Positions 1-40,682 of a stretch of DNA of 40,682 nucleotides are shown in pieces. Positions within the stretch are counted from its first letter, which is position 1; each line of letters opens with the position of its first letter. Below the pieces are notes generated by a model. That model saw nothing but the letters and a program-made list of their open reading frames with translations. It had not been told where the DNA came from and did no database searches. Position numbers and translations under genes: made by a program. The DNA is from a virus, in the IMG/VR virus record IMGVR_UViG_3300045988_125212; one strand, written 5' to 3'.

Positions 1-55
1 AGCAGACCAGGCGAACGCCAACGCAGAGAGGGCTGCAGAGAGGGCCAAACAGGCC
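1..55. repeat. 55-bp terminal direct repeat, identical to 40628..40682. This is the overlap of a circular or circularly permuted assembly, giving a unique genome of about 40,627 bp.
   Basis: agcagaccaggcgaacgccaacgcagagagggctgcagagagggccaaacaggcc occurs at both window ends. A reading frame crosses the junction in phase. Confidence 0.9.
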
Positions 56-2008
56 AAAGCTGCAGCGGCTTCGGCCGCAACTGAAGCATCAAAGGCCGTT
101 AAGAAGTCTGGCGACTCCATGTCTGGCCCACTTTCCATGGAGGGGAACAAACTCACTGGGTTGCCGGATCCATCGAACGATGGGGATGCCGTGTCAAAGG
201 GGTATCTAAATACTGAGCTTAGCAGGATACAGGGGGCCCCTGGACCTTATTACACCCCCACTGTAACGAACCCCACGCCCGGTCTGCTGCACATTGAGTT
301 TGGCAAAAGCCTGACCAGCATGCCGGACATTCCGGGTGTGGACGTGTCTCTGCCCTCTGGGGAAGCTGGCGACGACGGCGGATATTATATTCCGAAGATA
401 TCTCAAACCGGGATCAACACTATGCAGATGGGTTTCGATCCGAGTAAACCGGGAATGACATCAGTGCAACCCAGGCAAATTGTGCTCCCGAAGGGGGATC
501 CTGGGCAGGATGGCGTATCCCCCACCATATCCATCACTACCATCACCGGCGGCCACCGGCTGACTATCACGGATGCGGAGGGCCCCAAGAGCGCTGATAT
601 ATTGGATGGCGCAACCCCCGCCCTGCAAATCGGCACGGTGACCACACTGCCTGCCGGAAGTCCCGCCACGGCTGAGATTACCGGGACCGCCGCCAATCCC
701 GTGCTCAGTTTTGGCTTGCCCCGAGGAGCTGACGCGACTGGCGGCAGTGCTGGCGTCACGACGATCAACGGACTTGACGGCGCAGTCAAATTGCCGGTGT
801 CGGGGAGCTGCATCTGCAACTCCAACGCAGCTGACAAGCGGAAAGTGCTTACCGTCGTTACCGCCGGATTTGACCCGTCGGCTGATGGGGCTATACTGGC
901 AGTGCAGTTTAAAAGCCCAGGTAATACAGCGAGCGGCCCCGAACTGCAGATCGGACAAACCGTGTACACAATCCTGCACCCCGGCAATCTGACGCCACCG
1001 GCAGCATCTGCGTTGAAGAAATCAGTACACCACTTTTCCATGCGGGGCAGCACCCGCGCGGCTATCCTGCTTGATCCGTACGTAGCGCCAAGCACCGTCA
1101 ACGTTGACGCCACCCTGACCCAAAGCGGACAAGCTGCAGATGCCAAGGCCGTAGGCACAGCCCTGGCAACCCGTGTCCCCGCCGCACCGCTTGAGTCGGA
1201 CGCTGGCAAAGTCGCTACTGTTGGCTCAGACGGAATCCCCCGGTGGGAAACACTCCCCGCAGTAGGCTCACTATTTGGACTATGTTCCACCGCAGCATAT
1301 GATCCTTCGAAGAAAGCAACCTCCGTTGACGGAGATATCGTGGGCGGCGCGATTATCACAGTGGAGTTTACCAACGCCAACGAAGCAGAGAATCCGACTC
1401 TGACCGCCAATGGCGTAACCGGCGCGATAGTCGGACGCACTTTGGACCCCATCAGTGCTACAAGCCTTACAGCCGGTGTGCACAGATTTGTATGCCTGAG
1501 CAATTACAATAAGTGGATGATGTTGGACGCGCCGGACGAGCTGGAGTATATAGGCGAGTATACGCTGGCAGAGGATGTCGGTGTGTGGGAAATCGCATCT
1601 GATTTAAGCGGGGCCCCACTGCAGCTGAAGAAGATGTATTTTGAGTTGCACATCCAGCCAGCGCAAGTCAACATTGATAATAATATTTCTAACACCCATG
1701 CACGGATGACCGTCCCCACCTGGGCAAACGCATACGGAGTAAATACGTGCGTGTCGGGTTATCCGATGCTGCGCAAAACGGCGTACAAAGAAAATCCTGG
1801 ATGGGGCCAGCTGTGGGAAATCAGGACGCTGAATGGGCGTAACGTTGTATTTCGGCGCAGTAAAGGTGCCAGCTGCGCCGCAACTGTGTCCGCCGGAGAG
1901 GCGGCGGGGCCAGGCCATATCACAGGGCTTGGCCTAAGCTCTCTCGACCCCACTAAGGCACAGTTTGGAGCTGGCAGCACAGTAAAAATTTGGGGGGCGA
2001 AAATATGA
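2..2008 (+). CDS. Tail fibre protein, C-terminal part. It continues in frame from 40167..40682 across the circular junction, 822 aa in total.
   Basis: The frame is open from base 2. 40167 and 119 are in the same phase once the 55-bp overlap is removed. Contains the motif GDSMSGPLSMEGNKLTGLPDPSNDGDAVSKGYL and a collagen-like GDPGQDG. Lies after the portal and before the lysis genes. Confidence 0.8.
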   Translation, partial: ADQANANAERAAERAKQAKAAAASAATEASKAVKKSGDSMSGPLSMEGNKLTGLPDPSNDGDAVSKGYLNTELSRIQGAPGPYYTPTVTNPTPGLLHIEFGKSLTSMPDIPGVDVSLPSGEAGDDGGYYIPKISQTGINTMQMGFDPSKPGMTSVQPRQIVLPKGDPGQDGVSPTISITTITGGHRLTITDAEGPKSADILDGATPALQIGTVTTLPAGSPATAEITGTAANPVLSFGLPRGADATGGSAGVTTINGLDGAVKLPVSGSCICNSNAADKRKVLTVVTAGFDPSADGAILAVQFKSPGNTASGPELQIGQTVYTILHPGNLTPPAASALKKSVHHFSMRGSTRAAILLDPYVAPSTVNVDATLTQSGQAADAKAVGTALATRVPAAPLESDAGKVATVGSDGIPRWETLPAVGSLFGLCSTAAYDPSKKATSVDGDIVGGAIITVEFTNANEAENPTLTANGVTGAIVGRTLDPISATSLTAGVHRFVCLSNYNKWMMLDAPDELEYIGEYTLAEDVGVWEIASDLSGAPLQLKKMYFELHIQPAQVNIDNNISNTHARMTVPTWANAYGVNTCVSGYPMLRKTAYKENPGWGQLWEIRTLNGRNVVFRRSKGASCAATVSAGEAAGPGHITGLGLSSLDPTKAQFGAGSTVKIWGAKI

Positions 2009-2160
2009 GAGTTTGCAAAGACGGCGTTTGCCGAGATGCCACGCCGGAGGAGATGGCAGAAATGGAGGCGCTGGCGGCAGAAACGCCGCCCGAGCCCACG
2101 CCGGATGAAAAAATAGCCGCCCTACTGGCGGCAATCGAGGGAGGAATTAAGGATGCCTAA
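2005..2160 (+). CDS. Small phage protein (51 aa), below the ORF-track cutoff
   Basis: ATG 2005 overlaps the tail-fibre stop (ATGA). TAA 2158-2160 overlaps the next ATG at 2153. Sequence MRVCKDGVCRDATPEEMAEMEALAAETPPEPTPDEKIAALLAAIEGGIKDA. Confidence 0.5.
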   Translation: MRVCKDGVCRDATPEEMAEMEALAAETPPEPTPDEKIAALLAAIEGGIKDA

Positions 2161-2584
2161 TATCTACAAAGCCCTGGAGGCTATGGTGCGCCGCGCCGCC
2201 CAGCAAGCCCGGGCGGCAGCGCCTACAGCTGCTGCAGATGATGTAATCGCTGATATGGCGTTGCTCCAGGAGTGGGATCCCGGCAAGTACGCCGTTGGCG
2301 ATGTGCGGACGCATGTCGGCCAGCCCTGGCGTTGCTGCCAGGCGCACGATAGTACGAGCAACGAGATCTGGGCCCCCGGGGCCGTACCGGCGCTATGGGC
2401 CCCATATCATGCCACATCGGCTAAGTGGGCACTGCCTTGGGTGGCGCCCTCCGGTGCCCACGATGCCTACCAGGCGGGCGAGTACATGATTTGGGCGGAT
2501 GAGCTGACTTATAAATGCCTGGCGGATGCTACGGTGCACGGGCCGGATGTGCTGCCAGGCAGCTGGGAGGTGATAGAGCGGTGA
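2153..2584 (+). CDS. Putative carbohydrate-binding (CBM5/12-like) tail accessory protein
   Basis: Two aromatic motifs, YAVGDVRTHVGQPWRCCQAHDSTSNEIWAPG and YQAGEYMIWADELTYKCL, resemble chitin-binding type-3 domains (recalled pattern). Translationally coupled to its neighbours. Confidence 0.6.
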   Translation: MPNIYKALEAMVRRAAQQARAAAPTAAADDVIADMALLQEWDPGKYAVGDVRTHVGQPWRCCQAHDSTSNEIWAPGAVPALWAPYHATSAKWALPWVAPSGAHDAYQAGEYMIWADELTYKCLADATVHGPDVLPGSWEVIER

Positions 2585-2850
2585 TCGTCGACGCACAAAC
2601 CGTCATCACATTAGCGGCTGTGGTATCCGCTCTGGGTGGCCTTCTGGCCCTGCTCCGCCGGGTGTCCAGGTGGGTGGATCGACAGCAGGCGCAAGATGCT
2701 GAAATCAGTAACATAAAGTCCGAGCAGCAAGTGATTTGCTATGCGCTACTCGCTTGCCTCGACGGATTAAAGCAATTGGGCGCAAATGGAAACGTGACAA
2801 AAGCACATGATGCTTTGGATAAGCATCTAAACAAAAATGCACATCATTAA
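2581..2850 (+). CDS. Small N-terminally membrane-anchored protein (holin-associated?)
   Basis: GTG 2581 overlaps the upstream TGA (GTGA). Hydrophobic segment ITLAAVVSALGGLLALL followed by a charged helix. The ORF-track start at 2515 lies inside the previous gene. Confidence 0.6.
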   Translation: MIVDAQTVITLAAVVSALGGLLALLRRVSRWVDRQQAQDAEISNIKSEQQVICYALLACLDGLKQLGANGNVTKAHDALDKHLNKNAHH

Positions 2851-2862
2851 GGAGGTAAAATC

Positions 2863-3126
2863 ATGGATTTTGGAATTGCAAGCGTGGCAGGAATTACGGT
2901 GATTTGCTATCTGATCGGCCAAATCATCAAGGCTACCGGCCTGAATAATAAGTGGATTCCCTGCATCGTGGGCACCGCAGGAGCGGCGCTGGGGGCTGTG
3001 GGGATGTACATCATGCCCGATTTCCCAGCGGGGGACGCGCTGACAGCTGTGGCTGTTGGCATTGTATCGGGCTTGGCTGCCACCGGCGTGGATCAACTGG
3101 GCAAGCAGCTGGGCAAGGGGGAATGA
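2863..3126 (+). CDS. Holin (Hol44-like)
   Basis: RBS TAAGGAGGT upstream. 87 aa with hydrophobic segments, MDFGIASVAGITVICYLIGQIIKATGLNNKWIP... Sits directly upstream of the endolysin. Confidence 0.75.
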   Translation: MDFGIASVAGITVICYLIGQIIKATGLNNKWIPCIVGTAGAALGAVGMYIMPDFPAGDALTAVAVGIVSGLAATGVDQLGKQLGKGE

Positions 3127-3132
3127 GGAGCA

Positions 3133-3438
3133 ATGAAGAAGATCTTTGCTTCGCTGCCCATGGCGGGTAAAAGCTACGCAGAAATCCGGAAGGGGCAAGA
3201 ATCTCTGCTGCGGAAAGCAAAAGATATTTTGGGGGAGCCGGTTGAACTGATTGAAAGCCTTTTCACAGACGCGCCCAATGGCTCTGCTCCGCTTTGGTAT
3301 CTTGCAAGGTCCTTGGAGCTGCTTTCCAGTGCAGACTATGTCATTTTTGCAGATGGCTGGGCCACGGCGCGGGGCTGCAGAATTGAGCACAGATGCGCCG
3401 TGGAATACGGAATCAAGATTTTGGGGGAGGAAGGATAA
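3133..3438 (+). CDS. DUF4406 / nucleoside 2-deoxyribosyltransferase-like protein
   Basis: MKKIFASLPMAGKS...SADYVIFADGWATARGCRIEHRCAVEYGIKIL matches the recalled DUF4406 pattern (PM.G at the N-terminus, GW..SRG...E at the C-terminus). Confidence 0.55.
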   Translation: MKKIFASLPMAGKSYAEIRKGQESLLRKAKDILGEPVELIESLFTDAPNGSAPLWYLARSLELLSSADYVIFADGWATARGCRIEHRCAVEYGIKILGEEG

Positions 3439-3439
3439 A

Positions 3440-4624
3440 ATGAAAATCAAACAGCAGTTTGCCACTCGCAACGACTGCTACCGGCGCAATCAGGCAGAGC
3501 TGGACAAGTCCACCGGCAGCCGCGACAGCCGATACGACCGATACTATCAAGGCCCCAGAGGGGTGATGATCCACTCCACCGGGGCCAACAACCCCAACCT
3601 GAGGCGCTACGTGCAGCCGGATGACGGCACATTGGGGGTCAATCCCAATGGCAACGACTGGAACCGGCCAGGGCTGGATGTGGCAGTCCACGCCTTCATC
3701 GGACTGACCAAGGCGGGAGACGTGGCAGTCTATCAAATTCTGCCCTGGGAATACAGGGCTTGGCACTGTGGCGGCGATGCCAATAATACCCATCTTTCCT
3801 TTGAGATTTGTGAAGATGATCTTGGAGACCGGGACTATTTTTGGTCCGTCTATTGGGGAGCTGTCGCCTTGACGGCTGAACTGTGTCGGAAGTTCGGCCT
3901 AAACCCGCTGGAGCCAGGTGTGGTAATCAGTCACGCAGAAGGGGCCCAGATGGGTATCGCCAGCAACCACGCCGATGTTGGCCACTGGTGGAGCCGCTTT
4001 GGCGTCACCATGGATGACTTTAGGGAGGATGTCTCCGATGAGATGAATGCTAGCGCCCGGCCCTTATACCGGGTGCGGCGCACCTGGGCGGACAAGGATA
4101 GCCAGGTTGGCGCGTTTGCAGATTTGGATAAGGCAAAAGCCGCGTGCCCTGTGGGATACAGCGTATATGATTCTGCAGGAAACGCCGTTTACACAAACAC
4201 AAATAAGGAGGACAAGAACATGACGAAGGAAGAGTTTCGGGAGATGGTCAACACTGCGGCGTCCAATGCCGCGAGCGCCGCTGTGGAGAAAAAGCTGGGA
4301 AAGTATTACAAAACGCTCGGTGATGTCACGAGCAATACTTTCCTGGAGGCCCTTTCGCCGCTGGTGGCAAGTGGGGTCTTGAAGGGGCGTGGCGGGTCCG
4401 GCAATGACCTCATTCTGGACATGCACGAGGAGTCGTTGAGAATCCTTGTGATCCTGTCCAGAATCATGAGCGAAGTCGGCCTCATTGCCCCGCCTGAGGA
4501 TGCGGACCATCCCGAGGATGTGCTTATGCATGTGGCAGACGTCTCCGCATATGCTGCAGATGAGGCAGTGGAGGCCCATGAAAAGCAGTACCACACGATC
4601 ATTCGGCTTGACGCCGAGGAGTAA
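3440..4624 (+). CDS. Endolysin: N-acetylmuramoyl-L-alanine amidase (Amidase_2/PGRP-like) with a C-terminal extension
   Basis: RBS GGGAGGAAGGA then ATG 3440, directly after the upstream TAA. The ORF-track start at 3251 is an upstream read-through. Contains the cell-wall-binding-like motif YRVRRTWADKDSQVGAFADLDKAKAA. Internal SD plus in-frame ATG at 4220. Confidence 0.8.
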   Translation: MKIKQQFATRNDCYRRNQAELDKSTGSRDSRYDRYYQGPRGVMIHSTGANNPNLRRYVQPDDGTLGVNPNGNDWNRPGLDVAVHAFIGLTKAGDVAVYQILPWEYRAWHCGGDANNTHLSFEICEDDLGDRDYFWSVYWGAVALTAELCRKFGLNPLEPGVVISHAEGAQMGIASNHADVGHWWSRFGVTMDDFREDVSDEMNASARPLYRVRRTWADKDSQVGAFADLDKAKAACPVGYSVYDSAGNAVYTNTNKEDKNMTKEEFREMVNTAASNAASAAVEKKLGKYYKTLGDVTSNTFLEALSPLVASGVLKGRGGSGNDLILDMHEESLRILVILSRIMSEVGLIAPPEDADHPEDVLMHVADVSAYAADEAVEAHEKQYHTIIRLDAEE

Positions 4625-4634
4625 CACGCAAAGA

Positions 4635-4680
4635 AAAATTGCTCCATCCACCGGGGACATCCTGGGGATGGAGCAATTTT
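4635..4680. terminator. Bidirectional intrinsic terminator between the convergent late operons
   Basis: 15-bp arms aaaattgctccatcc / ggatggagcaatttt with A and T tracts on either side. Confidence 0.75.
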
Positions 4681-4692
4681 GCGTTTAAAATA

Positions 4693-4727
4693 GAAAATGC
4701 CGATGCGCATATCACATCGGCATTTTC
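4693..4727. terminator. Second bidirectional intrinsic terminator
   Basis: 13-bp arms gaaaatgccgatg / catcggcattttc with a 9-nt loop. Confidence 0.75.
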
Positions 4728-4870
4728 TATCCCGGGTAGGAGCTCGTTTCAATCCACACCAAGGCCAGGGCGGGGAAGGATTGGTAGGCAGCTAAATATA
4801 TTTGACCTTCTCCACGCCTCCTTGGAGACGTATTTACTATAGCACGTTTTGGCCCCGATGTCAATGCCGT

Positions 4871-7800
4871 TTACAAATAGATGTCTGCGAGGGCCCTTGC
4901 CGTTGCGTAGTCTACACCAAACTCCTCCATGCACCACCTTGTGAGTCGGTCCTTTTGGCCTTTTCCCGTCCCCTTATTTCTCGCGTACTCCCTATATAAC
5001 TCCACCCATTCACCCGCGCTGATTCCAATGTCAATAGCTTTGTTCAGGCCCTTTTCCATGGAATCTGGCAGGTAAGTCCGGATTGTCAGCTCCTCCTGTT
5101 CTGGCGTCATCCCCATCCCGTGGATAGCCTCCATTTTCTGGACATTGCTTACAGAGTCCTTCCCGTCTTCAGGGGTCAACCCGCGCATGAGGTCCGCTAC
5201 TTTCTTAGCCTTGTCCGCTTCCAGTCCGGACCCCGTCAACTCGCCGTACTTCCCGGAATCCTGACGCAGGGTAGTCGTAAAGCCCAGGGTGCTTAGCAGG
5301 GATGACTTCAGCCCATTTGGAACTCCCACCTTGTCGAGGTTATAATTCCAGTCAAGGGCTTTCTCCGCTGCAGGCTTGTCTTGAGCAGAGATGTACCGAT
5401 ATGTCCGATAGACCCGCAGAAATAGCCCAGAGTCTTCTCCGGATTGTCGGACAGCAATGTAGGCCTTCGCCGCGCTGGTTAGGTTGTTATATGCCTCTGT
5501 CTTTCCGCCCTTCAGGCTTTTGTAGAAATCATAGGCATCTTCTAGCTGCTTTGGGTCCGGGGACTCCCCCTGTTTCCATGCCTGTGTAACGTCTTCTAAC
5601 GCGCTGGAGAAGCGGCTTTTTGAGTCCAGAATGTCCACGTATTGCGCTGGGGTAAGCTTCAGCTCGTCCATTTCTGCCAGCTGGTTTTCCGTCATCCCAT
5701 ATACCTTGAGCCATGACTTTTCATCATTCTTTTCGCTGACGCTCAGCACCGCCCGGTACTTGTCGTAGTTGGTCGGATCCTCAACCCCCTTGAGCTTAGA
5801 CGATACAGCCCGGAATGCGGCTTTCATCTGCTCCGTGCTGAAGCCTGCCTCGACAGCCCTGTCGTACGTTTTTTCGGAGGGGGCCCCCACATCGGACACG
5901 GCAGCTCGCTTCAGAATCGCGGAGACGGCCTTGTCTCCAATGTCCCCGCCAAGGTCCTCCATCCACGCGGCATCCATCTCTTTATACCGGTCCGGGAGAG
6001 CTTCCTTTCTGCCAATCTCCCTGGCGTAGTCATACGCAGACTCAATGGCTTTCTTCTTCCCTTCGTCTGTGAGACCCTCGTAGGCCTCCTGGCCTAGCAT
6101 CTTCGACACTAGGTCATATGACACCGACCCCTGCTTTTCGGCCAGAGTGCGCCACTCCTCCGCCGTCAGGGCCACCTTCTTGGCCCCGTCTGGAGTCTTG
6201 ATTGTAATCGTGCGGTTTGCGTCCCTGGGAGATGGACTGTCTCCGGTGGTGGCAGCCAGCCTGTAGAGCTCCTGGTCCGCTTGAGTCTCGTTGATTTTTG
6301 ATGTATAGGCCGGATTCAAGAAAGCGTTAAAAACTCTCTGGAAGAAGTTTCCCTTTCCCTCTTTCCGCCCCCACTCATCTACATACTCGACCTGGAAGAA
6401 ATCTCCCGGTAACTTTTGGAACGCTCGTCCAGCAATCCGCTGTAGCTCTTTTACTACCGGGTCGCTTGACGTGGTGTACACCGTCTTCCGGTTTTTATCT
6501 GCCGCCTGGTCAAACTGGCCGAACGCGGTAGGAAGGGCCTGCATCAGGTATGAGGTGGCAGAGCTGATAATGAGGCTCCATATTTCATTCCCGTCATCCG
6601 TGTACCTAGCGGACGATATCAAGTCGTTGAGACTTGACAGACACGACAGTTCCAGTAGCGGTTCCATTGCGTTGCCAGCGCCATAAATAATTGCTGTTAC
6701 GGCACTCGTATCATCTCCGTACTCGCCGGATGCTGCTTTTTGCGTTTCCACACCCATAAAAAACGGTATGGCTGCGGGAGCGAGCCAATCAAGCGAGACG
6801 CTGGTATCTCCGAGGACCAGTTCATAGGCCTGGTGCCCGGTCCGGTCCTCATCATCGCCCAGCTCTCCGCCTCTCACGACGCCCAGGCTTCCCAAAAGTG
6901 CGCCGAGTGCATACACGCCCGTACCGGTCAGTCCAGCAGACAATGTTTCCATACACTCCGCTGCGGTCATCTCCCCGTCCCGCACCTTGGAAAAATACTG
7001 ATACCCTGCTCTGACAAGCCCAAACGGGCTGTATTCCACGCTTCTTACGACGATATTGGCCGGGGTCTTCCGGAAGGGAAGGACACCTTCGAAGAACACC
7101 TTCTTGGCTGCCTCCATTACTCGGTTCTCGCTTTTCTTCCGCCCGAACTGAGATACGGCCTTTGAGAAAGCATTCAAATCATTGAATGTCGCTTTCATTG
7201 CCTCGTTGACCGCATAGGACCGGGCTTCTTGCAAGATTTGATCTGGGACCTTTCCATCCAGGACTTCGGATGAGGAGTATCCCCGTGCCTTGATAAACCC
7301 GGCCAGGCTGGATGCGTACGCAGAGCGCTTGAAGAACAGGTCTTCCGCCTCTAGGGCATTGGAGTTTGCGTTAGACAGTTTGTTTAGGGCTTCATTCTTA
7401 AATATCTTTCGATACTTCTGGATTTCCGACTTCGCGGAATCACCGGACTTCCCGCTGTACTCCATCATCTCAGACACGGTTTTGCTTTTCGCGTCGGATT
7501 TTGCCCAAGATAGCAATTCCCGACTCTTTTTGCCGAGCCCTATTACAGACTTCGTACGCTGTTCTTTGGGGAGCGCCCGTTCCAACGCGGACCCGATTGC
7601 TCGTTTAACGTCCACATATGGGCGGAATGCAGCGTTTCCTATGACATTTCGCACGTGTGTTTTGACGTTTCCAAGCATGGACATGTACCGCCAGGAGTCA
7701 AACTTTTCGTCAAGCGTCCCAGGCATTTGCGCGGCAGCATACTCGTATATGGCGGACAATGCATCGATCTTCCCGGCATCGGATGCATCCGCCATGTTAT

Positions 7801-10800
7801 TTCCCACTGCGTTTGCGGCGGACACCTCTCGTGACTTGCTACTGCCGCTTAGTTCTTGCAGGTATTCCTGTGACAAGGAATCCGGGATCTGGATTGTTTC
7901 TGGCATGCTGCCTTCTGCTATCTTTTTCCCGAATTTCTTCTGGTAGTACCGGTTTATGTTCTCCTTTACAGCAGATAGCTGCCCTTCCGGGGTCATTTGC
8001 CGCAACATTTTGTGCAGTTGTAAGGCCCTGCCAGCAACTCTGGCCATGTCTGTCATATCGACGAACAATTTGGCGGCGGTCTCCTGGCTTTTTTGGTCCT
8101 TACTATTGGCGTACTTAGAGTACAGAAGTTGAGCGGCAGCAATTTCAGTCTCTCCAATTTCCCCGGTTTCTGCAGCCTTGGAGATCCGCCACATCATGGC
8201 TTCTTCTCCACCAGAGGAAACTTCTTTGGCGGCGTTCTGCAACGTATCCCGGTTGGTTTTCGTGTCAGCCCCCACAATGCCGTCTGTGACCATTTTTTCT
8301 ATGACTGGGATGAAACTATCTGGGGTTACTTTGGCCCCGTAAGCGTTCGCCACGAAGTCTGAGACACGCTTCCCATTCCCGTCCCTTTTCGGGACATTCA
8401 TAGGCCTTGCGTCATTTCTTCGGTCAGGTTTGTTCCCACTTTCGTACTGGAGGGAGGTGTACGGGTCAAACCCTCTCGGGGCGGCTCCTGTGGAGGCGTC
8501 CTTGTTTTTGGCGCTTAATCCTCCCAGTCCGGACCGTACATTGCTTCCATATACCGCTCCAGCCCCTTCCGAATTATCATCGTTAACTGGGACCCCTCCC
8601 GTTTGTCGTTTTCTCGAGCTTGCTGCAGGAGCGTCATGTCCTCTTCTTTCATCGTACGTCCCGTCGAAAGTTCCTGCGGCTCTTCCCGTCTCTGATTCAT
8701 AACGTTTTATGCCTCCCTCTAACACTGTCCGTATGGTTGTGGGTTCTTCAAACAAGCTGTCTTGGTCAGGGCTCCCGAGAGATTGTAGCTCATCGAAGAT
8801 GCAGGAAAGCATGGTCCTAATCTGCGCCCCGCTTCGCTTATTCGCTTGAATGAAGTTGGCGATTAAGACCTCGCTTGACGAGTATCCATCTCCGATGGTG
8901 ACTTGATCTGCGATGTTGTCAGGGGTTGTCCCCTCGTTCTTTGCCCGCAAAAATAACTGGACCGCACCAATGACTGCATCCGGCAAGTTTACATCATATT
9001 GGGACCCAGATGCGACAGACTCTCTCGCTCTGGCGACCTGTGGAGCTACAGCCAGAAGCGCATTGGTCACATTTTTGGCGTCATTCCCAAGGCTCTCTGT
9101 GAGCCGTGTAAGAAGTTCCTCATCTCCATAGGCGTAAGAAAAGATTGCGTTCTGGACTCGAGACAGCCCTTCCTGGGATAGGGTCCCGTTGGATGTTACG
9201 ACCCTTGCCCGATCTGACTCTGGCACAACCTTCTCGACAAAAGCAGATATGAATTGCTTGTTTCCTTTCGCGTTGAGGTCCCCTGATTCGTCTACGCTCA
9301 GCATGGGAATGACTTCTCCCATATTTTTTGAATCATTCAATGCGGTCTCTGCAGCCGAATAAGAAGAAGTCGTTGAGTTGTTAAGTGACGACGCCAGCCG
9401 GGACCAGTCCACATCCCCGGTCGGGATCCGGATTAGAACAGGGTTGTCCGGAAGGCGCTGCGGGTCCAACCCATACTCCTGTGCATGGCTCCGGACATAC
9501 TCTGCATACTCGTTGGCCGAGCCGTTTTTGTATGCAGTGGAAATGGCTTGGGCCCGGGCATTCCCGCCAATAACAACCCCGTCGCCCCTTACAATTGGCG
9601 CTCCGTTTTGAGCCGTTGGGGACTCTGCGAGAAGAGCCGGGGTTAGGTTCTTTGCGATTTTGCTGACTTGCAATTGGGACGCGGCCCGTGACCGGTCTCT
9701 TGGTTGCAAATCAGAAGGATACGCGGCGTTCGCGGCTCCAAACTCGTCATGAGACGTGACCAAGGAATCAGCCGGGACCACAGCCCATCTGTAGCCAATT
9801 TCCGAGTTATCCTCCCCATAAGTCTTACCAGACGAACCAAACGCGGCAGATGGATCACTCGCAACCGAATTGTACTCTCCAAATTCTGTGTTGTCAACAG
9901 TCCCGTTGATTGTTTCCTGGGTGGGTCCCGCGCTAGCAGCCGGTCTGAACGTGTCCCGCATTGCCTGGTTCAATGCCTCTTCGTTTGATTTTGGGGAAGG
10001 GGATTCGGCCTCATTTCGAGGTTCTGCGGGCGGGTTTTCGGGATCACCGCTGTTGCTGCTGCCTCTCCTGCTAGTCAGGAGCCCTTTTGCCCCGACTCCT
10101 GCGGACATCATTCCGCCAGAGAGGAACGACACCGCCGCCGTGCTGGCGGCCTCCTTTATGTTATCGTTCAGAACTGCGGCGTTTGCTTCTTCCAGCGTCA
10201 TTCCTGCCGCGATGTATGCCTGACGGGCCTGGTTGGACTTTGAGTTTTTCTGCAAAATCACCGCTTCTGCCAGGAGGTTTCCGGCAAGAGACAGCTCCTC
10301 TTCGGACACTTCCACTCCACCCTGGATTGCTGCGTTTTTCAGTAGTTCTTTGATCGTGGAGGGGTCATCCGCGTTGAGCAGCCGGTCCAGGGACACCTTC
10401 TCCGTAAGGACTTCCAAGGCCCCAGAGGCCACGCCCATTGCTACAGCTTGGGAAGGAGAAGCCCCGCGCTCAGATGCCTCTTGCACGCCGCTCTGGAATG
10501 ACCCCAGTCCGGCCAGTGTCAGGGAGCCAGCCCCGCCGGTAAGCCCAACCCTAGCCAGATTATCTGCGGCAGACATGCCAGCAGAATATAGGGTCCCGAG
10601 AGCCTTTCCGCCGACACCCGGGACAGCCTCTTGTATGTCATTCTGCGTTTCTTCACGTACAGTTCCCGCCCACTTGCTGGGGTTGTATCCGGGTAGATTG
10701 GGATTCATGGTGTTGTAGTTTGATCCACTCGTTGACCGTCTAATGGATTCGTTTATTGCGCTCGCGGCCCCGGTTACGCTTCCCACGATATTCTGGGGGA

Positions 10801-18206: not shown

Positions 18207-18992
18207 TTAACCCCACGGTAATTCACGGAGCATGTTCTCTTCTCCGACGATGGGGCCAAGGCTATCCTTCATAAAGACCGGTACCGCCGTATCCGCCGCG
18301 TCCCTTGCAAGAGCTTCCACCCACTCCTGTTTTGGCTGGTGTCTGTTACTCCCCGGCCCGGTCATGGCCCCGAGAACAATCCAGCTTGGGACTTGCTCTG
18401 CTTCGAATAGCTTGATGTTTCCCAGCATTGGCTCAATCGAAATAAATATGTTGTACTTCCATGCTGGCAAACATCGCATAGCGTACATCATTGTTTGGTG
18501 GTCTGTCGCCGTTACACCAAACCAAAAGTTTTCTTCACGCGGTAGCAGGGCGAGTCTATCCAGCTCCTCGTATCTGGCCGGGTTTTTTGTGAGGAACAGA
18601 TAGCGGTGCTGCGGGGCCGCCCAACAAGCGTCCAACACTTCCACAATCCAGCGTGTCGGCACCCATGGGCCAAACAGATCAGCCATGCTGCATACGAAGA
18701 TGGTCTGCGGCTTCTTGATGTGCTCCGGCTCCTCAAGCCGGTAGCGGTGGAACGTAGGCTCGAAGCCAAAGGGATAGGGGGAATTGATCGTCTTGCCGTT
18801 GGCCCTAGTGACAGTGAGTGGTTCAGAAAGTTCCGCCCTCGGCAATGGATTGTGCGTCGTAATACGGCCATTGAGGTCGTAACCGCCAAACCTTTTCGCG
18901 ATCCTCCGGGCATAGCAATATTCGCATCCGTGTCGGCACCCCGTTACCGGGTTCCACGTGCTATCGCACCACTCAATGTTTGTTTTGTTCAT
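18207..18992 (-). CDS. Phage Gp37/Gp68 (DUF5131) family protein with a CxxxCxxC cluster
   Basis: N-terminus MNKTNIEWCDSTWNPVTGCRHGCEYCYA is the recalled family signature. RBS GGAAGGAGA. Confidence 0.75.
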   Translation of the reverse strand: MNKTNIEWCDSTWNPVTGCRHGCEYCYARRIAKRFGGYDLNGRITTHNPLPRAELSEPLTVTRANGKTINSPYPFGFEPTFHRYRLEEPEHIKKPQTIFVCSMADLFGPWVPTRWIVEVLDACWAAPQHRYLFLTKNPARYEELDRLALLPREENFWFGVTATDHQTMMYAMRCLPAWKYNIFISIEPMLGNIKLFEAEQVPSWIVLGAMTGPGSNRHQPKQEWVEALARDAADTAVPVFMKDSLGPIVGEENMLRELPWG

Positions 18993-19255
18993 GTTTCGTC
19001 TCCTTCCCCTCCGCTTATTTTCTCAATTGCTCCACACAGCAAATTGATAATGTCAGCGGCCTGGTGATACCCATCAGTGTTGGCCCACGCGGTTGCTGCT
19101 TTTTTGCCTATCTTAACCAGGCCCATAGCATCACGAGCGGCCTCTTTGATTTTGCGCATCTCATCATCTAGGCGTTCTATCGTGGTCGCTTGCTCGATCG
19201 CGCAGACCCGCAGACGCTCTAGCTCTTCACGTTGGTAACTCATTAACATTTTCAT
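18989..19255 (-). CDS. Hypothetical protein
   Basis: ATG 19255 overlaps the upstream TGA (ATGA). RBS GGGAGGA. Confidence 0.55.
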   Translation of the reverse strand: MKMLMSYQREELERLRVCAIEQATTIERLDDEMRKIKEAARDAMGLVKIGKKAATAWANTDGYHQAADIINLLCGAIEKISGGEGDET

Positions 19256-19410
19256 TCGCAATCCTCCCGAAGTTTAAGCATTTTCATGATGCCTTCCCGA
19301 ATTTTTCTTCTCAGTAGCTTGATTATAGACGGGTCGTAGCCATCGCCGCCGCAGTAGCAATCACACAGCCAGATCCCGTGGCGGCAGGTGTCGCATTTAA
19401 GCTTTCTCAT
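19252..19410 (-). CDS. Small Cys-rich protein (52 aa)
   Basis: ATG 19410 (MRKLKCDTCRHGIWLCDCYCGG), with GAGGGTG 8 nt upstream. Confidence 0.45.
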   Translation of the reverse strand: MRKLKCDTCRHGIWLCDCYCGGDGYDPSIIKLLRRKIREGIMKMLKLREDCE

Positions 19411-19462
19411 CCTTCTATCACCCTCTCTTCTATTGGCTTCATAAAGCAAATCCAATGTGTAT

Positions 19463-19621
19463 TCATATTTTTACCGCTCCTATGCCCAACTGGCACAGAA
19501 GAGATAAAATCTCCTTGGCGATGGTATTCTCGCTGCCATTTACTCCGGAAACCTCCACGCAGGTAGATTCCGTTTTGTATTGTCCGTTTTCTTTCCTGAC
19601 GTTTATTTTTATGTTTGACAT
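19463..19621 (-). CDS. Small hypothetical protein (52 aa), below the ORF-track cutoff
   Basis: RBS GGAGGT plus 6 nt then ATG 19621. Sequence MSNIKINVRKENGQYKTESTCVEVSGVNGSENTIAKEILSLLCQLGIGAVKI. Confidence 0.45.
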   Translation of the reverse strand: MSNIKINVRKENGQYKTESTCVEVSGVNGSENTIAKEILSLLCQLGIGAVKI

Positions 19622-19650
19622 GTTTATACCTCCATCTGATTCTCACACCG

Positions 19651-20049
19651 TTAATCATGCGGGTTGATGTAAACGATGATTGCCTTTGTCCACGGGAGCG
19701 CATCATAGAACGGTCTGCACTCCTCCTCTGTTTCCGGGAGCTTTTCAAACTCCTCGTCGGAAAGGTACCGTTCCAGAACGTCTAATACATCATCGTCGTT
19801 CTTGAACACAACCTCCTCGCGGTTGCTTATGAGTAGGTATTCGTCGATACGTGCGCTTCCCCACGCTCCGAGCCAATACCCGTTGTCGTCTCCGGTGATT
19901 TCCCAGTCCACCATCGGGACGACGGGCAGCTCCGGGTTCTCCCTCATGAGCCTGAAAAGCTCCCGCCTTCGATATGCTGCAAGCTCCTCGCGGTTCTTTC
20001 GCTCTTTGTCTGTAATCACGGCTGTGTCTCCTTTCCGCTTCTGGCTCAT
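19651..20049 (-). CDS. Hypothetical protein
   Basis: 132-aa ORF that overlaps the upstream stop and sits in the operon. Confidence 0.6.
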   Translation of the reverse strand: MSQKRKGDTAVITDKERKNREELAAYRRRELFRLMRENPELPVVPMVDWEITGDDNGYWLGAWGSARIDEYLLISNREEVVFKNDDDVLDVLERYLSDEEFEKLPETEEECRPFYDALPWTKAIIVYINPHD

Positions 20050-20684
20050 TTGCTCGTCTCACACCGTTCAAACTCAATTACCCACACCCACGGATTTGCG
20101 CGCCAGCCGTAGAGCGGGCGGTCGGCGGGCTTGATGGTGCTATCCCAAATTCGGATAAAATCTGGACGCGCAGGGACAACCTCATGCCATGTCCGATCAC
20201 TGTACGGTGTGTCCTCACTGTCAACAGATAAGTAAACCGGCAGAGCGCCCTCAGCTACTGCCTGTTCCTCGGTGATGTCCTGTAAATGCTCCACCCGCAC
20301 ATTCGTCACCCGCAGAAAGATACGTGCCGCCTCCTTGGGCATGTGAATAGAGGGGCGCCATTTTATGCCGTCAGGAGCATTGCCATCGGCCTTGTAGTAC
20401 AGCACGGGCGGCGTTCCCATCGTCCGGGACCATGCTGTCCATGTCTCCCGCACATACAGGAAATCGCCGGGCCAATACGGAGCTTTTACGGTTTCCGCCC
20501 AATCAGCAAGTAGGCCGCCGGCGACACGATTTCCGCACAAGAGGTCGAAAGTGTGTGTCTCATCATCGCTGTCGATGATGGCATATGCGTCCTTTGGTTG
20601 CGGCTTCACTACTCGCCTGGTGCAGGTCTTTCGTTCATCCAGGATTGCACGAACCATATCGGAGTTAAATAATATTGGCTTCAC
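20046..20684 (-). CDS. ASCH-domain-like phage protein
   Basis: GTG start after AAAGGAGGAG. MKPILFNSDMVRAILDERKTCTRRVVKP...GDFLYVRETW...WRPSIHMPKEAARIFLRVTNVRVEHLQDI is the recalled ASCH-type pattern. Confidence 0.6.
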   Translation of the reverse strand: MKPILFNSDMVRAILDERKTCTRRVVKPQPKDAYAIIDSDDETHTFDLLCGNRVAGGLLADWAETVKAPYWPGDFLYVRETWTAWSRTMGTPPVLYYKADGNAPDGIKWRPSIHMPKEAARIFLRVTNVRVEHLQDITEEQAVAEGALPVYLSVDSEDTPYSDRTWHEVVPARPDFIRIWDSTIKPADRPLYGWRANPWVWVIEFERCETSK

Positions 20685-20696
20685 TTCGCTCCTCCT

Positions 20697-21551
20697 TTAC
20701 AGCTCTACAGCCTTTTTGAGCCGGTAGTTTTTTCCCTTATCTGGCCGTACGGCCAGCACCATCGGGCTTGCACATTCCACGATGCGCCCGGCAATTGCCT
20801 CGTCAATCTTCAGCAGCTCCGACATAGTGCACTCGCTGGAGATGATTGTGGGCAGCTTGTTGTTGTACCGGTAGTTCAGGATTTCGAAGGCCACGTTAAT
20901 ATCTGCCGCCGTCGGCTTTTGCATGCCGCTATCGTCTTGCCCTCTCCCGGTCTTGAAGAGATCGTCTATGTACAGGGTCTCTGCCTGCTTATAGCGCTGG
21001 ATCTCTCCGCTGTACTCCTCGGAATCCGTAATCGCTGCCTTGATTCGTACAATATCATCCCGCCAGAGCATGTAGACAACCTCGCTCTCGTGCAGCAGGA
21101 ATTCTCGGCAAATTGCTGTGCAGATGTGTGTCTTTCCGCAGCCACTTTGGCCACCGATGAAGAACCATCCTTCGCGTGATTGCGCGTAGGTAGCAGCAGC
21201 ATCCTTGACCGTTTTTTGCCAATCGTCCTGGGCGTCGAACTTGTCGAACGTATAGTCCCGGATGATATTTTTCAGCCCGGACCGCTCCAACCGGCGAATG
21301 GTCCGGCGCATCTTCCGGCACTTGCAGCCAGATGACACAACGTGCCAACTCCCGTTCACCTCCACTGCCTGCATGATATAGCCTTTATTCCGGCATATAG
21401 GGCAGTGATAGCCGTCCTTCTGGTTCAAGTCGCCCTCTCTGGCGTTCTCAGTGTCAGCCTTCATTCGCTCCAGTATGCCAGGCGCGTAGGAGCTACAGGC
21501 AGATCCCGTACTCAGCGGCAGCCTTTTCATCACGTCCTGCATCGCTTCCAT
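20697..21551 (-). CDS. DnaC/IstB-like AAA+ helicase loader
   Basis: RBS AAAGGAGGTGG then ATG 21551. Walker A GGQSGCGKTH, Walker B LYIDDLF, and an N-terminal CPIC...CKC motif. Confidence 0.8.
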   Translation of the reverse strand: MEAMQDVMKRLPLSTGSACSSYAPGILERMKADTENAREGDLNQKDGYHCPICRNKGYIMQAVEVNGSWHVVSSGCKCRKMRRTIRRLERSGLKNIIRDYTFDKFDAQDDWQKTVKDAAATYAQSREGWFFIGGQSGCGKTHICTAICREFLLHESEVVYMLWRDDIVRIKAAITDSEEYSGEIQRYKQAETLYIDDLFKTGRGQDDSGMQKPTAADINVAFEILNYRYNNKLPTIISSECTMSELLKIDEAIAGRIVECASPMVLAVRPDKGKNYRLKKAVEL

Positions 21552-22374
21552 TTGCCACCTCCTTTGGGTGATGTCCATCCTGGACTTTGGCAAGCCAGGC
21601 ATTGGCAAATCGCATAATCCCGCCCTTGGTTTTGCGCTTTTTGGGGTTGGCAAGGCTCCAACCCCGCATTTTTCGCAGTTCCCCCATGATATCAACCGCA
21701 GGGTACAGGGATTCCCATTCTGCCACATTCTGCGGGGAGATGGGGTATTCCGTCCCGTCGTTCAGGGGGATGGTAATCACTGCAGGGGGCAAATCGTCCG
21801 CCTGGCTCCGGCCTGGAGCTGCCTCAGCTCCGGGCAAGATATTACTTTCTACAGTGTCTCCGTTAGGAGATACTGTAGAAAGTATGTTACTGTTACTGTT
21901 ACTGTTACTGTAGCAGCGGATTTTCTCCGGACCGGTCGCGGATGTCTGTTGGATGTCCGGCGGACGTCCGCCGGACGTCTTAGGATGTTCCGCGTCATGT
22001 CCGCTTCCTTTCTGCTTCTTTTCCTCGCGCTTTTTGCGCTTACGTTCAGCGTCTTTTTTCCGGCCGTCCATGAGACGTCCGGTATATTCTGCCCAGTCGT
22101 GGATTGATAATGATTCTCCGTCTTGATCAATCCATCTGTTATCTATTAGGGCTGCCATAAGCTTGTCCGCCTTTTTTTCAGGCCACCTTGCGGCCCTGGC
22201 AACGCTGCGGCTTGATATGCCGGACAGGTTTCCATCCTGCACATTATCCAATGCCCAGAGCCACAGGGATATCAGCATGCCCAACATTGTGACCGGCTCG
22301 ACGCCAAGAGCATCCGCACATGCATACAGCTTCCGGTGCTCCCGGAGTTCTTGGTGCACCTCAAGCCATGCCAT
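21493..22374 (-). CDS. Phage replisome organiser / DnaD-like replication initiator
   Basis: RBS AAGGGGGTGAGGGT then ATG 22374 (MAWLEVHQELREHRKL...). C-terminal motif ITIPLNDGTEYPISPQNVAEWESLYPAVDIMGELRKMRGWSLANPKKRKT. Confidence 0.7.
   Translation of the reverse strand: MAWLEVHQELREHRKLYACADALGVEPVTMLGMLISLWLWALDNVQDGNLSGISSRSVARAARWPEKKADKLMAALIDNRWIDQDGESLSIHDWAEYTGRLMDGRKKDAERKRKKREEKKQKGSGHDAEHPKTSGGRPPDIQQTSATGPEKIRCYSNSNSNSNILSTVSPNGDTVESNILPGAEAAPGRSQADDLPPAVITIPLNDGTEYPISPQNVAEWESLYPAVDIMGELRKMRGWSLANPKKRKTKGGIMRFANAWLAKVQDGHHPKEVANGSDAGRDEKAAAEYGICL
21850..21913. repeat. 13-bp-stem hairpin plus a (GTTACT)x4 hexamer array inside the organiser gene; candidate ori iterons
   Basis: ctacagtgtctcc-gtta-ggagatactgtag at 21850..21879. 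gttact x4 at 21886..21909. tactgtag occurs twice. Confidence 0.4.
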
Positions 22375-22427
22375 ACCCTCACCCCCTTCATGAGGAGACG
22401 GGCATAGGCCCGCCTCCTGCCGTACAA

Positions 22428-22874
22428 TCAATCCTCGGTATCATCATTGCCTCCCGCAGGAAACTCGCCGGGGTCCGCCTCTCGTGCGGCCCCGGAGGCC
22501 GTCCGATTTGAGCCTGCAACGGCGGACGGCTGCAGGCCGCGTTCCATCGCATCCCGGAAGAAATACTGCGTATATGCGCGGTAAAGGTTCGTGAATAGCT
22601 TTTTGATTTTATCTTGCAGCGCGCCTGTAATTTCGAGGTATCCGGACTGGGAGATGACGAGTTCACCATCAATGTATTTCATGGAAATGGTTCCACCTTG
22701 AATAACGCGGTCCTCGGTCTCAGGAATGGCGACTTGTTCATACATTGGCCTATAACTGCGTACGATAATGGTGAATGGATAGCTGGTGGAGGTCAAGTCT
22801 ACAGTCAGATCATTTTCTCTGCACAGGGTTTCAATTTTATCCAGGCATCCGTAAAAAATGTTGTATTCTTCCAT
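22428..22874 (-). CDS. Hypothetical replication-module protein
   Basis: RBS GAAAGGAGC then ATG 22874. 148 aa. Confidence 0.6.
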   Translation of the reverse strand: MEEYNIFYGCLDKIETLCRENDLTVDLTSTSYPFTIIVRSYRPMYEQVAIPETEDRVIQGGTISMKYIDGELVISQSGYLEITGALQDKIKKLFTNLYRAYTQYFFRDAMERGLQPSAVAGSNRTASGAAREADPGEFPAGGNDDTED

Positions 22875-22898
22875 CTATGTGCTCCTTTCCTGCTTGCC

Positions 22899-23321
22899 CT
22901 AAAATGGGAGCTGGACATCGTCATCAAACTCTGGGAACGGCACGTACTCTACCTTGGGCGGATCTTGGCGGGCGTATGCGTCCTGCGGCCCGTTGTCCTT
23001 TTTGCTCCCACCAAAATAGACGGACTCCGCGACGATTTCTACCATAGTCCGAGGCTCCCCATTGGAGGTCTCCCAGGTGCTGGTTTGCAGCCGCCCAGCG
23101 ACCGCGACAAGTTGTCCCTTTGAAAAATACTTCTCGACAAACTCTGCCGTTTTACGCCAGGCGGAAACGTGAAAGAAGTCGGCTTTCCGGTCTCCCCCGT
23201 CCTTGGGGGTATAGTCGCGGTCAACAGCCAGGTTAAATGTGGCAACGGGGACACCGTTCGGTGTCGTTTTTACGGTGGGGTCGCTTGTTAGCCGCCCCAT
23301 CATGATGACTTTGTTAAGCAT
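22899..23321 (-). CDS. ssb: Single-stranded DNA-binding protein
   Basis: MLNKVIMMGRLTSDPTVKTTPNGVPVATFNLAV... OB-fold pattern, with an acidic tip DDDVQLPF. Confidence 0.9.
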   Translation of the reverse strand: MLNKVIMMGRLTSDPTVKTTPNGVPVATFNLAVDRDYTPKDGGDRKADFFHVSAWRKTAEFVEKYFSKGQLVAVAGRLQTSTWETSNGEPRTMVEIVAESVYFGGSKKDNGPQDAYARQDPPKVEYVPFPEFDDDVQLPF

Positions 23322-23325
23322 ACTC

Positions 23326-23943
23326 CTACTCCTTTGCTTTCCACTTCTCCCGGTATGTCTCTATCAGCCCAATTCGCTGAATGGACTGGAGGAATCTCAG
23401 TATGATGTCTTCCAGTGGTTCGCAATCGTCCCGCGGGTATGACTCCACGTACAAATCGGACCCATCGCTGACCAAGTATTTAAACTCCGTCGCCTCCGGA
23501 ACTACGAAGAAATATGTTGGATGCTGCACGCTGCACAGGTACTTCCCAGCCACGCTTCGACTGGCCAGGGAAGATGACGTAAATTTGACGTCATAAATTG
23601 TCCCGGCCTTCAGTGCGTCCAGGCTCCCATATACCAGGAAGGTGGCCCCGGGCAAATGGAGCTCGCGGGATGCCTTGACTTGCACTGGGGCTCCTTGGAT
23701 TACTTTGGCGACGGCCCGAATCCCGGGCTCCCATCTCGGGTGCGGGAGGCGCGGGACCCCTGCGGCCTCCGCGTAGACCTCCGTCTCGAACGCTATGCCG
23801 TCCTCCATCTGCCTTGTTTTTTCCCTGGGCTCCCGCTGCAGGACGGCGCTAAAGTCGGCGAGAGCGTCCTCGTACGAGCTGTCAGTGGCATCGAAGACGC
23901 GCGACCACGAGGACAGCAGGGATTGTGTAATCAGATATCTCAC
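23326..23943 (-). CDS. PD-(D/E)XK family nuclease
   Basis: GTG after AAGGAGG. Motif VYGSLDALKAGTIYDVKFTS (D...D-x-K). Adjacent to the Sak4-like ATPase. Confidence 0.55.
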   Translation of the reverse strand: MRYLITQSLLSSWSRVFDATDSSYEDALADFSAVLQREPREKTRQMEDGIAFETEVYAEAAGVPRLPHPRWEPGIRAVAKVIQGAPVQVKASRELHLPGATFLVYGSLDALKAGTIYDVKFTSSSLASRSVAGKYLCSVQHPTYFFVVPEATEFKYLVSDGSDLYVESYPRDDCEPLEDIILRFLQSIQRIGLIETYREKWKAKE

Positions 23944-24878
23944 GTTGCCTCCTTGGGGACAAACCCTTCTTTAGTCCACTTTAGACCAAGTTCCCCCGCC
24001 TTGCTCATGAGCAGAGAGGATGACTCCTTCTTAGACGTCAGGACGTGGGCTAAATGCTTGATCGTGTCGCACGCCGCGTTTGCGCTGGCGGCGTCAACGA
24101 CCTTGTCCAAAATTTCACGTACCGCAGACATGACTGCATTATATTCCTCACGTCTGGCCTCAAACATCTGGGCGTCCCGTTGTATTTCTTCGCGGGACGC
24201 TGCGAATAAGTTTGCGAGGAAATCGTTTTTCGTATTTTCACCCAGGACTGGGACTACATACTGGCCCTTAATGCCCTGCGTCCCCTTTGCAAAATATTCC
24301 TGGGTCGGGGTAAACGAGATGACTCGCTCGCCCCCGATCACTTGGCAGTATCCGCCAAAATCGCATGGAGTCCATACGGTGTTGCGGAAGCTTCCCTCAC
24401 AGGTTATCCGTTGGGTAATTGACCCATCCTTGTCTTTCTCTTCCTGTGAATGGAAGACAATGACGAGGTTCTTCTGCAGTACCTTCGTAATATATTCCAA
24501 GAACGAAGACACTTCCTGCTTAACAAGACCGAACCCTTTAAGTGAGTTAAATTCACCTCTCTTGTCCACGGCTCCTTTGACACGCATCGCCCAGTCCTTG
24601 AGGTATGTGACCAGGTTTCCACCAGTGTCAATTACGACTGTCTCAAACCCTGCGAGATTGCCGGGGGTAATGTCCCTCCTCATCTCCTCGTAGGTTTGGC
24701 AGACAACCGTGGGCGTCCGGTGTTGAGGGGCCACCCTGGATATTCCGTTGTCCAGGTCAACCAGCAGGGGTTTTGGCGCGGACAGCGCAAGCGTGGTCTT
24801 ACCGATTCCCGGAGGCCCGTAGAGGATCGTGTAGAACCTCTTTTCTGAAAAATCCATTTTTTCGGGCATTACAATCAT
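23940..24878 (-). CDS. AAA_24 / Sak4-like RecA-family ATPase
   Basis: RBS AAAGGAGA then ATG 24878. Walker A GPPGIGKTT, Walker B VVIDTGG. Confidence 0.75.
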   Translation of the reverse strand: MIVMPEKMDFSEKRFYTILYGPPGIGKTTLALSAPKPLLVDLDNGISRVAPQHRTPTVVCQTYEEMRRDITPGNLAGFETVVIDTGGNLVTYLKDWAMRVKGAVDKRGEFNSLKGFGLVKQEVSSFLEYITKVLQKNLVIVFHSQEEKDKDGSITQRITCEGSFRNTVWTPCDFGGYCQVIGGERVISFTPTQEYFAKGTQGIKGQYVVPVLGENTKNDFLANLFAASREEIQRDAQMFEARREEYNAVMSAVREILDKVVDAASANAACDTIKHLAHVLTSKKESSSLLMSKAGELGLKWTKEGFVPKEAT

Positions 24879-25026
24879 CGCTATCAATCTCCTTTCTTTT
24901 GCGCTCGTCGCAATAATAGCATGACTCAGCGTATAGCTCGCGCCCACATGCAGGGCAGAACCCCAGAACTGGGGCCTGTTGGCGGTCCCGGAACGGGAAT
25001 AAACGCTCTGGAAGATCCATTGACAT
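24799..25026 (-). CDS. Small zinc-ribbon protein that overlaps the start of the ATPase gene
   Basis: RBS GGAGGAGG. CPACG...CYYC. Confidence 0.4.
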   Translation of the reverse strand: MSMDLPERLFPFRDRQQAPVLGFCPACGRELYAESCYYCDERKRKEIDSDDCNARKNGFFRKEVLHDPLRASGNR

Positions 25027-25047
25027 TACCTCCTCCAGCTGGTATAA

Positions 25048-25464
25048 TCAGAAGGTGACTTTTCCCCTCTTGCCGCTTCCCGAAGTTGCTGCTTCGGGGG
25101 CGGCCTTTTTTGCTGCCGGTTCGCCATTGCGCAGCAGCCTTGCGATTGCAGCGGGATTATGGACTTCTGCCCATGCAAGGCGGCGGCGGAAGTCTGCAAC
25201 AGCCAGGTCCCACCGTTCGGCGCGGCTGTAATTTTCTGCCGAGGGGACTTGCACGGGAATGACCAGACAATTGCCCGGCCCCCATGGGACGTCCAAATTG
25301 CTCCGCGTAATCCCGAGGCCTGGCCCATAGTGTTGAGAGATCGCCCACTCGTAGAACGGTTCAAAGCGGTCCCAGGCCGGAACGTGCGGGTCTTGCCGGA
25401 TTTTGCGCCACTTGGTGCGGAGGCTCGTGCCGTGGGGGAGCTCTTTGATTTTCAATCTTATCAC
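25048..25464 (-). CDS. Hypothetical protein, possibly DNA-binding
   Basis: The likely true start is TTG 25455, 6 nt after GGAGGTG. Motif FEPFYEWAISQHYGPGLGITRSNLDVPWGPGNC. Confidence 0.5.
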   Translation of the reverse strand: MIRLKIKELPHGTSLRTKWRKIRQDPHVPAWDRFEPFYEWAISQHYGPGLGITRSNLDVPWGPGNCLVIPVQVPSAENYSRAERWDLAVADFRRRLAWAEVHNPAAIARLLRNGEPAAKKAAPEAATSGSGKRGKVTF

Positions 25465-25467
25465 CTC

Positions 25468-25722
25468 CTACAAACAATAGATCACGCACGCCGCCCCAAT
25501 GGCAGCAGCAGCAACACACCACAGCACACAGGCCCAGATGGGCATGCGCCGCCGGGCAGGGGCCTGCAGCGCCTTGATAGCCATGCCCAGGGCCACGGCA
25601 TCAGCGGCGGCGGTGCCGGCATCCATGTATTCCTGGATCGCCAAGCGGCTCCGGGGGTAGGCCCTGGCCTGGGCCTCCTGGCGGAGGGATTGGAGTTGGG
25701 CGATTGCGTCAGCTCTGCTCAT
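25468..25722 (-). CDS. Hypothetical C-terminally membrane-anchored protein
   Basis: RBS GAGGGGGGG. C-terminal hydrophobic segment WACVLWCVAAAAIGAACVIYCL. Ends in TAG. Confidence 0.55.
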   Translation of the reverse strand: MSRADAIAQLQSLRQEAQARAYPRSRLAIQEYMDAGTAAADAVALGMAIKALQAPARRRMPIWACVLWCVAAAAIGAACVIYCL

Positions 25723-25724
25723 CG

Positions 25725-26072
25725 CTATCGCCCCCCCTCTGCGTATGCCGCCACCAGAAGCTCTTCGATGTTATCGTCCATCCGATCGGCACATACGGTA
25801 ATGGTGCCATCTTGATATGGGCAACTGCCGCAGTCCCGCGGATTCGCGCGGCAAATGCGAAGCGCCCCCATGACATTGTCCGCTTTAGCCTTATACAGAG
25901 ACAGCATCTTCAACACGGCTATTGCTGTCTGTAAAGCCTCTGCCCTTTCGCTGTGATACCATTCGGCAGTGTAGTTCCCATTGGATTCTGCAAACGTTTG
26001 CAAGCTGAATTCTTTCTTGTGCATCCCTTGGAGCACAGCAATGGCATCAAGTCTCTCCATCATTGATCTCAT
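25725..26072 (-). CDS. Hypothetical protein
   Basis: 115-aa ORF. The Met at 26063 or 26060 has better RBS spacing. Confidence 0.5.
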   Translation of the reverse strand: MRSMMERLDAIAVLQGMHKKEFSLQTFAESNGNYTAEWYHSERAEALQTAIAVLKMLSLYKAKADNVMGALRICRANPRDCGSCPYQDGTITVCADRMDDNIEELLVAAYAEGGR

Positions 26073-26538
26073 CCTCCTCCTGCTCCCGCAGCTCCGGGCA
26101 CACTGCCGGAATCACCCATAGAAGCATCGTCGCATATATCTCATCCGAAAAATCCCGATCACTGGCCAAGTGCGGCTTGACCAAGCGCTTGGCCCAGATC
26201 AGATTCGGTGTAAGCAGGGCCACCGTCAGCGGATCAGTAACCAACAACCCGGCATCCAGGACGGCCAGCAACTGATTCATGATGTCAGCATCCCACGGAG
26301 CTTGACTCTGTGCGATAGCCTTGCACAGGGTGCGCAGCAGCTCCGCCTGATCCTCGGCCTTAGCGCTCGGCTGCTGGGCCACCTCTTGTTCCTTAAGTGC
26401 CTGGAGCCCCGCAGTCAGTGCGTGCACCTTGTCCCAGGCATTGTCGGGCAGGCAACCACCCTGGGAGTCGCAGCGCAAGATCTCCAGTTCGTCTCGGATC
26501 ATGGACTGCAACAGATCGCATTCTTCCTCTCTGCTCAT
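26047..26538 (-). CDS. Hypothetical protein
   Basis: RBS AAAGGAGGA then ATG 26538. Confidence 0.55.
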   Translation of the reverse strand: MSREEECDLLQSMIRDELEILRCDSQGGCLPDNAWDKVHALTAGLQALKEQEVAQQPSAKAEDQAELLRTLCKAIAQSQAPWDADIMNQLLAVLDAGLLVTDPLTVALLTPNLIWAKRLVKPHLASDRDFSDEIYATMLLWVIPAVCPELREQEEDEINDGET

Positions 26539-26768
26539 TTTTTATCCTCCTTTATCATCTTTTTATTCCCCGTGGATACTTTTATCCCCAGGACTTCTTC
26601 AATCGCGGAGACCATATTGGGAGATGAGATTTTCCCGTTGAGCACTCTCCCGATATAGTGGCGGTCGGCGTATCGTCCGGTTCTCTCCCTGACCTGCGCC
26701 GCAAGCCAGTCTGTATTGTGGCCCCTTCGGACTAGGGCCGCCTTCACCTTGCGGAACTCGTTAGTCAT
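26535..26768 (-). CDS. Small HTH-like regulator
   Basis: ATG 26768 overlaps the upstream TGA. RBS GGAGGG. Sequence MTNEFRKVKAALVRRGHNTDWLAAQV... Confidence 0.5.
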   Translation of the reverse strand: MTNEFRKVKAALVRRGHNTDWLAAQVRERTGRYADRHYIGRVLNGKISSPNMVSAIEEVLGIKVSTGNKKMIKEDKK

Positions 26769-27181
26769 ACTCCGCCCTCCCAAAACTGGGCGAACCGCTC
26801 TGGGCCGACCTCTGCACGCAGGCGCTCCGGAGAAATAAAGTATCGGTACCGCTCCTTGCAGAGCACGGCGGATCCGATGCTTAGGGCTCCGGTCTGGAGT
26901 CCCCTCTTAATGAAGGACGGAGGGACATCCATGCAAGCGGCAGCCTCCTTGACGGATATCCGCCAGCGAGACCTCTTCGCTGGGGAGCAAAGGTCCTCTG
27001 GAGTCGTCTGCAGCGCGTCCGCCAACCGTTGAAGCGCATTGGCACGGGGCGCACACTTGCCGGACATGTACTCGGATAGGCTTGATGCCGGGACCCCGGA
27101 CACCTCAGACAGCTGCTTCTGGGTCATTGCTCGCTCGGTAAGTAGCTGGTCAAGCCTGCCTTTATTTAGTTTTTTCCCCAT
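26765..27181 (-). CDS. XRE-family HTH protein with an extra C-terminal domain
   Basis: RBS AAGGGGGA then ATG 27181. Motif LDQLLTERAMTQKQLSEVSGVPASSLSEYMSGK. Confidence 0.7.
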   Translation of the reverse strand: MGKKLNKGRLDQLLTERAMTQKQLSEVSGVPASSLSEYMSGKCAPRANALQRLADALQTTPEDLCSPAKRSRWRISVKEAAACMDVPPSFIKRGLQTGALSIGSAVLCKERYRYFISPERLRAEVGPERFAQFWEGGV

Positions 27182-27329
27182 TGTTTTCTTCCCCCTTTCT
27201 GTCATCACGCAGAGATGCCCCTGCGCTTACGCCCTGAGCAAACACTAGGATTCGCTCTCTAGCATCGTCAGGAAGGTTGCCCGCAATTTTTGCAATATTT
27301 GCCACAACCTTTTGTTGTTTGTCGCTCAT
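27162..27329 (-). CDS. Small hypothetical protein (55 aa) that overlaps both neighbouring genes
   Basis: RBS GAAGGAGGTGG plus 5 nt then ATG 27329. Confidence 0.45.
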   Translation of the reverse strand: MSDKQQKVVANIAKIAGNLPDDARERILVFAQGVSAGASLRDDRKGEENNGEKTK

Positions 27330-27492
27330 TTCGTCCACCTCCTTCAATATCTGGTGTTTCTCCGCTGTGCTGCGATATCCAGTCCCACAGTATGCCGCGG
27401 ATGAGTCCCGTCAGCGTCTGGCCTCTTTGGGCGGCAGTTTCTTTCAATTCGCCATGTAGATCGCGCGGGATTGTAATCAGAAACCGTATCAT
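27268..27492 (-). CDS. RHH (CopG-like) regulator; first gene of the leftward operon
   Basis: MIRFLITIPRDLHGELKETAAQRGQTLTGLIRGILWDWI shows a beta strand followed by two helices. Confidence 0.7.
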   Translation of the reverse strand: MIRFLITIPRDLHGELKETAAQRGQTLTGLIRGILWDWISQHSGETPDIEGGGRNERQTTKGCGKYCKNCGQPS

Positions 27493-27525
27493 ATTCGGCC
27501 GCCTTTCCTCAAATCTGATATCTAT

Positions 27526-27554
27526 ATGATATCAGATTCGCGCCGTGCTGTCAA
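27526..27554 (-). promoter_or_regulatory. Leftward promoter, overlapped by palindrome 1
   Basis: Minus strand reads TTGACA, 17 nt, TATCAT. Confidence 0.55.
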
Positions 27555-27580
27555 TATCTTTTTGATATCTTTTTGAGTAC

Positions 27581-27609
27581 TTGCACCTCGCCTGGCGATT
27601 TGATATGAT
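27581..27609 (+). promoter_or_regulatory. Rightward promoter, abutted by palindrome 2
   Basis: TTGCAC, 17 nt, TATGAT. The 12-bp palindrome starts 1 nt after the -10 element. Confidence 0.55.
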
Positions 27610-27641
27610 TTTGATATCAAATTAAGAAAGGAGGTGGTACC

Positions 27642-27830
27642 GTGCCACAGCCTAATCCTTATCCGCTGCGCGTGGACCGTACGCTGCTTGAGAAGTTCAA
27701 AGTCATCGCGAAAGCACATGGGCGATCCGTTAACAAGGAACTGGAGATGATGATTAAGTCATCCGTTATTCAGTATGAGGATCTGCACGGGATGATTGAG
27801 ATTCCAGGCCTCGGAGGAGGAGCCGGATAA
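27642..27830 (+). CDS. Arc-family RHH repressor
   Basis: RBS AAAGGAGGTGG then GTG 27642. PLRVDRTLLEKFKVIAKAHGRSVNKELEMMIKSSV parallels the recalled P22 Arc sequence ...LVRKVAEENGRSVNSEIYQRV. Confidence 0.7.
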   Translation: MPQPNPYPLRVDRTLLEKFKVIAKAHGRSVNKELEMMIKSSVIQYEDLHGMIEIPGLGGGAG

Positions 27831-28095
27831 CGGTCTCGTTAAAACTGTCTCCTCTCCTATCCGCCTCCTTCTGCAGTTGCTCCTTCAACTCAGTGGGGAG
27901 GCGGATTGTCGTCTGTGCTCGCTCCATCGTGGTCACCTCCTTTCTCGGGACACCATCAGGCGGGGCCTTTATGCTTACGGCATAAGTATATATCCTATAT
28001 TCCTTTTGGGAAAGCGATTTGCTTGTTCGGAGCTCTTTGAGCCGCACAGCGATGCCAGGCAGGGGGGCCTGGCCTATTTTTTTAGTATCAGCCAC
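27766..28095 (-). CDS. RHH protein with two RBS-supported starts: GTG 28095 (109 aa) and ATG 27927 (53-aa RHH core)
   Basis: TAAGGAGGTGAGG then GTG 28095; AAAGGAGGTG then ATG 27927. Core sequence MERAQTTIRLPTELKEQLQKEADRRGDSFNETVIRLLLRGLE. Overlaps the Arc-like gene tail-to-tail by 65 bp. Confidence 0.6.
   Translation of the reverse strand: MADTKKIGQAPLPGIAVRLKELRTSKSLSQKEYRIYTYAVSIKAPPDGVPRKEVTTMERAQTTIRLPTELKEQLQKEADRRGDSFNETVIRLLLRGLESQSSRADPHTE
28054..28083 (+). terminator. Plus-strand intrinsic terminator located inside the minus-strand 109-aa reading frame
   Basis: GCCAGGC-AGGGGG-GCCTGGC followed by CTA and seven T residues. Confidence 0.7.
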
Positions 28096-28118
28096 TTCCT
28101 CACCTCCTTATACCGCAA

Positions 28119-28147
28119 ATTATAACAGGCCGGACACGCACAGTCAA
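28119..28147 (-). promoter_or_regulatory. Strong minus-strand promoter that faces the rightward promoter
   Basis: Minus strand reads TTGACT, 17 nt, TATAAT, about 15 nt upstream of the RBS of the 28095 start. Confidence 0.6.
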
Positions 28148-28190
28148 GCAAAAAATATCCAGCAAGGATAATTCGGGGCTTGACAAATAG

Positions 28191-28532
28191 GAGTTCGCGG
28201 CAAAATTCGGCGTCGCGCAAAATGCGTATAGCCGGTATGAGACCGGGAGCGTCCCTCTGCCCCTGGTGGCCCTGGATAACCTGTGCAAGACATATAATGT
28301 CAGACGCGAGTGGCTTGAGACAGGGGAGGGGAGCATGTACGTAGAAGAACCAGTAGACGCAGAGATTGCGAAGTATTTCGCAAACGTAATGGGAGGTGCC
28401 GCTCCGGAGTTCCAGCGGAGGCTGGCGGCGGAAATGGCCAGGATGCCGCCAGAAGCATGGGAGGCCCTGGAGCAGTTTGCCGTCATGCTGGCCAGGGCGG
28501 CAGGAATTGAGACAGGAGAGGAGCAGGGTTAG
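28191..28532 (+). pseudogene. 5'-truncated CI-like XRE HTH repressor remnant, with no canonical start and an in-frame TAG at 28188
   Basis: ...GLDK*EFAAKFGVAQNAYSRYETGSVPLPLVALDNLCKTYNVRREWLETGEG. The first in-frame start is GTG 28266, after the HTH. It has its own terminator. Confidence 0.55.
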
Positions 28533-28551
28533 TCCTGCTCCTCTCCTTTTT
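28514..28551 (+). terminator. Intrinsic terminator of the HTH remnant
   Basis: 14-bp stem aggagaggagcagg / cctgctcctctcct followed by TTTTT. The stop codon lies in the loop. Confidence 0.7.
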
Positions 28552-28732
28552 GCGTCAAGAGAAATTGAGATATGATGATGCAAATGTACTCATAGTTTGA
28601 CTGGTTAAGTTTACACAATAGTTCTACAATTTCATTAACATCGTCTTTCGTCCTGTATTCAACCACAATTTCACACCCCCGATTTGTAGCAGAACAGGAG
28701 CCAATTTTACCACAGTATGAATGGGTAGTCAA
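28529..28732 (-). CDS. Low-GC small ORF; doubtful moron or toxin-like peptide
   Basis: TTG start at 28732, or GTG (VVEYRTKDD...) after GGGGGTG. The 3' end is formed by the terminator stem. There is a hydrophobic stretch YICIIISQFLL. Confidence 0.25.
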   Translation of the reverse strand: MTTHSYCGKIGSCSATNRGCEIVVEYRTKDDVNEIVELLCKLNQSNYEYICIIISQFLLTQKGEEQD

Positions 28733-28779
28733 GCGCTCTCCGGTTGGTAATTTTATCTAGACAGTACTCGAATTTTTTG

Positions 28780-28808
28780 TTGACAATTCGACACATTAAT
28801 GTTAGCAT
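28780..28808 (+). promoter_or_regulatory. Candidate integrase promoter
   Basis: TTGACA, 17 nt, TAGCAT. Confidence 0.4.
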
Positions 28809-28869
28809 CGGAGCGAACAGATTGTCGTATCGCCGTGCTACTGGCGGAGAAAAAGGGGGAATCAGTACG

Positions 28870-29868
28870 ATGCGACTACCTAACGGATATGGATCGGTTG
28901 TAAAAATGTCTGGGAACCGTAGAAGACCTTACGCAGTCAGGAAGACAGATGGGTTTAACGAAAAAGGATACCCAATATATAAAATAATAGGCTATACAGA
29001 GACAAAAGAGGAGGGGCTTTCGCTGCTTGCAAAGTACAACGAAAGCCCATGGAATATAAATGAACAAAAAATTACTCTTTGTAGATTGTTTGAGTGGTGG
29101 GAAACGTATAAGGTCCCGAAACTCGGGAATAAGAATGCCGCAAACTTAAAGGGTGTGTACAGTTATATTGCGCCTCTATCTGAGATGCAATATAAAAGCA
29201 TAAAACTGCCGATGATGCAAAGTACTATAGACAACTGCCAGCGCGGAGCGCCAACGCAAAGGAAGATCAAGGCCTTGTGGGGACATTTGGACGCGGCGGC
29301 GCTGGAGATTGACATCCCAGTACGCGGCTACGCTAAATTACTGACAACGGATCCGGAAGATCCCGCAGAGAAAGTCCCATTCACCGAAACCGAAATAGCC
29401 AGACTGTGGGATCATCAGGCCGAGCCACTTGTGGATAGCATCCTAGTGCTTATCTACAGCGGTTGGCGAATATCTGAGCTGCTTGCATTAGAGAAGGCCA
29501 ATATTGACTTGGAGGCCAGGACCATGAGGGGCGGAGGGAAGACGGAGGCTGGAAAGAATAGAATTGTGCCAATTCATAATAGGATTATGCACATGATAGA
29601 GCACAGGATGGGACTTGACGGGAATCTATTGTTTGATGTAAAGATTACAACTTACAGAATGAGATGGGGCGAGATAATGGATAGGCTGGGCATGCACCAC
29701 ACGCCCCACGAGTGCAGGCACACATTCCGCTCCAGGTTAGACGCTGCCGGAGCAAACCCCAAAAGCTGCGACCTGCTCATGGGCCACAAGTCGCAGGATG
29801 TCGGCAACCGTGTGTACAATCACAAAACGCTGGAGGACTTGCGAACGGCGATTGATCTTCTCGAATAG
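28870..29868 (+). CDS. int: Tyrosine integrase with an AP2-like arm-binding N-terminal domain
   Basis: RBS AAAGGGGGA then ATG 28870 (MRLPNGYGSVVKMSGNRRRPYAVRKT). Catalytic-region motifs RISELLAL, HECRHTF, LMGH, VYNH. Ends in TAG. Confidence 0.9.
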   Translation: MRLPNGYGSVVKMSGNRRRPYAVRKTDGFNEKGYPIYKIIGYTETKEEGLSLLAKYNESPWNINEQKITLCRLFEWWETYKVPKLGNKNAANLKGVYSYIAPLSEMQYKSIKLPMMQSTIDNCQRGAPTQRKIKALWGHLDAAALEIDIPVRGYAKLLTTDPEDPAEKVPFTETEIARLWDHQAEPLVDSILVLIYSGWRISELLALEKANIDLEARTMRGGGKTEAGKNRIVPIHNRIMHMIEHRMGLDGNLLFDVKITTYRMRWGEIMDRLGMHHTPHECRHTFRSRLDAAGANPKSCDLLMGHKSQDVGNRVYNHKTLEDLRTAIDLLE

Positions 29869-29904
29869 TTCGGATTTTGTCCGGACTTGCCCGTGCGGCA
29901 AATC

Positions 29905-30112
29905 CGGACTAGTAACAAATAAGTAGCACGAAAACCCGGGAGGCCCCGTATTATGGGGCTTTCCGGGTTTGCTGTGTCTCCCCACACAGGGGCACATGCG
30001 AATGTTATGTGCAAAAAAGTTCACAGTATAACTACTTTTGGGGTAGTTCCGAATACTAAAACTAGCTATTTGCAGGTACCGGAAGGATACTGCTAGTAGC
30101 ACGCTAGTAGCA
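29905..30112. other. Probable attP region with arm-type direct repeats
   Basis: AGTAGCACG occurs at 29922 and 30096. Tandem GCTAGTAGCA at 30092 and 30103. A related ACTAGTAAC at 29908. The core was not identified. Confidence 0.45.
29932..29970. terminator. Hairpin downstream of int
   Basis: aaacccgg-gag-gcccc gtattat ggggc-ttt-ccgggttt. Confidence 0.55.
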
Positions 30113-30138
30113 ATCAACTAAGCCGGAAAAGTTATGTG

Positions 30139-30167
30139 TTGACAATGCGGACATTATGAGATATAAT
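30139..30167 (+). promoter_or_regulatory. Perfect-consensus SigA promoter
   Basis: TTGACA, 17 nt, TATAAT. Confidence 0.65.
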
Positions 30168-30173
30168 ATAATA

Positions 30174-30232
30174 TTTGTAGAAAATTGAGGGAGAAAGCAC
30201 GGAAATTCGTGCCGTCTCCCTCTTTATTATTT
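30174..30232 (+). ncRNA. Candidate ~55-60-nt small RNA: a promoter followed directly by a terminator hairpin
   Basis: The predicted transcription start site (TSS) near 30174 is followed by the hairpin at 30187..30222 and TTTATTATTT. There is no ORF. Confidence 0.35.
30187..30222. terminator. Bidirectional hairpin; also the terminator of the minus-strand early operon
   Basis: gagggaga-aa-gcacg gaaatt cgtgc-cg-tctccctc, 8+5 bp. The early operon stops at 30227. Confidence 0.7.
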
Positions 30233-30706
30233 CCCATCTCCCGGCTCATCCGAATTTTTGGATGATGCCGACCGCCCACGGCGAGGGCGCCCATACACAG
30301 CCTCCGCCTCCTCCCTTGCGGCAATGGCGTCGTCCAGGTGCCTATACGAGCCGAGGGCTATCCGCTCCCCTCGCACGCCAATGCGTGCGACCCAGGCCCG
30401 GTTTGAAGCGGACCAGGACACGCCCGGGACCGTGGCCGCTTTGGCCAGGTCTTCTGGTGTTGGGCCGTCCGCGGCATCATCTTCCTTGATGATGTCAAGC
30501 GGAGTTACCCCAATCGCCGCAGCGATGCGCACCAGAGACTCCAACGTGCGGCGGTTGGTCCGCCCGGCCTCAATCTCCTTGACAACGAAGACGGAGACCC
30601 CGGAAAGGCGGGCCAATTCCTCCTGTGTAAGCCCGGCTGCAATCCGGAGGGCAGCGAGCTTGGACTTTCCTTTTCCGCGCCGAGGCGCGGAATAATCAAT
30701 TGGCAT
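30227..30706 (-). CDS. XRE HTH plus AP2-domain fusion protein
   Basis: RBS AAGGAGGAG then ATG 30706. HTH motif LRIAAGLTQEELARLSGVSVFVVKEIEAG. AP2-like motif GVSWSASNRAWVARIGVRGERIALGSYRHLDDAIAAREEAEAVYG. Confidence 0.7.
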   Translation of the reverse strand: MPIDYSAPRRGKGKSKLAALRIAAGLTQEELARLSGVSVFVVKEIEAGRTNRRTLESLVRIAAAIGVTPLDIIKEDDAADGPTPEDLAKAATVPGVSWSASNRAWVARIGVRGERIALGSYRHLDDAIAAREEAEAVYGRPRRGRSASSKNSDEPGDGK

Positions 30707-30735
30707 GTAATCTCCTCCTTGGAAAGGCTGATCTT

Positions 30736-31278
30736 TCAGGAGTCGAGGCGGCAAGAGAAAAGATTATCTACGAGCTTGTCGTAGATTTTCATGTTTACCT
30801 CCCTTGCTTCTTCGGGGGTAAATCGATCCCCCCGAATCAGCCTTTCCACGGTGGAAACCTGGAGGTCGTATTTCGCCGCGAACGAGTCAACCCCCTGACA
30901 CCCGGCACCGAACGACCACTCCAAAAAACCCCGTATTGGCTGGTACGAGACCCCCACAGGCGGAGGGACCAGCCTCGCAATGCTTTTGCACCCAATTATC
31001 TTTCCGTCCTCGTCCCGGATCTGCTCCCCGGGGATATATACGTCATCCCGAGAATCCCCCACGGCCTGCGCGCAGACCATGGAGACAACGTACATAGTCT
31101 CCGGTGCAGGGGCCGGGAGCCCTTCTACGGCACCGAAGTACTGCCGGACTACGGGGACCGGACATCCGGGGACATCCAACGGCTCTGTGATGGTCGCGCA
31201 TCTGGCAATGGTGCCGGATGCCGGAATTGTGACATCGCCGACTACGATGTCGTGCGGGGTCAAATTAACAATTTTCAT
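30736..31278 (-). CDS. Hypothetical early protein
   Basis: RBS GGGGAGAAAGGA then ATG. Begins MKIVNLTPHDIVVGDVTIPASG... Confidence 0.6.
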   Translation of the reverse strand: MKIVNLTPHDIVVGDVTIPASGTIARCATITEPLDVPGCPVPVVRQYFGAVEGLPAPAPETMYVVSMVCAQAVGDSRDDVYIPGEQIRDEDGKIIGCKSIARLVPPPVGVSYQPIRGFLEWSFGAGCQGVDSFAAKYDLQVSTVERLIRGDRFTPEEAREVNMKIYDKLVDNLFSCRLDS

Positions 31279-31333
31279 TTTTTTCCTTTCTCCCCGTATA
31301 GCCGGTAGGACAGCTTATGTAAAAAAAATATAA

Positions 31334-31933
31334 TCAGCCTTCAAACGGTCCCTTCGGCTTGCGAAGGGACGATAGAGCGTTCCAGCGCTCTACCGCGCGC
31401 GAATTGTCCGGGCAAAGCGGATCAACCCGGCTCCAATACGCCACTAGCTTTCTGATTCGGCCAGCCTGTCGGCAACGTTCGAGCCAAATTTCCTCAAACG
31501 TGCCGTCCTGCGGAGGGTTGTAGTTTCCCAACCCTCCCCTGGATATCTGCAGTTCCGCCAAGTTCAGCGCGTGGCGAGACTTGTCGAAGCGCAGATGCGG
31601 CATATCCTGGGAATCCCAGAATATTTCTGTGGGACTCCCGTACATGTTATCCAGGTCACAGGTGCCTAAAATTATGTAGGCACCCGCTATAGGGAAATCC
31701 TGGTACGGGGCGGAAAACTCAAACCCCGAGTGGGAGGCCGGGACTACGGTGGAATACTTCCAGCCGTAGAAGTCCGCGGCCTCGCAGCGCGACCACTCGG
31801 TGTGGCACGCGTTCGCCGCGTCCCTCACCGTCCAGTGACCAGGGTATCCCTGGTCCATGTCGAGCCTCATAGGTTTCCCGATAAGGATTTCGTTCCCCCT
31901 GGCGGCGGGGAACAATCCCGCGTGCATGATCAT
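31334..31933 (-). CDS. Hypothetical early protein
   Basis: RBS GAAGGAGGA then ATG 31933. 199 aa with no recognised motif. Confidence 0.6.
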   Translation of the reverse strand: MIMHAGLFPAARGNEILIGKPMRLDMDQGYPGHWTVRDAANACHTEWSRCEAADFYGWKYSTVVPASHSGFEFSAPYQDFPIAGAYIILGTCDLDNMYGSPTEIFWDSQDMPHLRFDKSRHALNLAELQISRGGLGNYNPPQDGTFEEIWLERCRQAGRIRKLVAYWSRVDPLCPDNSRAVERWNALSSLRKPKGPFEG

Positions 31934-31948
31934 TTTCTTAATCCTCCT

Positions 31949-32257
31949 TCATTTTGCAATCGTATATGGGCTCATCCCAGGAGCCCAATCTGGGAGATCC
32001 TCTAGCAGTGGGGCCCGCTCTCCGCTGGGGACACCGGATAGGAATGCTCCGCGGAGCTCTGCCGCGAGGAGATCATCAGCCGCCTGCGGATGGATGGGGA
32101 CAATGGCCCCACATCCGCATTGGCAGCTCCCGATTCCCTGCCACTTCCGGAGCGCCCTAGTCGCCGCGGCCAGACTCCGATGATAGGAGAGGGGCCCTCC
32201 TCCGTGGAATGCCGTTTTCACAACGGCATAGTTCGCATTCTCTTTATTGAGCTTCAT
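31949..32257 (-). CDS. Hypothetical early protein with a CQCGCG cluster
   Basis: RBS AAGGAGGAGGA then ATG 32257. Confidence 0.6.
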   Translation of the reverse strand: MKLNKENANYAVVKTAFHGGGPLSYHRSLAAATRALRKWQGIGSCQCGCGAIVPIHPQAADDLLAAELRGAFLSGVPSGERAPLLEDLPDWAPGMSPYTIAK

Positions 32258-32258
32258 T

Positions 32259-32717
32259 TTATTCCTCCTCCTTGATCTGAAAATATCCCCTGATCTTGGC
32301 GGGGATCTCGTCCATCGTCCGCACGTCCCCGGAAGCCCATTCCCGGATCAGGGACGCGAGTTCATCAGGGATGGCCTCCATGCCCAGGCTATCCCTGATG
32401 AAGATAGCGCCGGACATGGCCAGAGTGGCCTGCAAGTGGGAGTATAATTCATCTCTGATGAAGTTGTACTCCGCCATGTTGGAGGCCCCCATAAGGGTCC
32501 CCCCGCAGGCCTCCCAGCCATACTCGCGGATGGCATCATCCACGAGCTCCGGGTGCGCGGACAAAAACCTTAGAGCGTCATATTTAAATATGCTCACATG
32601 CCCGTCCGCTATCTCGGTGATAGCATCGTCGACGTCGGTGGGCCCCCATCCGTAATCCAGGAGCTCGGTGCCGTACTCGCCGACATCGAGGAATGCAATC
32701 AATTCTTCTATTTTCAT
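32259..32717 (-). CDS. Acidic hypothetical early protein
   Basis: RBS AAGGAGGA then ATG 32717. Rich in D and E. Confidence 0.6.
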   Translation of the reverse strand: MKIEELIAFLDVGEYGTELLDYGWGPTDVDDAITEIADGHVSIFKYDALRFLSAHPELVDDAIREYGWEACGGTLMGASNMAEYNFIRDELYSHLQATLAMSGAIFIRDSLGMEAIPDELASLIREWASGDVRTMDEIPAKIRGYFQIKEEE

Positions 32718-32835
32718 ATTTTTTCCTCCTTGACTTCCAGGCTCAAGCAGGATATAATATGCAAGAGCCTGGGATTTTTTCTAAGATTTTCCGGTTCCGC
32801 CCTGCCCTGGGTTGCCGCCCGGGCAGGGCATTTTT

Positions 32836-33204
32836 TTAATTTTCGCTCTGGGCCCAGTCTGCCGGATCATCTTGCTCCGCCAGCGGGCCCCCTTCCTCCT
32901 CCTCCCGGAGGCGCTCTTCTTCCGTGAGCTCCTCCGGCCAATAGATGGCCGTGGGCTCGCCATGGGCGCCAACGAGCACGCTAGCGCCCTCGGGAAGATC
33001 ATGGATGCTCCCCTCATAGTCGCCGCTCATCATTGCGGCGACTTCTTCGGGATCGTGGCCCTCCAGTAGGGCATTCTCGAGGTAGCCCCGGACGTCGCCC
33101 TCCCAGCTGCGCCCGTAGGCGCACTCGGAGCTCTCCGCCCACTGATATTCCCCATCAGTCTGGCAGGGGGCGAGGACAGCATTCATGATTTTAATAATCT
33201 CCAT
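32836..33204 (-). CDS. Highly acidic first early protein (122 aa); DNA-mimic or anti-restriction candidate
   Basis: RBS GGGGAGAAGGAAAG then ATG 33204. The ORF-track start at 33312 lies inside the promoter. By hand count, about 31 D/E versus 5 K/R. Confidence 0.6.
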   Translation of the reverse strand: MEIIKIMNAVLAPCQTDGEYQWAESSECAYGRSWEGDVRGYLENALLEGHDPEEVAAMMSGDYEGSIHDLPEGASVLVGAHGEPTAIYWPEELTEEERLREEEEGGPLAEQDDPADWAQSEN

Positions 33205-33291
33205 CTTCTTTCCTTCTCCCCTTATCCCTGGGGGCCGGGAATTATTCTCTCGCCATGGGCTTCGGCTTGGCTGCCCTTGGCTTGTGGCCGT

Positions 33292-33320
33292 ATAATAGCA
33301 GATGATCCGCATTTTGTCAA
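33292..33320 (-). promoter_or_regulatory. Early leftward promoter
   Basis: Minus strand reads TTGACA, 17 nt, TATTAT. Confidence 0.65.
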
Positions 33321-33384
33321 TCCCCTTTCTGGGATTTTTTCAAGATTTTTTTCTCAGCCTCCCGCCTACATTATATAGCAAATC

Positions 33385-33436
33385 AAAAAATCCCGCTTCC
33401 CGGCCCCTTCTTGGGCTGCTGGAGGCGGGATTTTTT
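33385..33436. terminator. Strong bidirectional terminator between the back-to-back promoters
   Basis: aaaaaatcccgc(ttcc) ... (ggag)gcgggatttttt, a stem of about 16 bp with A6 and T6 flanks. Confidence 0.7.
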
Positions 33437-33569
33437 ATTAGATATTATCCGTGAGTTATTTGCATATTTGAATTATATTTTTACCATTTTCTCGCTTTCG
33501 TGCGTATAGATATTATTATTACTAGTTAATACACCAACTGGTGTAATGCGAATATATATATAATTATAC

Positions 33570-33598
33570 TTGACATACCGTATAAACTAGAGTATTAT
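33570..33598 (+). promoter_or_regulatory. Rightward promoter of the packaging and head operon
   Basis: TTGACA, 17 nt, TATTAT. Inverted repeat TACACCA-ac-TGGTGTA at 33526..33541 upstream. Confidence 0.65.
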
Positions 33599-33650
33599 AT
33601 ATATAATATATAGGCACGATACACCGGGACGAGAGAGGTGAGAGCATAAA

Positions 33651-34073
33651 ATGGGAAGAACGCCAATATTGGATATGACTTATGATGAGTTCAAAGCTAA
33701 AACCATAGGATATACCAAACTTTATGGCAACAATCCAGACTTCGCTCCATCCCTCCCGAATTATGCCACTGAGCATATGGGGATTAGTGAGGCTAAGATT
33801 CAGGAGATTATAAGGGAGGGAAAAGACTCTAAGAGTACATATTATAACCATGCCCAATTATTAATTTGGCTGATAGGATGGATGAGGGGCCAGATTTTTT
33901 CCTCCCCTGGATGGGAGAAAAGAACTGCAGCCGAAAAAATATTCGCGCTTAAACAATTGAAGGGTGATGGAATTGTGTACTCCGATGGCTTTGATGATAA
34001 GAAGAACGGATCACCCAAAATTACCATCAACTTTGGCGCTGGCGATAAGCGAGGAGGCGGGGCATTCGGCTGA
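33651..34073 (+). CDS. terS: Terminase small subunit candidate
   Basis: RBS GAGAGAGGTGAG upstream. PSLPNYATEHMGISEAKIQEI...AAEKIFALKQLKGDG resembles the recalled Firmicutes TerS pattern. Lies upstream of terL. Confidence 0.55.
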   Translation: MGRTPILDMTYDEFKAKTIGYTKLYGNNPDFAPSLPNYATEHMGISEAKIQEIIREGKDSKSTYYNHAQLLIWLIGWMRGQIFSSPGWEKRTAAEKIFALKQLKGDGIVYSDGFDDKKNGSPKITINFGAGDKRGGGAFG

Positions 34074-34676
34074 TTTTCGGCGAAGGCCACAAAATCTTAT
34101 TTTTGTTGCGTTGTAGTGGGCATTAAATGCATGCAGGATGATTCTCTAGGCGGAAGAGCCTGCAAATAGTGCTTTTTCTGGATGGATCTATTAGGTGTCC
34201 GCCCCTGGGAGGCATGGGCGGAGGGCCCGGGGGGCGATTATCTTCCCCTCCCGGGGGTGGGGTGGTTCCCTGGTGGATGCGTTATAATATATGCGGTATT
34301 ATTAATTATCATCGATGGGATGATGGGTAGTGGAAAAATGGGCGGACTCTCTGCGGAGGCGCGTAGATATATGCCACAGACGTGCCCGCATCGACTTGAT
34401 TGAGCGTCAACGACTCGTCTTGACTGCTGGGCCTTGTTCCCCCTGGGGCCTAGCATTGAGGACGGGAGGTTGCGGGAGTGGCGGCGAACGGGGCCGCCAT
34501 TGACCTAGCACAGGAGGGGGTGCGGGGGGCAGAAAAAAGGGGGGTGTCCATTTTGGGGTTGCCCGCTGAAAAAACAAAATGGGAGTTCCTGGGGGCCGGT
34601 GGTTTCTTTTCCTCCTTTCCTTTCCACTGGGGACGGTTCGACTCCGTCCACTCCCTCACAAAAAATAGGTGATGTT
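34074..34676 (+). other. 603-bp ORF-free, GC- and G-tract-rich structured spacer with a tRNA-like 3' module
   Basis: T-arm GACGG-TTCGACT-CCGTC plus CACTCCC at 34632..34655. Complement GGGAGTG at 34474. G-tract block at 34516..34558. 23-nt pyrimidine run at 34603..34625. Confidence 0.5.
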
Positions 34677-36068
34677 ATGGCAAGAAAGAGCAGTGCAACC
34701 AACTCAGACGTTGCTATATATGACTTTGGGCGGCCTAATTCGGAACCGCAGTGGGCTTTTTTTGAGAGCCGGGTGAAGTACACCTGCTATGGCGGGGCCC
34801 GGGGAGGGGGAAAGAGCTGGGCCGTAACATCGAAAGCGGCAGGCGGGGCCTACCGGTGGCCCGGGATCCACATCCTGATTATCAGGCGGGAGTATGACGA
34901 GATGGAGAATACTCTCATAAGCCCAATCCTGAAGCTGCTCCCGAAAGATACGTATAAATACAACAAAAACTCAAAAATCATTGACTTTGCGAACGGGAGC
35001 CAGATTAAGTTCGGCAACATGCCTGGATACGGAGCCGCCGTGCAAGGAAAGTACCAGGGGCAAAGTTATGACTGGCTATTTATGGACGAGGCCACCAATT
35101 TCACCGAGGAGGAGTTCCGGGGATTGGCGGCTTGCGTCCGGGGCGTTAACGACATACCGAAGCGGATTTATCTCACCTGCAACCCTGGCGGCATTGGGCA
35201 CAATTGGGTCAAACGTCTGTTTATCGACCGGAAGTTCCGAGCCGGGGAGGACCCAGAAGAGTATCTGTTTATAAAGGCCACGGTGGACGACAATGTTGAC
35301 CTGATGAAAGCCAACCCGGACTACGTGAAGCAGCTGGATTTGCTGCCAGAGGACAAGCGCCGGGCTCACCGTTACGGGGACTGGAATGCCCTGGCGGGGA
35401 CATTCTTTGAAGAGTTTGAAGATGGACTACACAGTTGCAAGCCGTTTCCGATACCGCAAAACTGGGCGAGATACCGGGCTTTTGACTATGGCCTCGATAT
35501 GTTTTACTGCATATGGGTGGCGGTGGATGAGAGCGCCAGATGTTATGTCTACAGAGAATACCACAAGAGCCAAATGCTGGTGTCAGACGCAGCGGCCAAG
35601 CAACTTGAGTTAACCGGGCCGAACGAGAATATAGGGTTTTCGATAGCCCCGCCAGACATGTGGAGCCGAAGCCAGGACTCCGGGAAGACAAAGGCGTCAA
35701 CTTTTGCAGAATGCGGAGTCGGCCTGTTTCGGGCCTCCAACAATCGGGAACAGGGATGGTCAGCGCTTAAAGAGCTATTCAAGCTCCGTGACGATGGCCG
35801 CCCTGGGCTGATTATCTTCGATTCCTGCGCAGAGCTGATTGACTGCGTAAAGTCGGTGCAGCACGATGATAAGCATCCGAACGATGTGGCGAAGGAACCA
35901 CATTCAATCACCCATGGTCCGGATGCACTGAGATACTTTGCCCACACATACGTACTCCCCGGAGACAAAATGATGGGTGAGCGCGAAGAGGAGGATGAAG
36001 AGGGCGGAATGGACTACAGGAGTGTCATGTGCGGAGGGAAACCGACAAGAAGCTATATGGGATTTTGA
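34677..36068 (+). CDS. terL: Terminase large subunit
   Basis: ATG 34677 (MARKSS...). Walker A GGARGGGKS, Walker B WLFMDEA. NPGGIGHNWV motif. C-terminal nuclease motifs. Confidence 0.9.
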   Translation: MARKSSATNSDVAIYDFGRPNSEPQWAFFESRVKYTCYGGARGGGKSWAVTSKAAGGAYRWPGIHILIIRREYDEMENTLISPILKLLPKDTYKYNKNSKIIDFANGSQIKFGNMPGYGAAVQGKYQGQSYDWLFMDEATNFTEEEFRGLAACVRGVNDIPKRIYLTCNPGGIGHNWVKRLFIDRKFRAGEDPEEYLFIKATVDDNVDLMKANPDYVKQLDLLPEDKRRAHRYGDWNALAGTFFEEFEDGLHSCKPFPIPQNWARYRAFDYGLDMFYCIWVAVDESARCYVYREYHKSQMLVSDAAAKQLELTGPNENIGFSIAPPDMWSRSQDSGKTKASTFAECGVGLFRASNNREQGWSALKELFKLRDDGRPGLIIFDSCAELIDCVKSVQHDDKHPNDVAKEPHSITHGPDALRYFAHTYVLPGDKMMGEREEEDEEGGMDYRSVMCGGKPTRSYMGF

Positions 36069-36127
36069 ATCAACCGGGATACCATACCCGTTTGAATATG
36101 GCAAACCAGCCAGAGGAGGAATAGAAA

Positions 36128-37030
36128 ATGGACGGTTCTATGGAACAGAGTTATGACGGGTTCGCTGAATTCTCAGAAGGATTCTCCGAAGCCTCCGGCA
36201 ACCAGACCGGACAGGCAGACGAACCTTCCGCCAGCGGGTCAATCACCGAAGCAGACGCCCGCCAGGAGGCCGAGAACGGGCCGCCAGACGGAGAACAGCC
36301 TGCGGCTGGCGATCAAGGCCAGTGGCAAGAAGAAAAGCAGGACAGCGGCGAGTCTGGGCGCGAGAGCGGCAACCAGGGTGAGGGAGAAGAGCAGTTTTCG
36401 CTGAAGGTTAACGGGAACACATACCAAGTGCCCCGGGAGAAGATGACGGAGCTCGCTCAGAAGGGAATGGATTATGACAGGGTGCGGCAGCAGAGAGATG
36501 CAGCCAGGGCGTTCCAGCAAGAAAACGAGAGCACAATTGCATCGTTGAAGGCTCTGGCGGAGAGCGTGTCCCCCGGAATGACCATTTCCGACCTGATTGA
36601 CCGGATGCGGGTGAACATGCTGGTCGCGCAGGATGTTCCGGAAGCGGTGGCAACAGAGCGCGTGGCAAGGGAAAATGCCGAGCGGATGTTGCGCGAGAAG
36701 TCCGATGCTGAAAGCGCAGAGGCGACCAAGAAGGAGCGTGTGAACGCAGAAATCCGAGATTTCCAGGCAAAATATCCTGGAGTGGATGTCTCTGAGAGAG
36801 AAATCAGAGAGATGTCCGGCGACCTTGCCGCTGGTATGTCGTTTGTGGAGGCATACCAAAAGAGGCAGCTCCAGGAAAAAGAGTCCGCGCTTGAATCCTT
36901 GCGCCGTCAGCTGGAAGCTGAAAAGAAAAACAACCAGAACCGAGCGTCATCCCCGGGGAGCCAGTCAGATGCTGGTAGCCCCAAAACATCCAATGCGTTC
37001 GACGAATTCATAGGCGCATTCAATACGTAA
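36128..37030 (+). CDS. Scaffolding protein
   Basis: Acidic and coiled-coil rich. Directly upstream of the capsid gene. RBS GAGGAGGA. Confidence 0.65.
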   Translation: MDGSMEQSYDGFAEFSEGFSEASGNQTGQADEPSASGSITEADARQEAENGPPDGEQPAAGDQGQWQEEKQDSGESGRESGNQGEGEEQFSLKVNGNTYQVPREKMTELAQKGMDYDRVRQQRDAARAFQQENESTIASLKALAESVSPGMTISDLIDRMRVNMLVAQDVPEAVATERVARENAERMLREKSDAESAEATKKERVNAEIRDFQAKYPGVDVSEREIREMSGDLAAGMSFVEAYQKRQLQEKESALESLRRQLEAEKKNNQNRASSPGSQSDAGSPKTSNAFDEFIGAFNT

Positions 37031-37046
37031 GAAAGGATTTATTAAA

Positions 37047-38123
37047 ATGGCAAACACTATTCACTTGGGAGAAAAGTACCGTGAAGCATTGCTGGAAGGG
37101 TTCCGGGAAAAAAGCTACACGGAAAGTTCCTTCAGCCACGCCTTGGACCAGACCTTTTCTGGCGTCAGGACAGTTCACGTCATGAGCCTCAAAACCGAGC
37201 CTCTGCAGGACTACAACCGCAATGTGTCGGTTGGCAGCGGAAGCCGGTATGGGGAAACGACAGAAGTCGGAGACTTCGTTCAGACGTTCACCATGACCCA
37301 GGACAAGGCCCTGAGCCTTTCCGTGGACAAGGGTAACAACGCCGAGCAGTTCAACGTGAAAAAGGCTGGGGCCATTATGGCGGCGGAACGGGATGAGCAC
37401 ATTGTTCCGTACCTGGATAGGTACCGGCTGGAGAAGTGGGCAAAAGAAGCCGGTATCCACAAGTCGCTGTCTGCAGAGCCTACCAAGTCTAGCATCGTTT
37501 CTGAGATCATCGAGCTACACAACGAGATGATGGACGCGGGCGTACCCGCTTCCGGATGTACGCTTTTCATCCCGCGCAAATATGTCCCGGCCCTCAAGCT
37601 CTCCTCTGAGTGGACGGCGCTGGACAGCCTGGGCGGCAAGAGCCTGCCGACCGGTTCTATCGGGGAAGTGGATGGGCTCGCCGTGAAGCCGATCCCCACC
37701 TCCAGGTTCCCGTCCGGGGCTTACTTCATGATTCTGCACAAGGACGCCGTCATTGCCCCCATGAAGATCAACGACTTCAAAGGCCACACTGACCCTCCGG
37801 GCCTGTCCGGTGACCTGCTGGAGTTCCGAATGATGTTCGACGCGTTTGTCCTTGGCCCGAAGTGCAATGGCGTGGCCGTGGCGTGCGCAGCAAGTTCTGT
37901 TGCCGCCGCGCCCACCATCACCCTGTCCAGCGGAAATGCGACCCTGGCAAGCACCACAAGAGGAGCCGTCATGCTGTACACTACAGATGGGTCTGATCCC
38001 CGGTACAGCAAGGATGCGAAGACGTACACTGCCGCATTCCCCGCAGCTGCCGGGACAAGAATCCGTGCTGTGGCGACCCAAGACGGCATGTTTTCCAGCG
38101 ACCTGACAGAGAAGACTGCATAA
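37047..38123 (+). CDS. Major capsid protein with a C-terminal Ig/chitobiase-like module
   Basis: Position and size fit. The C-terminus LYTTDGSDPRYSKDAKTYTAAFPAAAGTRIRAVATQDGMFSS matches the recalled CHB_HEX_C-type motif. Confidence 0.7.
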   Translation: MANTIHLGEKYREALLEGFREKSYTESSFSHALDQTFSGVRTVHVMSLKTEPLQDYNRNVSVGSGSRYGETTEVGDFVQTFTMTQDKALSLSVDKGNNAEQFNVKKAGAIMAAERDEHIVPYLDRYRLEKWAKEAGIHKSLSAEPTKSSIVSEIIELHNEMMDAGVPASGCTLFIPRKYVPALKLSSEWTALDSLGGKSLPTGSIGEVDGLAVKPIPTSRFPSGAYFMILHKDAVIAPMKINDFKGHTDPPGLSGDLLEFRMMFDAFVLGPKCNGVAVACAASSVAAAPTITLSSGNATLASTTRGAVMLYTTDGSDPRYSKDAKTYTAAFPAAAGTRIRAVATQDGMFSSDLTEKTA

Positions 38124-38165
38124 CGTAGGGGGATCCCCCCTACGTTTCTGGAAGGAGGTACCAAT

Positions 38166-38489
38166 ATGTCTATTGCAATTTTGTCAGTAACCGTGCTGAC
38201 CCTGGCTGTGGTTGTAATTTCCTGCAAAAGACTTAATCGCACATGCAATCTCATATTGAGATGCATCGGTGAACTACAAGCCAATGATGCGCGTGAGACG
38301 TCCCAGCATACAGCAATCATTGCGCTGCTCCAGGGCTCGTCCGGGAATATCGATAAAATCTTGAATGAGCTTGAGGCACACGCAGAAACAACTGCACAGG
38401 TAAGCGGTGGGATTGCAAACCTGCTAGCATATGATCCGTTTGCCGCCCACAAGGCGGCCCAGGAGCGGCAAGGCGGTGGTAATAAGTGA
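38166..38489 (+). CDS. Small N-terminally membrane-anchored protein
   Basis: RBS GAAGGAGGT. Begins MSIAILSVTVLTLAVVVISC... Confidence 0.55.
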   Translation: MSIAILSVTVLTLAVVVISCKRLNRTCNLILRCIGELQANDARETSQHTAIIALLQGSSGNIDKILNELEAHAETTAQVSGGIANLLAYDPFAAHKAAQERQGGGNK

Positions 38490-40165
38490 AAACCAATAAG
38501 CCCTCCTTGCAAGACGTGTGGGACCGGTATGAGGACTCTAGCCGATTCAAGCGGTCTATCGGGCTATACGATACTGTGCGGGTTAACGAGAATTACTTTA
38601 TCGGTAACCAATGGGAGGACGTCCAGGCTAACGGACTCCCGACTCCTGTGTTCAACTTTCTGAAGCGGGTCACCCTGTTCCAGGTGGCAACCATCACCTC
38701 TGACAATATGGCAATTCAGGCGTCTCCTCTCCCGTCCACAAGCAGGATGACGCAAAAACAGGTTGACCAAATCACTGAGATTGTGAACCACCAGTTCGCA
38801 GCAATCTTTGAGCGGAACCGAATTGTAACTAAAATCCGGGAGTTTTTACGGAATGCCGCTGTAGACGGAGACGGATGCATGTACTTTTACTTCGACCCAT
38901 CTGTGGAAAATGGGCAGAACGTGAAGGGAGAAATATGCGCAGAAATCCTTGAGAATGTTCGAGTCCATTTTGGCAATCCGAATTGCCGGGACGTGCAGAA
39001 ACAACCTTGGATCATCCTCTCTAGACGGATGACGGTTGAGGACGCACAGTATACGGCAGAGCAAAACGGAGTGGAAGACGCGGAGGCCATAAAGGCAGAT
39101 GACGAGAACTTTGACAGCAAGTACGACCGGTATACGAAGGACAAAGTAACGGTCCTGACGCATTTCTACCGGAACCGGAAGGATGGACATATTTGGTGCA
39201 TTGAGTGCTGTAGGAACGTGGTTATCAGAGAGGCGTATGACACTGGCTATACCCTGTATCCGGTCATATGGCAATGTTGGGATTACATACCGGATTGCTA
39301 CCACGGACAGGCCCTGATTACCGGGCTCTTGCCCAACCAGAACTTTGTCAACAAGATTTTTGCCCTCACCGGAGTGTCCCTCCTCACCACGGCATTCCCA
39401 AAGGTGATTTACGACAAGAACCGGATCCGGAGCTGGGACGCAAGTGTTGGTTCTGCCGTTGGTGTTGCGGGTGGTGTAGATGGAGTTGCTACGATTCTCA
39501 ACCCGGCGTCTGTCAACCCACAGATTGCACAGTTTATCGAACTGGCCGTCTCTATGACACAGGAGTTTCTGGGCGCGTCCGAAGTGGCCATGGGAAACTC
39601 GAGACCAGACAATACGAGCGCCATTATTGCGCTTCAGAGGGCCGCCAATACCCCGATGGAACTCGTAAAGCAGAATCTATACCAAGCAGTGGAGGACATG
39701 GGTAGGATATTTATGGACATGATGTCCGCCAAATACGGCGAACGTTACGTTGAAACAAGCCTACCTATGGAGCAACCGGGGAAACAACCGCTTGGGATGA
39801 CGCTACAAAAGCAAACCTTTGTCGTTCCCTTTGATTTCTCGGTACTGAAGGAGATTCCCGTGTCTGTAAAACTGGACGTTGGCGCGTCTGCATACTGGTC
39901 TGAGGTTGCGTCCATGCAGACTTTGGACAATCTGCTTATGAACAATAGGATTACCATGCTGCAATACCTGGAGAGGTTGCCACAGGGGTATATCGCGAAG
40001 AAACAGGAGCTGATAGACGAGCTAACAGGTGCCGCACCTGTGGCAGGTGGTCCGGCAACCACATCGGATGGGGCGGAAACCCAAAATATTGATGAGATCC
40101 CTGTCCAGGGTGGGCCGGGGAACGGGGCCCTACAAAGAGCGTTGAATGAAACGGGGGTAGTGTGA
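38486..40165 (+). CDS. Portal protein
   Basis: GTG overlaps the upstream TGA. 559 aa. Contains the NENYFIGNQWEDV motif. Confidence 0.75.
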   Translation: MKTNKPSLQDVWDRYEDSSRFKRSIGLYDTVRVNENYFIGNQWEDVQANGLPTPVFNFLKRVTLFQVATITSDNMAIQASPLPSTSRMTQKQVDQITEIVNHQFAAIFERNRIVTKIREFLRNAAVDGDGCMYFYFDPSVENGQNVKGEICAEILENVRVHFGNPNCRDVQKQPWIILSRRMTVEDAQYTAEQNGVEDAEAIKADDENFDSKYDRYTKDKVTVLTHFYRNRKDGHIWCIECCRNVVIREAYDTGYTLYPVIWQCWDYIPDCYHGQALITGLLPNQNFVNKIFALTGVSLLTTAFPKVIYDKNRIRSWDASVGSAVGVAGGVDGVATILNPASVNPQIAQFIELAVSMTQEFLGASEVAMGNSRPDNTSAIIALQRAANTPMELVKQNLYQAVEDMGRIFMDMMSAKYGERYVETSLPMEQPGKQPLGMTLQKQTFVVPFDFSVLKEIPVSVKLDVGASAYWSEVASMQTLDNLLMNNRITMLQYLERLPQGYIAKKQELIDELTGAAPVAGGPATTSDGAETQNIDEIPVQGGPGNGALQRALNETGVV

Positions 40166-40166
40166 C

Positions 40167-40682
40167 ATGGCACTTAAAAGGATACAGGAATTTTCCAAGA
40201 ACGTTGCTGTCCACCAACAGCTTGGAGACAACCCGAACACGGATGACAATCTGTCGGCCAGTGAGTTAAAAGCGACATTTGACCGGCCCGCGGAGGATAT
40301 CAAAGAGTATGTGAACGGAACTTTGGTCCCGGCGATTCAGGAACTAGAGGAATATGGAGATTCCGTATCTGCTGACCTCTCCGACAAGGGCAAAGAAATT
40401 ACCAAAATCAAACAAGCCGTAATCGGAGCACAGGGGAGTGCGAATCAAGCTGCATTCAACGCGGCTCAGGCTGCAGGAATGGCTGAAGAGGCGGCATCTG
40501 CGAGCAGGGATGCCAGCGCAGCAGCAAGTGCGGCACAGACCGCAGCCGAGACTGCATCCACAGACGCGTCCATGGCGGCCTCGGATGCTGAAGCAGCGAC
40601 CCAGGCAGCGAGCGCAGCTCAAGCCGCAGCAGACCAGGCGAACGCCAACGCAGAGAGGGCTGCAGAGAGGGCCAAACAGGCC
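40167..40682 (+). CDS. Tail fibre protein, N-terminal part (continues at base 2)
   Basis: ATG 40167 lies 1 nt after the portal stop. No stop codon before the window end. Ala-rich coiled segment. Confidence 0.8.
   Translation, partial: MALKRIQEFSKNVAVHQQLGDNPNTDDNLSASELKATFDRPAEDIKEYVNGTLVPAIQELEEYGDSVSADLSDKGKEITKIKQAVIGAQGSANQAAFNAAQAAGMAEEAASASRDASAAASAAQTAAETASTDASMAASDAEAATQAASAAQAAADQANANAERAAERAKQA
40628..40682. repeat. Second copy of the 55-bp terminal overlap
   Basis: Identical to 1..55. Confidence 0.9.

Follow-up and report, generated by a model that had tools for sequence, protein, structure and literature searches.

Recurrent inversion of a repressor promoter segment in an uncultured temperate phage of the human gut

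The window analysed here, a 40,682-nt stretch of viral DNA (IMG/VR record IMGVR_UViG_3300045988_125212), is the complete, circularly assembled genome (~40.6 kb, 53.7% GC) of a human-gut phage, temperate and as yet uncultured. In one of its regulatory regions, an earlier note made from the sequence alone had recognised face-to-face promoters with about 0.5 kb of convergent transcription across two overlapping RHH genes, one of them with two start codons, and had proposed a switch of unfamiliar design combining three RHH proteins. Is this arrangement the phage's own? As judged from comparison with related genomes, it is a mutant allele and not the native design.

The convergent RHH genes and the inverted segment

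The region contains the following features.

27512..27623, no strand: operator region with two GATATC-type palindromes (27512-27538 and 27598-27623; repeat search)
27526..27554, minus strand: promoter-like site for the leftward early operon, TTGACA-17-TATCAT, its -10 inside the palindrome 27512-27538
27581..27609, plus strand: promoter-like site for the Arc-like gene, TTGCAC-17-TATGAT with TGn, its -10 inside the palindrome 27598-27623
27642..27830, plus strand: Arc-like 62-aa RHH gene (Pfam Arc, E=1.3e-5, 25.3 bits, cut-off 20.4)
27766..27927, minus strand: native 53-aa RHH gene (Pfam RHH_1, 22.1 bits, cut-off 20.5)
27766..28095, minus strand: chimeric 109-aa ORF (P0023) composed of XRE residues 1-30, a junction-derived K, the translated 5′ leader and the 53-aa RHH protein
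27985..27990, minus strand: -10 hexamer TATACT of the native RHH promoter, parted from its -35 (comparison with L001)
28001..28192, no strand: inverted segment, its 184-bp core (28005-28188) lying between two copies of the left-site overlap
28006..28095, minus strand: GTG start and codons 1-30 of the XRE repressor (MADTKKIGQAPLPGIAVRLKELRTSKSLSQ), cut off from the remainder and matching the intact 144-aa P0001 exactly at its N-terminus
28054..28083, plus strand: hairpin and T-run within XRE codons 4-14, a plus-strand terminator only in the inverted state
28119..28147, minus strand: repressor promoter TTGACT-17-TATAAT, TG-extended, now aimed left at the RHH gene (promoter scan; comparison with L001)
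28180..28185, plus strand: orphaned -35 hexamer TTGACA of the native RHH promoter, moved to the far end of the inverted segment (sequence; comparison with L001)
28193..28532, plus strand: 3′ remainder of the XRE repressor gene (..FAAKFGVAQNAYSRYETG.. to the stop), lacking start codon and promoter (translation; collinearity with L001)
28514..28547, plus strand: strong terminator of the XRE gene (14-bp stem, -29.9 kcal/mol, z=-5.6)
28744..29868, plus strand: tyrosine integrase (Pfam Phage_integrase, E=1.3e-14)

Much of the first reading of this region stands. Both small genes match Arc/RHH profiles above the curated cut-offs, the 53-aa protein starting at ATG 27927 as proposed; a further 74-aa ORF gives a weak RHH_5 match (15.9 bits) below the cut-off of 26. 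The two coding regions do overlap tail-to-tail by 65 bp (27766..27830), and this overlap is kept in intact relatives (L001 9669..9733) and measures 56 bp in the distant relative L014, with the Arc-like gene facing the 53-aa gene there and in every related locus. The exact 53-aa sequence is present on 414 contigs, and gene calls give 53 aa whether the contig is intact or rearranged. The rightward promoter of the Arc-like gene is present with a TGn-extended -10; its -35 matches at only 3/6 positions, hence it was unlisted by the scan. On the minus strand, the scan confirmed the promoter motif at 28147..28119 (11/12 consensus matches, upstream TG) and detected nothing terminator-like between 28147 and 26260; the earlier note had seen no minus-strand terminator ahead of the operator region. 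A GATATC-containing sequence also occurs in L014 at the position matching the operator region, and no Rfam families were found in 26000-30500.

The GTG at 28095, taken for a second start of the RHH gene, has a different origin: residues 1-30 of the 109-aa product are the N-terminus of an XRE-family repressor. Joining these minus-strand residues to the start-less plus-strand frame from 28191 yields a 144-aa protein that spans Pfam HTH_3 completely (1-55/55, E=1.7e-11) and is found intact on other contigs (P0001, 98% identity, 100% coverage). In the window the HTH_3 domain is split (minus strand 28095-28006, plus strand from 28193) and becomes complete only after un-inverting; a single ORF with the full domain, its own start and its own promoter exists in P0001/L001 and not in the window. 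In blastn against the intact L001, window positions 28005-28190 correspond to L001 10091-9906 reversed (98.9% identity) with collinear flanks on either side, and the region of the 3′ remainder is collinear with L001 10094-10903 (99.8% identity). Comparison with the intact relatives L001, L015 and L016 thus identifies 28001-28192 as a 192-bp DNA inversion, the cargo of which is the promoter, the RBS and codons 1-30 of the 144-aa XRE/CI-like repressor. The left-site overlap copies bounding the core are TCCT (28001-28004) and AGGA (28189-28192), and the inverted repeat common to both flanks of the segment is at most 4 nt long.

The native layout, taken from the three intact loci, reads from left to right: leftward early operon, GATATC operators, rightward Arc-like gene, leftward 53-aa RHH gene, the RHH and repressor promoters, rightward XRE/CI-like repressor gene, terminator and integrase. 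The 53-aa gene there has the Cro position, as the first gene divergent from the repressor. In L001 the two promoters stand back to back with 11/12 consensus matches each, the RHH promoter (TTGACA-17-TATACT) on the minus strand at 9916-9888 and the repressor promoter on the plus strand at 9949-9977, aimed at the XRE gene. What had been read as the leftward promoter of a native RHH switch is this repressor promoter in flipped orientation; the native leftward promoter is located ~160 bp nearer the RHH gene. The hairpin and T-run at 28054..28083, previously regarded as the only plus-strand terminator, do exist, and in L001 the same hairpin lies on the minus strand (10042-10023), so that its role as a plus-strand terminator is a by-product of the flip. 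The face-to-face promoters over convergent, overlapping RHH genes are native and conserved, which makes ~370 nt of convergent transcription plausible in the intact phage too; the ~0.5 kb overlap is a property of the mutant allele. Synteny with related phages separates the conserved convergent pair from the segment 28001-28192, which is oppositely oriented in the intact ones. A reading of a single genome can take a mutant allele for design, the unusual switch being, by this comparison, a broken repressor gene.

The XRE protein probably acts as the maintenance repressor, as suggested by the adjoining integrase, the HTH domain and the divergent promoters. No relatives of the repressor were found in IMG/VR or among GTDB representative genomes, and window positions 27200-28750 had zero DNA matches in the phage collection. 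We considered P0041 on L014 as the same inversion in a distant relative and rejected it: the native layout differs there, in that a Cro-like HTH is in-frame with the RHH gene and CI is a 112-aa protein of its own, and L014 shows instead that the convergent RHH/Arc module is conserved.

The parallels drawn in the earlier note to P22 immI and to coliphages 186 and P2 hold as loose analogies. As in P22 immI, an Arc-family RHH repressor adjoins a second RHH gene and the -10 elements of divergent promoters overlap palindromic operators. However, the RHH partners converge here with a 3′ overlap, the module is situated between a CI-like repressor and the early operon, and no Ant-like ORF was found in 27000-28800; downstream of the Arc-like gene there is only the 53-aa RHH gene in antisense. 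With 186/P2 the locus shares convergent promoters that might interfere with each other's transcription across the genes in between, whereas in 186 the repressor gene itself is convergent and the promoters are tens of bp apart; the native pair here consists of two small RHH genes at a spacing of ~370 nt, and the repressor gene in intact relatives is divergent from the RHH gene.

Recurrence and junctions of the inversion

Events of this kind have recurred many times within this phage lineage. We resolved 11 events at the DNA level, from 13 different samples, and at the protein level found at least 38 distinct rearranged alleles in other samples. The left breakpoint falls at L001 9899-9907 in ~24 of the 38 alleles (p~5e-18), a 9-nt hot spot that sits within the 17-nt spacer of the native RHH promoter and is used in three registers (9902, 9903 and 9904). 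The right end point is scattered across the coding sequence, at more than 25 positions, truncating the repressor at residues 3-139, and five of seven right sites are located directly 3′ of ATG (p=2e-8). The screen worked at the protein level and misses deletions in which the N-terminus is gone as well as inversions that do not disrupt the ORF; the excess of inversions is therefore due in part to ascertainment. With hardly any variation in the flanks, a SNP phylogeny is uninformative, and the case for independent alleles rests on their differing junctions.

These junctions indicate, as far as sequence comparison can tell, a reciprocal exchange with a 4-nt stagger. In the proposed course of events, a conservative reciprocal strand exchange with cuts offset by 4 nt would leave a mismatched 4-nt overlap, the strands of which would separate at the next replication; owing to this segregation, one daughter would have one site's overlap at both junctions and lose that of the other site. 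Gain at one site equalled loss at the other in 8 of the 9 length-conserving events analysed at the DNA level, and d=4 was the sole stagger fitting all eight (for one event no other value works, and another admits d=4-5 alone), with the left overlap duplicated in four events and the right overlap in four. The window allele follows the model exactly, TCCT/AGGA being duplicated and the CTGA of the XRE gene lost, and the model predicts the junction peptide of P0023, ..LSQKEYRIYTY.., to the residue. A lineage polymorphism as the source of the K in ..LSQKE.. was rejected; the majority parent sequence plus the duplicated AGGA gives this K. For two site pairs both sister products were found (P0007/P0006 and P0012/P0011), with junction peptides as the model predicts, and a tenth event, represented by P0211 and P0222 (both on contigs of 16,051 bp), fits too in a hand analysis of the two peptides.

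The remaining events behave differently. L010 shows neither duplication nor loss and can be reconciled with the pure model only as a blunt or 1-nt exchange, L002 requires an additional deletion, and L011 lies at a contig end that is internally inconsistent. The overlaps of partner sites are identical at ~1.5 of 4 positions on average, and the sites share an asymmetric preference of the form ATG/NNNN/G, with a G at -1 and a G at +5 on the same strand. The junctions amount to a naturally occurring collection of conservative exchanges, staggered by 4 nt, that joined unrelated sequences and for which both sister products were recovered.

Consequences of the flip and competing explanations

The flip of the 192-bp piece destroys the repressor gene and cuts the native RHH promoter between its -35 and its -10. 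The strong repressor promoter, once flipped, would transcribe leftwards across the RHH gene toward the early operon, ahead of which no terminator is visible, and lytic-side genes would be driven by a promoter built for activity in the lysogen. It is likely that these alleles rise to dominance as repressor-less variants, presumed to be lytic. Rearranged alleles were found on complete phage-only contigs of 39.5-40.7 kb, secondary deletions move the flipped promoter nearer the early operon (P0224, P0227 and P0231), and variable sites cluster in the promoter/operator region (8 in a 51-nt stretch versus 5 in 2,980 nt of flanks, p=4e-12); these three observations support selection and do not prove it. 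Taken as a whole, we regard recurrent 4-nt-staggered inversion of the repressor promoter, with selection of the repressor-less variants, as the probable explanation of the locus. Here one small inversion inactivates the repressor and hands its promoter to the lytic side, an event seen dozens of times in a near-clonal phage in many people. If the presumed phenotype is true, this is a frequent one-step route from gut prophage to lytic phage, with implications for phage blooms and for how stable bacterial populations in the gut are.

A related case is known from the Roseburia intestinalis phage Shimadzu, in which ultravirulent mutants arose via point mutations in the operator and cro, and a re-lysogenised prophage carried an inversion of cro plus promoter that was interpreted as increasing the expression of CI (Cornuault et al., bioRxiv 10.1101/575076). 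Both are temperate phages of gut Firmicutes with a cI/cro region rearranged under gut selection, by the inversion of a regulator together with a promoter. In Shimadzu, however, cro was flipped, whereas here the flip takes in the promoter and 5′ end of the repressor gene itself, which destroys the repressor; moreover, dozens of independent alleles occur here in human samples, with a defined junction signature.

Among the competing explanations, the one that survives best, though we consider it unlikely, is that the locus is a mutational hot spot only, the products being dead-end defective genomes devoid of any advantage that are seen through the abundance of the phage. The hot-spot statistics do show a mechanistic bias independent of selection. 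Yet the rearranged alleles are the consensus of complete ~40 kb contigs in several samples, the allele P0007 being the consensus in three runs, and secondary deletions as well as operator-region point changes accumulate on the inverted background.

Less probable still is a programmed, reversible inverton, in which a dedicated invertase toggles between repressor-ON and lytic-ON states. The very high recurrence at a single hot spot, the conservative exchange with zero net gain or loss, the presence of a Piv-family recombinase gene in the genome and the occurrence of both orientations in nature would all agree with such a device. Flanking inverted repeats of the ~10 bp or more expected of an inverton are missing, however (0-4 nt; repeat search in 27400-28750), and the right end varies over more than 25 coding positions. 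A flip back would scar half of the products with a 4-nt substitution, and the flip truncates the repressor, in contrast to a scarless switch with both orientations functional. Furthermore, the recombinase gene is not a conserved phage gene but part of an IS that has inserted into a phage RBS and whose relatives elsewhere are multi-copy, and the secondary deletions show one-way decay.

Replication template switching, or microhomology-mediated end-joining of two breaks, would account for the short microhomology (0-4 nt) and for the two events with larger deletions (L002 and L011). We consider this origin very improbable, as it predicts neither the equality of gain and loss in 8 of 9 events, nor the common value of 4, nor the recovery of both sister products.

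That the window shows a native switch of three RHH proteins, with face-to-face promoters, ~0.5 kb of convergent transcription and two RHH starts, has hardly any credibility left: every motif is present and the convergent, overlapping RHH genes are conserved, yet the long start is that of an XRE gene which has been split, its N-terminal part being read here and its other half lacking a start on the opposite strand, near-identical intact genomes have the segment in opposite orientation, and the same flip with differing end points occurs in other genomes. Finally, the inversion is a real allele and not an assembly or library artefact: chimeric reads or mis-joined de Bruijn graph paths, which the many contigs from automated short-read assemblies and the inconsistent contig end of L011 might suggest, can be dismissed, because the inverted segments (186-529 bp) are far above any k-mer and lack flanking repeats, the chimeric protein of the window allele is present in two sources (Logan and ENA), and the junctions follow a precise molecular rule with predicted sister products in other samples.

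Candidate enzymes

Two candidates for the agent of the preferred reading, the recurrent staggered inversion, are an IS110-family recombinase (bridge-RNA-guided and related to Piv) acting at pseudo-sites and a type IIA topoisomerase acting by subunit exchange. Tyrosine recombinases have overlaps of 6-8 nt and serine recombinases of 2 nt. The phage tyrosine integrase was rejected as the agent, d>=6 failing for all eight events with duplication and loss, as was a serine invertase, d=2 failing for L009, L012, L004, L005 and L008; a serine recombinase was not found among the scanned window ORFs. The genome carries, intact, a possible source of the first candidate:

12866..14698, minus strand: IS110-family insertion sequence of ~1.83 kb (Pfam; ends mapped against other copies), candidate recombinase source

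Its transposase, from ATG 14586 to the stop at 13306 on the minus strand, combines the DEDD (RuvC-like) and Tnp domains of such recombinases (PF01548 DEDD_Tnp_IS110, 5.5e-30; PF02371 Transposase_20, 2.3e-25). The 440-nt 3′ non-coding end carries guide-like segments, among them words for the IS's own ends (CAGGAATG, ATTTAGG and AGGAGCAT), and no Rfam families were found in the IS region 12400-15200. The 4-nt offset between top and bottom strand expected of IS110-family events is that of the junctions (d=4 in 8 of 9 events). The shared overlap of the IS itself, GGAG, is the right overlap in three of nine events (p~1e-3), one of them the hand-reinterpreted L002, and the hot spot reads TAG/GA, as does the right end of the IS.

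IS621 cuts the top strand at 9/10 and the bottom strand at 9*/10*, giving a 4-nt stagger, and tolerates mismatches in the overlap (PMC11208158); off-target recombination at half-matches by IS621 has been reported in a preprint. With IS621/Piv, the element and events described here would share the DEDD and Tnp recombinase, the 4-nt offset, the tolerance of overlap mismatches, the membership of a family capable of inversion and the off-target half-match events. They differ in that no guide complementarity to the hot spot was found here, most pairs lack a common core dinucleotide (the final two bases of the overlap agree in only ~3 of 9 site pairs) and three registers are used, and in that most events do not fall at the natural target of this IS (RBS, AGGAGG). 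The non-coding ends of the IS had no long guide match to the hot spot, only 7-mers being shared, and several right overlaps (TACG, CTGG and GCCA) are unlike GGAG. On sequence grounds, the three registers, the non-GGAG right overlaps and the missing long guide match would count against IS110.

A stagger of 4 nt is likewise that of gyrase, and illegitimate recombination mediated by type IIA topoisomerase (gyrase) has reportedly been described by Ikeda. The 4-nt stagger at sites lacking sequence homology, as seen here, is what such an enzyme would leave. Little or no homology, hot spots and reciprocal products would also be expected from subunit or interface swapping, for which a gyrase model has been published (Germe et al. 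2024, PMC11164529). The published model, however, is not known for clean in-place inversions in natural phage populations, and the asymmetric site preference would argue against a topoisomerase, of which a two-fold symmetric preference in cleavage sites is expected.

We slightly prefer the IS110-family recombinase over type IIA topoisomerase. As a tentative and rather doubtful extension, a resident IS110-family, RNA-guided recombinase may repeatedly flip the repressor promoter at a pseudo-site, turning a widespread temperate phage of the human gut in one step into a repressor-less one with a lysogeny promoter driving lytic genes. If this is true, the locus would present a natural, recurrent promoter-capture path from temperate to virulent via bridge-type recombination and the first natural record of off-target inversions by the IS110 family. 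The junction data set could decide between IS110-type recombinases and type II topoisomerases as makers of rearrangements in the wild.

The terminase of the phage has only 48% identity, to uncultured faecal phages. The nearest copy of the IS from a cultured isolate is that of Oscillibacter valericigenes An890 (91%), and the relatives of the IS point loosely to gut Clostridia and Oscillospiraceae as possible hosts.

Inversion of the repressor promoter and its effects

The feature is an allele of a CI-like repressor locus that was derived by inversion, one among many. The earlier note had read residues 1-30 of the 109-aa ORF (MADTKKIGQAPLPGIAVRLKELRTSKSLSQ) as the product of the upper of two starts of an RHH gene, but they resemble helix 1 of an XRE-type helix-turn-helix and are the N-terminus of a split XRE gene. 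The other piece lies just right of the promoter as an open frame without a start codon, which runs from 28191 on the plus strand, reads EFAAKFGVAQNAYSRYETGSVPLP... and stops at 28532. Joined, the two pieces give a 144-aa protein covering Pfam HTH_3 end to end (E=1.7e-11), and an intact database counterpart (P0001) is 98% identical to it over 100% of the length. In blastn searches against L001, a related phage locus with an intact repressor region, window positions 27000-28015 and 28191-29000 were collinear and 28005-28190 inverted, the latter at 98.9% identity; two further intact loci (L015 and L016) came from a second sequence collection. Since its ends overlap by 55 nt, the window is a circular assembly. 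The gene order in L001 is as follows.

Arc-like gene, plus strand
53-aa RHH gene, minus strand
XRE repressor gene, plus strand
integrase gene, plus strand

Two promoters with 11/12 matches stand back to back in L001, TTGACT-17-TATAAT directed into the XRE gene and TTGACA-17-TATACT into the 53-aa RHH gene. In the latter promoter the 17-nt spacer contains the left breakpoint, so that in the window the -10 element is still at 27990-27985 while the -35 element has moved to 28180-28185. From this geometry follow three direct effects: the XRE gene has lost its promoter, RBS and 30 codons, the RHH promoter is destroyed, and the XRE promoter is now aimed at the RHH gene and then at the early operon beyond.

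All the motifs that the earlier note had listed were found in the window, and its observation is partly confirmed. The promoter scan recovered the minus-strand TTGACT-17-TATAAT at 28147..28119 (11/12 positions). TTGCAC-17-TATGAT is present in the sequence at 27581..27609 on the plus strand, with a weak -35 and an extended -10. The 62-aa Arc-like ORF (27642..27830) and the 53-aa ORF (27766..27927) exceed the Pfam Arc and RHH_1 thresholds, respectively, and share 65 bp at their tails. The plus strand has a hairpin followed by a T-run at 28054..28083, and the terminator scan found no minus-strand terminator-like site as far as 26260. The interpretation as a convergent RHH switch is partly supported, namely for the convergent pair. 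The native layout includes this pair, with its overlap, and also the GATATC palindromes over the -10 regions of both promoters at 27526-27609. In a distant relative (L014) the Arc and RHH genes likewise converge, overlapping by 56 bp, and a GATATC-containing sequence occurs in the same place. For the leftward promoter, the two starts and the terminator the interpretation is not supported: the leftward promoter is that of the XRE repressor, reversed relative to L001, and the plus-strand terminator lies within XRE codons 4-14 and on the opposite strand in intact phages.

Further observations concern the layout of these loci. At L014 743-1120 a single 125-aa ORF joins a Cro-like HTH domain to the RHH protein, divergent from a 112-aa CI-like gene. 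A promoter-like TTGACT-17-TAAAAT with TG lies at 28704-28732 on the minus strand, between the XRE terminator and the integrase gene and antisense into XRE; in the native orientation the hairpin and T-run in XRE codons 4-14, reversed in the window, would halt this transcript before the repressor promoter. In intact phages an unterminated transcript from the Arc promoter would cross the RHH gene antisense and then the repressor gene sense (window 27581-28532, L001 9484-10435), a layout that recalls an establishment promoter. In L015 1-7400 the intact allele adjoins another prophage, related to it, that encodes a 332-aa integrase as well as an XRE homologue, suggesting two related phages integrated at one site.

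Recurrence of rearranged alleles

A protein search returned many fusions of an XRE N-terminus of variable length to the RHH leader and body, and members of the protein cluster added many more, in all three frames. Mapping of the fusion proteins gave at least 38 distinct alleles and XRE breakpoints at more than 25 positions, and about 24 left breakpoints fell within L001 9899-9907 (p about 5e-18 versus a uniform 118-nt interval). At the DNA level 11 events were resolved, on contigs that come from different studies and 13 samples; several of these are complete phage contigs of 39.5-40.7 kb. The independence of the alleles rests on their differing junctions, because the flanks are nearly identical among all loci, and the excess of inversions is partly ascertainment, since the protein-based screen misses some event classes. 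Mutants of phage immunity regions are a familiar category, as is illegitimate or off-target recombination, and the allele belongs with both; what sets it apart is the recurrence and the clean molecular signature.

Among alleles at this hot spot, the XRE fragment was in frame with the RHH protein in 13/23 (one third expected; p=0.02), and in-frame alleles with late breakpoints keep the whole HTH domain joined to the RHH domain. The 69-aa protein P0025 (39777-bp contig) contains RHH codons 1-4, then the promoter region in frame and the remainder of the gene; here the locus has been rearranged in a more complex way. At a contig end, the rearranged locus L011 (1-60) carries a junction of XRE ~10186 with the hot spot that is unpaired with the contig's other junction (10418/9842), reflecting either several alleles coexisting in the sample or an inverted duplication.

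Junction signature and candidate enzymes

In 8/9 length-conserving events, as many bases were duplicated at one site as were lost at the other. We modelled each event as reciprocal exchange across an overlap of d nt, the overlap of one site being placed at both junctions, and d=4 was the sole value fitting all eight events; the rearranged locus L009 admits no value but d=4, and L012 is compatible with d=4-5. The duplicated overlap was the left one in four events and the right one in four. The window allele duplicated TCCT/AGGA and lost CTGA, hence the K in ..LSQKE... The model also reproduced the junction peptides of nine database proteins, among them both sister products for the site pairs 9902/10340 (P0007 and P0006) and 9904/10263 (P0012 and P0011). 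The junctions show the pattern expected of a 4-nt-staggered conservative exchange, in which two duplexes would be cut with the same 4-nt stagger, the cut halves exchanged and rejoined although their overhangs mismatch, and the resulting heteroduplex separated by replication. For a further rearranged locus, L002, the best reading is that 96 bp spanning one junction were deleted after the inversion; one end is once more at the hot spot.

Two known enzyme classes with a 4-nt cut offset were weighed, and we lean slightly towards an IS110-family bridge recombinase over a type IIA topoisomerase. The window holds an intact element of the former family.

12866-14698, minus strand: IS110-family insertion sequence, about 1.83 kb, its insertion point precisely in an RBS that lies between two genes of the phage
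12867-13305, minus strand: non-coding 3' end of the IS, 440 nt, with words matching the IS's own ends

Multi-copy relatives occur in gut Clostridia and have GGAG in common at both ends. In other genomes an ATG follows 5-8 nt downstream of every related copy, and the surroundings are A/T-rich with AGGAGG; the right end of the IS (..TTTAGGGAGG) recreates an RBS for the downstream gene (11797-12861). The 3' end contains CAGGAATG, the reverse complement of the left end CATTCCTG, as well as AGGAGCAT, which is identical to nucleotides 1-8 of the left end, and the right-end-like ATTTAGG. It resembles a bridge/seek RNA encoded 3' of the transposase, and had no match in Rfam. The cuts of IS621 fall at 9|10 (top strand) and 9*|10* (bottom strand), an offset of 4 nt with positions 6-9 as overlap, the mismatches of which are thought to be repaired afterwards (PMC11208158), and half-match off-target recombination has been reported for IS621 (preprint). 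The right overlap was GGAG in 3/9 events, including the hand-reinterpreted L002 (p about 1e-3), and the hot spot TAG|GA resembles the IS right end. However, the hot spot is used in three registers, several overlaps are unlike GGAG and there is no long guide match. Less favoured is an exchange by type IIA topoisomerase, for which a model of illegitimate recombination through swapping of subunits or interfaces has been described (PMC11164529); the asymmetric site preference speaks against this enzyme. Right sites lay immediately after an ATG in 5/7 cases (p=2e-8), usually with G at +5. Tyrosine recombinases, with overlaps of typically 6-8 nt, and serine recombinases, with 2 nt, are excluded by the junction fits, and a site-specific inverton was rejected on account of ends complementary over 0-4 nt only, small duplications and losses, and larger deletions in two events.

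Possible selection at the immunity region

We infer that selection may explain why the rearranged alleles are seen. If the stretch between these sites were deleted instead, the RHH gene and early operon would have no promoter; an inversion would give them the repressor's promoter and remove the repressor in the same step. Complete phage contigs carry rearranged alleles as their consensus. The alleles of P0224, P0227 and P0231 have undergone a deletion in addition to the inversion, which brought the flipped promoter beside the early operon; lost are the RHH and Arc-like genes, the operators and a portion of the 74-aa RHH gene, with the XRE fragment fused to, or just upstream of, the early-operon 61-aa ORF. 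Between the back-to-back promoters, L001 9910-9960 (window 28136-28186, reverse strand) has eight variable positions in 51 nt.

L001 9916, 9921, 9926, 9931, 9935, 9937, 9938 and 9955: variable positions

These lie mostly on inverted alleles, the window carrying the change at 9935, and the flanks have only 5 in 2,980 nt in all (p=4e-12), which suggests an operator under selection upstream of the repressor promoter. A related precedent for immunity-region rearrangement is the Roseburia phage Shimadzu, of which ultravirulent operator mutants sweep in mice; an inversion of cro plus promoter was observed among its re-lysogenised prophages (bioRxiv 10.1101/575076). Elsewhere in the window, 4871-11782 (minus strand) encodes a 2303-aa ORF whose sole Pfam match is a ddrB-like ParB-superfamily domain at residues 658-787.
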